This document shows positions 1-56,872 of a DNA stretch of 56,872 nucleotides, piece by piece. This DNA comes from a virus (taxonomy: Duplodnaviria; Caudoviricetes), in the IMG/VR virus record IMGVR_UViG_3300046170_000355, positions 1-56,872 of that record; one strand, 5' to 3'. Position 1 is the first letter of the stretch; each line of letters starts with the position of its first letter. The notes below the pieces were generated by a model. That model did not search any database. It had not been told where the DNA came from and saw nothing but the letters and a program-made list of their open reading frames with translations. A program made the translations under genes and the position numbers.

Positions 1-375
1 GCAAAGGGTCGCTTCTTCAAGGGAGGTTTTTCTATATAGATCAAAAGATTTTGATTTTTTGAAGGGCAATCAGAGCTTTTGCCACGTTGCAAGAGCCGAG
101 GTCGGTGGTTCGTGGTGTGCAATTAAAGCACAACTAGAAAACAACCCCCCATATGTGGTATGTCAAAACACGAACAACGAGCCGAGAGCAGATAATGGCG
201 AAAAATAAGGCTTTTTACGTTGTTTTTTTGCCCTGTAATGTATATTATGCAACAAATATTTGTTTCACATTGTGAAACGCTAGGTACTTAGAGAAAAATG
301 AACAGAATACGAACAAAATTTTACCCCCACCCACGAAAAACCGCCCCACAGTTTGCACAAGGTCACAAGGGTAAG
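1..375. repeat. Terminal direct repeat / circular overlap, left copy
   Basis: 1-375 matches 56498-56872 except 187A/56684G and 193T/56690G. Confidence 0.97.
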
Positions 376-409
376 CAGCATTTTCACACTAATAGGATTA
401 AATCTGTAT

Positions 410-1888
410 ATGGATATTGAAAAATACAAAACACTAGACAAAGAGCAGCTAAAAGCAATGGTTTTGCTTCGTCAAAAGATCGAACAAGAGGGTGCACGCA
501 CTAATTTTATGCGTTTTGTTAAAGCGGTGTGGCCAGAATTTGTCGAAGGACCACATCATCTACGAACATCAGAAAAATTTCAAAAATTTTCTACCGACAA
601 AGCTTGTCGCTTAATAATCAACATGCCACCTAGACATACAAAGTCAGAATTCGCTAGTTATTTGTTTCCGGCATGGATGATGGGACTTAATCCAAAATTA
701 AAAATTATTCAAGCAACTCACACTGGTGAACTTGCAGTTAGATTTGGTAGAAAAATTCGTAACCTAATGAATACAAAAGAATATAAACGTATATTCCCTA
801 GTGTAACGTTGCGAACAGATAACCAAGCTGCAGGTCGTTGGGAAACGAATCATGGAGGCGAATACTTTGCAGCAGGTGTAGGCGGTGCAATCACCGGTCG
901 TGGTGCTGATCTGTTAATTATTGATGACCCTCATTCAGAACAAGATGCTTTATCAGAAACTGCAATGGATAATGCCTATGAATGGTACACCTCAGGTCCT
1001 AGACAACGTTTACAACCTGGTGGATCAATAGCTATTGTGATGACTCGCTGGTCTCAAAAAGATTTAACAGCTCAACTTGTGAAAAAGATGGGAGACCTTA
1101 AAGCTGATAAATGGGACTTGGTAGAATTTCCTGCCATCTTAGAAGATGAGGATGAAGAGAAAAGAAAACCTATTTGGCCTCAGTATTGGAAACTTGAAGA
1201 ACTTGATAAAGTAAAAGCTTCTTTGGTTCCTAGTAAATGGAACGCTCAATGGCAACAAAATCCTACGTACGATGGTACGAGCATCATTAAACGCGAATGG
1301 TGGAGGGTGTGGGACAAGGAAACCACCCCTGAATGTTATTTTAAGATTCAAACATACGATACTGCATTTTCAAAAAAAGAAACTGCGGACTATTCTGTTA
1401 TTGCTACTTGGGGAATATTCTATCCAAACGAGGGTGACGAGCCTCATATCATTTTGCTAGATATCGACAAAGGTCGATGGGACTTTCCTGAACTCAAAAA
1501 AATGGCTATGGAAAATCTTAGGTACCACGACCCTGAATTAGTAATTATTGAAGCAAAGGCAACCGGGATGCCCTTGATACATGAGCTTAGACGAGCTGGC
1601 GTGTACGCCACTGCCTATTCCCCGAACCGCGGTCAGGACAAACATGTTCGTGTTAATACAGTCGCCCCTATATTCGAAGCGGGCCACGTGTGGCGGTCCA
1701 ATGACGACTTCGCAATTGAAATGATGGAAGAGTGTGCGTCCTTTCCTTTCGGAGAACATGATGATTTAGTTGACGCAATGACATTGGCTTTGTTAAGATA
1801 TCGTCAAGGAAACTTGGTGGAATTAGCTGATGACGAAGATGACTATATACCAAGGAGTAAACGAAACTATGAATACTATAACGGTTAA
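410..1888 (+). CDS. terL: Terminase large subunit
   Basis: Walker A-like INMPPRHTKS, Walker B LLIIDDP, coupling motif VMTRW, nuclease acidic residues (YDTA, HDDLVDA); start probably ATG 410 rather than TTG 353. Confidence 0.95.
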   Translation: MDIEKYKTLDKEQLKAMVLLRQKIEQEGARTNFMRFVKAVWPEFVEGPHHLRTSEKFQKFSTDKACRLIINMPPRHTKSEFASYLFPAWMMGLNPKLKIIQATHTGELAVRFGRKIRNLMNTKEYKRIFPSVTLRTDNQAAGRWETNHGGEYFAAGVGGAITGRGADLLIIDDPHSEQDALSETAMDNAYEWYTSGPRQRLQPGGSIAIVMTRWSQKDLTAQLVKKMGDLKADKWDLVEFPAILEDEDEEKRKPIWPQYWKLEELDKVKASLVPSKWNAQWQQNPTYDGTSIIKREWWRVWDKETTPECYFKIQTYDTAFSKKETADYSVIATWGIFYPNEGDEPHIILLDIDKGRWDFPELKKMAMENLRYHDPELVIIEAKATGMPLIHELRRAGVYATAYSPNRGQDKHVRVNTVAPIFEAGHVWRSNDDFAIEMMEECASFPFGEHDDLVDAMTLALLRYRQGNLVELADDEDDYIPRSKRNYEYYNG

Positions 1889-2420
1889 AAAAATAAATCC
1901 TGAGGATAGAAGACTCAAACAAAAGCTAACGCCCAAGCAAATGTTGTTCGTCACGAACTACGTCCAACAAACTTTAACAGGCAAAATTTCGGCAAGCGAA
2001 GCGGCTAGACTCGCAGGCTATTCTTCTAATCGTGCAAGACAAACGGCACATGAATTATTAAATCCCAAATTAAATCCTTATATTGTGGAAGCGATCAATG
2101 AGATAAAACAAGACCTGTATGAGACATCAGGTGTTTCGATGGCTTCTCATTTGACGGCGTTAAAAGAAATGCGGGACGAAGCTCGTGGAGATAAGCATTA
2201 CTCAGCAGCCATCAACGCAGAAGTGGCCAGGGGCCGTGTGGCAGGATTCTATGATCTGAAAAATAAATCCGAAGAAACAATGGATCAGATGTCAAAAGAT
2301 GAGCTCATTGATTTGTTGGAAAAGTATGATTCACAAGGTATAACTCATGATAGAGGTCTGATTGTAGATGATGACAAGAGGTCATTGACTAATGAACCGC
2401 GGACCATGGAGGGTGAATAA
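1869..2420 (+). CDS. terS: Terminase small subunit
   Basis: LTPKQMLFV...SASEAARLAGYS...AHELL HTH pattern of TerS; lies between terL and portal; start probably ATG 1869. Confidence 0.8.
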   Translation: MNTITVKKINPEDRRLKQKLTPKQMLFVTNYVQQTLTGKISASEAARLAGYSSNRARQTAHELLNPKLNPYIVEAINEIKQDLYETSGVSMASHLTALKEMRDEARGDKHYSAAINAEVARGRVAGFYDLKNKSEETMDQMSKDELIDLLEKYDSQGITHDRGLIVDDDKRSLTNEPRTMEGE

Positions 2421-2458
2421 CCCTTGTATGATACTAAAAAAGATATATTTTAAAAATT

Positions 2459-4840
2459 ATGGCAGATAATATTGATAAAGGTTTAGACCTAGGTGGTAAA
2501 CCTGAACTTGAAATTTTAAAAAAAGAAACGGAAGTAATAGTTGATGGACAACAAATTCCAACACCTGAAGGTTTAGAAATTGAAATGGACGAAGAGGGTG
2601 GTGCCACTCTTGATTTTGATCCAAGAGAAGCTTTACCTGAAATAGAATTTTACTCTAACTTAGCAGAAGTTATTGATGATCGTGATTTAGATCAATTATC
2701 AGATGAACTAATGGGAGATTTTGAAAGTGATAAATCTTCTCGTAAAGAATGGGAAGACGCTTATATCAAAGGATTAGATCTTCTAGGTTTAAATTACAAA
2801 GAGAGAACAAACCCGTTCCGCGGAGCGAGTGCCGCTAGTCATCCTCTTCTAGCTGAGAGTGCTACACAGTTTCAAGCGACAGCGTTTAAAGAGTTGTTAC
2901 CTGCAGGCGGACCTGTGCGAACTATTATCATGGGAGAAGAAACACCGGACAAGTATGCAAGAGCTGGACGTGTTCAAGAGTTTATGAATTTTCAGTTAAT
3001 GAATAAAATGGAAGATTATACTCCAGAGTATGATCAGATGTTATTTTATTTACCTTTAGCGGGATCGACCTTTAAAAAAGTTTACTACGATGAGTTAATG
3101 GACAGACCTGTTTCTAAGTTTGTTCCCGCAGAAGATTTAGTTGTTAACTATATGGCAACAGACCTAGATGGCTGCGAAAGAATTTGTCATGTCATTAACA
3201 TGAGTTACAATGATTTTCGTAAAAAACAAGTTTCTGGTTTCTACAAAGATGTAGAAATACTTCCTCAAGAAGCAGAGGCAGATAGAGTCAAACAAAAGTA
3301 TGATCAGATTGATGGTCAAAGACCTAGTTATGCAGATAAAGTTATAAAGCTTTATGAGTTTCATACTTCTATAGATTTAAAAAATTTCGAAGACCAAGAT
3401 GAAACAGGAGAAATGACAGGAATAAAAATTCCTTACATTGTAACTATAGAAGAGGGATCTAGTAGGGTCGTAGGTATTCGTAGAAATTTTGAAAAAGATG
3501 ATCCGAAGAAAATGAAGAAACAATACTTTGTTCAATATAAGTTTTTACCTGGTTTAGGTTTTTATGGTTTTGGTTTAATTCACATGATCGGTGGTTTATC
3601 TAGAACAGCTACTGATATTTTACGACAACTAATTGATGCCGGTACTCTATCCAATCTACCCGCAGGATTTAAAGCCCGGGGTATCCGTATGAGAGACGAT
3701 GCTGATCCTTTACAACCCGGAGAGTTTAGAGATATTGATGCACCAAACGGTGATTTAAGAAACTCTTTTATGCCCCTTCCTTATAAGGAACCTTCTCAAA
3801 CATTATACAGTCTTTTAGGTTTTGTCGTGCAAGCCGGACAACGATTCGCTAGCATCGCAGATATGCAAGTGGGAGACGCTAATCAAAATGCTCCTGTCGG
3901 AACAACAATAGCTTTATTAGAACGTGGTTCCAAAATTATGTCAGCGATTCATAAACGCTGCTACTATTCTCAAAGAAAAGAATTTAAATTATTATATAAA
4001 GTTTTTGGTGATTATTTACCAGAAACATACCCTTATTCTGTAGAAGGTGCTGATAGAACTATTAAAGCAGAAGACTTTGATAGTAGTTTAGATGTACTGC
4101 CTATAGCGGATCCTAACATTTTCTCCACAGCACAAAGAGTTACTTTAGCACAAACTGAACTACAGCTAGCACAAAGTGCCCCTGATTTACACAACATGAA
4201 AGAGGCATATCGCAGAATGTATGAAGCTTTAGGTGTAAAAGATGTGGATCAAATTTTACGAAAAGATACTCCAGTAGCTCCAAAAGATCCTGCTATGGAA
4301 CATTCAGATTTACTCGATGGTAATTTAATGCGTGTTTACGAAGGACAAGATCATGATGCACATATTCAAAACCATTTAATTTTTGGAACTAATCAAATGA
4401 TTTTAAGTAACCCTGCTATGGCTATGAAACTACAGAAACACATTTTGGAACATGTATCTTTAAAAGCAAAAGAACAAGTATCATTCTTAATTAGTCAAGG
4501 ACAACTTCCTGAAGAAGACATGGATCAGGCTATTGCTAGATTAGAAGCTCAGTTCATGGGAGAATTAAAACAAACATCTCAACAACTTTCTGGAGGAGGA
4601 CAACCTGATCCTGCTATACAATTAAAACAACAAGAACTACAACAAGATGCACAAAAAGATCAAATGGATTCTCAAAGAGATCAAGCAAGAATACAATTAG
4701 ACGCTGAAAGACTTAGACAAAGAACTGCAATTGATCAAGCTAGAATACAAAAAGATTATGATATTGCAGATAGGCGAGCTGAAGTTCAGTACGACAAAAT
4801 GACTACGCAAACATTAAATCAGAGAAATAAAAATGCCTAA
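2459..4840 (+). CDS. Portal protein
   Basis: 793 aa after the terminases; HPLLAE, LPLAGSTFKKVYYD, FYGFGLIHMIGGL motifs and a C-terminal coiled coil as in P22-like portals. Confidence 0.9.
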   Translation: MADNIDKGLDLGGKPELEILKKETEVIVDGQQIPTPEGLEIEMDEEGGATLDFDPREALPEIEFYSNLAEVIDDRDLDQLSDELMGDFESDKSSRKEWEDAYIKGLDLLGLNYKERTNPFRGASAASHPLLAESATQFQATAFKELLPAGGPVRTIIMGEETPDKYARAGRVQEFMNFQLMNKMEDYTPEYDQMLFYLPLAGSTFKKVYYDELMDRPVSKFVPAEDLVVNYMATDLDGCERICHVINMSYNDFRKKQVSGFYKDVEILPQEAEADRVKQKYDQIDGQRPSYADKVIKLYEFHTSIDLKNFEDQDETGEMTGIKIPYIVTIEEGSSRVVGIRRNFEKDDPKKMKKQYFVQYKFLPGLGFYGFGLIHMIGGLSRTATDILRQLIDAGTLSNLPAGFKARGIRMRDDADPLQPGEFRDIDAPNGDLRNSFMPLPYKEPSQTLYSLLGFVVQAGQRFASIADMQVGDANQNAPVGTTIALLERGSKIMSAIHKRCYYSQRKEFKLLYKVFGDYLPETYPYSVEGADRTIKAEDFDSSLDVLPIADPNIFSTAQRVTLAQTELQLAQSAPDLHNMKEAYRRMYEALGVKDVDQILRKDTPVAPKDPAMEHSDLLDGNLMRVYEGQDHDAHIQNHLIFGTNQMILSNPAMAMKLQKHILEHVSLKAKEQVSFLISQGQLPEEDMDQAIARLEAQFMGELKQTSQQLSGGGQPDPAIQLKQQELQQDAQKDQMDSQRDQARIQLDAERLRQRTAIDQARIQKDYDIADRRAEVQYDKMTTQTLNQRNKNA

Positions 4841-5090
4841 ACCACAGTATATTATGAGTATGATTGATAAAAAAACAGAAGCAAGAGTTCAAAAAATAAT
4901 AGATGAAACAAGAGTCTTTATTCAAGGTCAAGCAGAAAAAGGTGTTGATCTTGTTGAATTAGCTCAAGTAATGTTAAGTATGAGTCGTGAAGCAATGGTA
5001 GACGCCTATGGAGAGTATGTTGCAGATACTTACATAACTACTCAAATTAGTAGGTTGAAAACAGAAGAAAATAGTTTAACATTACACTAA
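4833..5090 (+). CDS. Hypothetical protein
   Basis: ORF overlapping the portal end in the late operon. Confidence 0.7.
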   Translation: MPKPQYIMSMIDKKTEARVQKIIDETRVFIQGQAEKGVDLVELAQVMLSMSREAMVDAYGEYVADTYITTQISRLKTEENSLTLH

Positions 5091-5260
5091 TGACTAAACG
5101 ATTAACAAAAACTATTCCTCCTAAAAAAGGACCTAAGTCACAAGGAATGGATATTCCTTATGGAAAAATAGTGCCAGTAGGTTCTGTACCAGAAGACACA
5201 AAGAAAAAAAAGGGATATGGAATAGCTTCTAAAGGACTCAAATTCGAAGGAGTATTTTAA
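5090..5260 (+). CDS. Small basic protein (56 aa, MTKRLTKTIPPKKGP...GYGIASKGLKFEGVF)
   Basis: Hand-translated; TAATG overlaps with both neighbours. Confidence 0.75.
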   Translation: MTKRLTKTIPPKKGPKSQGMDIPYGKIVPVGSVPEDTKKKKGYGIASKGLKFEGVF

Positions 5261-5358
5261 TGCAAAAATGGATTAAGGACCTTTGGGATAAACACCCAAA
5301 GAAAAAATGGCTTGTAATCGGTGTAGTAATCGGTTGGGTAGCTGCTCAATACATCTAA
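5260..5358 (+). CDS. Small membrane protein (32 aa)
   Basis: MQKWIKDLWDKHPKKKWLVIGVVIGWVAAQYI; one hydrophobic segment; GGAG upstream; precedes the holin. Confidence 0.65.
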   Translation: MQKWIKDLWDKHPKKKWLVIGVVIGWVAAQYI

Positions 5359-5361
5359 TCA

Positions 5362-5775
5362 ATGTTATCTAAATTATTAGGCGGATCTTTAGTAGACACT
5401 GTCGGTAAAGTTATTGACAGTGTCCACACTTCAGAAGAAGAAAAAGGTCAGATTAAAATAAAACTTCAACAATTAGAAAACGAGATTAACTCCAAGCAAA
5501 TGGATATCAACTTAGCTGATGCTAAGTCTACTGCCACAGGTATCGGTGGTATCATGCAGCGGTCGTGGCGCCCCCTCATCGGGATGTCCTGTGCGTTAGC
5601 AATACTTTGGGAATATGTACTAAAACAATTTATTATGTTTGGTTTAGCTGCATTTAGTGTAGATCATGCACCTTTACCTGAGCTTGACATGTCGACTTTA
5701 TTCCCGCTTGTCACAGCCTTGCTCGGAATGGCCGGCCTTCGCAGCTTCGAAAAATCTAAGAAAATTATAAAATAG
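5362..5775 (+). CDS. Holin (3TM/GTA-type holin family)
   Basis: SWRPLIG, hydrophobic segments and C-terminal LLGMAGLRSFEK. Confidence 0.8.
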   Translation: MLSKLLGGSLVDTVGKVIDSVHTSEEEKGQIKIKLQQLENEINSKQMDINLADAKSTATGIGGIMQRSWRPLIGMSCALAILWEYVLKQFIMFGLAAFSVDHAPLPELDMSTLFPLVTALLGMAGLRSFEKSKKIIK

Positions 5776-5963
5776 TGGATCGTTTCGATTACAAAGTAAA
5801 AAAACTAATTCAACAAAAGATAGAAGAAAGAAAAGAAGATCTTTTATCTAGGGCTTTAAAGTCGTTTGATGAATACCAATATCAATTAGGTAAGCTACAC
5901 GCTTTAGAACAATTTTTATTGGACTACCAAGACTTACATAATGAGGTAATGAAAGATGAGTAA
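5775..5963 (+). CDS. Hypothetical protein
   Basis: Coupled ORF upstream of groES. Confidence 0.7.
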   Translation: MDRFDYKVKKLIQQKIEERKEDLLSRALKSFDEYQYQLGKLHALEQFLLDYQDLHNEVMKDE

Positions 5964-6366
5964 ACTAATACTTCCTAAAGGTTTTCAAAAGAAAACCAAA
6001 ACAAATGAAGAAAAGAATAAAGAACCTGCTATGGAAAGAGTTCCTCAAGCGACAGGTTGGAGAATGGTAATTCTACCTTATAAAGGCGTAGAAAAAACAA
6101 AGGGTGGTTTATTACTTACTGATAAAGCCATCGAGGAACAACAGCTCACTACTAATGTGGGTTTAATATTAAGTATGGGTTCTGATGCTTATGCTGATAA
6201 GAATAAATTTCCTAATGGACCTTGGTGTAAAAAAGGTGATTGGGTAGTATTTGCTAAATATGCTGGCTCTAGAGTCAAAATTGAAGGCGGAGAAATACGT
6301 ATTCTTAATGATGATGAAATATTAGCAAAGTTGAAAGATCCAAAAGACGTACTAACTATCTATTAA
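5956..6366 (+). CDS. groES: GroES-like co-chaperonin
   Basis: EKTKGGLLL mobile loop, GDWVVFAKYAGS, ILNDDEILA. Confidence 0.9.
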   Translation: MSKLILPKGFQKKTKTNEEKNKEPAMERVPQATGWRMVILPYKGVEKTKGGLLLTDKAIEEQQLTTNVGLILSMGSDAYADKNKFPNGPWCKKGDWVVFAKYAGSRVKIEGGEIRILNDDEILAKLKDPKDVLTIY

Positions 6367-6376
6367 GGAGATAAAA

Positions 6377-7288
6377 ATGACTGAAGAAAAAATGGTAGAC
6401 CTTGACACTACAGGAGAGGGTCAAGAGGTTGAACTTCAAGGCGAAGAATCTACTAAAGAAGAAAAAGTCGAAGAAGAAAAAGTAGAGACTTCATCTGAGG
6501 ATAAAACAGAAGAATCATCTGAAGAAGATTCTAAAGATGATGGTTTAGATAAATACTCTAAAAATGTTCAAAGAAGAATTAAAAAACTTTTAGATAGAGT
6601 AGAAAAAACTGAACAACGTGAACAAGAAGCTCTTCGTTTTGCAGAAAACGCTAAGAAAAAATACGAAGATTATGAAAATAAAATAAAGTCTTTAGATGAG
6701 AATTATATTAGTGAATACGAAAGTAGAGTTAAATCTCAAATAGAACAAACTAAAAAATCTTATCAAGATGCTTTGTTGAACAATGATGTTAATGCTCAAG
6801 TTGAAGCTCAAAGAGCCTTGACTAGATTAGCTATTGAAGAAGAAAGAGCATTAGCTTCTAAGCAACAACGAGAAGCTTTACAAAAACAACAAGAAGGTTT
6901 AATGGCTGAAAAACCACAGGAGCAGCAACCTGTTCCTAGACAACCTGATGTAAAAGCAGAACAATGGGCGCAGGATAATAAATGGTTTGGTCAAGACGAA
7001 GCTATGACTTTTACTGCTCTTGCTCATCATAAAAATTTATTAAAAGAAGGATATGACCCTAAAAGTGATGAATATTATGGTGAAATAAACTCTTACATGA
7101 GGAATCAATTTCCTCATAAATTTGGAGAAGCAAAATCCGAAACAAAAGAAAAAGCACCTGTAATGGTGGCTTCTGCTTCTCGTTCACAAAAAACAAGCGG
7201 TTCTAAAAAAGTAAAACTAACCCCTAGTCAAGTAGCAATTGCAAAAAAACTAGGTCTTACTCTTGAACAATACGCTAAATATGTATAG
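6377..7288 (+). CDS. Putative scaffolding protein
   Basis: Acidic N-terminus, coiled coil, C-terminal LTPSQVAIAKKLGLTLEQYAKY; lies upstream of capsid genes. Confidence 0.7.
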   Translation: MTEEKMVDLDTTGEGQEVELQGEESTKEEKVEEEKVETSSEDKTEESSEEDSKDDGLDKYSKNVQRRIKKLLDRVEKTEQREQEALRFAENAKKKYEDYENKIKSLDENYISEYESRVKSQIEQTKKSYQDALLNNDVNAQVEAQRALTRLAIEEERALASKQQREALQKQQEGLMAEKPQEQQPVPRQPDVKAEQWAQDNKWFGQDEAMTFTALAHHKNLLKEGYDPKSDEYYGEINSYMRNQFPHKFGEAKSETKEKAPVMVASASRSQKTSGSKKVKLTPSQVAIAKKLGLTLEQYAKYV

Positions 7289-7300
7289 ATTGGAGATAAT

Positions 7301-7756
7301 ATGGTAAATAAAACGTCAAGATCTAATGAGACTAGGGAAAAGACAGCTCGTAAAACAGGTTGGACTAGACCCTCTTCATTAGACGCACCCCCAGCACCTG
7401 AAGGTTTTAAACACAGATGGATTAGGGAATCAGTCAGAGGTTATGATGATACTAAAAATATCATGGGAAAATTACGAGAAGGTTGGGAATTAGTCCGAGC
7501 TGACGAGTATCCTGATTGGCAACTTCCTACTATTGATGATGGAAAACACGCTGGTGTGATAGGGGTAGGTGGGTTACTGTTAGCTCGTATGCCAGTAGAA
7601 ACTGTTGAAGAGAGAAACTCTTATTACAAAAATTTAACCGAGAGCCAAAAAGAGGCTGTCGACAGCGATCTACTGAAAATTGAGGATCCTCGGATGCCGA
7701 TCAGTAAACCCCATAGGCAAACCAATGTAACATTTGGTAAAGGAAACAAGTCGTAA
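7301..7756 (+). CDS. Head-module protein of unknown function
   Basis: RWIR and REGWELV motifs; lies between scaffold and capsid genes. Confidence 0.7.
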   Translation: MVNKTSRSNETREKTARKTGWTRPSSLDAPPAPEGFKHRWIRESVRGYDDTKNIMGKLREGWELVRADEYPDWQLPTIDDGKHAGVIGVGGLLLARMPVETVEERNSYYKNLTESQKEAVDSDLLKIEDPRMPISKPHRQTNVTFGKGNKS

Positions 7757-7812
7757 TCGGCACGGTTTGTTGAACGACCAATACTAACAACGTATTACAA
7801 AGGAGTAATATT

Positions 7813-8391
7813 ATGGCAAATCAACAAGGCAACTTTGGATTTCGTCCAGTGCTAATGCTAGGTTCTGCATATCAGGGCCAAGGTCAACAACAGATGACCA
7901 TAGCTAGCAACGAAACGAATTCCATTTTTATGGGAGATCCTGTCGTGCTAAACGCAAACGGATCAATCTCTCGTGGGTCCTCTGCTGGTGCTGAGATTGT
8001 TGGTGTTTTTAACGGTTGTTTCTATACAGACCCAACTTCACAAAAACCAACTTTCTCAAACCACTATCCAGGGGCAATTGTAGCTGATGATATCGTTGCA
8101 AACGTAATCAGTGACCCAGACGTAGTGTTTGAAGTCAAATGTGACGATGCAAACGCTGGACGAGCGCAAGTCGGTTCAACTGCTAATATCGCAACTTATG
8201 CAGCAGGATCTACCAAATCAGGTATTTCAGGCGTATCAATTGACGGTAGTACATTTGCAACTAGCAACGCTTCAAACTTCGCTGTTTATGATCTTTCAAC
8301 AGATCCTGACAACAGTGACTATACTGCTGCTAACGCTAACATTCTTGTTAGAATTAACAAACATCAGTATAGAGATACCACAGGAATCTAA
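7813..8391 (+). CDS. Putative capsid decoration/cement protein
   Basis: FGFRP and IFMGDPV, A/G/S/T-rich beta protein directly upstream of the major capsid gene; AAGGAG RBS. Confidence 0.65.
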   Translation: MANQQGNFGFRPVLMLGSAYQGQGQQQMTIASNETNSIFMGDPVVLNANGSISRGSSAGAEIVGVFNGCFYTDPTSQKPTFSNHYPGAIVADDIVANVISDPDVVFEVKCDDANAGRAQVGSTANIATYAAGSTKSGISGVSIDGSTFATSNASNFAVYDLSTDPDNSDYTAANANILVRINKHQYRDTTGI

Positions 8392-8394
8392 ACT

Positions 8395-9318
8395 ATGGCT
8401 ATATCTAGAAGTCAACTCGTTAAAGAGTTAGAACCAGGTCTAAACGCACTGTTTGGCTTGGAGTACGCAAGGTATGAAAACGAACACGCAGAAATCTTTG
8501 ACAACGAATCTTCAGACAGAGCGTTTGAAGAGGAAGTAATGTTATCAGGTTTCGGTTCTGCACCATCAAAAGCAGAAGGTGCCGGCATATCTTATGACAC
8601 AGCGGTCGAAGCATACACTTCACGTTATACACACGAAACAATTGCATTAGGTTTTGCAATAACAGAAGAGGCGATCGAAGATAATCTTTATGATCAGCTT
8701 TCATCTCGTTACACAAAAGCTCTTGCAAGATCAATGGCAAACACAAAGCAAGTAAAAGGTGCTGATGTTCTAAACACAGCCTTTGCTGCTGCGGGTGCTT
8801 CAGGAACTAATCCTGGTGGTGATGGTGTATCACTTATTAATACACAACACCCACTAGCACAAGGTGGTCTTTTATCAAACAGATTAGCAACAGATGCTGA
8901 TTTGAATGAAACATCACTTGAGCAGTCATTAATTGACATTGCTGCATTCGTGGATGAGCGTGGTCTTAAAATAGCCACTCAAGGTAGAAAACTTATAATT
9001 CCAAAAGAATTACAGTTTACTGCTGACAGATTAATGGCTTCAGCTTTAAGAACAGGAACTGCTGATAACGACATTAACGCAATCAGAAATATGGGAATGA
9101 TTCCTGAAGGTTATGTAGTGAACCACTTCTTAACTGACGTGAACGCATTCTACATTAAAACTGATGCACCTAATGGCTTAAAGCACTTCACAAGAACTGC
9201 ACTTTCTACAAATATGGAAGGTGATTTCGATACAGGTAACGTAAGATACAAAGCTAGAGAGAGATACTCATTTGGTTTCTCAGATCCTAGAGGTATTTTC
9301 GGAACTTCAGGCGCATAG
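8395..9318 (+). CDS. Major capsid protein
   Basis: MAISRSQLVKELEPGLNALFG, ITEEAIEDNLY, RYKARERYSFGFSDPRG; followed by a terminator. Confidence 0.92.
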   Translation: MAISRSQLVKELEPGLNALFGLEYARYENEHAEIFDNESSDRAFEEEVMLSGFGSAPSKAEGAGISYDTAVEAYTSRYTHETIALGFAITEEAIEDNLYDQLSSRYTKALARSMANTKQVKGADVLNTAFAAAGASGTNPGGDGVSLINTQHPLAQGGLLSNRLATDADLNETSLEQSLIDIAAFVDERGLKIATQGRKLIIPKELQFTADRLMASALRTGTADNDINAIRNMGMIPEGYVVNHFLTDVNAFYIKTDAPNGLKHFTRTALSTNMEGDFDTGNVRYKARERYSFGFSDPRGIFGTSGA

Positions 9319-9342
9319 TCTATAACAACTAATTTAATAAGA

Positions 9343-9374
9343 GGGGCGTATGTCTTTGACTGCGCCCTTTTTTT
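9343..9374 (+). terminator. Rho-independent terminator after the capsid gene
   Basis: GGGCGTA-TGTCTTTGAC-TGCGCCC stem followed by T7. Confidence 0.8.
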
Positions 9375-9438
9375 ATGTCAAAATACAACTTTATTAACCC
9401 TATGACCCTTCGGGGACTATTAACAAAAGGAGATAGAC

Positions 9439-9915
9439 ATGGGAACAACTACATTTTCTGGACCAGTAAAGTCTGGAACAATTAAAGACACAACAGGAAC
9501 TACTCTTGGATCAGATGTCAAGAACACAGGTTTTGTTGTAATGGCACAATCAGCAATTGCTGATATTATTGGTGCTTCTCACTTAAACCAAGTGATAGCA
9601 ACAATTCCTGCAAATTCACAAATTACCGATGTGGTATTGAACGTCACCACAGTAAACAATGACTCTGGTGCTGCAACTGTTTCAGTGGGAACAATAGCTG
9701 ATGCCAATGCTTTTATTGATGCTGCGAATGTTAAAGCATTAGGTACTACTTATGGTACTCTTGACACGGAAGCTACCGATATTGGCACAACCGATATTCA
9801 AGTGGTAGCTGATTTTACAGGAGCTAGTGGTGATGCAACAACAGGTGCTGCAACAGTGACTGTGAAATATTTACAAAATAATTCAATAGCACTTGCTGGC
9901 GATGTACCTGCGTAA
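9439..9915 (+). CDS. Putative virion structural protein
   Basis: MGTTTFSGPV, T/A/G-rich; AAGGAG RBS. Confidence 0.7.
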   Translation: MGTTTFSGPVKSGTIKDTTGTTLGSDVKNTGFVVMAQSAIADIIGASHLNQVIATIPANSQITDVVLNVTTVNNDSGAATVSVGTIADANAFIDAANVKALGTTYGTLDTEATDIGTTDIQVVADFTGASGDATTGAATVTVKYLQNNSIALAGDVPA

Positions 9916-9925
9916 GGAGTAAATT

Positions 9926-10198
9926 ATGATTAACTATAGATCGGCTAAAGTAACAGCAACAGGAAATGTAGGAACAGGTCCTGCAAGACTTATTGCTATT
10001 CATGCTATCTGTGGTGCATCTGCTGGAAGCATTGTTTTAAAAGATGGTAGTGGAGGATCAACTTTATTAGATCTTGACACTCCTGCTTCTGCTACAGCGG
10101 TAATTGAAACTTACATCGGTGATACAGGTATGAGATTTCAAGATAGAATACATGCTACATTGACTAATGTAACTTCACTGACTTGCATCTTCGGGTAA
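9926..10198 (+). CDS. Putative virion structural protein
   Basis: Small beta-rich ORF; AAGGAG RBS. Confidence 0.7.
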   Translation: MINYRSAKVTATGNVGTGPARLIAIHAICGASAGSIVLKDGSGGSTLLDLDTPASATAVIETYIGDTGMRFQDRIHATLTNVTSLTCIFG

Positions 10199-10474
10199 TG
10201 GCAGACAAACAGCCACCAAAAACTAAAAAATATTTCCGCTCCACTAAATCTGGAGCGGGAATGACTAAAGCAGGTGTTGCTAAATATAGAAAAGACAATC
10301 CTGGTTCTAAATTAAAAACAGCAGTCACAGGTAAAGTAAAGAAAGGTAGTAAAGATGCAAAAAGAAGAAAATCTTTCTGTGCTAGATCTGCTGGTCAAAT
10401 GAAAAAATTCCCAAAAGCAGCAAAAGATCCAAATTCAAGATTACGTCAAGCTAGAAAAAGATGGAAAGTGTTAG
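10198..10474 (+). CDS. Basic protein (DUF6321-like, RRKSFCAR); apparent +1 error near 10466
   Basis: Removing one A at 10465-10467 gives ...RKRWKC* abutting the next ATG at 10475. Confidence 0.7.
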
Positions 10475-11023
10475 ATGAAACTACTTATAACAATTCTTTT
10501 TTTCTTTACATTAGTAGCTACAATAACTGATATAAAAGCTGAAACCAATACCGTGTCGAGTACGGTTGTAACCAATTCAACACCTCCTACAGCATCTGCT
10601 CCAACTATCATGAATAATAATAGTGATATATGTAAAATTGGAATTGGAGCTAGTGTACAAAATAATGTTTTAGGATTAGCTTCAGGCTATGTCGTTACAG
10701 ACGAATTTTGTGAGACTCTCCGTGCTAGTCGTGCTATGTACCAATATGGCATGAAAGTTGCGGCGGTGGCATTATTATGTCAAGACCCTCGTGTCTGGGA
10801 CAGCATGCTCGATGCAGGGACTCCGTGCCCAGCAGAAGGAGCCATAGGCGCTGAAGCGGCTACTTATTGGAAGACTAATCCTAATAAGATCCCTGTTGGA
10901 TCTAAATTTAGAGAAGACTATATAGCTCAAACAAAACCGCAAACACAGGAGTTTAGTGATGTACAACAAGCTGCTTTATTTAAAACTTTGTTTATTCTTA
11001 CTACTGGTCTCCTTTTATTCTAA
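10475..11023 (+). CDS. Secreted/membrane protein, Cys-containing
   Basis: N-terminal signal-like segment, C-terminal hydrophobic anchor, 4 Cys. Confidence 0.7.
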   Translation: MKLLITILFFFTLVATITDIKAETNTVSSTVVTNSTPPTASAPTIMNNNSDICKIGIGASVQNNVLGLASGYVVTDEFCETLRASRAMYQYGMKVAAVALLCQDPRVWDSMLDAGTPCPAEGAIGAEAATYWKTNPNKIPVGSKFREDYIAQTKPQTQEFSDVQQAALFKTLFILTTGLLLF

Positions 11024-12422
11024 AGCAGATACTTGCTTACCTGATGTAGAAGGACTTTGTACTCCTGGTGTCACTATTGAAGAAGATGTTACTGTAGAAA
11101 AAACAGAAGAAGATAAAGGTACAGAAATTATCTATACCACCACAACCACCACAACCACCACTACAACAACTGTTACTAATGAAGATTCAGGAGACATTCT
11201 TGATGGTGATAATGATTATGTCACTACAAGCAAAGAAGGTGATATGGATTACGATTGGGGTGGTCAAGGCCCTGCAAATATTCCTAGTGGTAATTCTTGT
11301 TATGGCCTCGGTTCTGATAAGTGTGCTCAGATTACAGGTGGAGGTAATTCAACTTCTAATATGGGTGTTGATGGTATGGGTACAACATTTGTTAATACAA
11401 TTGACATTTCTGATTTAAGTATAGATAAGGGTGGTCAAGTTAGATATTCCATAAAGGTTGATAAACAAGATGCTCAAGATCGAATCTACATGCACATTAC
11501 AGGAACTAATGGAGGGACTACAGTCTTTTCAGGCACTGATGTTTTGTCTGAATCTGGAGTTTCGTCAGGCTATCAATCATACAATGGAGCTTTCGATTTC
11601 AGTGGCGTTTTAAAAAGTTTAACAATTGAAATAGGGGGTAGGGATATTAATCTTGCTATAGGTCCTTTATTTGACGATGTATCGGTCAATGTATTCTACA
11701 ATGTTATCAATACGATTATTGAACAACAAATCACTTCAGTAGAAGAAATAGTTTATCTCAATATCTTTGATCCTGTAGAAATAGAATATGCTACAGAGAT
11801 TATTGAATTTAATGATGTCGTTGTTGATGATGCGGGAGACGTGAGTTTTGAACCTATAGAACCTCAACAAGAAGAAGTTTCTTATGAAACGGTTGAGGTA
11901 GAAATACAAGAAATACAAACAGATTTTGAAGTAGATATACCAGAACCTGAAACACAAATGGCAGAAGTAGAAATGGAAATTGAAGCAGAATTAGAAGAGA
12001 CAATTGAAGTAGCTAGTGTCGAAGAGACCAAAGAAGAACCTTCAGAAAAGCCTGTTGAAGAAACTAAAGAAGAGGTTCCTGTAGAAAGTGAAAATAGTCC
12101 TAAAACTGTAGAAGAAAAACCTGAAGAGGTTGAAGAACCAGAAGAAAAACCTGCAAAAGAACCTTCAGCAAAAGAAAAAGCAGCTACAAAAATAGTTAAA
12201 GATATTGATGATAAAGAACGTTATGACGACACTGCTCAAACAAAAACATTACTTGTAATGCAGATATTAGGTGATACAAAAACCTTCTTTACTCCTACTC
12301 AAAGCTTTACAGAAGTAGATGTAGGGGAGTATTTAAACAAGACATTAGAGGATCAATATGGTATGTTATTTGATATGGCACAAGAAAATACAATTCAGGA
12401 GATGATAAATGGCCAGTATTGA
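10956..12422 (+). CDS. Exported acidic protein with a beta-rich domain and a Glu-rich linker
   Basis: Signal peptide-like N-terminus, poly-Thr tract, E/K/P-rich region. Confidence 0.7.
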   Translation: MMYNKLLYLKLCLFLLLVSFYSKADTCLPDVEGLCTPGVTIEEDVTVEKTEEDKGTEIIYTTTTTTTTTTTTVTNEDSGDILDGDNDYVTTSKEGDMDYDWGGQGPANIPSGNSCYGLGSDKCAQITGGGNSTSNMGVDGMGTTFVNTIDISDLSIDKGGQVRYSIKVDKQDAQDRIYMHITGTNGGTTVFSGTDVLSESGVSSGYQSYNGAFDFSGVLKSLTIEIGGRDINLAIGPLFDDVSVNVFYNVINTIIEQQITSVEEIVYLNIFDPVEIEYATEIIEFNDVVVDDAGDVSFEPIEPQQEEVSYETVEVEIQEIQTDFEVDIPEPETQMAEVEMEIEAELEETIEVASVEETKEEPSEKPVEETKEEVPVESENSPKTVEEKPEEVEEPEEKPAKEPSAKEKAATKIVKDIDDKERYDDTAQTKTLLVMQILGDTKTFFTPTQSFTEVDVGEYLNKTLEDQYGMLFDMAQENTIQEMINGQY

Positions 12423-12871
12423 GTATCAGGGAATTAAGTTTTCTGGAGGAAAATTCTTTATTATCTTATCCTTATTAGGCGCAATCCATCGGCGGTGGTT
12501 GGACAGTATATAAGTTCTATGATGATTATCTTGATATGAAAGCCAAAATAGAAGAATATACAGCTCCTGATCTATCTAAATATGATGAAGAAATAGCAGT
12601 TTTAAAATCAGAACTAGATATAATATTGGACGAAATTACCATAATCAGTGATGTGGCACGTGATATGCGTTCAGATATGAAGGCTGATTTACGTCAACAA
12701 GCTAATGATATTCGACACATAACTGAAATTGTAAATGACGTGGAAGATAGACAAAAAGAAGATACAAGAGAAGTATTTGATGAGTTAAAGCTCATTGAAG
12801 AAAGTCTTGACTTACAAATTAATAAGGCTTTAAATAACCCTTTAAGTAATATGAGTGCTAAAACAAAATGA
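12409..12871 (+). CDS. Membrane-anchored coiled-coil protein; apparent +1 error near 12486
   Basis: ATG 12409 MASIEYQGIKFSGGKFFIILSLLGAI joins ORF 12536-12871 if one C at 12486-12487 is removed. Confidence 0.65.
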
Positions 12872-13092
12872 AACTAGAAATTAAAACAGTATTACCTTAT
12901 TTAGTGTTATTTGGAACATTAGCCATGACATGGGGTATGTGGTCAGAACGTTTAAATGCAGTAGAAGTTAAAGCAGACAGTGTTGCAAAAATGCAACAAG
13001 ATGTTGCTGTTATAAAAGTACAAATTCAAGCAATTGATGAAAAAATGGCTTGGATGGAAGAATTCTTAATTAAGAATTATAGTGAGTTTTAG
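12868..13092 (+). CDS. Small membrane-anchored coiled-coil protein
   Basis: N-terminal hydrophobic helix plus heptad repeats. Confidence 0.7.
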   Translation: MKLEIKTVLPYLVLFGTLAMTWGMWSERLNAVEVKADSVAKMQQDVAVIKVQIQAIDEKMAWMEEFLIKNYSEF

Positions 13093-13256
13093 TGGTCATA
13101 TCACGAGCACAAATGCAAAAGGAAGTATCTACAGGAGATAAGAAAATGAATAAAAAACTAAAACCAATACCATCAAAAAATAAAGGTCTTAAAAAATTAC
13201 CTAAAAAAGTAAGGAATAAAATGGGCTTTAAGAAAAAAGGTGGAATAGTAAAATAG
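13092..13256 (+). CDS. Small basic protein (MVISRAQMQKEV...MGFKKKGGIVK)
   Basis: Hand-translated from a GTG overlapping the previous stop; alternative internal ATG follows a GGAG. Confidence 0.6.
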   Translation: MVISRAQMQKEVSTGDKKMNKKLKPIPSKNKGLKKLPKKVRNKMGFKKKGGIVK

Positions 13257-13328
13257 ATGTGTAAGTGTAATGAAGATTACGAATGTATATGTGGACTTGA
13301 AATAGAAGAGAACAATAAAAATGACTAA
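13257..13328 (+). CDS. Putative 23-aa Cys-rich micropeptide
   Basis: MCKCNEDYECICGLEIEENNKND exactly fills the gap between coupled genes. Confidence 0.4.
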   Translation: MCKCNEDYECICGLEIEENNKND

Positions 13329-13599
13329 ATTATGTAAAAGAGGAAAAGAAGCCGCAAAGAGAAAGTTTGACGTTTATCCTTCAGCGTATGCAAATGCGTA
13401 TGCTTCTAAAATTTGTGCTGGTAAAATAAAAGACCCTAGTGGTAAAAAAAGAAAAGATTTTAAAGGACCTAAGCCAATGGCAAAAGGTGGTTCAATTTCT
13501 CAACAAAGAAAAAAGATATCTAATTATGATCAAGGTGGAATAGCTAAAGGATGTGGAATGATTATGGAAAATAAAAGAAAAGTAACTCAAAAAATGTAA
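13321..13599 (+). CDS. Basic hypothetical protein
   Basis: KRKFDVYPSAYANAYASKIC; MAKGG and YDQGG motifs. Confidence 0.75.
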   Translation: MTKLCKRGKEAAKRKFDVYPSAYANAYASKICAGKIKDPSGKKRKDFKGPKPMAKGGSISQQRKKISNYDQGGIAKGCGMIMENKRKVTQKM

Positions 13600-13883
13600 T
13601 GGCTAAATCTGGCTTAAAAAAGTGGTTTTCTCAAGAATGGGTTGATATAGGTTCTCCAAAAAAAGGAGGAGGATTTGCCAAGTGTGGTAGATCGAAACAA
13701 AAGAAAGATGCTAAAAGAAAGTATCCAAAATGTGTTCCTAAGTCGAAAGCCACAAGTATGTCAAAGGGAGAAAGAAAATCAGCAGTGTCAAGAAAAAGAG
13801 CAGTGGCTCAAGGAGTTGGTGGTAAACCAACTAATGTGAAAACTTTTGTCAAGAAAAAAACAAGCAGAAAAAATAAAGCTTGA
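13599..13883 (+). CDS. Basic hypothetical protein
   Basis: GLKKWFSQEWVDI and YPKCVP; coupled to neighbours. Confidence 0.75.
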   Translation: MAKSGLKKWFSQEWVDIGSPKKGGGFAKCGRSKQKKDAKRKYPKCVPKSKATSMSKGERKSAVSRKRAVAQGVGGKPTNVKTFVKKKTSRKNKA

Positions 13884-14430
13884 TGTAGTTAATTGGTCCA
13901 AGACTGTCTTGGAACCAATGAATAAACATATAGGTTTTCCAGCGTGTCCTTTCGCTGCTAAATGGAGAAAAGATAAAAAAGTGCGAATTGAAGTTCGCAT
14001 GGATAAGTCTAAATATGAAAAACACTTAACTTCAGTCATTAAGTCTTGGAATAAAAAAGAACATGATATTATAATTTACTGCGATCCTTTTTTTGAACAA
14101 TATAATCCTGAACAATTTCAAGAAAAAATAGATTTTTATAATAAAACCTATAACAGAAGAGATGTATACTTTATGGGATTTCATCCTGAAACACCTGCTG
14201 ATCCTGATAGTGAAGCTTTTCTTTGTGACCCCACTGAGGAACCTGTAAAACATGGCGACTTAGAATATTCTATGATGCTTATACAAAAATTTAAACAACT
14301 GTATGATGCAAGTTGCAAACTACATAAGATAGGCTATTATAAGAAATGGCCTAAGGAATACTACGATGAAGTAGTAGCTGAAAGGCAAAATACGTACGAA
14401 AAACTTTTTAAAAAAGGAGTAAAATCATGA
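13846..14430 (+). CDS. DUF1415-like protein
   Basis: CPFA and FHP motifs. Confidence 0.55.
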   Translation: MSRKKQAEKIKLDVVNWSKTVLEPMNKHIGFPACPFAAKWRKDKKVRIEVRMDKSKYEKHLTSVIKSWNKKEHDIIIYCDPFFEQYNPEQFQEKIDFYNKTYNRRDVYFMGFHPETPADPDSEAFLCDPTEEPVKHGDLEYSMMLIQKFKQLYDASCKLHKIGYYKKWPKEYYDEVVAERQNTYEKLFKKGVKS

Positions 14431-14645
14431 TGGCAAAAAAGAAACAAGTAATGAAAAAAGGTGGCATGGCCAAAAAGCGTGGCGGTGGCATGATGAAGAA
14501 AATGAGTATGGGTGGAAATGTTTCACCAAGAAAAGCAATGGCCATGGGAATGATGGATGGTGGTCCAGCAAAGAAAAAATCTGTCGTTAAAAAACGTGGC
14601 GGTGGCATGGCCAAAAAACGTGGCGGCGGAATGATGAAAAAATAA
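14427..14645 (+). CDS. Lys/Gly/Met-rich repeat protein
   Basis: Repeated KKRGGGM units; AAGGAG RBS. Confidence 0.75.
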   Translation: MMAKKKQVMKKGGMAKKRGGGMMKKMSMGGNVSPRKAMAMGMMDGGPAKKKSVVKKRGGGMAKKRGGGMMKK

Positions 14646-14646
14646 T

Positions 14647-15327
14647 ATGGCTACCTCTGGTACAACTACTTTTAATTTAGATATAGATGACGTTGTAGAA
14701 GACGCTTACGAAAGATGTGGCGTTGAAACACGTTCAGGCTATGATTTAAAATCAGCTAGAAGAAGTTTGAATATTCTTTTTCAAGAGTGGATGAACAGAG
14801 GTATTCATTTATGGAAAGTAGAAAATGAAACTGCTAATTTAACAGCAGGCACAACTACCTATACTGCTCCAAGTGATGCAAGTGATGTTTTAGAAATGAC
14901 TTTTAGACAAATATCAAGCGGCACAACAACTGACACTACTATGACTAAGATATCACGATCAGAGTATCAGGCTTTGCCTAATAAATTTTCTCAAGGACAG
15001 CCTACTCAATATTATGTTGAGAGAAATTTGTCTAACGTTCAAATTAATCTTTATCAAACACCTAATACAACAGATACTCAAATTAATTATAACTACATAG
15101 GTAGAATACAGGACGCTGGAGCTTATACAAATCAGCCTGACGCTCCTTTTAGATTTCTTCCTTGTATGGTTTCAGGCCTAGCTTTTTATTTATCGCAAAA
15201 GAAAAACCCTCAAATGACTCAATCTTTAAAATTATATTATGAAGATGAATTACAGAGAGCTCTCACCGAAGATGGACAAAGAGCTTCAGTGCATATAGTT
15301 CCTCAAAATTATTATGTAGGGTCATAG
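14647..15327 (+). CDS. Head-tail adaptor / tail tubular A-like protein
   Basis: ARRSLNILFQEW, ISRSEY..LPNK, PFRFLPCMVSGLAFYL; position after the head genes. Confidence 0.7.
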   Translation: MATSGTTTFNLDIDDVVEDAYERCGVETRSGYDLKSARRSLNILFQEWMNRGIHLWKVENETANLTAGTTTYTAPSDASDVLEMTFRQISSGTTTDTTMTKISRSEYQALPNKFSQGQPTQYYVERNLSNVQINLYQTPNTTDTQINYNYIGRIQDAGAYTNQPDAPFRFLPCMVSGLAFYLSQKKNPQMTQSLKLYYEDELQRALTEDGQRASVHIVPQNYYVGS

Positions 15328-15328
15328 T

Positions 15329-15661
15329 ATGTCTACTTTTGCAACAGGTAAATATGCCTTAGCACTTTGTGATCGTTGTGGTCAACAATATAATTTTCTT
15401 CAACTAAAAAAAGAATGGAATGGTTTGGAAACCTGCCCTGAGTGTTTTGAACCCAAACACCCTCAACTAGATCCTCCTTATCATAGTGCTGATGCACAAG
15501 CTTTACCTTGGGCCAGACCAGCGAGACAAGAACCTATGACTGTTTTTGTTGGAGCTTCAGGAGACTCATCTTTTGAATCAAATGGAATGCAACCGTCTGA
15601 ACCAAGTAGAGCATTGATTATTGGTTCAAGTGTTGGTAAAGTGACAGTGGAGATATCATGA
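15329..15661 (+). CDS. Zn-ribbon (CxxC...CxxC) hypothetical protein
   Basis: CDRCG ... CPEC. Confidence 0.7.
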   Translation: MSTFATGKYALALCDRCGQQYNFLQLKKEWNGLETCPECFEPKHPQLDPPYHSADAQALPWARPARQEPMTVFVGASGDSSFESNGMQPSEPSRALIIGSSVGKVTVEIS

Positions 15662-16344
15662 ATTATTCAGAACTTTTAGATAATGTAAGAAATTACACAG
15701 AAGTAACAAGTGATGTATTGTCTAATTCTGTGATTAATGTTTTTTTAACTAACATAGAAAATAAAGTAGCTAGACAATTAGATTCTGATGATCAAAGAAG
15801 ATATGCCACTACAACCTTTGAAGCTAATAATGCTTTTCTAGATGTCAGTGGTCCAGAAGGTGGATTTAGATTTGCTAGAGCCTTACAAATCGTAGCTGAT
15901 GATGGAACAAGAACTTGGTTAGAGCAAAGAGATGCCACTTTTATGGACGAATATTCGGTAGAAAGATCCACGACAGATACAAATTTTACAGGGCAACCCA
16001 AGTATTGGGGTAATTGGGACGCAACAACCTTGATTGTAGCTCCTACTCCAAATGTAGCTTATACAGTGGAGATGTGGTATGATGAAACAGCCGAAAGATT
16101 AGGGAATGGTTCAGGAACAACCTCCACCACAACATTTTTGTCTAATAACGCTCCTGAAGTTTTATTATTTGGAACTTTATCGGAGGCTTTTTCTTACTTG
16201 AAAAACCCACAAGATATGCAATTATACGAAAGTAAGTACCAAGTAGCTCTGCAAGATTTTGCACAAGAGCAAATGGGTCGTAAACGTAGGGATGAGTATC
16301 AAAATGGTGTGTTACGAATTCCGATGAAATCGCTAACACCATAA
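15658..16344 (+). CDS. Phage adaptor/neck protein
   Basis: MNYSEL, GQPKYW, APTP, NAPEVLLFGTL. Confidence 0.65.
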   Translation: MNYSELLDNVRNYTEVTSDVLSNSVINVFLTNIENKVARQLDSDDQRRYATTTFEANNAFLDVSGPEGGFRFARALQIVADDGTRTWLEQRDATFMDEYSVERSTTDTNFTGQPKYWGNWDATTLIVAPTPNVAYTVEMWYDETAERLGNGSGTTSTTTFLSNNAPEVLLFGTLSEAFSYLKNPQDMQLYESKYQVALQDFAQEQMGRKRRDEYQNGVLRIPMKSLTP

Positions 16345-16359
16345 GGGAGTAACTAAAAA

Positions 16360-16803
16360 ATGACAATAAATCAAGCAGTCTGTGCTTCATTTAAAAAACA
16401 GTTATTAGAAGGCGATCATGATATTGATAACGATACAATCAATCTCGCTCTGTACACAAACTCTGTAACTTTAAATGGAAACACAACAGCCTATTCCGCA
16501 ACAAACGAAGTAGGCGCATCAGGAACATACGCAGCAGGTGGTATAACTTTAACAAGTCCAACTATTGGCTTAACAGCAACTAGCGCAACAGCTTCAACAG
16601 CATTTGTTGATTTTGCAAACGCAAGTTTTACATCAGCAACAATATCTGCTCAAGCAGCTTTGATCTATAATAGATCATCAACTGCTACTAACGCAGCTAT
16701 TTGTGTTCTTGATTTCGGTGCAGTAAAAACATCAACAAACGGTACATTCACAATCGCATTCCCAACCAATGATGCTTCAAGTGCTATATTAAGATTATCT
16801 TAA
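16360..16803 (+). CDS. Tail-associated structural protein
   Basis: SFKKQLL, GTYAAGG, ALIYN, VLDFG. Confidence 0.65.
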   Translation: MTINQAVCASFKKQLLEGDHDIDNDTINLALYTNSVTLNGNTTAYSATNEVGASGTYAAGGITLTSPTIGLTATSATASTAFVDFANASFTSATISAQAALIYNRSSTATNAAICVLDFGAVKTSTNGTFTIAFPTNDASSAILRLS

Positions 16804-16820
16804 TTTAGAGGAGCATTACC

Positions 16821-17807
16821 ATGGCAGATGCTTGGGGTGAAAATAATTGGGGCGAAGGCTTTTGGGGCCAACAAAGCTCGATCACAGTATCTGTTACTGG
16901 GTTATCGACTACAACAGCATTAGGCACGGAAAGTGTCGTAGCTGATTGCTTAGTCACATTAGATTCATTACAAGTATCTTCTGCTTTAGGCACTGCAACA
17001 GGTGAACCTGAACACGTTATTTCTGTAACACCTGTTACATTTGAAACACAACTCTCTGGAGCATTAGCAATTGAAGAAGGCGCAGGTGTCGTTCTTGGAA
17101 GTTTATCCACATCATTTGGTTTAGGCACGGAAGTAGCAGACGGAACCGTTGATGCAGGTTGGGGAAGAGGATCATGGGGATCTTTTGCATGGAATGAGAA
17201 TATAGAATTTATTACTAACGTCACAAGTGTGGCGATGTCCACGGACTTAGGTACTCCTACAATTGAAGTAGGTTCAGGTGTCATAGTTTCTGTAACAGGC
17301 TTAGAGATGACAAGTGCTCTAGGTGATACAACTGAAACAGGAACATCTCTTGTTACTTTAGATAGTCAATTAGTAAGTGTAGCTTTATCAGGAGCGACTG
17401 TTTCTGGTGAAGGAAGTGTTGCAGTTATTGCACCTTCCGATCAATTAGACTTTGCTATTGGAACTCCTACTATTGAAATATTTACACAAGTAGATCCTGT
17501 TCCAGTAACAATGACTTCTGCACTTGGAACTGCTACTGTAGAGGCCGATGCTCTTGTACAACCTACAGGAGTTTCAATGACCTCTGCTTTAGGTACGGAA
17601 ACAGTAGAGGTAGGAACGGGTGTAATTGTAAGTGTTTCCACAGTTGCCATGAGTTTTGCTGCAGGAACAGCAACAGCTACGGGTGGAGCTATTGTTAACG
17701 TAACAGGACTTGACTTATCGATAGTCACAGGAAATCCGTTTGCCACACCTTGGGCAAATGTAGTAACAGGTGCAAGTAATACTTGGACAGGGGTAGACGC
17801 AGCATAA
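16821..17807 (+). CDS. Tail-associated protein with WG motifs and beta repeats
   Basis: WGxxxWG and repeated VTG..MTSALG units. Confidence 0.65.
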   Translation: MADAWGENNWGEGFWGQQSSITVSVTGLSTTTALGTESVVADCLVTLDSLQVSSALGTATGEPEHVISVTPVTFETQLSGALAIEEGAGVVLGSLSTSFGLGTEVADGTVDAGWGRGSWGSFAWNENIEFITNVTSVAMSTDLGTPTIEVGSGVIVSVTGLEMTSALGDTTETGTSLVTLDSQLVSVALSGATVSGEGSVAVIAPSDQLDFAIGTPTIEIFTQVDPVPVTMTSALGTATVEADALVQPTGVSMTSALGTETVEVGTGVIVSVSTVAMSFAAGTATATGGAIVNVTGLDLSIVTGNPFATPWANVVTGASNTWTGVDAA

Positions 17808-17857
17808 AAAGTGTTGCTTGAATAACAAAAAAAGATATATTTTAGTGAGGTAAAAAC

Positions 17858-18916
17858 ATGGCAAGTACATTTTCAGATAGACTTAAATTAGAGCTCATGG
17901 AGACAGGCGCAAACGCCAATACATGGGGCACAAATACCAATAATAATTTAGACGTAATAGACGCATTTTCTGCAGGATATTTAGCTAAATCTGTTGCTGG
18001 TTCTGCCAATATAACTCTTTCAACTGCAAACGCTTCCGATACTGCTGAGGCTTCAAACAAAACAATTGAATTAACAGGTGCTCTTACAGGAGACATCGTA
18101 GTTTTTATTCCTGCTGTTGAGAGTCAATATACTTTTTTTAATAACACATCGGGTTCTCAAACTTTAACTATCGCAGCAACAGGACACACAGCCAATGGTA
18201 CTGCTATTACACAAGGAGCAAAATCAACTGTCTTTTGTGATGGTTCAGCTAACTTTAATGTAGAGATTGCTTCTTCCACAGATTTAGGTTCTCAGACAGG
18301 AACATTACCTCAAGTATCAGGAGCTAACTTAACAAATTTAAACGCTTCTAACGTTGCTTCAGGTACAATTGCTAACGCTCGATTAGATGCACAACTTCAA
18401 GATGTAGCGGGACTCGCAGTGACCAACGGTGGTTTTATTGTCGGTGATGGTGCTAATTTTGTTTTAGAAACTGGTGCAACCGCAAGAGCATCATTATCAT
18501 TAGATACAGGTAATGACGTTCAATTTGATTCACTTGGTGTTGCAACCGCAGCGTCAGGAACAAGTGGTGAGATAAGAGCAACAAATGATATTACTGCTTT
18601 TTATTCTTCAGATGTCTCACTCAAAGAAAATATTCACAACATATCCTCTCCAATGGATAAAGTACAAAATCTTAATGGTGTTCTTTTTGATTGGAAACAA
18701 TCATTTATTGATTCCAAAGGTGGAGAAGATGGTTATTTTATGCGCAAAACAGATGTAGGTGTTATCGCTCAAGATGTTGAAAAAGTTTTACCAGAGGTCG
18801 TGGGCACAAGACCTGATGGTGTGAAAGCCGTCAAATATGATCGTCTATGTGCTTTATTAATCGAATGCGTAAAGGATTTACAATTACAAGTTAATGACCT
18901 CAAGAAAGGACATTAA
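17858..18916 (+). CDS. Tail fibre protein with a C-terminal intramolecular chaperone (peptidase S74-like) domain
   Basis: N-terminal GANANTWG..TN; C-terminal SSDVSLKENI...GVIAQDVEKVLPE...VKYDRL. Confidence 0.85.
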   Translation: MASTFSDRLKLELMETGANANTWGTNTNNNLDVIDAFSAGYLAKSVAGSANITLSTANASDTAEASNKTIELTGALTGDIVVFIPAVESQYTFFNNTSGSQTLTIAATGHTANGTAITQGAKSTVFCDGSANFNVEIASSTDLGSQTGTLPQVSGANLTNLNASNVASGTIANARLDAQLQDVAGLAVTNGGFIVGDGANFVLETGATARASLSLDTGNDVQFDSLGVATAASGTSGEIRATNDITAFYSSDVSLKENIHNISSPMDKVQNLNGVLFDWKQSFIDSKGGEDGYFMRKTDVGVIAQDVEKVLPEVVGTRPDGVKAVKYDRLCALLIECVKDLQLQVNDLKKGH

Positions 18917-18919
18917 TCA

Positions 18920-19924
18920 ATGACTACACCTACAGGTCAAATTAGTCTAGATGACGTTAATGCAGAACTAGACATTTCTCCAGGCACACAAATCAATATG
19001 AATGCTGCTCCTGTTCGAGGATTAGCAGAAGTTCCTTCAGGAGCTATTGCTATGTCTAATCTACAAGGTAAATCCAATGCACAATTTGTTGCTGCAACAG
19101 GTGGTTCTATAACAACTTCTGGTGACTTTAAAATCCATACTTTTGATTCGAGCTCTTCCTTTTCAGTTTCTAGTGCGGGTAATGCTGCTGGATCAAATAC
19201 TGTTGAATTTATGGTTCTAGCTGGAGGTGCTGGTGGTGGCGGTTATCGAGGTGGCGGTGGCGGTAGTGGTGGGCAATTATCTAATTATCCAAGTCCAGTA
19301 ACAGGAGGACTTCCTGTAAGTGTCACAAGTTATCCAATAACTGTTGGTAGTGGTGGAAGTGCAGGATCAGGTTCTACCAACGGAGGCACTGGATCGAATT
19401 CAGTTTTTAGCACCATAACAAGTAATGGTGGAGGCGGTGGCGCTTCAAATCAAAATAGTGGTAATAGTGGTGGTTCAGGTGGTGGTGGATCATATGGTCG
19501 CCCTGATTCCTCAGCGGGGAGTGGTAACTCTCCTCCAAAATCTGCTCCCGCAACTCCTCAACAAGGATTTAATGGTGGACCAGGTGGGCAACAACAAGGT
19601 GTTCAAGCTGGTGGCGGCGGTGGAAGCGGTCAAGCTGGTCATCCCTATGTGACATCACCCACACAAGCAAGAGGTGGTGATGGAAGATCAATTTCTATAA
19701 CAGGATCCCCTGTCGCTCGAGGCGGCGGTGGTGGTGGAGGCACTGGTTCTTCAAGTCCTAGACCAGGTGGTGCCGGTGGCGGCGGATCAGGTGGTAGACC
19801 AGGCAACCCAGGTGGTGCTGGTTCAGCAAACCTTGGAGGTGGCGGCGGTGGAGGAACAACCAATCCACAAGACGGTGGATCAGGTGGCAGTGGTAAAATA
19901 ATTATAAGGTATAAATTTCAATAA
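18920..19924 (+). CDS. Glycine-rich tail fibre / receptor-binding protein
   Basis: ATGG..KIHTF, numerous GGGGG tracts, C-terminal GGSGKIIIRY. Confidence 0.75.
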   Translation: MTTPTGQISLDDVNAELDISPGTQINMNAAPVRGLAEVPSGAIAMSNLQGKSNAQFVAATGGSITTSGDFKIHTFDSSSSFSVSSAGNAAGSNTVEFMVLAGGAGGGGYRGGGGGSGGQLSNYPSPVTGGLPVSVTSYPITVGSGGSAGSGSTNGGTGSNSVFSTITSNGGGGGASNQNSGNSGGSGGGGSYGRPDSSAGSGNSPPKSAPATPQQGFNGGPGGQQQGVQAGGGGGSGQAGHPYVTSPTQARGGDGRSISITGSPVARGGGGGGGTGSSSPRPGGAGGGGSGGRPGNPGGAGSANLGGGGGGGTTNPQDGGSGGSGKIIIRYKFQ

Positions 19925-20346
19925 TGGCAAACTTTGCAAAATTAAATTCTGACAACATTGTTATGGCTCTTAATGTTGTAGATAATGATATTCTTCTTGA
20001 TGAAAATAATATTGAGCAAGAATCAAAAGGAATTACTTTTCTTCAAGAAATTCACGGTTGGACAGATTGGAAACAAACTTCTTATAACGCAAGTATAAGA
20101 AAAAACTACGCAGGAATTGGTTATAAATATGATTCAACGAGAGATGCTTTTATACCTCCACAACCTTTCTCTAGTTGGACACTAAACGAAACAACTTGTC
20201 GATGGGAGCCTCCTGTGGAGTTTCCTACCATTGATGAAAATTACTATGTAGAATGGAACGAAACCAATTTAAAATGGAATGCTACTGATAACGATAATAA
20301 TAATTTTATATGGAATTCAACAACACTTTCTTGGGACGCATCTTAA
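19924..20346 (+). CDS. Tail fibre-associated protein
   Basis: MANFAKL, WKQTSYN, RKNYAGIG, DAFIPPQP; coupled to the Gly-rich fibre gene. Confidence 0.65.
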   Translation: MANFAKLNSDNIVMALNVVDNDILLDENNIEQESKGITFLQEIHGWTDWKQTSYNASIRKNYAGIGYKYDSTRDAFIPPQPFSSWTLNETTCRWEPPVEFPTIDENYYVEWNETNLKWNATDNDNNNFIWNSTTLSWDAS

Positions 20347-20353
20347 ACCATAG

Positions 20354-20905
20354 ATGAAACACAAAAAAACATTGGTATCTCAATTTGTTCTTTGGGATTA
20401 TTTTCCAGTGCTGCAATCCTTAATTGATTTTGAAAAAGTAAAATTTAATGCTTTAAAAAATTATTGGGGAAATTATCGACAATCCGATAACATAAACGAT
20501 TGGAGACATAATTATTATAATCTATCTGATGATAAAAATATTACTTGGATAGTAGATTATGTAAGGGACTCTTATAACTTAATATCAAAAAATCCTTTGA
20601 GACCCATACAAAGAAATAGAAGTGTAGTTCTTTCTCAGAATGAAAGTTTAAATACACATAATCATATAGACCCTTATAACTTAGAAGGATCTCCTATAAT
20701 TTCAGGAGTTTTTACTTCTCAAATAGGAAAAAATAAAGTAAACTTAGTTATAGAATATGAGACAGGAAAATTAAAGTCTAAGAAAATTAGAATTCCAATG
20801 GAAACAAATAAAATTATTTTGTTTAATTCAGAGTTAAATCATTATTATGAGGTCAACAATAACAAAGAACATTTAATAAATGTTTGTTTTAGTTTTTCTC
20901 AATAA
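20354..20905 (+). CDS. 2OG-Fe(II) oxygenase-like protein
   Basis: HNH ... FNSELNH double-stranded beta-helix pattern. Confidence 0.6.
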   Translation: MKHKKTLVSQFVLWDYFPVLQSLIDFEKVKFNALKNYWGNYRQSDNINDWRHNYYNLSDDKNITWIVDYVRDSYNLISKNPLRPIQRNRSVVLSQNESLNTHNHIDPYNLEGSPIISGVFTSQIGKNKVNLVIEYETGKLKSKKIRIPMETNKIILFNSELNHYYEVNNNKEHLINVCFSFSQ

Positions 20906-21534
20906 TGAACCTTGATAGTTATTACTATATCTTTGAAGAAGCTTTAACAGAAAAGTTTTGTGATGATCTTATTCGATATGGTGAAGAACAAACACAAGAA
21001 ATTGCTTTAACAGGAAATTTTGATGGATCTCCTAGTAAAATAACAAACGAAAAAGACATAGCAAAATTATATAAAACAAGAAATTCGTCTATTATATGGA
21101 TGAATGAACCTTGGATTTACAGACAAATACATCCTTACATTAATGAAGCTAATAAAATATGTAATTGGAACTTTGATTGGGAATTTTCTGAATCTGCACA
21201 ATGGACTAAATATTCTAAATCACAACACTATACTTGGCATCAAGATGCTTTTAGTAAACCATACAATAGACCACGCTCTCCAGATCATGGATTAGTTAGA
21301 AAATTATCTGTAACTGTTTCTTTAGAAGACGGTGACGAATACCAAGGAGGAGATTTAGAATTTAGTATTGAAGGAGATAGGTATAGTACAAATAGAATAA
21401 TAAAGGCTAAAGAAGCTAGAAAAAAAGGAACTATTACTATTTTTCCTTCTTTCGTATGGCATCGAGTAACCCCTGTAACACAAGGAACTCGTTATTCTTT
21501 AGTTATTTGGAATTTAGGTTTTCCATTTAAATAG
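20905..21534 (+). CDS. 2OG-Fe(II) oxygenase (prolyl hydroxylase-like)
   Basis: WHQD, RKLS, YQGGDL, FPSFVWHRVTPVTQGTRYSLV. Confidence 0.9.
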   Translation: MNLDSYYYIFEEALTEKFCDDLIRYGEEQTQEIALTGNFDGSPSKITNEKDIAKLYKTRNSSIIWMNEPWIYRQIHPYINEANKICNWNFDWEFSESAQWTKYSKSQHYTWHQDAFSKPYNRPRSPDHGLVRKLSVTVSLEDGDEYQGGDLEFSIEGDRYSTNRIIKAKEARKKGTITIFPSFVWHRVTPVTQGTRYSLVIWNLGFPFK

Positions 21535-21543
21535 GAGATTGAA

Positions 21544-22197
21544 ATGAAAAAAAAGAAAAAAGAACCAATATCAAAATTTTTTAAAGACAATAATTATATT
21601 ATTGTAACAGGAGCAGTTCCTTTTGAATTAGTTAATTTTATTTATATCTATTTTCAAAATAAAAGAACAGCAGCTAACTACTTGTATCAAAATAAACTTA
21701 TTTCTCCCTATGATGAAGCGTGGGGAAATTGGAACGATACTCAAATGCCAAACACTTATTCTCATTACGCTGATCCTGTAATGGAAACTTTAATGCTAAA
21801 GCAGTTACCTATTATGAATCAAGTAACGGGATTAGAATTATTACCCACTTACACCTATGGTAGGATTTATAAAAACGGTGATACTTTAGAAAGACACAAA
21901 GATAGGCCTTCTTGCGAAATATCTTGTACTATTAATTTAGGTGGAGATGCTTGGCCAATTTTTTTGGAACCTTCTGGAAAGGAAGGAGCTGAAGGAATTA
22001 GTGTAAATTTAAAACCTGGAGATATGTTAGCTTATCGAGGAACTCATGTAGAACATTGGAGAGAGTCTTTTCAAGGATATGACTGTGGACAAGTTTTCTG
22101 TCACTACAATGATTCCAATGGAAAATTTAAAAATGAAAATATGTTTGATGGAAGACCCATGATATGTCTACCAGCTTATGTAAAAAATAAAATATGA
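21544..22197 (+). CDS. 2OG-Fe(II) oxygenase-like protein
   Basis: HKDRPSCEIS, YRG...EHWR, QVFCHY. Confidence 0.8.
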   Translation: MKKKKKEPISKFFKDNNYIIVTGAVPFELVNFIYIYFQNKRTAANYLYQNKLISPYDEAWGNWNDTQMPNTYSHYADPVMETLMLKQLPIMNQVTGLELLPTYTYGRIYKNGDTLERHKDRPSCEISCTINLGGDAWPIFLEPSGKEGAEGISVNLKPGDMLAYRGTHVEHWRESFQGYDCGQVFCHYNDSNGKFKNENMFDGRPMICLPAYVKNKI

Positions 22198-23009
22198 TTA
22201 AACCAGAAGAACTGAAAGATAAAAATTTTAAAATATTTTTAGGTATGCCCATGTATGGTGGTATGGTCTCAGAGGCAACAGTGCATGGATTATTAGAGAT
22301 ACAACAATGGTCAATGGCCAAAGGTGTTGGTCTTAGATTTCAATCTATGGGTAATGAAAGTTTAATAACTCGAGCCCGTAATACAATTGTTTCTATGATG
22401 ATGGATGATAAAGATTTTATAGCTACACACTTACTATTTATTGATGCTGATATTGGTTTCAACTGGCAAAACATTGAAAGATTATTATGTGTAGATAAAG
22501 ATATAGCTTGTGGTATTTATCCCAGAAAACATCTTTATTTAGAAAAGGTAAAAGGAATTTTAGAAGAAAATCCAAATGCTACTCCTGATGATATTGAAGC
22601 TAGGGCTTTAGGATACAATGTAAACTTTGATGACCCTTTAAATTTAAAAGGTGAGGGAGGTTTTTTTCCAGTACAAGAAGCAGCCACAGGTATGATGCTT
22701 GTGAAAAGAGAAGTATTTAGAACTATGATGAAGAAGTTTCCTGAAAGAAAATATGAGTCTGATCAAATTGTTAATGGTGGATCTTATAAGTCTGATAACT
22801 GTTATGACTTGTTTGCTGTTGGACCATACAAAACAAAGACAAAAGAGGGTCAACCACAAATAAGATATCTATCCGAAGATTATTATTTCTCTCGTTTATG
22901 GCAGGAGTGTGGCGGGCAGATTTGGGCTGACTTAGCTATGCCTCTAACTCACTTTGGTAATAGAGCGTTTAGAGGCCATGTTGGGACTCTAGTCGCTAAA
23001 AAAGATTGA
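22194..23009 (+). CDS. GT-A fold glycosyltransferase-like protein
   Basis: ITRARN, LLFIDADIGF (DxD), ATGMMLVKR, SEDYYF. Confidence 0.75.
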   Translation: MIKPEELKDKNFKIFLGMPMYGGMVSEATVHGLLEIQQWSMAKGVGLRFQSMGNESLITRARNTIVSMMMDDKDFIATHLLFIDADIGFNWQNIERLLCVDKDIACGIYPRKHLYLEKVKGILEENPNATPDDIEARALGYNVNFDDPLNLKGEGGFFPVQEAATGMMLVKREVFRTMMKKFPERKYESDQIVNGGSYKSDNCYDLFAVGPYKTKTKEGQPQIRYLSEDYYFSRLWQECGGQIWADLAMPLTHFGNRAFRGHVGTLVAKKD

Positions 23010-23521
23010 ATAAGTTCTTACAAATAAATTATGAATTCTTGCCTTATGTTCAAGACATTTACGAAATATGTAAAAACAAAATAAAGTTATATAACTATAA
23101 AAAACACCCAGACTACATTACTCCAAATACTAAATGGCCAGGTTTAAGATCTCAAAAACTTAATCATATCGAACCTTTTTTACATTTGTTGGCATTAAAA
23201 GAAGCCGAAAATAAATTTACATTTGATCCTAAAGCATACAGAGAAATACATAGCTACGTACATTTGAGATCAGAAGAATCAAACGATGGAGAATTTATAC
23301 ATCAAGATACTTGTGACACTATGTTAATATATCTTTCTGATACTAATTTAACATCAGGAACTCGTTTTTATAGTAATCAACAAGAACCCATATCCGAAGT
23401 TAATTTTGTTCAAAACACAGCTATTTATTTTGATGGAAGTATATTTCATGGTTCTCTTAAAAATTACGGAGATTCTGTTAACAATGGAAGAATGACTATT
23501 AATATTTTTTGTTTTCGTTAG
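23006..23521 (+). CDS. 2OG-Fe(II) oxygenase-like protein
   Basis: WPGLRS, IHQD, LIYL, SGTRFY, FHGS, R-x-T. Confidence 0.7.
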   Translation: MNKFLQINYEFLPYVQDIYEICKNKIKLYNYKKHPDYITPNTKWPGLRSQKLNHIEPFLHLLALKEAENKFTFDPKAYREIHSYVHLRSEESNDGEFIHQDTCDTMLIYLSDTNLTSGTRFYSNQQEPISEVNFVQNTAIYFDGSIFHGSLKNYGDSVNNGRMTINIFCFR

Positions 23522-23529
23522 CTAATAAT

Positions 23530-24147
23530 ATGATCGCTCAAAAATTAAACAACATAGGATATATTTTGGATGATGTACCTAAACCCTTGTTAAAAAAATT
23601 AAACAAAATTGTACAAGAAAAAAAATTGGAATCGCATAATGAAAGTTTAGCGGGTAACATAAAAAAAGAATTTGTAATACCAAAAGCAAAACCTGTTTTT
23701 GATAAATACTTGTTTAAATTAATTCAAAAATTTGAAGATTCTTTTAATTTTTTAGATACTCCTCTTAGTTTTTTTTCCAACAATGATGTTCCATTAAAGT
23801 TAGATAATATGTGGGTTAACTTTCAAGAAAAACATGAATTTAATCCTATTCATACACATAAGGGGGTGTATAGTTTTGCTTTATGGTTAAAGGTTCCTTA
23901 TGATATCGAAGATGAAAAAAAATACGGTCCTGGTAAAAAAAGTAATACTAATGTACCAGGGGTTTTTTCTTTTTATTATACCAATAGTTTAGGAAGAATT
24001 TGCACAGTAGATCTCGAAGTGGATAAAACTTGGGAAGGTAAAATTGCTTTTTTCCCTGCCAACATGCCTCATTCCGTGAATCCTTTTTACACCTCTGATG
24101 ATTACAGAATATCTGTTTCTGGAAATATTGCATTTGACACAGCTTAA
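23530..24147 (+). CDS. 2OG-Fe(II) oxygenase-like protein
   Basis: WVNFQ..HEFNPIHTH, FFPANMPHSV, RISVSGN; start uncertain. Confidence 0.8.
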   Translation: MIAQKLNNIGYILDDVPKPLLKKLNKIVQEKKLESHNESLAGNIKKEFVIPKAKPVFDKYLFKLIQKFEDSFNFLDTPLSFFSNNDVPLKLDNMWVNFQEKHEFNPIHTHKGVYSFALWLKVPYDIEDEKKYGPGKKSNTNVPGVFSFYYTNSLGRICTVDLEVDKTWEGKIAFFPANMPHSVNPFYTSDDYRISVSGNIAFDTA

Positions 24148-24201
24148 CTATGAAATAGAATATCTATAGATTTTGTAAAAAATCCATAGTATATTGGCAA
24201 A

Positions 24202-26028
24202 ATGCCATTAGTAAATTTTAGACCAGCTCCCGGTATCAATAAAGAAGTAACCGACTACACAGGCGAAGGCAAGTGGACAGACGGTGATAATGTACGCTTT
24301 TTTCAGGGATTACCTCAAAAAATTAAAGGATGGGAGAAGTTTATCTCCACAACCTTGGTGGGTGTTGCTCGTGATATGCATGCATGGGTGGCTTTAGATG
24401 GTACCAGATACAATGCTATTGGCACTGATAGAAAATTATATGTTCTTGAAGAAGGACTAGCTTACGACATCACTCCTATTAGAGAGACACAGGCTTTAAC
24501 TAATCCCTTTACTACAAATGCAACCACATCTGTTGTTGTGACAGATACAACTCATGGAGCAACGAAAGGCGACTTTGTTACTTTTGATTCTTTCTCAGCT
24601 ATTGATGGCTTAGATATGAATAAAGAATTTGAAATTACATCAATTGCTAATACCGATGCCTATGTAGTGACAACAACCGCGGCTGCCTCAGGATCAACAG
24701 CAAATGGTGGTGGTTCTGGTAATGCTAAATATCAAATATCAATTGGACCTGAAACATCTGTACCCGCTTTTGGTTGGGGAACAGACACGTGGGGAGCTTC
24801 AACTTGGGGTACACCAAGATCCACCTCTAATGTCACACTAGAGGCAAGACAATGGTCACTTGATAACTTCGGTGAAGATTTAATTGCAACAGTTTTAAAT
24901 GGTGGCGCCTTTAGGTGGGATACATCAACAGGTGTAAGCACAAGAGCGGCTGCTATATCAGGTGCACCAACCGCATCAAGAATAAGTTTAGTTTCAACTC
25001 CTGATAGACATTTACTTTTTATGGGAACAGAAAATACAATTGGCACACCCAATTCACAAGACGATTTATTAATAAGATTTTCAAGTCAAGAGGATATTAC
25101 TACATATCAACCTACAGCAGAAAATACTGCTGGTTCATTGAGAATTGCTGACGGATCACGAATCGTGGCAGCAGAGCGATCAAGAGGTCAAATACTTGTA
25201 TGGACAGATACATCATTGCATTCAATGCAGTTTATTGGTCCTCCTTTTACTTTTGGTTTACGACAATTAGGTCAAAACTGTGGAATCATTGGTAGTCATG
25301 CGGGGATTGATTTGAACGGTGTTGCCTATTGGATGTCGCAAGATTCTTTTTATCTTTTTGATGGTACAGTTAAAAAACTACCATGTACCGTGGAACAGTT
25401 TGTTTTTGACAATATTAATATAACAGGATCTGAAAATGCTTTTGTAGGTCACAACGGTGAGTTCAATGAAGTGTTATGGTTTTACCCAAGAACAGGATCT
25501 GACACAATTAACGCAGTAGTGGCTTATAACTATCTAGAGCAAACCTGGTGGACAGGAACACTAGATAGAACAACTTGGATTGATAGAGAAGTCTATGATA
25601 ACCCTGTAGCCTCGGACTACTTACCAACGACCACGGCCAACAATGAAGTTATCTCTGGTTTAACTGATGGTGCCACTCAAATGTTTTTACATGAGACAGG
25701 AAATAATGCAGATGGTCAAGCCATGACCGCTTTTGTCAAATCAGGATCTGTAGAAATAGGTGATGGTAATGATATTCTTTTTGTACAAAAACTAATACCT
25801 GATATTCAAAATCAAGAAGGTACTTTAAACATGAAATTAGAATTTAAATATTATCCAAACAATACGACAAGTGTCATTAAGACAGCAACCTTTACTGATA
25901 CTACAGAGTTTGTAAGCTTACGAGGAAGAGGTAGAGAATTTACAGTCAACGTTGTCTCTAATACAACAGGTACCTCTTGGAGATTAGGAACACAACGTTT
26001 TGATATACAACCCGATGGTAGAAGATAA
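24202..26028 (+). CDS. Tail hub / packaged-DNA stabilisation protein (P22 gp10-like)
   Basis: 608-aa beta-rich protein, WSLDNFGEDL, LIRFSSQED, C-terminal RGRGR...WRLG...QPDGRR. Confidence 0.75.
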   Translation: MPLVNFRPAPGINKEVTDYTGEGKWTDGDNVRFFQGLPQKIKGWEKFISTTLVGVARDMHAWVALDGTRYNAIGTDRKLYVLEEGLAYDITPIRETQALTNPFTTNATTSVVVTDTTHGATKGDFVTFDSFSAIDGLDMNKEFEITSIANTDAYVVTTTAAASGSTANGGGSGNAKYQISIGPETSVPAFGWGTDTWGASTWGTPRSTSNVTLEARQWSLDNFGEDLIATVLNGGAFRWDTSTGVSTRAAAISGAPTASRISLVSTPDRHLLFMGTENTIGTPNSQDDLLIRFSSQEDITTYQPTAENTAGSLRIADGSRIVAAERSRGQILVWTDTSLHSMQFIGPPFTFGLRQLGQNCGIIGSHAGIDLNGVAYWMSQDSFYLFDGTVKKLPCTVEQFVFDNINITGSENAFVGHNGEFNEVLWFYPRTGSDTINAVVAYNYLEQTWWTGTLDRTTWIDREVYDNPVASDYLPTTTANNEVISGLTDGATQMFLHETGNNADGQAMTAFVKSGSVEIGDGNDILFVQKLIPDIQNQEGTLNMKLEFKYYPNNTTSVIKTATFTDTTEFVSLRGRGREFTVNVVSNTTGTSWRLGTQRFDIQPDGRR

Positions 26029-26365
26029 AAATCAAAAAGAAATTATTAAGATCTACAACGACTTGAAATTAAAACCTTATAAAAAAACTAATTTGGAAGG
26101 TGTGGATATCTATTATGAAGACAAGAAATATTTAAGAATTCATCCCAAATCTTTAGTAAATCTTACTCCAGGAAACATACTAATAATTTTAAAAAAAACA
26201 AAAAAATGGGTAGCACAAATTATTGAAACATTAAAGGATACAACCTTAATAAATGAAACTAATCAATTTATGTATGTTACATTAGATAAATCTTTATTAG
26301 ATAAGGAAGAGAAACAATTAAAATTTACTATAAAACAAGGAATTTCAAATAATGAACTTTTCTAG
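26015..26365 (+). CDS. Hypothetical protein
   Basis: AT-rich ORF overlapping both neighbours. Confidence 0.55.
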   Translation: MVEDKNQKEIIKIYNDLKLKPYKKTNLEGVDIYYEDKKYLRIHPKSLVNLTPGNILIILKKTKKWVAQIIETLKDTTLINETNQFMYVTLDKSLLDKEEKQLKFTIKQGISNNELF

Positions 26366-26900
26366 TTCTTTTTTGTATAAGTTTATTAAAAATAAAAAAG
26401 TAAATATTAATGAAAAAGATATTTATGAAAGATTAAAAGACAGATTACGTTGGCCAAGAACTTATACTTGGGGACAGCCTTCAATTGAAATAATAATAAA
26501 CAATAATAATAAATTACATGAAGAGATTTTTAAAGAAGACGGTTATTTAAACGTAAGTAAATGCATTGAATTAGTAAAGGAGGGACATACTTGTATTTTA
26601 TCTAATATTGGTTATTTCAATAAAGATACAACCGATATTCAAGATAAACTTAACTTAGAGTTTGGAAATATAAATTGTAATTTTTATTTCGGTAATGGTA
26701 AAAAATCTGTCTCTTTTGACAAACATCGACATTCTTATCCTGTGATAGTTAAAAATATATTTGGTCAGTCTAAATGGATTATTAATAAAAAAGAACTTAC
26801 GCTTAAAAAGCAAGAGGTAATTTTCTTTGATAAAAATATTGATCATCAAGTTGTAGATATAAACAAACCCAAACTATCAATGACTTGTAATATAAAATGA
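26352..26900 (+). CDS. Cupin/JmjC-like protein
   Basis: NFYFG..SFDKHRH...G.SKW...HQV pattern. Confidence 0.6.
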   Translation: MNFSSSFLYKFIKNKKVNINEKDIYERLKDRLRWPRTYTWGQPSIEIIINNNNKLHEEIFKEDGYLNVSKCIELVKEGHTCILSNIGYFNKDTTDIQDKLNLEFGNINCNFYFGNGKKSVSFDKHRHSYPVIVKNIFGQSKWIINKKELTLKKQEVIFFDKNIDHQVVDINKPKLSMTCNIK

Positions 26901-27328
26901 ATAAATTTTTTACTTGTGTAGATAACTATATTTCTGATGAAGAGTGTCTAAAGTATATTAACACTTACAATGACAACATAGCTTCGTCCTACATATATAA
27001 TAATACAAAACCTCTTCCTATAGCTTCCGATCACACTGTTCAAAAAATATATAATGATTTTAATATTCAAAATAGATTAGATAATTTAGAAATTGTTATG
27101 AGAGAAAAAGGCTCTTTTATGGACAATCATTTTGATACTGGAGATAGTTTAGCTTTTATACTTTATTTAAACAATGATCTAAAAGGAGGACAAACTGTTT
27201 TTGAAAATGAGACAGTGATTTACCCTAAAGTAGGTAGATTGATTTTATTTTCAAATGGTCAAATTTTACATAAGGTAAAAAAGATAACTCAAGGTAAAAG
27301 GTATGTTCTTGCAGGATGGTTTATCTAA
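26897..27328 (+). CDS. 2OG-Fe(II) oxygenase
   Basis: HFD, ILYLN, GGQTVF, LHKV, GKRYVLAGW. Confidence 0.85.
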   Translation: MNKFFTCVDNYISDEECLKYINTYNDNIASSYIYNNTKPLPIASDHTVQKIYNDFNIQNRLDNLEIVMREKGSFMDNHFDTGDSLAFILYLNNDLKGGQTVFENETVIYPKVGRLILFSNGQILHKVKKITQGKRYVLAGWFI

Positions 27329-27343
27329 CGATATAGTTATATA

Positions 27344-27511
27344 ATGGCAAAATTAATATTACAAAGATTTCCTGATCCTAGACCTGAGTATGATGCTCAA
27401 CAGTCTGCTGAATTAATTCGACAATTAGAGGAAATGATACAACAATTAAATACTCAATATACACAAGACACTCAAGAGGAGTCCACAAGAAGAGTGTGGT
27501 TTTTTAGATAG
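27344..27511 (+). CDS. Small protein (55 aa, MAKLILQRFPDPRPEYD...)
   Basis: Hand-translated; abuts the next ATG at 27512. Confidence 0.65.
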   Translation: MAKLILQRFPDPRPEYDAQQSAELIRQLEEMIQQLNTQYTQDTQEESTRRVWFFR

Positions 27512-27865
27512 ATGGCTGACGTATTTAAAAGGTTTACACAAAAAGCAGCTAACACTGCAGCTATAACAATTTTTACAGTTCCTGTTGCAAATGTGGCAGC
27601 AACTCCTCCAACACCTGTTTCTACCTTTATAGTTCAAACGATAGTTCTTCATAATGATTCAGGATCAGGCACTGTTAATGTTAAAATTACTCATAACAAT
27701 GGATCTACTGACGTAGAGATCAACAACATTGATGTAGCTCATGGATCTACTCAACAACTTAATGGTCCTTTTGTGTATGAGGGTGGAGACTCTTTAAAGA
27801 TTCAAGCGTCTTCAACAGATCTCACCTCTGATATATCTGTATTAGAAGTCAAGCAACAGCAATAA
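27512..27865 (+). CDS. Putative virion structural protein
   Basis: Beta-rich, GDSLKIQAS. Confidence 0.65.
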   Translation: MADVFKRFTQKAANTAAITIFTVPVANVAATPPTPVSTFIVQTIVLHNDSGSGTVNVKITHNNGSTDVEINNIDVAHGSTQQLNGPFVYEGGDSLKIQASSTDLTSDISVLEVKQQQ

Positions 27866-27905
27866 ACCTATTGATTTCCTAGCTTTCTATCTATAAAAAT
27901 AGAGT

Positions 27906-28157
27906 ATGGCAAAGATTGTAGATGAGCCAAAGATTTTGCGTTATGACGTGATCAATGGTGAAAAAATTCCTGTGTATAGTGCAAAAGTAGAGACAACTGT
28001 CACTAACACTAAAACAGGTCAAGAGTATACTTCACACGAGGATTGTCAGGCAGATATTGACAATCCAGATACAGACACAACAGAAGCAGATATTAGAAGA
28101 GATGTTCACGTAACAGCTCCCAATGTATTTGCAGGGGCACATACGTTGCCAGAGTAA
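27906..28157 (+). CDS. Hypothetical protein
   Basis: TNTKTGQEY...ADIDNP...IRRDV. Confidence 0.7.
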   Translation: MAKIVDEPKILRYDVINGEKIPVYSAKVETTVTNTKTGQEYTSHEDCQADIDNPDTDTTEADIRRDVHVTAPNVFAGAHTLPE

Positions 28158-28163
28158 AAAATT

Positions 28164-29231
28164 ATGCAAGAAAAGGAATACGCACAGGTTTATGAAATGG
28201 GTCTCGGATCGCTGATCGGTGACTTCTTTCAAAATGTTAAGGACACAGTTTCTGGTGTTGCCAAAGCAGTAGCACCTATCGCTCCTTATGTATTACCTTT
28301 TATTCCGGGTATAGGTCCTATAGCTAAACTAGGTATAGGTGCGGGTATTAATTTAGCAGCAGGACAAAAACCTGCTGATGTTGCAAAAAATTTAGCTTTA
28401 CAAGCAGCACTCACAGGGATCACTGGTGGATTTAAAGGAACAGCAACTAAAGCCCCTATTGCTACAGGTGCACCTACGGTAAGTGCTGATCAAGCTTACA
28501 GAAATGAGTTATTAAGTTTTTTTGATGAAAAAGTTCCGGGTATAGTTAAGACTCCAGGTATTGAAAGCATAACACAAGACCCTACTTTTTTTGAAAAATT
28601 AGGTGGAACGACTAAAGACTTTTTTACAGATGGTTATGGAGCAAGATTAAATCCTTTTAGTCAAGCTTCTAAATTTAAATTAAATTCTGCTTATGCAGGT
28701 ATGGATCAAGCCCTTATTGATAAGATTATAAAGAACCCCTTTGCCCCAGAATATTCTAGTTTTGTCAGCAAGTTTGGTATGCCTATGTTAGAGAGAGGTA
28801 TTGCAGGTCAGATTGGTCCATTAGTTGCTGCGGGTAGTGCGTTTGCACCTTTTGTGTTACCTCAACCTAAAGTAGATGATACTGATTATGTTCAACAGGC
28901 AAGGGACGATTTTCAAATTCGTTACTCCGCGGACGGCGGACCAGTGACCGGGTTTGCTGCAGGTAGTGGTCAAAAAATAGAACACCCTGATGGCAAAGTA
29001 AAAGAACATCCAAAGCGTATCGGTGAAATTGCAGGAGCTGGAACGGGAACTTCTGATGATATTCCTGCAATGCTATCGGATGGAGAATTCGTCATGACCG
29101 CTCAAGCTGTGAGAAACGCGGGCGGCGGATCGCGGAAAGCGGGAGCAAAGAATATGTATAAATTAATGAAAAGTTTAGAAAAAGGTGGTAGTTTATCTGA
29201 ACAAAGTATGGGCATGGTAGGGAGAGCATAA
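28164..29231 (+). CDS. Putative internal virion/ejection protein
   Basis: Amphipathic N-terminus; GAGTGTSDDIPAMLSDGEFVMTAQAV motif. Confidence 0.7.
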   Translation: MQEKEYAQVYEMGLGSLIGDFFQNVKDTVSGVAKAVAPIAPYVLPFIPGIGPIAKLGIGAGINLAAGQKPADVAKNLALQAALTGITGGFKGTATKAPIATGAPTVSADQAYRNELLSFFDEKVPGIVKTPGIESITQDPTFFEKLGGTTKDFFTDGYGARLNPFSQASKFKLNSAYAGMDQALIDKIIKNPFAPEYSSFVSKFGMPMLERGIAGQIGPLVAAGSAFAPFVLPQPKVDDTDYVQQARDDFQIRYSADGGPVTGFAAGSGQKIEHPDGKVKEHPKRIGEIAGAGTGTSDDIPAMLSDGEFVMTAQAVRNAGGGSRKAGAKNMYKLMKSLEKGGSLSEQSMGMVGRA

Positions 29232-30154
29232 TGGAAGAAGAGATTCAAGGTAAATATTTAGGATACTTAGACAGTATCAAAGCTCTTCTTGATGATATTA
29301 AAGCGGGTAATGTCCAAGGAATTCCAGATCAAAAATTAGCTGAATTAAACGACCTTTATTCGAAAGCTCAAGATCAGTTTACTCAAGGTATTGGAGCCTT
29401 TGAACCCTATGTTCAAACAGGACAAGAAACAATGGCCGAGGGAGTATCATCTATTGGAGCAGGTCAAGAGGCTTTAGGTCAGGCTGCAGATATCTACAAA
29501 GGATTAGGAACTGCCCCTACAAGAGAACAAATAGATCCTTTTATCAACCCTTATCAATCAGCTATTCAAGATGAAATTAATCGTGCTTATGATATTGCTG
29601 CTAATCAAGCAAGCGCTAGTGCTATTGGAGCAGGTGCTTTTGGTGGTGGTCGTGAAGGTGTTCAAAGAGCTCAACAGGATAGAGACAGAGCAGGTGCTTT
29701 GGCTCAAGCGCAAGGACAGGCTTTTGAAAAAGGATTACAACAGTATTTAGCTTCTCAATCAGCCGCTGCTGGTGGCTTGGGAAATGTCGCTAGTCAGTTT
29801 GGTAGTTTTGGAACACAATTAGGTCAAGCAGGTGCAGGTCAAGCAGGTCTTGGTTTTGATGTACAAAAAGCAGGAATTGCTGATGTCAGCACTTTATTAG
29901 ATTTTGCAAACTTACAGCAACAACAACAACAAAAAGGTTTTGATGTTGATTATGCTAATCAATTGGCTCAGTATCAACGACCATTTACAGAATTAGGTTT
30001 CTTAGGATCAGGGTTTGGTTATGCTCCATCCATACCTTCTTTTAGCGCTGCTGGTGGTGGAGGATCTGTATCCCCTCTACAACAAATGATTGGTTATGGT
30101 TCATTAGGGTTAGGAGCTCTTAGTGGATTGAAAGGGATTCAAGGGTTGTTTTAA
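29231..30154 (+). CDS. Putative DNA ejection (pilot) protein
   Basis: Q/A/G-rich, FINPYQ, GAGAFGGGR. Confidence 0.7.
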   Translation: MEEEIQGKYLGYLDSIKALLDDIKAGNVQGIPDQKLAELNDLYSKAQDQFTQGIGAFEPYVQTGQETMAEGVSSIGAGQEALGQAADIYKGLGTAPTREQIDPFINPYQSAIQDEINRAYDIAANQASASAIGAGAFGGGREGVQRAQQDRDRAGALAQAQGQAFEKGLQQYLASQSAAAGGLGNVASQFGSFGTQLGQAGAGQAGLGFDVQKAGIADVSTLLDFANLQQQQQQKGFDVDYANQLAQYQRPFTELGFLGSGFGYAPSIPSFSAAGGGGSVSPLQQMIGYGSLGLGALSGLKGIQGLF

Positions 30155-32971
30155 TGGCTACTCAATCAGAATTAGAAATTTTATTAGATAGATCTATAGA
30201 CCGTTCCTACTTCTTTAGGTAGGGCTGTGGGTAAAAGAAGTTTCTATGAAATATTAGGAGAAGATTATGATTTCGATAATACTCCTATTGAAATAATAGA
30301 AATGGATTTACTTCAATTTAGTGAATCTTCTCAATTACCTAGCCCTTATAGTAGTGATCAATTACAGTTGATTTATGATGAAGCAATTAAAAAAGGTTAT
30401 GATGGTACTTACAGAGATTTTTTAAGTGACTTTGGAAATGTTTCAGAGGATTTTGTCAGTATACCTATGGCTAGAAGTGGCGGAGAAGTTTTAGCACGTT
30501 CTATGTTTCAACCACAGATTGTGAGAAGACAAACGGGTACCCCTATAACAGGTGAAATGAAAAATGTTTTAAGAGATGAATTTCAAGCTAGTGAAAATAA
30601 TATTAAAAATTTATCTTCTTTAACTCCTGATGCTAGAGACGTTTTAATGGAAGCGTTATCTATGAGAAACATTGGGGTTTTTAAAGAAAAACCTGAATTA
30701 GATGATTATGGAAAGACTGTTATTGATCCTGAATTTCAAAACTTTTTATTAAGCACTTATGGAGAAAGAGGCCAAAGTATTTTGGACACTCTTTTACAAG
30801 GTAATAACTCAGAAAACTTCAGCATGTTAACTGGTTTAATGAATGAGTTTACTAATTTTAAAATTTCAAATGAGATGAAAGAAAAAGAAGCTGTCCCCTC
30901 TAGAAGCGATGGTTTATCTGAGGCAGAAAAAAACTTTTTAAATAGATTAAAAAATAGAGCTGAAGGATCACCTATGGAAGGTGAAAGATCAGATGCTGTT
31001 GGTATTGCTGATGGATTAGATCAAGAGACAATGCAAGCAGATCCTAATACTGAAGGTGTTGCAAAAGTTTCTCCTGAGCAATATGTCGAACTCATGAACC
31101 AAGTTCGTGGTGATGAAGTTCCTATGGAAGGAAGAGTTCAAGAACTAGCGATGACTGTTGGAGAGAAAGACGCTCAAGATACTCCCTTATCTGTCTTAGC
31201 TTTAGTTCAGCCCGTCTTTGAATTACAAGAGCAACAAGGAGGGTTAGCCGCGGCCCCCGGAGCGCAACAAATGATGCAACAACAAGCTCCTATGATGATG
31301 GCAAAAGACGGAGGCATTGTTCATCGTTTTAATGGTAGTGATCCAATGGGTGAAAATGCACAGAATTTATTTTCTGCTTTAGGTGGATCAGGGGTTTATG
31401 ATCCTGCAAAATTACAAATAGCAGATGCTTTGGCGAAAGTTTATGGAGTAACTGCTGACCCTTTTGATACTCAAGGTGCTCGTCAAAAGTATGAACAAAT
31501 GTTAATAGATAAAGAAGGTTTAAGAGACGAAGCTTTCTTAGCAGCCGCACCAGAATTCTTACAATTAGGAGCTGCAGCTTTAACTCCGGGCGCTACAATG
31601 GCAGATATACTAACACAAGCAGCCACAGGTGTGGCTAGGTTTGGTACAACACAAGGTAAAAAACTTAAAAATCTCGAAAATCAGGCATTAAAAATGGCTT
31701 TAGCCGATAAGGCAACACAAGATAAATCAAAACAAGCTTATATTGGAGCCATTACAGGTCCTCTTTTAGAAGATGCTTTAAAGACTTCAGCAGAAAGTGA
31801 CTTAGAAAACTTAACTATTGAGGAACTAAGTGTAAAAGTAGCGGGAGATAAATTAAATAATCTATTAACAGACACTGACCTAACTGCTAAAAATCTTGAA
31901 TTAAGTTATATGGATGAAAATTTAAAAACAGATTTATTAGCTAAAAAAGCAGAGTTACAAACAACTTTAACACTTTTAGAAAATTTACCAGAGAAGCAAA
32001 GATTAGAAAACCAAGGATTAATCAATCAAAATAAATTAGCTATCGCTCAGATTGAAGCGGCAGATTTAACTAATCAATTAACTCAGTTTGATATTGATAA
32101 GAGACCGATTACTGATGCACTAGCTATTGAAAATCAAACAATTGCTAACCTTAGTGCACAATTAGATCTTAACCAAAAACCTGAATTATTAGAACAACAG
32201 TTATTACAATTAAAAGGTAACAACGAAAAATTATACAAAGAATTAGATGTATTTGATCAGGTAACCGCACAAACCTTCTACAAAAATCAGTTGGATATAG
32301 AGAAAATTGAAAAAGAAATAAACGATCCTTCAAAAGACAAAGATCAAATAAAAGGTGAAGCTGATTTAAGAAAGGAATATAACAAAAATGCTTCTATTGA
32401 AGGTTTAGTTAAAAGGAATGGTTATTACACGCAAATACGAAACGCATTATTAGAGCCTATTTCTGAAGAACAAGCACTTAAAATGGCAGAAGGAACAAAT
32501 AATGAAGACTTCAAAAAAATGCTTAGAGATAACCCTAGTGGTGCAAAAGATTTGATTATTATGTTCAACTTCATGAAGATGTTAGATCCTGACTCTGTTG
32601 TTAGAGAAGGTGAGCAGTTATTGTTAAAGAAAACAAATCCTATTACACAAAAATATCAAACATTTATTGATACTATTAATGGTGGTGGTTTCCTCGGACC
32701 GAAGCAAAAACAAATGTTATTACAAGAAACAAAGATATTAATGGATACATCTTTCAATGATTTCTTAGAACAAAGAGAAAACTACGTTAATATTGGAATA
32801 GATAATTTTGGAGATAAGTTTAACGCAGAAACTCAATTACCAATGCCTAGTCTTGATGTTTATCAGAATGATGTGACTAGTGGAATAATAGAAAAATTGA
32901 TATCAGGCGATGGTCAAGATTTAACGGTTGGTGGAACGAATTATTCAGGATATTTAGGAAGATTTAATTAA
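30154..32971 (+). CDS. Large putative ejection/internal virion protein; apparent +1 error near 30201
   Basis: ATG 30154 joins ORF 30227-32971 if one C is removed; coiled coils; FMKMLDPDSVVREGE motif. Confidence 0.65.
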
Positions 32972-35424
32972 TGGATGTCAACAAATTATTATCTTATGAA
33001 TATTTTGGTCTTCTAACCGATGAAGAAACAGAAGGAGTTAATTCTTTAAGAGGTGCAAATAAATTACCTGCACCTTACGCCTTTGGACAAGAAAAAGATC
33101 CTCAAGAAAATTTAAATGCTTTTAAAGAACTAATAAACTCTTCTGCTGTAGGAGATTTACAATTAAACTTAACAGACGAGGAATATGCTGACCTTTTCTC
33201 TAGTACTCAAAAATTAAATCAATGGTTTGAAAAACCCGAAAACAGAGCAATGGTCGGTGCTACTGTAGGAGGAGTTGTTCTTCCCACTCTTTTACCAGGA
33301 GCAGGTCCCGCAACATTACCTGCTAGAATTGTAGCATTAATAAATAAGTACCCAAGAATGGCAAAAGTATTTGCAGCTATAACAGGAGGTTTTGGTGGAT
33401 CAGCTCCTTTTATTGAAGCAGATTCTGCTCAAGAATTCATTCAACAAGCGGGTAAGTATGGTTTAATAGAGGGTGTAGGAGAAGGAGCTATTCAAACAAT
33501 AGCTAAATTTTTTCCTTTGTTTAAAGATTTCATTAAATCAAGAGTTAAAAAATTTCCAGAAAAAGGAGCGGAAGAAGCGATAGAACAAGGAGTAATTTTA
33601 AGTCCTGCTCAAAGCACATCAGACAGAATAGTCGACACTATACAAAACATAGCAGACAATTCTTGGAGTGGTGGCGGTACAATGGCACAAGGCAGAGCAA
33701 GAGGAATAGAGACTGCGACTGAAAATATTGGAAATTTATTATTAAATAAATTAGATCCAAAAGTAACAAAAGTTTTAGACAACTCTGTTGAAGATTTTGT
33801 AGCAAATGCATCTGGTAAAGATTTTGCGGGAGTAATGCAGAATTTTTTAAAAAATGGAAGATTAGCTCAAGATATATATATTGATCAAGCATATAAAAAT
33901 TTAGACAAAGCTGTTGCAGGAACTATAGGCAATGCAAAAATAGTAGATATTTCAGGTTTAAAAAAATATGTAATGAATTTACAAAAAGACGTTCCTACCG
34001 ACTCTACTTTAGCGACTGTGTATAAACAAATTGCTGATCTTCCAGATTATGTTGACTTTACTTATGCAAAAAATTTACGTTCAATGTTTTTAGGAAATAC
34101 AAAAGCATTTCAAGAAACAGGTATACCTGTTTCTACTTTCTCCACAAAAGTATCAGGAGCTGCTTTTGCAAAAGTAAATAAAGAAATGGAAAACGCTGTA
34201 AAAGCTATCGCAGATAGTCACGCTAATAAATTAATAAATGAGGGTATGGATGAAGTTTTAGCAAAAGAAGCAGGACAAAAATTATTTCAACAATTAAATG
34301 GATCTTTTAGATCTGCACAAGATTTTTTCTCATTAAGTAAAGATACATTCAATGGAACAATGGTGTCTAAAATTATAAACGCAGCACCTGATCGTGTTTA
34401 TAATATGTTGTTAAAATCAAGATCACCAAACTTAGTTAAATCTTTTAATCAGTTATTAGACCAAGCTGTTAAAGATGGGTCTATAAAATTATCAGAAAAA
34501 TTAGGTTTAAAAAAACAAGTTCAAGGAGAATTTTTTGCAAAAATTTTAACAGATAGTCTTGACCAAGGAACTGGAATTGTAAATGCATCTAAGTTATTTC
34601 AACAAATGAGAACTTTTGGCGGCACAGCCAATAGAGCACTAATAGAGTTATTTGATAATGACCCTGGTTTGTTAAAAGATTTTAGATCTTTAACTAGGTC
34701 TCTTCAATTAGCTCAATCAAAAGGTATGGAAGGGGCAAACGGTGGTTTTTTAATTCAATTATTAAGTGCAGGCGCTTTAGGAGAAGTTGTAGGTCCAGAG
34801 GGACTAACCAACTTAGGGTGGGGTGACGCTGCTGCATTTGGTTTAATTTTTGGAGGACCGAAAGCTGTTGCTGATGCTTTTACTAATCCAAACTTTATTA
34901 AAAATATTTTTAAAGTTAATAAATTAAAACCAGGAAGCGATATGTACACTAGAGCAGTCGTACAAACTGTAAGCGATCTTGTAGAAAAAAACTTTATAAG
35001 CAATGAAAATGTTAATGACTTCATTGATGAGGGTGTTCAAAAAAATTATCTAAATGAAAACGCAAAAAAATATTTTGAAAATAAAACTAAAAAACAAGGA
35101 ACCGATAATAGTTCTACTCTTGTTACATCTCCAGAAGAATTAGAAGCAAAAGCAGATTTATTAAAACAATTAGATATTCAAACTTTAGATGATGACGAGC
35201 CTCTAGCTGTTGCTTCTCTTGACTCTCCTCCATCTAGATCCGTGTCTATGGCACCACTAGACTTAGGACCGCTTACAGCTGCTTCAGCACCTCCTTCACA
35301 GTCTATTAATCCAGAAACTATAGCTAGTTTAGATTCTGTTGGACTACCTTTCTTTCAAGCAAAAGATGGTGGATTAGCGAGTATTGAGCAAAAGAAATTT
35401 AAAAAACCACAGGTGGTATCGTAA
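32971..35424 (+). CDS. Large putative ejection/internal virion protein
   Basis: 817 aa, helical with hydrophobic Gly-rich segments; coupled to neighbours. Confidence 0.65.
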   Translation: MDVNKLLSYEYFGLLTDEETEGVNSLRGANKLPAPYAFGQEKDPQENLNAFKELINSSAVGDLQLNLTDEEYADLFSSTQKLNQWFEKPENRAMVGATVGGVVLPTLLPGAGPATLPARIVALINKYPRMAKVFAAITGGFGGSAPFIEADSAQEFIQQAGKYGLIEGVGEGAIQTIAKFFPLFKDFIKSRVKKFPEKGAEEAIEQGVILSPAQSTSDRIVDTIQNIADNSWSGGGTMAQGRARGIETATENIGNLLLNKLDPKVTKVLDNSVEDFVANASGKDFAGVMQNFLKNGRLAQDIYIDQAYKNLDKAVAGTIGNAKIVDISGLKKYVMNLQKDVPTDSTLATVYKQIADLPDYVDFTYAKNLRSMFLGNTKAFQETGIPVSTFSTKVSGAAFAKVNKEMENAVKAIADSHANKLINEGMDEVLAKEAGQKLFQQLNGSFRSAQDFFSLSKDTFNGTMVSKIINAAPDRVYNMLLKSRSPNLVKSFNQLLDQAVKDGSIKLSEKLGLKKQVQGEFFAKILTDSLDQGTGIVNASKLFQQMRTFGGTANRALIELFDNDPGLLKDFRSLTRSLQLAQSKGMEGANGGFLIQLLSAGALGEVVGPEGLTNLGWGDAAAFGLIFGGPKAVADAFTNPNFIKNIFKVNKLKPGSDMYTRAVVQTVSDLVEKNFISNENVNDFIDEGVQKNYLNENAKKYFENKTKKQGTDNSSTLVTSPEELEAKADLLKQLDIQTLDDDEPLAVASLDSPPSRSVSMAPLDLGPLTAASAPPSQSINPETIASLDSVGLPFFQAKDGGLASIEQKKFKKPQVVS

Positions 35425-36872
35425 TGTCAGTAGCTGATTCTAGTAGAAGACTGTCTAGAGAAAAACTAGAAAGTCGTTTAGCTAATGAACCCATGAATCC
35501 TGCTGGGTCAATGGCCATGGCAGGTAATTATGGACTTGCAGGTCTTTCTCAAAATCAAGCTAATCAAATAAAACAAGCTCAACAGACTATTAATCAGTTT
35601 AAAGGAAATACCTCTGAACCTGTTACTTTTAAAGATATAGGTCAACAATTTGGTGAAATGGGCTCTAAGTATAGAAGACCTGTGGATAAAGATCGATACG
35701 CAAATAAAGCTAATTTGTTTAATCAAGGAATACTCGGTGGAGGTAAAATTTTTGTGGGTCCAGATGGTATTCCTCGTTTATCTTTTGATAATCAAGTTGT
35801 TCGTGATCCTAAAACAGGAGCACAAATGATGTCAATGATGTTACCTTACATGACTGCTTCAGCACCTACATTAAGTCAATTTGGTGGTGATATTGGAAGA
35901 GCCTTTACAGGTTATAATAGTTTGAAATATGTTGATGATGATTTTCAAGGCCCTTTTCCTTTGAGTAAATCACCAAATTTTACTTCTAGAGACTTACCTT
36001 ACATGCAATATACTCCAGGAATGTTCGAAGGTGTTAATCCTTTGTCTTTGATTCCAGGAGTAGGAACAGCGATGAAAGCTGCTGAAGTAGTTAAAAGTGG
36101 TGTCGAGCAGTTATGGGATAAAGTTAGAGAAAAACCCTCTCAACAAACATTTCCTGAGTTCAGAGGTGAATCAGAAAACTATTTCAATAACATTGATACT
36201 GGAACATCCCAAGTAGACCCTAATAACATGTTAGTTCAAATCGCCAAAGCAAATGAAGGAAGATTTGATGACAAATCAAACTTTCAAGAACAATTAGCTA
36301 ACGCTACTGCTATGAATCTTAATATTCCAAGTCCTACAGAAGCCGCACAAACCATTGCTGATTATTACACTGCTGCTGCACAAGGTGTTGATGTAAATAC
36401 TCCTATAGGAAATGTTAATGTAAATCCTTTAGCAGGAAAACTTTTTTTAAGTGGAGGGACAGATAATATAGGGTATGGAGGTTCTTTTGATCCTAACACT
36501 TTGGATTACAATGTTGGTATTAACGCAGCTTTACCGGGTGATTTCAAATTATCAGCGGGTGCCTCTTCAAGTGATCTTCCAGGGGTAAGTTTGTCTAATA
36601 TATATAAACCAGAAATTTTTGGTAAGAATATACCAGGAATTAGTAATGTTACACCTTCTCTAAATATGTCAGGACGAGGAGATTTAAGCCTAGGGGTGAA
36701 TACAATTGTAGATCCTTTAAGGACTATTTTTCCTGGTTCAGCTATAGGAACACCTTTAAATATAGGGGCTTCTGTTGATTCTAGAGGCAATATTACTCCT
36801 AGTATCTCTTTATTAAAAAGCTTTAAAGATGGTGGCGCTGTTAACAGTGGTTTAGGGTATATGTTTAAATAA
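35424..36872 (+). CDS. Putative internal virion protein with C-terminal amphipathic beta strands
   Basis: 482 aa; end of the structural operon. Confidence 0.6.
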   Translation: MSVADSSRRLSREKLESRLANEPMNPAGSMAMAGNYGLAGLSQNQANQIKQAQQTINQFKGNTSEPVTFKDIGQQFGEMGSKYRRPVDKDRYANKANLFNQGILGGGKIFVGPDGIPRLSFDNQVVRDPKTGAQMMSMMLPYMTASAPTLSQFGGDIGRAFTGYNSLKYVDDDFQGPFPLSKSPNFTSRDLPYMQYTPGMFEGVNPLSLIPGVGTAMKAAEVVKSGVEQLWDKVREKPSQQTFPEFRGESENYFNNIDTGTSQVDPNNMLVQIAKANEGRFDDKSNFQEQLANATAMNLNIPSPTEAAQTIADYYTAAAQGVDVNTPIGNVNVNPLAGKLFLSGGTDNIGYGGSFDPNTLDYNVGINAALPGDFKLSAGASSSDLPGVSLSNIYKPEIFGKNIPGISNVTPSLNMSGRGDLSLGVNTIVDPLRTIFPGSAIGTPLNIGASVDSRGNITPSISLLKSFKDGGAVNSGLGYMFK

Positions 36873-36935
36873 TGATTAGTAAAATTAAAGCATTTATAAT
36901 AAGGTTATTTAAAAAACAAGACGAAAGGGACGAAC

Positions 36936-37325
36936 ATGAAATATTTCCAGGAATCTGAATTAGCCTGTCCTACAACAGGTGTGTTTCAGTTACAAGATGG
37001 TTTTGCAGATGATCTTGATCAATTAAGAGAGGCTTATGGGCAGCCTATCGTGGTTACTTCAGGATGCAGAACAGAAGAACATAATGAATGGTTACAATCA
37101 CGAGGCTATCCTGCTTCTAATAATTCATTACATTTAATTGATAATGACAAGTATGGAACAGATACTTGCGCAATTGATATGAAAAGACCTGATGGGGTTT
37201 TATTAGTAAAACTTTTTCAAACAGCACTAGAACTTGGATGGACAGTCGGTTTAGCTAAGACTTTTGTACACCTAGATAAAAGAGCAAAATATACAGATCT
37301 TTCTCAAATTATTTATAGTTATTAA
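36936..37325 (+). CDS. Peptidase M15-family endolysin
   Basis: YFQESELAC, LREAYGQPIVVTSGCR, SLH, AID, FVHLD. Confidence 0.85.
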   Translation: MKYFQESELACPTTGVFQLQDGFADDLDQLREAYGQPIVVTSGCRTEEHNEWLQSRGYPASNNSLHLIDNDKYGTDTCAIDMKRPDGVLLVKLFQTALELGWTVGLAKTFVHLDKRAKYTDLSQIIYSY

Positions 37326-37528
37326 TGAAGTTCTTTCTCATAGGTTGGATATGCCTAGGAGTAGGGATAGATGAGAAATGCGTAAGAATGGGGTCGGAAG
37401 TTATCCACCCCTCTTACGAACTGTGTAACGAATATTACACTATAATACGAGAAGAATTCTCTGATGTTAAAGATTTAAAAATGAGCTTTACTTGTGTTCA
37501 AGCAGGTTTATTGGAAGATTTATTATAG
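37325..37528 (+). CDS. Small Cys-containing hypothetical protein
   Basis: Coupled ORF with a hydrophobic N-terminus. Confidence 0.6.
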   Translation: MKFFLIGWICLGVGIDEKCVRMGSEVIHPSYELCNEYYTIIREEFSDVKDLKMSFTCVQAGLLEDLL

Positions 37529-37699
37529 AGTTCTTCTAATAAAATTAGGGAACTGACCTTCTTCTTTATAACATCTATAAGCTGCATACCAGTCTTTTTT
37601 ATATTCTGCTTGGCAGAAGTCTTTGATTGATTTGTCTTTGTCGTCACTTTTAAAAAAATTTAAAAAATGATTTTTTGCTTTGTTGGTTAAATTAAACAT
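37523..37699 (-). CDS. Small hypothetical protein (58 aa, ...FCQAEYKKDWYAAY...)
   Basis: Hand-translated; AAGGA upstream. Confidence 0.6.
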   Translation of the reverse strand: MFNLTNKAKNHFLNFFKSDDKDKSIKDFCQAEYKKDWYAAYRCYKEEGQFPNFIRRTL

Positions 37700-37886
37700 A
37701 ATTATTTTTTCCTTTCAGTTTAGTTTTTAATTAAATGTCAAGAAAAAAGAATTGTTGTTTATGCACAACTGATATGATAAATTTTTAATTAGAATGGTAA
37801 CGACTAAAATGTACAGGAAGGTAACTTAATGTATATTGCAAAAGTTTTTAGATTTAGTGTCTCTTGCGAATAACTATAGTAATTTA

Positions 37887-38105
37887 TTAACTGTCGTTAC
37901 CTTCTTCTTTCCATTCTGATAACTCTTTTTTCATCTGAACATATCTTAAATATTGTGTGACACATTTAGATATATCTTCATGTAAAACAGTTAAACTACC
38001 AATATCCAATTTTATTGGTTTACCCGCATCATCATGAACTCTTTTTACTTCATCACGTGTTAAGCTTAAATACAGCTTTCCATCTTGATATATAATTCTA
38101 CTCAT
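37887..38105 (-). CDS. Hypothetical protein
   Basis: ATG overlapping the polymerase stop (ATGA). Confidence 0.65.
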   Translation of the reverse strand: MSRIIYQDGKLYLSLTRDEVKRVHDDAGKPIKLDIGSLTVLHEDISKCVTQYLRYVQMKKELSEWKEEGNDS

Positions 38106-39983
38106 TGTGTTTTTCCCCAATTATCTGCTATTGCTACATCTACTTTTGAAGGTATTTCCATCTCCAAACAGTTTTCCATAACTTCTATTATTTTTTGTTG
38201 CCTCTCTTCAGAGCCGTCAACACTAATAGCTAGCTCATCATGTATTTGTATCATTGGTATAATACCTTCCTTATGTAATTCTACCATAGCTTTTTTAATT
38301 TGATCAGCAGCAGATCCTTGAATTAACCTGTTCAAAGATTTATAAGTTCCAGCTCTTTTTAGACCAATATTACTACCATATTCCTCTATTGCTTTATCAT
38401 GAGGATAAGCCTTGTGTGCACCAAAACTTTTAGGTTCCCACAAATCAAAACGACATTGCCTTCCAAGAATTGTTCTTACTCTTCCTTTTCGTTGAGCGTG
38501 ATCAGAAACTTTGTCTGCAAGTTGTCTTACAAAAGGAACTCTTTCATTATATTGCCTAATTAATGCTTTTGCTTCATTAGGATCAATTCCTAGTTGATCT
38601 GACAGTTTTCCAACACCCATTCCATAAAAAAGTCCTAAATTTATGGTTTTAGCGCTCTTACGTGGTATATTGGCTATTTCAGCCATGATCGTATGGAAGT
38701 CGGTGTTTTTGTCCTCTCTATACGCCTCTAAAAGCTTTTTTGATCCTTCAAGTCCCACTTTATTCGCATAATGAACCACTAAACGTGGCTCTTGTTGTGA
38801 GTAATCAAATGAACCCCATTTTTCTCCTTCATTTGGTAAAAACAAACTTCTAATTAAAGTTCCTATCTTTAATTCAGCATTAGCTGAGTCTCTTGCAGGA
38901 ATTTGTTGTAAGTTAGGATTATTATAACTAAATCTACCGGTAACAGTTCCACCACTATCACTTCTTAATTGATTAATATTAGCATGTATCCTTCCATTAT
39001 GATGAAATTTATTAATCATATTAGTAAAAGTGGTTCTAGCTTTATTATAACTCCTAGCTTCTACAATAGCTTTAGGAATTTTATGAGGATGGTTCTCTAA
39101 AAAACTTTTTGTAAAACTAGGGTTCCCTCTTTCTGTTTGAGGATAATCAATCCCACATCCTTTAAAAACTTCTTCAATCGATCTAGCTGCCCAAATATCA
39201 CATTTCATCCCTGTTTCATCATTAACATATTTTAAAAGTTTATTTTCTCTTCTTATTAAATCTTTTTCTGCTTTATCAACTGCCTCTAAATCAACTCGTA
39301 CACCTTTCATTCTCATTTCAATAAGAATAGGAAGCAAGTCTAATTCTAGATCTAAAATTGTTTGTAAATCATTTTTAGTAATTTCTTCTTGTAAGCGATC
39401 CCACAAACGTAGACAAAGAGCTGCATCTTGTTCAGCATATTCACCTACAAACGTGGCAGGCATTTTATACATCTCTGATTTAGCATCAACGCCAAACTGT
39501 GCGGCTGCCTCATACAATCCCCCATTCTGATTTAGAATCTACTAAATATTCTTTAGACAAAGCATTTAAAGAGTAACTAAATTTGTTTTCGTCCACTAAG
39601 GGAGCGGCTACCATTGTATCGACAATACGACCATTCCATTTTATTCCTTCTGCTTTTAACCACCCAAAATCATAAGAAGCATTATGAGCAATTTTATCAC
39701 AATCAGTCGATAGCATTTCCCTTAACCAATCAAAAGTAACTGTAGGGTCAAAGTTAAAACTATTCTCGTGTCGAATAGGGTAATAGCCCTCCCAACCATC
39801 TATAGCTACAGCGACACCAATAATATGTCCATCGTTGGTAGCCCATCCTGGGCCTTTTGACATAATATTCGGATCTTTAGTTTCTAAGTCGATGGCAATT
39901 CTTTTCGCATCTTTAATGTCTTTAAATTCCTGTGGTGGGAGCCACTCTGATTTTGGTTTAAACATTCCTATTTGTTTACTCAT
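38102..39983 (-). CDS. polA: Family A DNA polymerase (3'-5' exonuclease + polymerase); apparent +1 error at 39519-39523
   Basis: IAIDLET, AHNASYD, YAEQDA, TGRFS..NPNLQQIP, DYSQQEPR, AKTINLGLFYG, QIHDEL; removing one G gives KSEWGLYEAAAQ and fuses the two ORFs. Confidence 0.93.
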
Positions 39984-41567
39984 ACTCTGTAAGCCTCCTT
40001 GCTTGTTGGCGTGATTATATAGAGATTTTCTTTTGCTCTCGAAAAGGCTACATAAAATAGTCGATGCTCATTGATAGGATTCTTCTTATATTCGTCATAA
40101 GACATCTTTCCTATATCTAAAGAAACAACGACATTATCAGCTTCCCCGCCTTTTTGCTGATGAATTGTTGATAAAGTAACTCTTGGTTCTTTACCTATAT
40201 CTTCTCCTCTTGATTCTAAGTTTTCTAAATACGCTCTTGTTTCTGTATTTAAGGTACTCATGACCTTCTACCCATGATTGATCAATGTTGGCCACAAGAC
40301 CAAAATCTTGAACCAATTCTTCAAAAGAAACTTTTTTATCTGGTAAAGCTTTTCTCTGTTCCGATACTATTTTTTTATAACCTCTCGTCACAAAATCCTT
40401 ACCTAAAACTTTGTACATATTCTCGATCATCTTCAGTGATACAGAATTTTTGTAAATTGTTAAATCTTTCCAAGTCAATATAGCATTTCTTTCTTGGGCT
40501 TTGATTGAGTATCTATATTTATTGTCTCTCATCTTGACTCTAAAAAAAACATTTTTCTTTACTAACATTTCCTCTAAGTCTTCTCTAATAGATCTCGTTC
40601 TCCCCATTATTAACCATGAGCCTTGGCTCATATCTAGATGATAAATATTTCTAATAAACTCGACTTGACCATCACGCTCCGCGGGTCGCCATTCGATATC
40701 CTCGGAGTTTGTAATCTGTTCTTCTACTCTATTAACTACTTCCCAAACTTTTCTTGGGACTCTCTTCGATTGATCTAGAACAATTAAATTTTCTGCATTT
40801 TCCTTGAGTTCTAAAGCCTTCGATACATCAGCATCTGCCCAAGTATATATAGCTTGATTAGGATCCATCGCTATATAACTAGTATCGGAGTGAGAATAAA
40901 TTTTCTCTGCCATCTTCCATTGAATTGTTGACATGTCTTGTGCCTCGTCAAAGAAAACAACTTTAAATTTTTTAATTTTTGGTGAGTCAACATAATCTCG
41001 AATAAGGTCAGTAAAGTCTTTCTTTGGTCCCACATCTTTGACCATATAACCTGTCACACCATCAGTGAAATTTTCATACCCATAGTCCTTATATTCTTGT
41101 AGTCCTTTGGCAATATAGTCTAATTTATGTTTTACAATGTCTTTAGCGTATATTGCCCATGCCTCATCTAAACTTATATTTCTTCTTTTAGCTTTTTCTA
41201 TAAGATGAATATACTTTTCATCATAGCTGGTGAAAAAGCTATCGTCATCGTTACTAACATTAATACTAATCCTGAGTACATTTGATACATTCCTCCAATC
41301 ATTTTTACTCATAATATATTCTCTCGACAAACTCATTTGGCGAAGTGCGAAAGAATGAAGTGTTGAAAAATTCTCTAGTTGATTTGTAGGCACTTTAAAG
41401 CGGCTAGCAGCTCGTTGCTTTGCTTCATCAACTGCTTTATTAGAAAAAGAAAAGAAACCAATGTCATTGATATTGACTTCATCTTTTAGATATTCTTCTA
41501 TCTTATTTAAAATGAAAGTGGTCTTACCCGTTCCCGGTGGACCGATGACCACGATAGGTTTACTCAT
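39980..41567 (-). CDS. UvrD/Rep-like SF1 helicase; apparent +1 error near 40265
   Basis: GPPGTGKT, STLHS, FDEAQD, DPNQAIY, STIHQQKGGEAD, FYVAFSRAK; the last motifs lie in ORF 39980-40261. Confidence 0.88.
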
Positions 41568-42972
41568 TTTCTATTGTTTTTCTAATACTTACCCCTAACA
41601 AATAAGGTATTTGAGGGACTACGGAATTTCCTAAGCATTTAAGTCTGTCCACCCTGTTGGGTATCCCATGAGCCACTCGACCCACGTTGGGTTCAAACTC
41701 CCACCACCCTTGATCCATTGTTCCTTGTCCTTCTTCGCTACTTTCTGTGGTAGTAAATTGCGGTCTGAATTTATTACGGCTTTGCCACTGTCTTTGTAGT
41801 CTCTCGCTGTCGGAGTCGGCCATCTCTCTGTTGGAAACATTTCTATCGCCATCTCCTCCTCTAGTTTGCCCCTTAACTTTCCTTTCCTGTCGATTCTCTT
41901 CTTGACTGTTTCCAAGTTCTCGTTCATTGCTGCTGATGCTCTCGGAGTCGGCCATCTTTTTATCTCCTCTTCTTGCACTGCTAGTGTCAGAGGTTTCCCC
42001 CCTTGAGCGTATTTCTTCGTTCTCTCCGTTGCTGAGTCTTGTGTCGGAGTCGGCCACAATTTTGCTGCTCGATCTAGGGTTATTTGAACATGTTTGCCTG
42101 TTTTCGGATTGTAGGCTCTTTCGTTCGGTTGAACTGGTTTGCCCTCTTTCGTTACCAAAGTTTCCATCATAGGACCTTTTCCTGCTGTTTGATTTGTCGG
42201 AGTCGGCCACATTAGATTGGGATGTGCCACTTGATCGTTGATGCTGATCGGCATTCCCTTTTCCAACTTCATTGTCATTCTCTCTTTGCTCGAAGGCCCT
42301 CGACCGCAATGAGCGTCTGGTGTCCTCCATAATTGGACTAGTCTCCCCAATCCGATTGACCCGTCCACCCCGTTCTGATTGACCTTTCTGAGAGTCCCGT
42401 TCTTGGTCATGTGGAACTTGTCGTTCTTCCCAATGATTGAACCTGTCGTTCCGTCCGCGCTCATTGGAGTGGGCAATAATCCATACCCTTTCTCTTTGGT
42501 GGTTTGCACCGATGCTCGAAGCTGAAATACTAAATGTCCTTGTGGAGTAACCTTCACTCGCCAAGTTCTCAAGTACGGTGTCGAGACCGAGTTTAATGTG
42601 TCCACCAACGTTTTCTCCAATAACCCAAGAGGGCCTAAGTTCTTGGACAAGTCTAAACATTTCTGGCCAGACGTGTCTCGGATCTTGCTCACCTTTTTGC
42701 TTACCTGCAACGGAGAAAGGTTGGCAAGGATATCCTCCTGTGATGATGTCGATTCCTTTTTCTCCTGAAATAATTCCGTCTGATTTAAGTCTGTCATAAT
42801 TTAACTCCTTTACATTATCATAAACAGGCACTTGAGGCCAGTTCTTATTTAAAATCTTTTTGCAATATTTATCAAAATCACAAAAAGCGACTGTTTCTAC
42901 TAATTCGGCACTTTCTAATCCTAAAGAAAATCCTCCAATGCCACTAAATAAATCTAAATGTCGTAAGGTCAA
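41560..42972 (-). CDS. C5 cytosine DNA methyltransferase, catalytic (alpha-type) polypeptide
   Basis: DLFSGIGG (motif I), GGYPCQPFS (IV), ENV (VI), HQRERVW (VIII), RLKCLGNSVVP (X). Confidence 0.92.
   Translation of the reverse strand: MTLRHLDLFSGIGGFSLGLESAELVETVAFCDFDKYCKKILNKNWPQVPVYDNVKELNYDRLKSDGIISGEKGIDIITGGYPCQPFSVAGKQKGEQDPRHVWPEMFRLVQELRPSWVIGENVGGHIKLGLDTVLENLASEGYSTRTFSISASSIGANHQRERVWIIAHSNERGRNDRFNHWEERQVPHDQERDSQKGQSERGGRVNRIGETSPIMEDTRRSLRSRAFEQRENDNEVGKGNADQHQRSSGTSQSNVADSDKSNSRKRSYDGNFGNERGQTSSTERKSLQSENRQTCSNNPRSSSKIVADSDTRLSNGENEEIRSRGETSDTSSARRGDKKMADSESISSNERELGNSQEENRQERKVKGQTRGGDGDRNVSNREMADSDSERLQRQWQSRNKFRPQFTTTESSEEGQGTMDQGWWEFEPNVGRVAHGIPNRVDRLKCLGNSVVPQIPYLLGVSIRKTIENE
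41631..42797 (-). CDS. Nested alternative-frame methyltransferase partner (beta-type) with six PTP modules
   Basis: 388-aa ORF inside the MTase gene with its own AAGGAG RBS; repeated W/L-P/R-TP units; C-terminal LNPTWVEWLMGYPTGWT resembles motif IX. Confidence 0.8.
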   Translation of the reverse strand: MTDLNQTELFQEKKESTSSQEDILANLSPLQVSKKVSKIRDTSGQKCLDLSKNLGPLGLLEKTLVDTLNSVSTPYLRTWRVKVTPQGHLVFQLRASVQTTKEKGYGLLPTPMSADGTTGSIIGKNDKFHMTKNGTLRKVNQNGVDGSIGLGRLVQLWRTPDAHCGRGPSSKERMTMKLEKGMPISINDQVAHPNLMWPTPTNQTAGKGPMMETLVTKEGKPVQPNERAYNPKTGKHVQITLDRAAKLWPTPTQDSATERTKKYAQGGKPLTLAVQEEEIKRWPTPRASAAMNENLETVKKRIDRKGKLRGKLEEEMAIEMFPTERWPTPTARDYKDSGKAVINSDRNLLPQKVAKKDKEQWIKGGGSLNPTWVEWLMGYPTGWTDLNA

Positions 42973-44528
42973 AATGGTATCTCCTCCTCTTCTTTCTCTT
43001 CTCTTTTCATATCTGGTACATCCAATTCAATGTCATCAGATATAATTTCGTTTATTTTCCAAAGCCTAACTTTGATTTTCTTTATCATTTTAGTTAAATC
43101 TTTTGCTTTATATTCTTCTCTTAATCTTACTGTAACCCATGCTCGTGATTCTTTAAAATCATTTCTTTTCAAATGATCCATTAAATCTTTTAAAGCAAAA
43201 TATGTTTCTCCATTTTCAGAGTAAGATTTTCCTAAGAAAATATCTTCAAACGATAATGCTTCTCCTTGATGTAAAATAAATTCTTCCAGTAACTCTTTAA
43301 ACTCACCTTTCTTCGTCACTTCTTCTGGTGGATAGTCGATAGAAATATGTTCCAACAATTCTGTATAAGCCTGATTCCATTCATTCATAGCCATATTTGG
43401 AATGCCTCTATTAAGCTGCTCAATACATGCTTGAATGACTTTCTTATGTGTCATTAGATCTTCTGTTGAAGATAATTCAATTCTGAAATCATCGACATTG
43501 AGAAAGTAACGAGGTGGGTCAGATTTATAAACCTTGAGATCAGAATAAACTGGATGCTCACGATCATTTTCTCCGCCCACCCCGTACTTTCTCTTCTTAC
43601 AGAGCCTCTTGTTACAGAGGGATTCAATAGGAGGCTGAGTGCATCTGTAAGAATATCTTGGTGCCCCATTTGAGTCACTTTGAGACACCTGCTTAATGAC
43701 AACTAAAACCTCGTCAGATTTTAAAGGAGGCTGTACGTACTGACGATTATAGTCCTCAATAAGATTTTTATAATTATCGGGATCAAATTTACGATAATAA
43801 ACCCCAATATTAAATAACGCATTATTTCTACCACCTTCTCCGATACCATCTTCAGTTAAAATTTGAAGACAAGGTGGGCCATCTTTAATAACTTCATTTT
43901 TGAAATCTGTTTTTATTTTACTCAGATTAGAAACAACATATTTTTCATATAATTGAAAAAATTCCTCTAAAGTAGCTGCTGTACCATCTTCTTTAATCGC
44001 ATATCGGTTACGTCCATGATAAGGAAGATTAATCCAACTACCTGTATCTCTTTTTTCCTCTCCCTCTCTTTGAAAAAGTTTAATTTGTTTAGGAAAAACT
44101 TCTGCACTAGGATAACCTAAAGCTGTCGTCATTTCACTAAGCTTCATTTGTATTTCTTTGGCAGTTACCTTTTCTTTCGTAAAAAGATAAAGATGTGCTC
44201 CTCCACTTTTTGATAAACACATGGTTAAAGGAAATTTTTTCTTTTGAATATTTACTAATAACTTTTTATGATCTAAAGGATAAACATCAATATCAATTGC
44301 ACCGAATAAACATTCATTATTATCATCAATAGGAACGATACCCATAGCCGGATATTCTCCTTTTAAATGTTGTTCAAATTTTTGAATGGTCGGCGGCTCG
44401 TGGACCGTCTTCATATGAGCCTCTACCTTTTTACCATTTTGAGGTTCATTTGATTTTTCAAAAACTCCATGAGCTCTCTCTAAACCCGTAAAAATATTTT
44501 TAAATTTATTTACTAATTCTAAATTCAT
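42969..44528 (-). CDS. Primase-polymerase (AEP-like with a PriCT-type domain)
   Basis: AIDID, SKSGGAHLY, EVFPKQ, WINLPY, PPCL..EGGRNNALF. Confidence 0.8.
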   Translation of the reverse strand: MNLELVNKFKNIFTGLERAHGVFEKSNEPQNGKKVEAHMKTVHEPPTIQKFEQHLKGEYPAMGIVPIDDNNECLFGAIDIDVYPLDHKKLLVNIQKKKFPLTMCLSKSGGAHLYLFTKEKVTAKEIQMKLSEMTTALGYPSAEVFPKQIKLFQREGEEKRDTGSWINLPYHGRNRYAIKEDGTAATLEEFFQLYEKYVVSNLSKIKTDFKNEVIKDGPPCLQILTEDGIGEGGRNNALFNIGVYYRKFDPDNYKNLIEDYNRQYVQPPLKSDEVLVVIKQVSQSDSNGAPRYSYRCTQPPIESLCNKRLCKKRKYGVGGENDREHPVYSDLKVYKSDPPRYFLNVDDFRIELSSTEDLMTHKKVIQACIEQLNRGIPNMAMNEWNQAYTELLEHISIDYPPEEVTKKGEFKELLEEFILHQGEALSFEDIFLGKSYSENGETYFALKDLMDHLKRNDFKESRAWVTVRLREEYKAKDLTKMIKKIKVRLWKINEIISDDIELDVPDMKREEKEEEEIPF

Positions 44529-44544
44529 TTTGCCTCCGAATTTA

Positions 44545-44572
44545 AAAGCTAGCCGAGTTTATCGGCTAGCCA
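44545..44572. terminator. Intergenic hairpin, possible terminator or processing site
   Basis: GCTAGCCGA-GTTTA-TCGGCTAGC inverted repeat; T-run follows on the - strand. Confidence 0.55.
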
Positions 44573-44583
44573 TACCTTTATGT

Positions 44584-45420
44584 TTAAAATGGTAAGTCAG
44601 TGTCTGCTTGTGCAGATGACCCTTGTGGGGCAACTTTCTCATCATCTCTTTGAGGTGTTGAATCTACCTCTCCCGCGTGTATTTGTTTTTCAAACATCAT
44701 CGCATCTTCATAAATGGCTTGTATGCTTTTGTGACTCAATTCATCAATCCATTTTCCTTCAGAGATAATCCAACCAAACCATTTACCCTTATCATTTTTT
44801 TCTCTCACAGTTTTAAGAGAATAAGAACGAGCAAAATCTTTTGGTTGATAAACTTCATCACCATCTACTCTTCTTTGATTAGACATAATGGAGTTCCATG
44901 TTCTTGATTTTTTTAGTTGTGTTGATTTCATTTTAATAATTGCTTTTGTCCACATTCCTTCTGGTTCCAATACAATTACGTAATGTTCAGCAGTGTTCTC
45001 AATATAAGTATCTCCTCCGACAATTCTTTCTTTATTGTCTTCGCCACGAACAACTTTTCCTTCTCTTTTCATTTGTTCGAATTGACTTGAAGTGTATATA
45101 TTAATAGGAGCTCCTGTACCTTCTCCTCTTTCTGCCCATTCAACGTATCTTCTTCTATAGTAAACAGGAAGAACAGTTAATTCTTCGTATGCTTTTTTTG
45201 TGACAGTATTAAATATCATCCCAGGTTTAGCATCTTTTATATAATCTTCATCAGTATCGTCTACTTGAGGAGATGTGTCCCCAATGATGTTTAAATAAGG
45301 TATTGCAAAGTCTTCTGCACCTCTCTCTGATAATGAAGCACCTGTCTTCTTTAGTAAGTCATTTAATGCTATCGCATTTCCTGTTTCTTTTTTTGCTACT
45401 TGCGCTTTTTTCTCGGTCAT
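44584..45420 (-). CDS. Putative ssDNA-binding/annealing replication protein
   Basis: MKSTQLKKSRTWNS; C-terminal DTDLPF tail as in SSBs. Confidence 0.6.
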   Translation of the reverse strand: MTEKKAQVAKKETGNAIALNDLLKKTGASLSERGAEDFAIPYLNIIGDTSPQVDDTDEDYIKDAKPGMIFNTVTKKAYEELTVLPVYYRRRYVEWAERGEGTGAPINIYTSSQFEQMKREGKVVRGEDNKERIVGGDTYIENTAEHYVIVLEPEGMWTKAIIKMKSTQLKKSRTWNSIMSNQRRVDGDEVYQPKDFARSYSLKTVREKNDKGKWFGWIISEGKWIDELSHKSIQAIYEDAMMFEKQIHAGEVDSTPQRDDEKVAPQGSSAQADTDLPF

Positions 45421-45421
45421 A

Positions 45422-45964
45422 TTATTTACCTTTCTTTATGTTTATTTTATGTCCCACAAAAACTCCAAAAGTTTCCATAGGAAGTTCTTTACCGCTCTCA
45501 ATCATTTCACGAATAAAACCTTTAAGAGTCATAGGCTCAACTTTAATATTACGATCAATATCAAAGCCTTTTTCCAAGAAGCTTGTATACATTTGATTAG
45601 CTTTTTCATCTTCTGCTCTACCAAATTTTACAACAACTTGATTTTTTATAATGTCGTCATAGCCTTTATCACGAAGCCATTGAAAAGCTTCCTCTTGTCT
45701 GTCTTTAGCTATGCTTCCAGTATAAAATGGTTTGATGTCAACTGCTTGACCATCTTTCATCTTAATAGAAGTAACTCCTCGTTCTTCCATTAATTGTACA
45801 ATCAATTCATTCTGCTGACGTAGACTATCTTTTTTTGATTTAATTAATAATTCAAGATTGCTTATCTCTTCTTCTGATTTTAAATAATCTTGACAAGCTT
45901 TAGAAATGGGGTCGACTTCATTAACCTCAAAATCTTTTTTATCTCTTCTAAGATCTAGGGTCAT
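45422..45964 (-). CDS. Phage replication-module protein
   Basis: AFQWLRDKGYDDIIKN and VEPMTLKGF. Confidence 0.7.
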   Translation of the reverse strand: MTLDLRRDKKDFEVNEVDPISKACQDYLKSEEEISNLELLIKSKKDSLRQQNELIVQLMEERGVTSIKMKDGQAVDIKPFYTGSIAKDRQEEAFQWLRDKGYDDIIKNQVVVKFGRAEDEKANQMYTSFLEKGFDIDRNIKVEPMTLKGFIREMIESGKELPMETFGVFVGHKINIKKGK

Positions 45965-46439
45965 ATTGCTTCCTCAATTCTTGTTCTTTTTTATTTTTCA
46001 CATCTACCAATTGCTTATCGTAAATCTTTTGTGCAATACCAATTGCCATAAGCTTAGTAAAAGAATCCATCACTTTATCTTTTACTTTTTTTACATCTTT
46101 CTTTTCAAGATTCATTTTGTCTATCTTTTGTAATGCATCTACTGTCATCTTTATGATGTTCTTATCTGATCTAGAAAATTCTTTATCAGAAATTTTAGCA
46201 GCTATTGCATCAGCGACAGCATCTTCTGTACTTACAGTTGCATCACAAATAGTGTAACTAACAATAGGACACTTCTCATAATTTTTAGTGATGTCTTGTC
46301 TGCTTGGAACAGTGTGTAGAATTATTTTTTCATCCTTCTTGACTGTTATGTCATGTTTAGGATAAAAAACTGCCATGCCACCTTTCGTCTTTTTATGATA
46401 CGTTATTACGCCATTTATCTTATCGTGTTTCTCGGTCAT
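45948..46439 (-). CDS. Hypothetical protein
   Basis: ORF track; coupled to neighbour. Confidence 0.65.
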   Translation of the reverse strand: MTEKHDKINGVITYHKKTKGGMAVFYPKHDITVKKDEKIILHTVPSRQDITKNYEKCPIVSYTICDATVSTEDAVADAIAAKISDKEFSRSDKNIIKMTVDALQKIDKMNLEKKDVKKVKDKVMDSFTKLMAIGIAQKIYDKQLVDVKNKKEQELRKQYDPRS

Positions 46440-46453
46440 TTTTTTTGCCTTTC

Positions 46454-46804
46454 TTATTCGTTCATGTCGACTCTGATAGGAAAGTAATCTCTTTCTAATC
46501 TATCATATTTCAACATATTATATCTACCATGAAGAATATATGAAACCACACTTGTGGTCAAGCCAATAAGTGCGGGATCTCCTACTAGTAATATATAGTC
46601 TGTATCTTTTATGTTTTTCAGCATACTTTTTAATTTTCTTATTGTAGGCTGAGGAGACATAACCACCTGTTTTTGACCCTCGAATAAAAATATTACCTCA
46701 CCAAATCTTTTGGCTTTAGAATAATCGAGCGATCGTATTGTACCATCAGGATATTTTCTCATTACATCTTGTACAATATAAACTTTACTTTTTTCATCAT
46801 TCAT
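46454..46804 (-). CDS. Hypothetical protein
   Basis: KVYIVQ, DYILLVGDP, LKYDR. Confidence 0.7.
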   Translation of the reverse strand: MNDEKSKVYIVQDVMRKYPDGTIRSLDYSKAKRFGEVIFLFEGQKQVVMSPQPTIRKLKSMLKNIKDTDYILLVGDPALIGLTTSVVSYILHGRYNMLKYDRLERDYFPIRVDMNE

Positions 46805-46836
46805 AATAATTTCTTCCTTAGAATAATTTTATAATC

Positions 46837-48297
46837 ATGTTATTAGAAAAATACAAGTTTAAAACTAAACCTATGCAACACCAGTTAATCGGCTTAGGTG
46901 CAATGATGTCTCAATTTGAGAATCATAGTCCTGAGTATGCTTTATTTATGGAAATGGGTTGTGGTAAAACTAAGGTACTTATTGATGGTGTCTCTATTCT
47001 TTATGATAATGGAAAAATTGATCAATTGTTTGTCGTTTGTCCTAATGGAATTAAATATAATTGGCGTGATGAATTAAAAAAACATTTAGCAGATCATATT
47101 GAATTTGAAGTTCATGTTTGGGAAGGTGCAAAAACTAAGAAAGAACAAAAGGAAATAAAAGAAAAATTATTTTCTATTAATCAAAAATTAAAAATTTTGA
47201 TTATGAATGTTGAAAGCATTATTACTGCCTATGGCTCCAAGATTGCAGATAGTTTTAGTTATTCTGGAAAAACTTTAATGTGTATTGATGAGTCTACAAT
47301 TATTAAAAATATGTCTACGAAGAGGACAAAGCGTTGTATTAAAATTGGCAGCACTGCTAAATATCGTGTTATTTTAACAGGTTCACCTATTACGAAATCA
47401 CCAGAAGATTTATATGGTCAATGTGCTTTTTTAAGTGAAGACTTATTAGGGTTTAGCTCCATTTATTCGTTTAAGGCCAGATACTGTGATCAAGTTAAAT
47501 TATCTTTTGGTGGTCGTAGTTTTAATAAAGTTACCGGATATAAAAGACTAGACGAACTTACAGATAAAATACGGCAATTTTCTTATCGTGTTACTAAAGA
47601 TGAAGCATTAGATCTTCCTGATAAAATTTATATGAAAAGACGTGTTCCCATGAATGAAAAACAACTTAAAGCTTATGTTCAAATGAAGAATTTAGCCTTG
47701 GTTCAGTTAGAAGAGGGGGAATTAACTACGGCCACCTTGATTGCTCAATTAAAACGACTTCATCAAATTGCGTGTGGTTATATGACGACTGATGAAGGTG
47801 ATATTATTGATTTTTCTGAAAATAGATTAAAAGAATTACTCGATACAATTGAGGAGGTCGATGGAAAAGTAATTATTTGGTGCTCGTATCGCCATAATAT
47901 TAGAAAAGTAATTGAAACTTTAGATAAGAAGTTCGGATCGGGGTCCGCGGAGGGTTTTTATGGAGAAACTCCAAGCACAGAAAGACCTAAAATATTAGAA
48001 AAATTTTTAAATCCGAAACATCATATGAGGTTCTTGGTCGGTCACCCTCGGACAGGGGGGTATGGACTGACTTTGACGATAGCCAAAACCATGATTTTTT
48101 ATTCTAATGATTATGACTTAGAGATAAGGGAACAGGCGGAAGCCAGAAATCATCGTATTGGAACAGAAAGTAAGGTAACATACGTTGATTTAGTTTGCGA
48201 AGGAACTGTAGATGAAAACATCTTAAAAAGTCTTCGGCAGAAAATAAATATAGCAACTCAAATAATGGGAGAGGAGTTTAAAAAATGGTTGATTTAG
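46837..48297 (+). CDS. SNF2-like SF2 helicase
   Basis: MEMGCGKT, IDES, ILTGSP, GGYGLTLT, QAEARNHRIG. Confidence 0.9.
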   Translation: MLLEKYKFKTKPMQHQLIGLGAMMSQFENHSPEYALFMEMGCGKTKVLIDGVSILYDNGKIDQLFVVCPNGIKYNWRDELKKHLADHIEFEVHVWEGAKTKKEQKEIKEKLFSINQKLKILIMNVESIITAYGSKIADSFSYSGKTLMCIDESTIIKNMSTKRTKRCIKIGSTAKYRVILTGSPITKSPEDLYGQCAFLSEDLLGFSSIYSFKARYCDQVKLSFGGRSFNKVTGYKRLDELTDKIRQFSYRVTKDEALDLPDKIYMKRRVPMNEKQLKAYVQMKNLALVQLEEGELTTATLIAQLKRLHQIACGYMTTDEGDIIDFSENRLKELLDTIEEVDGKVIIWCSYRHNIRKVIETLDKKFGSGSAEGFYGETPSTERPKILEKFLNPKHHMRFLVGHPRTGGYGLTLTIAKTMIFYSNDYDLEIREQAEARNHRIGTESKVTYVDLVCEGTVDENILKSLRQKINIATQIMGEEFKKWLI

Positions 48298-48458
48298 TTG
48301 ATAGAAATAAATTAATATGGCTGAAAGAAAAAGAATTAATAGAGGCAGCAAAAGATGTTTTAAATTATTGTAAAAATAAACCTATTAAAAATTTTAAATG
48401 GTCAATTTTAACAATTGAATTGTTTCTTGAAATGAAAGGAGAAATTATAAATGGTTGA
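48285..48458 (+). CDS. Small hypothetical protein (57 aa)
   Basis: Hand-translated MVDLVDRNKL...; GAGGAG RBS. Confidence 0.6.
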   Translation: MVDLVDRNKLIWLKEKELIEAAKDVLNYCKNKPIKNFKWSILTIELFLEMKGEIING

Positions 48459-48612
48459 TTTAAGTGAAGCGTATAAATTTGTTAAAGAAGACGAATTAAA
48501 AAAAGCACTTAGAAATATTCTTCTTTATTGTAAATTTGACACAGCAGAAAATTTATTAGAATCTGTTGAAATTGTAGAAAAATTTTTACAAGAAAAAAAT
48601 AGAGAAAAATAG
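48451..48612 (+). CDS. Small hypothetical protein (53 aa), probable paralog of the preceding gene
   Basis: MVDLSEAYKF...; AAGGAG RBS. Confidence 0.6.
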   Translation: MVDLSEAYKFVKEDELKKALRNILLYCKFDTAENLLESVEIVEKFLQEKNREK

Positions 48613-48617
48613 ATATT

Positions 48618-48836
48618 ATGTTGAGTTCTACTAGAAAATATCGCCTTAAAAAAAGACCAGTTTATGAAATTACTGATAAACGTGCTTCAGAGCGTTATAA
48701 AAATGAGGAAAACAAAAGAAGAAGAGCTCGTAAGTTAGCAGAAAAACTTATGGGTAAAAATTATTTTACTAATATGCAAGAAATAATACTTAAAACTGCA
48801 ATAGAAATGCAGGAAAGGAAAAAAAATGAAACATAA
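48618..48836 (+). CDS. Hypothetical basic protein
   Basis: ORF track. Confidence 0.6.
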   Translation: MLSSTRKYRLKKRPVYEITDKRASERYKNEENKRRRARKLAEKLMGKNYFTNMQEIILKTAIEMQERKKNET

Positions 48837-49455
48837 TTATTTTAAAATCCCAGGATGGTTTAACTACTCAGAAACTTACGACATTATTGTTGATCAAATT
48901 AGTGATGATGGAAAAATAATAGAGATAGGTTCTTTTTTAGGAAGGTCTACTCATTATTTAGCTACCTCTTTGTTTAATGCAAACAAGACGAATGTAAAAA
49001 TTTATTCAGTAGATACTTTTGAAGGGTCTTCGGAACATTCAAACTTAGATTTATCAAAAGATTTTTCATCAACTTTTAAAAATAATTTAGAGTTTTTTAT
49101 TGAAAGAGGAATGGTAATTGTTTGCCAAGGAAGATCGGATGATTCTAAAATTTTAGAAAATTTTAAAGACAATTCAATCGACTATATTATGATAGATGGA
49201 GCGCACGAGTATGAACCAGTTATGGATGATATAGAAAACTGGTGGCCCAAATTAAAAACTGATGGAGTTATGTTTGGTGATGACTATAGTTTAGCCTCTG
49301 TTTCTGAGGCGGTACAAGTTTCTCTATCAAAACTAAAAGCAAGAGGTTTAGGAGTTAATTCTAGTCAAGAACAAACTTGGTATACTGGAAAAAACCCTGA
49401 AAAACTTAAAGTTTTTGAAAAATTAGTTCCGGGGCAGAATACTTTAAAAAAGTAA
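48826..49455 (+). CDS. Class I SAM-dependent methyltransferase (Methyltransf_24-like)
   Basis: IEIGSFLGRS, VDTF, MIDGAHEY, GVMFGDDY. Confidence 0.85.
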   Translation: MKHNYFKIPGWFNYSETYDIIVDQISDDGKIIEIGSFLGRSTHYLATSLFNANKTNVKIYSVDTFEGSSEHSNLDLSKDFSSTFKNNLEFFIERGMVIVCQGRSDDSKILENFKDNSIDYIMIDGAHEYEPVMDDIENWWPKLKTDGVMFGDDYSLASVSEAVQVSLSKLKARGLGVNSSQEQTWYTGKNPEKLKVFEKLVPGQNTLKK

Positions 49456-49476
49456 ATAATTTTCTATACTCAAGCT

Positions 49477-49755
49477 ATGGATTATCAACTTGAGTATGTC
49501 GTTTGGAGAGACACTGTCGAAGAAGAGTCTGGATGGCACACGTATGGTGATATGAAAAAATTAAAAACGGCTATATGCGATGAGGTTGGATGGATTCTTC
49601 AAGAAAATAAAGATGAGTTAAAGTTAATGGCTTCGATGATTAGAAAAGATAAAGAAGGTGGTCGTACAGTCGTGCTTTATAAAAGCTCTATTATTTATAG
49701 AATGCAAATACCTTTAAAATTGTATTCTGATGTCAAACAAAAGATATTCAATTAA
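49477..49755 (+). CDS. Hypothetical protein
   Basis: VVWRD...GW...VGW pattern. Confidence 0.65.
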   Translation: MDYQLEYVVWRDTVEEESGWHTYGDMKKLKTAICDEVGWILQENKDELKLMASMIRKDKEGGRTVVLYKSSIIYRMQIPLKLYSDVKQKIFN

Positions 49756-50101
49756 AAACAATTTATTGAATGAAAAACACGCAACAGGTGTTATTTCAGA
49801 ACTCAAAGCAACACAATTTTTAATAAAAAATGGTTTTTTAGTGTTTACGAACACTTCTCCGAATGGATTGATTGATATTATTGCAGTAAATGATGATGGA
49901 GAAGTTTTTTTAATTGATGTTAAGACAATTACTCATAGAAAAAAGTATAAATATCCTTCCAAAAAAGAAATTAATAGATGTCCAACTTCAAATCAAAAGA
50001 AAATGGGGGTAATTTTAATGATGATTGATGACGAAAATATAAAGTTTTCACCAAGTAACTGTAATTTAGCTAAGATTGTGAAAAAAATGAAATGTCAATA
50101 A
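49730..50101 (+). CDS. PD-(D/E)XK nuclease-like protein
   Basis: G..SE...L...GF.VF, IDIIA, IDVKT. Confidence 0.7.
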   Translation: MSNKRYSIKNNLLNEKHATGVISELKATQFLIKNGFLVFTNTSPNGLIDIIAVNDDGEVFLIDVKTITHRKKYKYPSKKEINRCPTSNQKKMGVILMMIDDENIKFSPSNCNLAKIVKKMKCQ

Positions 50102-50168
50102 ATTTATTTGATGTTTTTAAAAATAAATGTGTGGAAATTTATATCAAGAATTTGATATACTAAGATTT

Positions 50169-50192
50169 CGTGCGTACGCACGTATATATAAT
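50169..50192 (+). promoter_or_regulatory. Palindromic operator-like site next to a -10 box
   Basis: Perfect palindrome CGTGCGTACGCACG (50169-50182), TATAAT at 50187-50192, then AAGGAG and ATG 50217. Confidence 0.6.
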
Positions 50193-50216
50193 GTAAATTT
50201 TAAAAAGGAGTGAAAA

Positions 50217-50381
50217 ATGGAAACAAAACCATTCAAAGATAATTTAGTAAAAAGATTAACAGAATTAGAAATTAACAAAATGACAGAAAAACAATTACAA
50301 GAGCAATATATTAAATATCTTCAACAAAGATTATTAAAAATGGACGATAAAGTCTGCACTTGTGGTGGAAGTAGGGTATAA
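50217..50381 (+). CDS. Small hypothetical protein (54 aa)
   Basis: Hand-translated METKPFKDNL...VCTCGGSRV. Confidence 0.65.
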   Translation: METKPFKDNLVKRLTELEINKMTEKQLQEQYIKYLQQRLLKMDDKVCTCGGSRV

Positions 50382-50394
50382 ACCCTACTTCTTT
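50369..50394. terminator. Hairpin between convergent genes
   Basis: AAGTAGGGT-ATAA-ACCCTACTT. Confidence 0.6.
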
Positions 50395-50546
50395 ATTCGT
50401 TCGAACATCATATTGTGATATTCTTCCACAATCATTTCAAGTTCAGTCGGAACAGATCGCCTAGTTTTAAGACACATTTCTTCCAACATTTTTCTTGTTT
50501 TAGCAGATATCATTTGAGATACCCACTTACTTTTATCTTTACTCAT
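50385..50546 (-). CDS. Putative ribbon-helix-helix DNA-binding protein (53 aa)
   Basis: WVSQMISAKTRKMLEEMCLKTRRSVPTELEMIVEE fits the Arc-like strand-helix-RS-helix pattern. Confidence 0.55.
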   Translation of the reverse strand: MSKDKSKWVSQMISAKTRKMLEEMCLKTRRSVPTELEMIVEEYHNMMFERIKK

Positions 50547-50656
50547 TTTTTCTTTTTTCTCCGTTTTTTCTTAGCTGCTCTTTTAATTTTAGCAGCACCT
50601 GTTGGTGGACCATGACGCATTGACACTGCATTACATGATCCAATAGTTTTACCCAT
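50543..50656 (-). CDS. Small basic protein (37 aa)
   Basis: MGKTIGSCNAVSMRHGPPTGAAKIKRAAKKKRRKKKK; coupled on both sides. Confidence 0.55.
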   Translation of the reverse strand: MGKTIGSCNAVSMRHGPPTGAAKIKRAAKKKRRKKKK

Positions 50657-50847
50657 TATATTAAATCCATCAATTTATTGATGTCGTGGAGTTCGTTTTG
50701 TAATTTTGTGATTTCGTGAGTAAAACGATCATTCACTAACTCCACTTTTGCTTTGCCTCGAACTTTAAAATACTTTTCTAATTTTATAAGTATCTCTTCT
50801 TTTCTTTTGGCGTGTTTATTTAGCCATGTTTGTTCTGTTTCGTTCAT
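50656..50847 (-). CDS. Hypothetical protein
   Basis: ORF track; AAGGA RBS. Confidence 0.65.
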   Translation of the reverse strand: MNETEQTWLNKHAKRKEEILIKLEKYFKVRGKAKVELVNDRFTHEITKLQNELHDINKLMDLI

Positions 50848-50916
50848 TCTTCTTTCCTTTCTTATATTATTTTATAGCTTTTTACAATAAATGCTACAGA
50901 CACTTTCTTATATATG

Positions 50917-50958
50917 TATACGTGCGTATGCGTATGCACTAATGCAATTTTTATTTAA
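50917..50958 (-). promoter_or_regulatory. Repeated promoter/operator-like element, copy 1
   Basis: + strand TATACGTGCGTAT...GCACTAATGCAATTTTTATTTAA, also at 52331-52375. Confidence 0.55.
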
Positions 50959-51029
50959 TGATAATGTCTTAAAAATTATTATAGTAATAGAGTGTATTTA
51001 TAAAATGCACTCCTCCTTTAATAAGACAA

Positions 51030-51059
51030 TAAGGGGTTTTCCTAATGAAAGCCCCTTAT
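51030..51059. terminator. Hairpin downstream of ORF 51072-51341
   Basis: TAAGGGG...CCCCTTA inverted repeat. Confidence 0.5.
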
Positions 51060-51071
51060 ACTGATTTTGAT

Positions 51072-51341
51072 CTAAAGACTTGGAATAATTGAAAGATCTC
51101 TCAAATTTGTATGAATTGCCCCAACGTCATTTCCTTCTTCATCTGACATAATCATTAATTCAATATCTTGTTTCATTTGTTTGACACCAAAAGGCTTATT
51201 AAGATGAAGGACAATTCCATGTCCATCGATTTCACCCTCTCCCCATTGGTCATGAGGTTTGAAAGTAACTTTTGTTATTCTCATATTTTTTAAAAAATAA
51301 TTTGTTTTCATTTCCCATTCTTTAATTTTACTTTTTTTCAT
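51072..51341 (-). CDS. Array hypothetical protein
   Basis: Motif plus AGGAGG upstream; SDEEGND.G. Confidence 0.8.
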   Translation of the reverse strand: MKKSKIKEWEMKTNYFLKNMRITKVTFKPHDQWGEGEIDGHGIVLHLNKPFGVKQMKQDIELMIMSDEEGNDVGAIHTNLRDLSIIPSL

Positions 51342-51409
51342 TTTTGGTAGCCTCCTATTGCTACAGACACAAAGGGAGGGAAAACTTAATTTCCCTCCCT
51401 TAAAATTAT

Positions 51410-51967
51410 TTAATGACCATATAAAGAATCAGTCTCGTATTTGGGGACATTGTCCCACTTACTGCCATAAGTAAAGCCATATAAAGCAATATGGTTATTT
51501 CTACCCACTCTTTTTGTCATGGTTTCCCCTTTTTCAATCCTTGTTGGTTGGACTTTGTTTCCATATGACCCATTTTGTTCGACATATTCTTTTTGTACTT
51601 TGACAATTTCAATTGTTTGTTTGCCTTTTAGAGCTACAACTTTAAAAAAGTCAACATTGGTTTGATCATATCCCCAAGAACAGTAAATAAAGTCACCGAT
51701 TTGATAATCGTGCCCTTGGCTTCTTTCTTTTCTTCTTTCGACTACAGATTGTTTTTGTGAAATTCTTCTTTCAATAGCTTTTTTGATTGTTTCATCCATT
51801 TGATTCAAATCTTTAAATCTATAATGCCAAAAAGGTTTTTTTGTTTTTGGTGTATGACAACAAGCAACCATTTTTATAGTATCTGCGAATATTTCTAAAT
51901 CGTTTAAATCATCTTTTATAATATGATCTGTATTATATTTTTCGTAGTTGTTTGGTATTATTCTCAT
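51410..51967 (-). CDS. Array hypothetical protein
   Basis: Motif plus AGGAGG upstream; SWGYDQTNVDFFKVV. Confidence 0.85.
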   Translation of the reverse strand: MRIIPNNYEKYNTDHIIKDDLNDLEIFADTIKMVACCHTPKTKKPFWHYRFKDLNQMDETIKKAIERRISQKQSVVERRKERSQGHDYQIGDFIYCSWGYDQTNVDFFKVVALKGKQTIEIVKVQKEYVEQNGSYGNKVQPTRIEKGETMTKRVGRNNHIALYGFTYGSKWDNVPKYETDSLYGH

Positions 51968-52011
51968 AATTTATAGCCTCCTATTGCTACAGACACAAAG
52001 GGAGGGAAAAC

Positions 52012-52296
52012 TTAATTTCCCTCCAATTCTCCTCTTATTGTTTTTATGCAGTCCCAACAAAAAACATTGTCATCAATGTCAAAATTGTTTTTATTCTGAT
52101 AATCTTCAATTTTTTTGTCATCACATTCAAAATTCTCAGAACTTAAATACATAGCTTGTTCTTCTCTTTCTTGATGAGAGCCACCAAGATCAAAATAATC
52201 TTGGCATTTAGAACATTCTCTAAATGAAAATGGTTCATCTGTTAATTCTTCTTGAGTAGATAAAGAAAATGTATCAAATAATTGTTTACTAATCAT
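52012..52296 (-). CDS. Array protein with two CxxC motifs
   Basis: Start at ATG 52296 after the motif RBS; CSKC...CWDC. Confidence 0.75.
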   Translation of the reverse strand: MISKQLFDTFSLSTQEELTDEPFSFRECSKCQDYFDLGGSHQEREEQAMYLSSENFECDDKKIEDYQNKNNFDIDDNVFCWDCIKTIRGELEGN

Positions 52297-52330
52297 TTTT
52301 AATAGCCTCCTATTGCTATAGACACTTATA

Positions 52331-52375
52331 TATACGTGCGTATATGCGTATGGCACTAATGCAATTTTTATTTAA
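52331..52375 (-). promoter_or_regulatory. Repeated promoter/operator-like element, copy 2
   Basis: Near-identical to 50917-50958. Confidence 0.55.
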
Positions 52376-52455
52376 AAAAATTTTTTGAGATCCAGGTTTT
52401 TAAGTAAAAATTTTTGATTTTTTAAATTGCTATAGACACTCAAAGAAATGGGGGA

Positions 52456-52725
52456 TTAACCCCCAAAATCCTTCTTTATTGTTTCAGCTTCTTCGATATC
52501 TCCCCATTGAGTTCTAATCTCATCAAAAGATAATTGAAAAGGATAGTTTGCAAGAAAGGGTTCAAAGTCGTTTATATCTTCCCCTTGCTCTTGGATTTCA
52601 ATGACATTCTCTTGAGCAGAAAAAATAAGATCATTAATTTTTTTCATTTTTTCTAAAAGCTCTAATTTCTGCTCAGTAATATATTTTTGACTTCCTAATT
52701 CTTCTAAAGTTTTATTTATATTCAT
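52456..52725 (-). CDS. Array hypothetical protein
   Basis: Start at ATG 52725 after the motif RBS. Confidence 0.75.
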   Translation of the reverse strand: MNINKTLEELGSQKYITEQKLELLEKMKKINDLIFSAQENVIEIQEQGEDINDFEPFLANYPFQLSFDEIRTQWGDIEEAETIKKDFGG

Positions 52726-52771
52726 ATTAAATAGCCTCCTATTGCTATAGACACTCAGAGAGAAAAGGGGT

Positions 52772-52963
52772 TTAAACCCCTTTAATTTTCTTTTCAATTT
52801 CTTTTAATTTTTCATCATTCGCTTTTAATCTTTTATTTGCAAAATTTATTTTTCGATGCCAGAAATTTATATAACTTTCAATTTCTTCTTTTTCGTTTTG
52901 AAGCTTGAAAAGTTTTTTTTCTTTTTCTGACATTTGATCAATGTCTTTTTGTGTTACTGTCAT
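52772..52963 (-). CDS. Array hypothetical protein
   Basis: ATGA-coupled to the upstream gene; stop lies in a hairpin loop. Confidence 0.7.
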   Translation of the reverse strand: MTVTQKDIDQMSEKEKKLFKLQNEKEEIESYINFWHRKINFANKRLKANDEKLKEIEKKIKGV

Positions 52964-53163
52964 TGGCTTTCTTCCTCATAATGTAAATTAGATAAATGAA
53001 TTTCTTTTTCCCAATCTAATTTAAATAAATCGCAATAATGCCTTAAATCTGCAATGACATCCCCAACCCTTGGATATGTGTTTTTCTGGTTCTTCTCATA
53101 AAGTTTTTCATTTAATCCTAAAAGTTTTTTTACTTTTAATGCTCTTTGTCTATTAGTTATCAT
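52960..53163 (-). CDS. Array hypothetical protein
   Basis: Motif RBS; DVIADLRHYCD. Confidence 0.8.
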   Translation of the reverse strand: MITNRQRALKVKKLLGLNEKLYEKNQKNTYPRVGDVIADLRHYCDLFKLDWEKEIHLSNLHYEEESQ

Positions 53164-53177
53164 ATTAAATAGCCTCC

Positions 53178-53507
53178 TTAATTGCTATAGACACTCAAGA
53201 CAAAAAGGGCTAAGAAGCCCTTTTCATTCCTTTCAATGATTGATTTTAGTATAAGTTTAGAAGCCTCGTTGATAGTGTCTTCTTTAATTGCTAGGTGTAA
53301 ATCTTCACTAAGCCAATTATATAAAAAATCAAATTCATCTTTTTTTAATATTACTGCTTCATAATTTTTATGAGTAAATAATATTGCTTTTGATTTTCTC
53401 TCATGAGAGACAATATTTAAAAGAGTATCTAAAAGAACTTTCTTTGATATTTTTTCTCTTTCAAATTGTTCGACTAAATCATTTAAATCATTAATTAAAC
53501 TAGTCAT
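53178..53507 (-). CDS. Array hypothetical protein (C-terminus uncertain)
   Basis: Coupled to the upstream gene; as sequenced it reads through the hairpin and motif. Confidence 0.65.
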   Translation of the reverse strand: MTSLINDLNDLVEQFEREKISKKVLLDTLLNIVSHERKSKAILFTHKNYEAVILKKDEFDFLYNWLSEDLHLAIKEDTINEASKLILKSIIERNEKGFLALFVLSVYSN

Positions 53508-53799
53508 TAATATTTTCCCCCCATCCTTTTGATTTTCTCACTAAATCATAAGCAGAGTTATCATCTAAAATATTGGCTAATTCATAATTTAAATCGTCTT
53601 TTTCTTCTTGCGTCTTGTCCTTATGTAAATCAATTAATTTATCTTCTAGGGTTTCAATTGTGTTTACTAGATTTTGAATATCTTCATTTTGCTTTTTGAT
53701 TTCCTTTTCAAGATCTTTTTTTATTTCTTCAAGATCAATTACTATTTGATTTACTGAATATTGCACCTCTTCATATTTTTCTTTTTGTTTTTTATTCAT
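53500..53799 (-). CDS. Array coiled-coil protein
   Basis: Motif RBS upstream. Confidence 0.8.
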   Translation of the reverse strand: MNKKQKEKYEEVQYSVNQIVIDLEEIKKDLEKEIKKQNEDIQNLVNTIETLEDKLIDLHKDKTQEEKDDLNYELANILDDNSAYDLVRKSKGWGENIND

Positions 53800-53891
53800 A
53801 TTTAATAGCCTCCTATTGCTATAGACACTTAAAGAGAACCACGAAGAGAGAAACTCGCCTCGTGGCTCGTGGCTTTTATTATGATTTATAT

Positions 53892-54020
53892 TTATTTATT
53901 GCTTATAAAACTTTTATAAAATTGAATAAAAGCTCTAATTCCCATTTCATTCGGTGCAAATAATTTGCCCCAACCAACATTGGCATTATACATTTCTTGC
54001 ATTTCTTTGGACATTATCAA
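53892..54020 (-). CDS. Array small protein (40-42 aa, MSKEMQEMYNANVGWGKLFAPNEMG...)
   Basis: Hand-translated; variant motif followed by an AGGGGGUGA RBS. Confidence 0.55.
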   Translation of the reverse strand: MIMSKEMQEMYNANVGWGKLFAPNEMGIRAFIQFYKSFISNK

Positions 54021-54063
54021 AATAAATCACCCCCTTTCTACAGACACTCAGAGAAGGAGGCAA

Positions 54064-54450
54064 TTAAGCCTCCTCCTGATTTTCAATAGATATATTTTCG
54101 ATTATTCTATTATCGTGGTTGGGATTATTGGTTTCATAACCGAAACCCTCTTCCTCGTCATCATAATTAATATATTCGTCAATACTTTTCCAAGGTTTGA
54201 AAGAGTATTCAAGGCAGTTAGTTGCATAATGATATGCAATAATATGATCATTATTTAAATGTATAAATAAATGAAAAAAATTACCTCCACTTCCATAATT
54301 ATCAACTTCTTTAATTTCATAAAGAATATCGAAATTATTAAACCAAGGGATATTTTTTTTAATAAGATCAAAGAAATATTCTTTTTTATTTATTAAGTCT
54401 GTTAATCTTAAAAATTCAAAATGTTCTTGTCGTGTTAATTGTAGTTTCAT
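54064..54450 (-). CDS. Array hypothetical protein
   Basis: Start at ATG 54450 after the motif RBS. Confidence 0.78.
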   Translation of the reverse strand: MKLQLTRQEHFEFLRLTDLINKKEYFFDLIKKNIPWFNNFDILYEIKEVDNYGSGGNFFHLFIHLNNDHIIAYHYATNCLEYSFKPWKSIDEYINYDDEEEGFGYETNNPNHDNRIIENISIENQEEA

Positions 54451-54492
54451 AATAAATAGCCTCCTATTGCTATAGACACTCAAGAGAAAGGG

Positions 54493-54885
54493 CTAAGAAG
54501 CCCTCTCCATTGCGTTATTAAATCCAACTATAAAACCTAATAATTCATGCTTAGAATTAAATCTTTTATAGTCTTCATTATATCGACTGTAACCAATATT
54601 GATTGAATAATCGTGGAAAGATATTCCTTGGTTTTCCACTCTGTTCAATAATCTTTGATCATAATCTTTAGTAGATTTTTCTAATAATTTTTTTAAGTTT
54701 CGTTTAAATTGAAAACATTGATCAGCGTAATAATATTTATTATCACCACTCAAACGAAAATTAATATTTTCTTTATTTCGAATAAATTGTAGCTCGTTTA
54801 GTTCAAGATATTCTTCTGTAATGTGTTCGCCTTTTCTTACTTTATCTACTAATTCAATATATCTTTTTTGTTGTTTCTTATTCAT
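54493..54885 (-). CDS. Array hypothetical protein
   Basis: Start at ATG 54885 after the motif RBS. Confidence 0.78.
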   Translation of the reverse strand: MNKKQQKRYIELVDKVRKGEHITEEYLELNELQFIRNKENINFRLSGDNKYYYADQCFQFKRNLKKLLEKSTKDYDQRLLNRVENQGISFHDYSINIGYSRYNEDYKRFNSKHELLGFIVGFNNAMERAS

Positions 54886-54931
54886 AATAAATAGCCTCCT
54901 ATTGCTATAGACACTCAAGGGAAAGGGGACT

Positions 54932-55273
54932 TTATAAGTCCCCATTTAATTTATGGCAATGTAAAGCGTAACCAATGGGGCAACCATGTTTGCCCCATTG
55001 ATCGTCTTTAAAATTATAAAATTCGTTTCTTCTTTGTTCTAAGAAAAAACACTCATACCCATTAAAATCTAATTCATAAGGGTTTAAGTCATCGTCAAAA
55101 TGCCAACATTTGCCAATTTTAACAATGTATCGAATAAAGGCTCTCGCCTCGCTGATCGTTTTAATTTGTTTTCTTATAAAACGATGATAGGGCAATTTTG
55201 TCCAATATTCGTTGGGGTGATCATCTTTTGAAAAACAAAAATCTGCTCTTTGGTTTAAATAATCTTGTTTCAT
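54932..55273 (-). CDS. Array hypothetical protein (first gene after the ribozyme)
   Basis: Motif RBS upstream; WHFDD. Confidence 0.8.
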   Translation of the reverse strand: MKQDYLNQRADFCFSKDDHPNEYWTKLPYHRFIRKQIKTISEARAFIRYIVKIGKCWHFDDDLNPYELDFNGYECFFLEQRRNEFYNFKDDQWGKHGCPIGYALHCHKLNGDL

Positions 55274-55283
55274 AATAAATAGC

Positions 55284-55363
55284 CTCCTATTGCTATAGAC
55301 AAGGGGGAAAATATCCCCCTTTAGTGTTTCGCCTATTTAAGGCTCATCAGTATAGCTTTGGAG
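55284..55363 (-). ncRNA. Type I hammerhead ribozyme
   Basis: Minus strand CUCC AAA GCUAUA CUGAUGA GCCU UAAAU AGGC GAA ACA CUAA AGGGGGA UAUUU UCCCCCU UGU C^UAUAGC AAUA GGAG: complete conserved core, stems I-III and a GUC triplet. Confidence 0.9.
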
Positions 55364-55510
55364 TGTTTCGACTGTTCAACTTTGGAAGGTGTCACCTTCT
55401 AGGCTCTGTGCCTTAAGGACTATCTATTTATCCTCGCATTAAGTGTTCAATATGTTCGGAACACCTAACGAAATAAGTTCAATACTTACCGACCGAAGTC
55501 GACCCTAATT
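55364..55510 (-). ncRNA. Putative structured RNA domain 5' of the hammerhead
   Basis: Six consecutive hairpins, including GAC-UUCG-GUC, in a non-coding stretch. Confidence 0.5.
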
Positions 55511-55742
55511 ACCCCAATGACTAAATTATATAAATCTAGTGTGGTTGTAAAAATGGCTTCAATTAAAATCTTCATTACTAATTAATATAAGCATTTTTAT
55601 CATAAATTAAAGTATTTTATTTGAAATAATTGACTGCCTGAAATCGTAAAAAGACTGGTCCGATTTTAAGAGGGCTAGAAGTGTCAAGTTTATTTTTGAG
55701 AGTGATTTTTTTAGAGCTCTGTTAAAATGCTCTGTATGGCTC

Positions 55743-55869
55743 TTATATGATAAATTATGATATATTTAAAAATAGTTTAATAAACTGCTGCCCTGGTTTC
55801 TCCATTTTAAGACGTTTTTAGATAGGTTGAAAAAGTTCCCCTTATGTTTTTATATGATAAATTATGATA
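55743..55869. repeat. 20-bp direct repeat TTATATGATAAATTATGATA, two copies
   Basis: 55743-55762 and 55850-55869 in the long non-coding region. Confidence 0.8.
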
Positions 55870-56255
55870 CCTTCTATGGCCTTTAAAACCGGTTTTTCGC
55901 TTTATGGAAAATTATTCGATAAAAAGAACTAAAGGAGTTTGGCTCGTGGTTCGTGGACAGTGGAACAGTACAAGAGTTTTTTTGAAAAAATTTAGAAAAA
56001 AAAGTTTTTTGAAAAAAAAAGAAGTGTAGCAGTGTAGCAATTGAGTTATAAGTATTGAAAAATATAGCAAAACAGTGCCACAGTTCTTTTTTTTAGTAGT
56101 GTGGTAGTGTAGCAATTTAAACCTTTTCTTCTAGGTAATTGGGGGACTTTTTAAGAAAATTTTATTTATAAAAAGAAGTCCAGAAAAAACACTAGTAACG
56201 ATTTTTGTATAATTGATTTTTGTAATTATATTAATAATGTAACGTTATATTTTTA

Positions 56256-56705
56256 ATGGGCGCAGAAAAAAATCTTTATAAAATGGTCAAAGAAAAATTA
56301 AAAGAATTTAATCCAATTCGTATTGAAACATCAACAATTAATGGATTTCCTGATTTTATATTATTCAATAAATTAAAAGAAGTTTTATTCATAGAATGTA
56401 AGGTTTGCGAGAGTTCTAAATTGTTACAATCTTTGCGACCTCATCAAAAATCTTTTCATCATAAATATTCGAATATTATGAAGGGTTTGTTTATCTTGCA
56501 AAGGGTCGCTTCTTCAAGGGAGGTTTTTCTATATAGATCAAAAGATTTTGATTTTTTGAAGGGCAATCAGAGCTTTTGCCACGTTGCAAGAGCCGAGGTC
56601 GGTGGTTCGTGGTGTGCAATTAAAGCACAACTAGAAAACAACCCCCCATATGTGGTATGTCAAAACACGAACAACGAGCCGAGGGCAGAGAATGGCGAAA
56701 AATAA
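56256..56705 (+). CDS. VRR-NUC / Holliday junction resolvase-like nuclease
   Basis: EKNLY, RIETSTINGFPD, FIECK, LRPHQ. Confidence 0.75.
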   Translation: MGAEKNLYKMVKEKLKEFNPIRIETSTINGFPDFILFNKLKEVLFIECKVCESSKLLQSLRPHQKSFHHKYSNIMKGLFILQRVASSREVFLYRSKDFDFLKGNQSFCHVARAEVGGSWCAIKAQLENNPPYVVCQNTNNEPRAENGEK

Positions 56706-56872
56706 GGCTTTTTACGTTGTTTTTTTGCCCTGTAATGTATATTATGCAACAAATATTTGTTTCACATTGTGAAACGCTAGGTACTTAGAGAAAAATGAAC
56801 AGAATACGAACAAAATTTTACCCCCACCCACGAAAAACCGCCCCACAGTTTGCACAAGGTCACAAGGGTAAG
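56498..56872. repeat. Terminal direct repeat / circular overlap, right copy
   Basis: Matches 1-375 with 2 mismatches. Confidence 0.97.

Follow-up and report, generated by a model that had tools for sequence, protein, structure and literature searches.

The window analysed here is a complete marine phage genome of 56.9 kb, and its minus strand carries an array of early genes headed by a hammerhead motif. A conserved, structured, non-coding leader of about 150 nt (55364..55515, the 5' limit being approximate) lies directly upstream of a hammerhead enzyme strand (55323..55363). This is followed by a G/C hairpin (55303..55319) capping stem III in the cis fold, by the cis cleavage site UUGUC^UAUAGCA (55291..55302, with C17 at 55298 and the predicted cut, marked ^, at 55298/55297) and by a local 5'UTR hairpin, AUAGC/GCUAU, whose loop holds the Shine-Dalgarno GGAG (55279..55296). 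The ATG of the first gene lies 3' of this hairpin, at 55273.

Eleven half-sites, none with any hammerhead core, are found further downstream on the same strand. The form GUGUC^UAUAGCA occurs at 54903..54914 (C17 at 54910; followed by a Shine-Dalgarno hairpin and a gene), 54468..54479 (C17 at 54475), 53817..53828 (53824), 53183..53194 (53190), 52743..52754 (52750), 52428..52439 (52435; no Shine-Dalgarno hairpin or gene after it) and 52314..52325 (52321; directly 3' of a palindromic promoter-like element). Four half-sites have a UGUAG variant: GUGUC^UGUAGAA at 54036..54047 (C17 at 54043), where position 6 is A, the Shine-Dalgarno differs and the start codon is TTG, and GUGUC^UGUAGCA at 51985..51996 (51992), 51359..51370 (51366; local hairpin compensated to GCUAC) and 50892..50903 (50899). 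This last half-site, which has a long-loop hairpin and comes after a second palindromic promoter-like element, has an equivalent in relatives. The 12-nt core is kept at 52435 and 50899 though no Shine-Dalgarno or gene follows either; its presence at 52435 shows that the core can persist in the absence of the translation module. The stem III strand reads AGUGUC at nine of the eleven half-sites, forming 5 bp with ACACU, and UGUGUC at the other two, forming 4 bp.

A search for AGTGTCTRTAG with at most one mismatch returned 12 matches, eleven on the minus strand and one, with one mismatch, on the plus strand (26943), against 1.31 expected from shuffled sequence; none of 100 shuffles reached 12. 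A first-pass annotation had proposed the core, the cis site and eleven core-less half-sites, with the same pairing lengths and four UGUAG variants, and the motif search bore out each of its coordinates and counts.

That annotation included neither the leader nor the local hairpin. In the four closest relatives, 10 of 34 predicted leader pairs are preserved through changes on both sides, as are 8 of 28 pairs of the equivalent leader in 11 further relatives; the leader matches no Rfam family. The local hairpin begins one base past each cut site and covaries among 64 distinct sites, with AU in 42, GC in 16 and GU in 4 at one position and AU in 37 and GC in 26 at the other. Changes in the site are almost always compensated in the hairpin strand (GCCAU or GCUAC). 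Stem I of the hammerhead and the local hairpin compete for one strand.

A conserved type I hammerhead

Read 5' to 3' on the minus strand, the enzyme strand consists of CUCC, AAA, GCUAUA, CUGAUGA, stem II, GAA and ACACU. The core spans 55356-55323, with CUGAUGA at 55350-55344, GAA at 55330-55328, and a stem II of GCCU and AGGC around the loop UAAAU. All core bases are present, together with G10.1-C11.1, A15.1-U16.1 and the GUC triplet, and the geometry is that of a type I hammerhead, stem III being hairpin-closed and stem I open-ended. From this full match to the hammerhead consensus we infer self-cleavage, which in hammerheads is Mg2+-dependent and leaves 2',3'-cyclic phosphate and 5'-OH ends. 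Stem I reaches further outward than the first-pass annotation had described, through pairing between CUCC (55363-55360) and the Shine-Dalgarno GGAG. It comprises 6 bp, then an internal loop and CUCC/GGAG, while stem II has 4 bp and a loop of 5-7 nt, a geometry that fits a candidate tertiary contact between loop II and the stem I internal loop. Contacts of this kind give fast hammerhead cleavage at low Mg2+. The A at +7 is invariant (94 of 94 sites).

The claim of a single catalytic core also stands: a scan of the whole 56.9-kb genome found no other whose stem II has 4 bp or more, the one look-alike being a weak 3-bp match at +47789, inside an SNF2 helicase ORF. In 12 distinct relatives all 14 pairs are paired in 100% of cells, stem II covaries at three of its four pairs, with four pair types at one position, and the observed score was reached by none of 500 shuffles. 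Once metagenome contigs were added, 31 distinct relatives yielded ten stem II variants and 21 stem III hairpin variants. CUGANGA and GAA are kept in all 31, N7 alone varying (U, C or G), and the cleavage triplet is GUC at all 31 cis sites. The hammerhead is thus genuine and conserved, with a covarying stem II across 31 distinct relatives. No Rfam family matches the motif at its gathering threshold; the best scores were 18.3 bits for Hammerhead_HH9 (cut-off 52) and 17 for RAGATH-1-hammerhead (cut-off 56.3), and the relatives' hammerheads likewise fall below threshold. To us these scores reflect limited model coverage of the phage subclass and do not count against the fold.

One enzyme strand and many half-sites

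All five whole relative records contain exactly one core, followed just downstream on the same strand by 6-11 sites matching GTGTCTRTRGCA; the reversed-pattern control found none. One of these records, rated 100% complete, has one core and 11 sites. The pairing of one core with many half-sites that the first-pass annotation had proposed therefore recurs as a design. Other phages with an identical stem II and loop instead have a complete hammerhead at each intergenic site, with arms that differ each time (six complete cores in phage contig L031 and seven in L038); extra site-like matches in phages of this type fall within coding sequence.

The stem I arm GCUAUA and the stem III arm ACAC are identical in all 31 distinct hammerheads, which were found by scans that left the stem I arm, or both arms, free; none of the 31 has altered arms. 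Of the 31 cis sites, 18 include a G.U wobble in their pairing with the arm (UAUGGC in 14, UGUAGC in 4), and the arm compensates in none. Half-sites of the ribozyme's family vary at only two paired positions, both of them purines facing arm uridines, so that A and G both pair, and an arm can pair with all the site variants present within one genome only if it has U at both positions. The double-wobble form UGUGGC is found at none of 83 hairpin-defined sites. We also assembled a set of 88 sites, defined by GGAGGCYAY and a start codon only, with no upstream motif presupposed. GUGUC-URURGCA lies upstream in 79 of these; five of the nine exceptions differ solely at unpaired position 17 (three U, two A, no G), with GUGU intact. 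Triplets at the remote sites are accordingly GUC, GUU or GUA and never GUG, obeying the NUH rule. This variation fits the expectation that all sites pair with one fixed enzyme strand, in that the arms are frozen and the site purines are wobble-tolerant.

The statistical arguments to be drawn from the variable positions are modest. By our own arithmetic, the chance that both fall among the 3 wobble-tolerant of 10 paired positions is about 0.07, and that of no G among five position-17 variants is about 0.13. The sites are related copies and may be homogenised by recombination, so their counts are not independent events. Nor is the complementarity of arm and site independent evidence, since one of the repeat copies is the cis site. 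The first-pass annotation had further held that the last arm bases, CU, are bulged in cis and pair at the remote sites; this is true of the window's lineage but not elsewhere, a full GUGUC cis site being present in 30 of 31 distinct relatives. The fifth stem III arm base varies (A, U or G) without matching the sites, and stem III in trans is just 4 bp in most genomes.

When the freed enzyme strand was cofolded with the remote sites one at a time, the optimal structure was trans pairing of the hammerhead type for 8 of the 11 sites in the window and for 30 of 55 in eight relatives; for the remaining 3 and 25, respectively, full hammerhead pairing is not optimal. Values of ddG for the window sites range from -7.6 to -13.8 kcal/mol, versus -4.7 +/- 2.2 for 166 control windows, of which the lowest reached -13.5 kcal/mol. 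The model energies would thus allow a trans complex. The enzyme would still carry its own GUGUC tail once it had cleaved itself, and this tail may be a competitor for the ACAC arm.

Proposed mechanism and alternatives

We propose, as somewhat the likelier outcome, that the leader-ribozyme frees itself by self-cleavage and then cuts the half-sites in trans. The array would begin with a non-coding RNA, the structured leader of about 150 nt plus the type I enzyme strand, which would fold with the first copy of the site during transcription and cut after GUC (55298/55297). The small RNA so released would have free arms, CUCC..GCUAUA and ACAC, and its position at the 3' end of a structured leader would suit a stable trans-acting RNA. 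Pairing with the eleven downstream half-sites, GUGUH^URURGCA(..GGAG), it would rebuild stems I and III and cut each of them. The gene upstream of each cut would then end in a protective hairpin and a 2',3'-cyclic phosphate, and the downstream message would start with a 5'-OH and, one base on, the 5-bp hairpin that displays the Shine-Dalgarno in its loop. Because this local hairpin uses the strand that had paired with the ribozyme, refolding would drive product release. Such processing might, as the first-pass annotation proposed, need no host RNase. Cleavage in trans and a stabilising role for the new ends are what we infer from this arrangement. A stronger form, to which we give an even chance, is that of a true multi-turnover enzyme that frees itself and cuts some ten cognate sites located on other RNAs, yielding single-gene messages with a 5'-OH and a terminal hairpin, its arm uridines having been selected as universal partners.

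The chief alternative, which we regard as possible but rather unlikely, is a hammerhead that acts only in cis, stripping a long structured leader from the first message, while the eleven copies are a shared 5'UTR module for translation or stability, spread and homogenised by recombination among small early-gene cassettes and, at the remote sites, either uncut or cut by a protein RNase specific for that motif. Complete cis hammerheads immediately upstream of phage genes are common, both in the arrays described in PMC3088659 and in phage contigs, and a ribozyme that arose on one of the repeat copies would account for the arm complementarity with nothing more. Support for the local hairpin that displays the Shine-Dalgarno is strong in its own right, and RNA-library contigs of relatives depart from the window at the motif edges (loose ends at 51334-51339 and 51370), which fits cassette mosaicism. 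A cis-only function nevertheless leaves unexplained why GUGU, which lies upstream of the hairpin, is unchanged in the 84 of 88 sites bearing the motif, with variation only at position 17 (C, U or A), why the 12-nt core persists at sites with no Shine-Dalgarno or gene, why the arm leaves the wobble uncompensated at 18 of the 31 cis sites when covariation is free in stem II and in the local hairpin, and why the enzyme strand has been lost at all sites but the first in the ribozyme's family alone.

Two further readings use the same complementarity or the same repeats differently. The leader-ribozyme might bind the half-sites as an antisense RNA without cutting them, covering the Shine-Dalgarno and timing or repressing early-gene translation; the outer arm CUCC does pair with the GGAG of each Shine-Dalgarno, and the optimal computed structure has stem I pairing at 9 of 11 window sites and 44 of 55 sites in relatives. 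We consider this very unlikely, as all 31 distinct sequences keep the catalytic core in full and the sites retain both the stem III strand and GUH, neither of which antisense binding by itself would require. We find it hardly credible that the repeats are promoters read by a transcription system specific to the phage, preceded by terminator hairpins and matching the hammerhead only incidentally, although the region has more terminator-like hairpins than expected (18 versus 2.1), several of them just upstream of sites, and CUAUAG may resemble the end of single-subunit RNA polymerase promoters. Here the covariation points to a hairpin at the RNA level, conservation upstream of the Shine-Dalgarno is limited to 12 nt, the hairpins of relatives adjoin the site without a U-tract, and a sigma-70 scan was not enriched (25 versus 30 expected). 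The large ORFs yielded no RNA polymerase domain; a PF00940 scan of the genome had no match, a weak absence because the positive controls were silent too.

Comparison with known systems

In the early mRNA of T7, host RNase III cuts the polycistron between genes and leaves hairpins at the new ends. The trans-cleaving ribozyme that we propose would likewise cut an early polycistron between genes and leave hairpins at the ends, but T7 relies on a host protein enzyme that recognises double-stranded RNA, whereas here the enzyme would be a phage-encoded RNA. A discontinuous hammerhead was reportedly described by Martick et al. in 2008 in mammalian Clec2 3'UTRs. Its enzyme and substrate strands are reportedly likewise far apart on the RNA, but its single substrate strand is part of the same transcript, and it is neither multi-target nor from a phage.

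Perreault et al. (2011; PMC3088659) describe clustered complete hammerheads that flank prophage genes and propose that these process long transcripts into single-gene mRNAs. The window's locus resembles those arrays in having a hammerhead between small phage genes and a stem II/loop subclass common to many phage contigs. It differs in that each of their sites is described as having a complete ribozyme with its own arms, whereas here a genome has one enzyme strand and 6-11 sites of identical sequence, and no complete ribozyme accompanies each processing site.

Engineered trans-cleaving hammerheads, as presented in PMC6412130 and PMC12531169, share the split into a two-armed enzyme strand and an NUH substrate, and in these a contact from a stem I bulge to loop II matters for activity in cells; they are designed, whereas the phage arrangement is natural. 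Most natural hammerheads are said in PMC6412130 to self-cleave and not to act in trans, and the natural small nucleolytic ribozymes are described as cis-acting in PMC6765202. RNase P RNA, which according to the latter paper catalyses hydrolysis in trans, is comparable as a natural trans ribozyme with many substrates and turnover. It has another fold, its hydrolysis leaves a 5'-phosphate, and it recognises shape rather than pairing through arms. A literature search found no natural counterpart of a multi-target trans hammerhead, in agreement with the first-pass annotation, which knew of none in phages.

Implications

Three observations are new within the literature searched and would remain so even if cleavage in trans fails: a leader-ribozyme RNA that is conserved, a 5'UTR module that covaries, and the difference from phages bearing complete hammerheads at every site. 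A genome design that conserves one enzyme strand alongside many substrate strands would make this hammerhead the first candidate, among natural ones, for trans action on multiple targets. Designers of trans-cleaving ribozymes could also take it as a natural template, notable for a stem I extended to take in the Shine-Dalgarno of the target, for arms that tolerate wobble pairs, and for product release through refolding of the target hairpin. A phage ribozyme would gain a concrete function, a long-standing question, and, if the proposal is true, an RNA-only processing system would be conserved across a clade of abundant marine phages.

The phage genome and its cultured kin

At 56,872 bases, the window comprises an entire virus record with a completeness rating of 97%. 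Among its gene products are a large terminase, a portal, a family A DNA polymerase, UvrD-type and SNF2 helicases, an AEP primase and a methyltransferase. On the basis of the large terminase, the closest cultured phages belong to the marine HTVC023P type (023Pt_psg01, HTVC027P, HTVC023P and DSL-LC04; 55.6-59.7% amino-acid identity). The window's ribozyme is absent from all four of these phages, and the published HTVC027P transcriptome is therefore of no use here. A single CTGATGA..GAAAC match in HTVC027P (MN698241.1, 41886-41913, plus strand) is presumed to be a chance occurrence. Searching the phage collection at the DNA level with the 5-kb array gave no match. The genes that follow the half-sites (core-less copies of the cleavage sequence) are small and of no known function; three of ten match PHROG families likewise without known function.

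A single type I hammerhead

The enzyme strand, consisting of the hammerhead core and its two arms (stem I GCUAUA, stem III ACAC), occupies 55363-55323 on the minus strand and reads CUCC-AAA-GCUAUA-CUGAUGA-GCCU-UAAAU-AGGC-GAA-ACACU. It is followed 3' by a G/C hairpin and then by the cis site, UUGUC^UAUAGC-A-AUAGGAGG (the caret marks the predicted cut), with an ATG at 55273. The hammerhead is of type I: no core base is missing, the pairs G10.1-C11.1 and A15.1-U16.1 and the GUC triplet are in place, and an outer extension of stem I (CUCC/GGAG) covers the Shine-Dalgarno sequence; the fold has an energy of -26.1 kcal/mol (z-score -3.5). No other credible core is found in the whole genome; a CTGATGA..GAAA string at 47789 (plus strand), with a 3-bp stem II and inside the SNF2 helicase ORF, was judged a chance match.

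Rfam does not report this hammerhead at its curated thresholds (best model Hammerhead_HH9, 18.3 bits versus a cut-off of 52). Despite this sub-threshold score, comparative data settle the question. A scan for the core plus arms across viral contigs returned 18 loci, 16 of them members of the family, by which we mean the window's hammerhead and its relatives; leaving the stem I arm free returned 15 family loci and two unrelated matches in high-GC coding sequence (L023, L024). A metagenome scan added 33 family rows, and all scans pooled yield 31 distinct sequences. In 12 distinct family sequences, each of the 14 pairs tested is formed without exception, and stem II covaries at three of its four pairs, with a score reached by none of 500 shuffles. 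Among the 31 distinct ribozymes, stem II occurs in 10 versions (a hairpin is inserted in some) and the stem III hairpin in 21, with U, C or G at N7, the variable core base. The window's hammerhead is almost certainly real. Some family members carry an expanded stem II (GCCCUAUAAUACAUAGAAUGGGC; contigs L070, L077, L093 and L113), and L093 and L113 have a stem III insertion of ~50 nt as well, with unchanged arms.

Half-sites and the local hairpin

The first-pass annotation had described one core and eleven half-sites, an observation that we confirm: a motif search of the window recovers all eleven exactly where they had been placed. This search gave 12 matches versus 1.3 expected, a number reached in 0 of 100 shuffles; the twelfth match carries one mismatch and falls beyond the array, at 26943 on the plus strand. 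Within each site the order is a variable-sequence hairpin, GUGUH^URURGC-A, a short loop whose 3' end is GGAG, and GCYAY, which pairs back to the URURGC strand. The resulting local hairpin, which the earlier annotation had missed, begins one base 3' of the predicted cut and carries the Shine-Dalgarno sequence in its loop. Each of the two purine positions changes in concert with its pairing partner over 64 distinct sites (AU 42, GC 16, GU 4 at one; AU 37, GC 26 at the other); no shuffle of 500 equals the score, and slid controls collapse. The recurrent change of UAUAG to UGUAG had been read as a wobble that preserves pairing with the arm. That pairing is indeed kept, but the change is not just tolerated, because the local hairpin compensates for it fully. 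The motif GUGUC^URURGCA is retained at sites lacking a Shine-Dalgarno sequence or a following gene (52435, 50899 and their equivalents in relatives), and A at +7 is invariant (94 of 94 sites).

One core and many sites in relatives

Each of five whole relative records contains exactly one core and 6-11 sites (GTGTCTRTRGCA), which lie on the strand of the core and at most a few kilobases downstream, apart from one extra site on the other strand in one record (G003); a reversed-pattern control gave zero matches. One core and 11 sites are present in the relative record whose completeness is rated 100%. The same stem II and loop recur in other phages, in which each gene is preceded by a complete hammerhead of its own, with arms that differ from site to site; six cores were counted in contig L031 and seven in L038, in both of which the extra site-like matches fall inside coding sequence. 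In AP013542.1, an uncultured Autographiviridae pelagiphage, the early region contains three hammerhead cores (about 5462, 6007 and 8155, plus strand), two of which can be read as complete type I ribozymes with a cis site (arms GCAACA and GCAAAA). The 3' product of its first ribozyme can refold as a hairpin from the new 5' end (UGUUGC-AUAC-GCAACA), following the same logic as the window's local hairpin.

Two further groups surfaced in the scans. A type III hammerhead above the Rfam threshold (Hammerhead_3, 49.6 bits) is found at L011:379-435 (minus) and L019:220-300 (plus), with the family's arm sequences circularly permuted (GUGUC^UAUAG ... CUAUA-CUGAUGA ... GAA-ACAC); the rest of these viral contigs is different, and neither shows a half-site array. 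A second hammerhead family, found in nine metagenome contigs (L062, L066, L076, L085, L089, L097, L098, L099 and L114), reads CUCCAAA-CAGCAG-CUGAAGAG..CGAAAC-CGA..GGUC^CUGCUG just 5' of an ATG, and has the CUCCAAA prefix in common with the window's family but different arms.

Do the sites answer to the enzyme strand?

Complementarity between arms and sites is by itself no proof of trans cleavage, given that the cis site itself belongs to the set of repeats. The main rival is a ribozyme that acts only in cis and arose from the first of several copies of a common 5'UTR module; it predicts the same complementarity, and we regard it as rather less probable than trans cleavage. The arms are frozen (GCUAUA and ACAC in 31 of 31 distinct ribozymes). 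By comparison, stem II and the stem III hairpin are free to vary. The cis site is UAUGGC or UGUAGC in 18 of the 31, placing a G.U inside stem I, and in none of these has the arm switched to C, whereas the local hairpin strand almost always does. All three site variants are mixed in every genome, and U is the only arm base that pairs with both purines. Free-arm scans of the viral and metagenome collections turned up no family member whose arms differ. One enzyme acting on many substrates is the best explanation of these sequences, and we would call it slightly more probable than not.

Sites defined solely by GGAGGCYAY and a start codon (n=88) have GUGUC-URURGCA upstream in 79 cases. Three of the nine exceptions lack the motif, one is the window's cis site (UUGUC), and five differ only at position 17, the base 5' of the predicted cut, where three have U, two have A and none has G; this is the sole unpaired position, and H there is a hammerhead requirement. 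The double-wobble UGUGGC occurs in 0 of 83 hairpin-defined sites, with ~12 expected from the single frequencies by our arithmetic. Such counts are not independent events, as the sites share ancestry and recombination may be keeping them uniform, and the site statistics are modest in what they suggest about a link to the single enzyme strand. A fifth stem III pair, proposed earlier for the remote sites, exists in the window, but the proposal does not extend to the family: the cis GUGUC is complete in 30 of 31 distinct relatives, and the base at the fifth arm position (A, U or G) does not follow the site sequences.

When the released enzyme strand was cofolded with 72-nt windows around each remote site, hammerhead-type trans pairing was the optimum at 8 of the window's 11 sites, with ddG of -7.6 to -13.8 kcal/mol; 166 control windows had a mean of -4.7 +/- 2.2 and a minimum of -13.5 kcal/mol. 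Across eight relatives, full trans pairing formed at 30 of 55 sites, and stem I at 44 of 55.

Leader, putative promoters and transcripts

The ~150 nt leader 5' of the enzyme strand is conserved and folds into helices with compensatory changes (8 of 28 pairs in 11 relatives, 10 of 34 in the window's subgroup); no Rfam family was found for it. Upstream, most relatives have a TTGAC..TATGGT motif, which we interpret as a putative promoter. A self-released RNA of ~200 nt with free arms would fit a trans-acting role; alternatively, the leader may simply be removed from the message in cis.

The window's array contains 18 hairpins with U-rich tails versus 2.1 expected. The hairpins of relatives adjoin the site and lack a U-tract, so we read the array hairpins as 3'-end structures rather than strong terminators. 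Scanning for sigma-70 promoters gave no excess. Neither the window's large ORFs nor a PF00940 search of the genome yielded a single-subunit RNA polymerase, the latter a weak absence given that its controls gave no signal.

A palindromic element (..ACGCACGTAT.. / CGTGCGTACGCACG) followed by TATATA is present in three copies, at 52328-52372 (minus), 50905-50950 (minus) and 50165-50195 (plus); two are directly 5' of half-sites 52321 and 50899 and one precedes a plus-strand gene, and the same element precedes sites in relatives. It may be a regulated internal promoter (an operator-promoter), in which case sites 52321 and 50899 would lie on ribozyme-free transcripts and trans action would be required.

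Four marine RNA-library runs (0.05-0.11 of sampled words; low-depth assembled contigs; three of four oligo-dT) gave one contig across the cis site (55233-55382) and one across site 54043; DNA carry-over is possible, assembled contigs do not reveal RNA ends, and these contigs are not evidence either way. RNA-library contigs of relatives agree with the window across the repeat alone and diverge beyond it (51334-51370, 52755-52763), which suggests that cassettes of a mosaic gene array meet at the repeat.

Relation to known hammerheads

No natural multi-target hammerhead was found in the literature searched, chiefly openly accessible main texts. The word "ribozyme" is absent from the main text of two pelagiphage papers, as are "promoter" and "intergenic" from that of one of them, PMC9599517. 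A 2019 review (PMC6765202) treats small nucleolytic ribozymes as cis-acting and presents the discontinuous Clec2 hammerhead as the case prompting a search for trans-cleaving ribozymes. Clusters of hammerheads in phage, with a proposed role in processing long phage transcripts, were described by Perreault et al. 2011 (PMC3088659); the hammerheads reported there are complete, whereas the window's family has one enzyme strand and many substrate strands. The complete hammerheads found before each gene in other phages indicate that many cis ribozymes are the ordinary phage solution, whereas this family retains a single enzyme strand.

Follow-up and report, generated by a model that had tools for sequence, protein, structure and literature searches.

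The early operon of the phage genome analysed here (the window, a stretch of 56,872 nt taken at its full length) opens with a complete type I hammerhead, and the substrate half of that hammerhead then recurs ten times on the same strand with no catalytic core of its own. We put the probability that the leader ribozyme also cuts these half sites, in trans or through long-range pairing in cis, at about 0.5, and regard the locus as a candidate natural multi-substrate hammerhead that is open to direct testing. The hammerhead itself is genuine at the level of comparative analysis; its catalysis, its action on core-less sites and any effects on translation or transcript stability are inferred.

The window represents a nearly complete (97%) marine tailed-phage genome, which besides the large terminase encodes portal, tail genes, DNA polymerase, primase, helicase, C5 methylase and SNF2 helicase. 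Its nearest named relatives by TerL (56–60% identity) include Pelagibacter phages HTVC027P and HTVC023P. A T7-type RNA polymerase domain was not found in the genome, which is a weak negative, as the control genomes of one scan gave no match either. In the divergent region between the early and terminase operons, a 19-nt motif, AUCAUAAUUUAUCAUAUAA, occurs twice on the minus strand (55742–55760 and 55850–55868) and may be an operator or promoter element. The terminase and the features at the head of the early operon are:

353–1888: large terminase
55364–55540, minus strand: extended non-coding leader (5' limit approximate) abutting the hammerhead on its upstream side, with conservation and structure in relatives
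55284–55363, minus strand: complete type I hammerhead (from core, fold and alignment of 13 relatives)
55363–55360, minus strand: CUCC clamp strand of the hammerhead, followed by AAA
55356–55351, minus strand: stem I 5' strand, GCUAUA
55350–55344, minus strand: core CUGAUGA
55343–55331, minus strand: stem II (G CCUU..AAGG C)
55330–55327, minus strand: GAAA of the hammerhead core
55327–55299, minus strand: stem III including a hairpin (C AC..hairpin..GU)
55300–55298, minus strand: cleavage triplet GUC, with C17 at 55298 and the predicted cut between 55298 and 55297
55297–55292, minus strand: stem I 3' strand, UAUAGC, followed by AAUA
55287–55283, minus strand: Shine-Dalgarno (SD) GGAGG, with the clamp partner GGAG at 55287–55284, followed by GCUAU and ATG 55273
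55279–55296, minus strand: local hairpin AUAGC-AAUAGGAG-GCUAU with the SD in its loop (from covariation over 73 sites)
55271–55273, minus strand: ATG of the first early gene (54932–55273, 113 aa, phrog_34896, function unknown)

With its open stem I, the element has type I topology and carries the conserved hammerhead core (C3 U4 G5 A6 N7 G8 A9 and G12 A13 A14) together with an N-U-H triplet. Its MFE structure (-30.2 kcal/mol, z = -3.61, with 1 of 200 shuffles equally stable) contains three helices with the G10.1-C11.1 and A15.1-U16.1 pairs; stems II and III form, as does stem I, whose outer helix of 4 bp is separated from its inner helix of 6 bp by an internal loop of 3/4 nt. The fold thus reproduces the stem I proposed in the initial annotation, namely 6 bp, an AAA/AAUA internal loop and a 4-bp CUCC:GGAG helix. 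Homologues were gathered by pattern scans of IMG/VR, and in an alignment of 13 distinct relatives 99.6% of cells were paired over 18 pairs. Three of the four stem II pairs showed compensatory changes, with pair 10.2/11.2 found as G-C, A-U, C-G and U-A, and the core was invariant apart from N7, which is U or G as the family permits. A metagenome scan for family members with different stem I arms returned 0 stretches, and a leader-anchored scan of viral contigs returned already known loci and contigs with no new stem I arms.

No hammerhead reached the Rfam gathering score, either in the window or at six related loci. The top sub-threshold match was HH9, an amniote family (18.3 bits, E = 0.056; gathering score 52), and its alignment placed CUCC/GGAG on the outer stem I helix of HH9; RAGATH-1-HH scored 17 against 56.3 bits. 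The miss looks like a limit of the models, because phage hammerheads of the same class from other lineages are missed too (none of three scanned loci with a CUUAAUG loop II reached the gathering score). The early-operon region holds a single CUGAUGA..GAAAC core with a stem II, and the other core-pattern match in the window (1827–1867, plus strand) lacks stem II. A second GAAAC at 55370–55361 was dropped, as it is not conserved in relatives.

Throughout the hammerhead family of the window, stem III in cis is imperfect, consisting of ACAC:GUGU, a bulge of 3–9 nt and a hairpin, giving the impression of an enzyme module set ahead of a standard site cassette. The more extended ACACU:AGUGU complementarity is missing at the cis site of the window; this was not counted in favour of action in trans, because the cis site has a short deletion relative to the family. 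Upstream, a leader of about 140–170 nt is conserved (equivalents at L003 10046–10224, minus strand, and in L006–L011, L017 and L070), with compensatory changes in 5 of 23 predicted helix pairs. In L003-type loci it begins after a promoter-like TTGACA-16 nt-TAYNNT whose spacer holds a GTACC..GGTAC palindrome, and an E-value Rfam scan of the relatives' leader gave no credible match. Being both conserved and structured, the leader could have a function of its own.

Transcript data were sparse. Logan contigs from three RNA runs, each with a small share, end at the site repeats, which is uninformative since contigs from a DNA run break at the same repeats. An oligo-dT RNA library (run X18, depth 6.4) yielded a 151-nt contig that crosses the uncut cis site (window 55233–55382) and may represent precursor RNA or contaminating DNA.

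Downstream of the hammerhead, the initial annotation had proposed that stem I pairs with the SD of several target genes, and the repeats behind that proposal are present: the GUC^URURGC..GGAG half recurs without a core before eight further genes. In all, ten core-less GUGUC^URURGCA copies lie on the minus strand between 50892 and 54914, each after a hairpin. At eight of them an SD, GCUAY and the start codon of a small early gene follow; the SD-less copies are those at 52437 and 50901. The sites are:

54903–54914, minus strand: half site GUGUC^UAUAGCA, with a hairpin upstream and SD, GCUAU and ATG 54885 downstream
54468–54479, minus strand: half site before the gene starting at 54450
53817–53828, minus strand: half site before the gene starting at 53799
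53183–53194, minus strand: half site before the gene starting at 53163, with the spacer AAUUAA, 2 nt longer
52743–52754, minus strand: half site before the gene starting at 52725
52428–52439, minus strand: half site with no SD and no gene after it
52314–52325, minus strand: half site before the gene starting at 52296, preceded by a conserved CAUACGC..GCGUAU-type hairpin
51985–51996, minus strand: half site of the UGUAGC variant before the gene starting at 51967
51359–51370, minus strand: half site of the UGUAGC/GCUAC variant before the gene starting at 51341
50892–50903, minus strand: terminal half site with no SD

As had been noted from the sequence, AAUAGGAG is exact in eight copies, the cis site included (55300, 54912, 54477, 53826, 52752, 52323, 51994 and 51368), and the copy at 53192 has a spacer 2 nt longer, carrying AAUUAAGGAG. 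The motif TATAGCAATAGGAG, with at most two mismatches, occurs 12 times in the window compared with 0.50 expected from shuffles. Five related phage records carry the same cluster, with 6–11 sites confined to about 5 kb of a single strand. Across seven operons, each with 7–11 sites, exactly one core was found per operon (7/7), always at the first site, even with one core mismatch allowed.

When the search was made from the RBS alone, 59 of 61 GGAGGCYAY sequences had URURGC and GU[C/U] upstream, and GUGU was present at 58 of 59 RBS-anchored sites, the exception being the window's own cis site. Positions upstream of -5 are near-uninformative (about 0.1–0.3 bits). Position 17 was C in 85 cases, U in 3, A in 3 and G in 0, which fits the NUH rule, within a set gathered by a pattern that fixes the neighbouring bases. 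The terminal site in each of the other six operons lacks an SD and keeps GUGUC^URURGCA. A1.7, the base after URURGC, is A at all 73 sites and contributes to neither the SD nor the local hairpin. It is also A, as is A2.7, in 64/64 distinct hammerheads of other families in the wider class described below, so the half sites keep a class-specific nucleotide.

Two sites per operon follow a conserved hairpin of alternating purines and pyrimidines (CAUACGCG..CGCGUAUG type) that replaces the usual GC hairpin, with AAAAUUGCAU upstream of it in some copies. This hairpin may be an internal promoter, an operator or a special surrogate for stem III, and was located at:

52326–52372 and 50904–50950 of the window, minus strand: alternating purine-pyrimidine hairpin
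near 3860 and 1652 of L002, near 3788 of L040, and near 1852 and 2253 of L042: alternating purine-pyrimidine hairpin

Outside the operon, an exact copy of GUGUCUAUGGCA lies on the opposite strand at 35242–35253 (plus), inside a late gene (ORF 32971–35424) and with no hairpin or SD context; a second phage record has a single opposite-strand copy (G004:C1:30729–30740, minus) about 15–20 kb from its operon. With a chance expectation of about 0.03 such matches per genome, the late-gene copy could reflect conservation of the coding sequence or mark a genuine target in late mRNA.

The clade with a core and half sites is narrow (TerL at least 87% identical). GenBank phages gave no blastn match to the early operon, and the four closest named phages (HTVC027P, HTVC023P, 023Pt_psg01 and DSL-LC04) have neither a core nor a cluster of sites. 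Neither a core nor a GUGUC-type site was found in 72 TerL relatives at 80% identity or less, about 32 of which show more than 3 kb upstream of terL; three of these distant relatives have ordinary RBS repeats only. Because the clade is so narrow, the co-occurrence of core and sites amounts to essentially one evolutionary event.

The clamp on the SD was the central claim of the initial annotation, and it stood in part. It is real and conserved: CUCC, whose absence from homologous loci had been named as grounds for rejecting the idea, is kept in 13/13 distinct hammerheads, and an SD-complementary clamp lies upstream in 15/15 family hammerheads compared with 0/104 other phage hammerheads. Judged from these counts, the clamp is a derived feature of this lineage only. 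CUCC cannot covary, because its partner is the invariant SD, and the competing hairpin described below had been missed. The suggestion that the SD doubles as a recognition element fared less well: it is not the essential one, since SD-less sites retain GUGUC^URURGCA. Likewise, the stem I internal loop had been read as a docking element for loop II; the AAA/AAUA loop is present, and loop II of the CUUAAUG type is common in the wider class, but the spacer that forms it measures anywhere from 1 to 6 nt across the sites, which suggests that no fixed geometry for docking is conserved. Clamp binding might block translation, and product release might relieve the block.

Around the SD, direct support from covariation goes instead to the predicted local hairpin URURGC/GCYAY, which is mutually exclusive with hammerhead stem I. 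Over 73 distinct sites 99.7% of its cells are paired, and two of five pairs switch between A-U and G-C: pair 1.4 is A-U in 43 sites and G-C in 30 with 0 mismatches, and pair 1.2 is A-U in 46, G-C in 21, G.U in 5 and other in 1. None of 500 shuffles reached the hairpin's percent paired, its number of both-side-changed cells or its covariation score; pair-count and pair-type measures were not above shuffles. The only variable stem I positions are 1.2 and 1.4, where the substrate changes from A to G, which still allows a G.U pair to the enzyme's invariant U, and where the local-hairpin partners change from U to C. Pairs 1.3 and 1.5, at which a change would break pairing with the enzyme, are invariant. 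This pattern fits a double constraint on the substrate strand, although so few variable positions fall short of proof. The local hairpin is found at 15/15 family hammerheads and at 9/104 other phage hammerheads.

These elements suggest how one core could serve many sites. Cleavage after GUC would leave a 5'-OH end beginning UAUAGC, and this new end would refold into the AUAGC/GCUAU hairpin, pulling the product off the ribozyme. The same hairpin would cap the 5'-OH end, prevent religation and display the SD in its loop. The leader would remain joined to the enzyme half, and the leader ribozyme, self-released or still tethered, would pair with core-less sites through GCUAUA:URURGC, ACAC:GUGU and, where an SD is present, CUCC:GGAG, the clamp adding four pairs of affinity. 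The polycistronic early RNA would be cut into gene-sized mRNAs, each with a 3' hairpin, derived from the hairpin upstream of the next site, and a 5' SD hairpin. In bacteria, 5'-OH ends and terminal hairpins protect mRNAs, and in phage T7 the host RNase III, acting between genes, gives a similar processing result. In its full form the proposal is that a self-freed ribozyme of about 200–250 nt, comprising the leader and enzyme half, acts as a sequence-guided endonuclease on about ten sites of the same transcript, with the SD clamp supplying affinity and the SD hairpin turnover; we would give this fuller version slightly less than even odds.

Cleavage at the half sites is supported by numbers and complementarity: sites outnumber cores in 7/7 operons, and the half sites can pair with the enzyme arms both 5' and 3' of the scissile bond (GUGU at 58/59 sites, URURGC at 59/61). 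When the released enzyme was cofolded with each site, the cognate three-way junction was the MFE structure at 7 of 10 window sites, and at only 27 of 62 sites across the seven operons. Mean binding energy between enzyme and site was only about 1.2–3.7 kcal/mol better than for random operon segments, and stem III in trans would have just 4–5 bp and face competition from the 3' tail of the enzyme itself. Throughout the clade the enzyme arms do not vary, which leaves no decisive covariation between enzyme and substrate; an enzyme-site trend at 15.5/16.5 (U at 16.5 in 2/25 versus 12/37 sites, Fisher p = 0.03, uncorrected for phylogeny) is weak.

Recombination offers another way to account for the cassettes. 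Of 42 homology-block ends between related operons, 22 are no more than 40 nt away from a site, where about 7–8 would be expected from spacing, and early-gene modules are replaced, inserted and reordered (L039 versus L041, L040 versus L042, window versus L002). Since breakpoints cluster at the cassettes, a gene-shuffling role like that of PeSL elements is real, beside or instead of processing, and concerted evolution could therefore help to keep the cassettes alike. The hammerhead might then act in cis only, trimming or releasing the leader, with the core-less cassettes serving as hairpin-RBS modules that recombination homogenises and that mark swap junctions between early genes, and with a CUCC clamp that exists only so that stem I outcompetes the local hairpin at the first gene. 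The clustered and reordered blocks fit such an arrangement, as do the different genes found behind the same hairpin (L039 versus L041), a within-genome similarity of cassettes that reaches past the hammerhead-relevant bases, the marginal thermodynamics of trans pairing, a leader that could have its own function and the PeSL precedent as outlined in PMC2839356 and PMC4122927. Left unexplained are the strictness of GUGU-C17 (58/59) and A1.7 (73/73) while adjacent bases and hairpins drift, the retention of the motif at SD-less sites, and a conserved block that ends exactly where complementarity to the enzyme ends. Nor is the promoter that a PeSL-like cassette would carry detectable: sigma-70-like matches numbered 25 compared with 29.8 expected, none consistently placed in the cassettes. 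A promoter reading of the site motif itself was rejected on the same lack of enrichment, URURGC also being a poor -10 element. We think a hammerhead confined to cis rather unlikely.

Two further explanations appear improbable. A host or phage endoribonuclease, or an RNA-binding protein, might recognise the hairpin and GUGUCURURGC, the hammerhead producing the same 5' end at the first gene only. Conserved single-stranded motifs beside hairpins are typical of protein RNase sites, and there are precedents in T7, which uses host RNase III between genes, and T4, whose RegB cuts GGAG in early SDs. Yet scanning 10 early proteins per library revealed no RNase or RNA-binding family (Pfam gave sub-threshold matches only, and PHROGs gave unknown-function families and one weak unrelated match). 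If a protein were responsible, it would be a coincidence that the motif exactly complements, to either side of the scissile bond, an RNA enzyme of the same operon and that it retains hammerhead-class nucleotides (A1.7, H17). The CUCC:GGAG pairing might alternatively serve mainly translational control, masking the SD until cleavage and release and so coupling processing to translation. The clamp covers GGAG in the predicted fold and is lineage-specific and kept in all 13 relatives, and RNA viruses in which 5'-UTR self-cleavage is required for translation are described in PMC13725137. Against a mainly regulatory clamp stand its lack of covariation, the variable spacer and the existence of SD-less sites; the local hairpin, moreover, is already a covarying structure around the SD, and the proposed role is not separable from one of plain affinity. 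As the chief purpose of the clamp, translational control would surprise us, while some translational coupling is compatible with multi-site cleavage.

The wider class places cleavage of many sites by the one leader core in context. A scan of IMG/VR for a core with the same loop II type, CUGANGAG-NN-CUUAAUG-NN-CGAAA, returned 90 stretches with many different arms, 64 of them distinct and outside this family. In multi-site loci of other lineages every intergenic site has a complete core of its own, and the few extra 9-mer matches lie within coding sequence. By this comparison, the loss of the core beyond the first site, the SD clamp and the competing hairpin were derived together in this lineage. 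Type I hammerheads with loop II CUUAAUG and a 6-bp stem I are widespread in phages just upstream of genes (L126–L200). In L038, another phage contig, an enzyme-like GCUAUA-CUGAUGAG-stem II-GAAAC with no adjacent cleavage site (11866–11935, plus strand) lies about 220 nt upstream of a complete hammerhead that shares this stem I (GGUC^UAUAGC; 12085–12145, plus strand). Two unrelated large phage contigs carry GGUC-UAUAGC-loop-GCUAUA-CUGAUGAG with a loop-closed stem I (L028 near 6340–6400, plus strand; L037 near 8491 and 4821, minus strand); these resemble hammerhead halves in a permuted, type II/III-like order that share that stem I sequence.

To our knowledge, natural hammerheads act in cis, and the usual view of small self-cleaving ribozymes is that they are cis elements with a single turnover. 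If the multi-site reading is true, the leader hammerhead would be the first small nucleolytic ribozyme in nature to operate as a multi-substrate enzyme; confirmed, it would mean RNA-only operon processing in streamlined marine phages and provide a natural design for compact programmable trans hammerheads. The sister lineages with one core per site are a natural control for the clade with one core and many half sites. Even if the cis cut alone were real, the SD clamp and competing SD-loop hairpin would constitute a processing-linked switch at a bacterial RBS. A search of full-text literature (main texts, non-subscription) found no report of a natural hammerhead in which a single core is accompanied by many substrate-only sites.

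Several known systems share parts of this architecture. Rfam Hammerhead_HH9 (RF02275) is likewise type I, with an internal loop splitting stem I into a 6-bp inner and a 4–5-bp outer helix; the window differs in its score (18.3 against 52 bits) and in an outer helix built from the SD. The discontinuous hammerhead of mammalian Clec2 3' UTRs (Martick et al. 2008, as summarised in PMC6765202) resembles the present one in that its enzyme and substrate strands are non-adjacent and must pair over a long range, but in that summary there is one enzyme strand per substrate strand, in a eukaryotic 3' UTR, and not one for many. In fungal and plant RNA viruses, type I hammerheads in the 5' UTR self-cleave, and there cleavage is needed for translation and linked to its initiation; these are eukaryotic systems with cap-independent translation, for which the sections of PMC13725137 used here mention neither SD pairing nor multiple sites. 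The PeSL cassettes of T4-type phages, promoter-terminator composites according to extracts of PMC2839356 and PMC4122927, are also repeated stem-loops between small early genes at breakpoints of module exchange, whereas the window cassettes have no detectable promoter and contain a ribozyme substrate motif. The haloviruses HF1 and HF2 have an HHphage hammerhead ahead of the first early ORF, although it belongs to an archaeal virus and has a variant core, and the relevant portion of PMC3088659 does not describe repeated substrate halves, an SD clamp or an SD hairpin. The same source (Perreault et al. 2011, PMC3088659) reports, in the portion drawn on here, complete hammerheads flanking genes in prophages and proposes that they cut polycistronic RNA into gene-length mRNAs. 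Those elements likewise have their core in intergenic regions with a proposed role in transcript cutting, but they and the 64 other-lineage hammerheads have a complete ribozyme at each site, compared with one core per operon and 7–11 substrate-only sites here.
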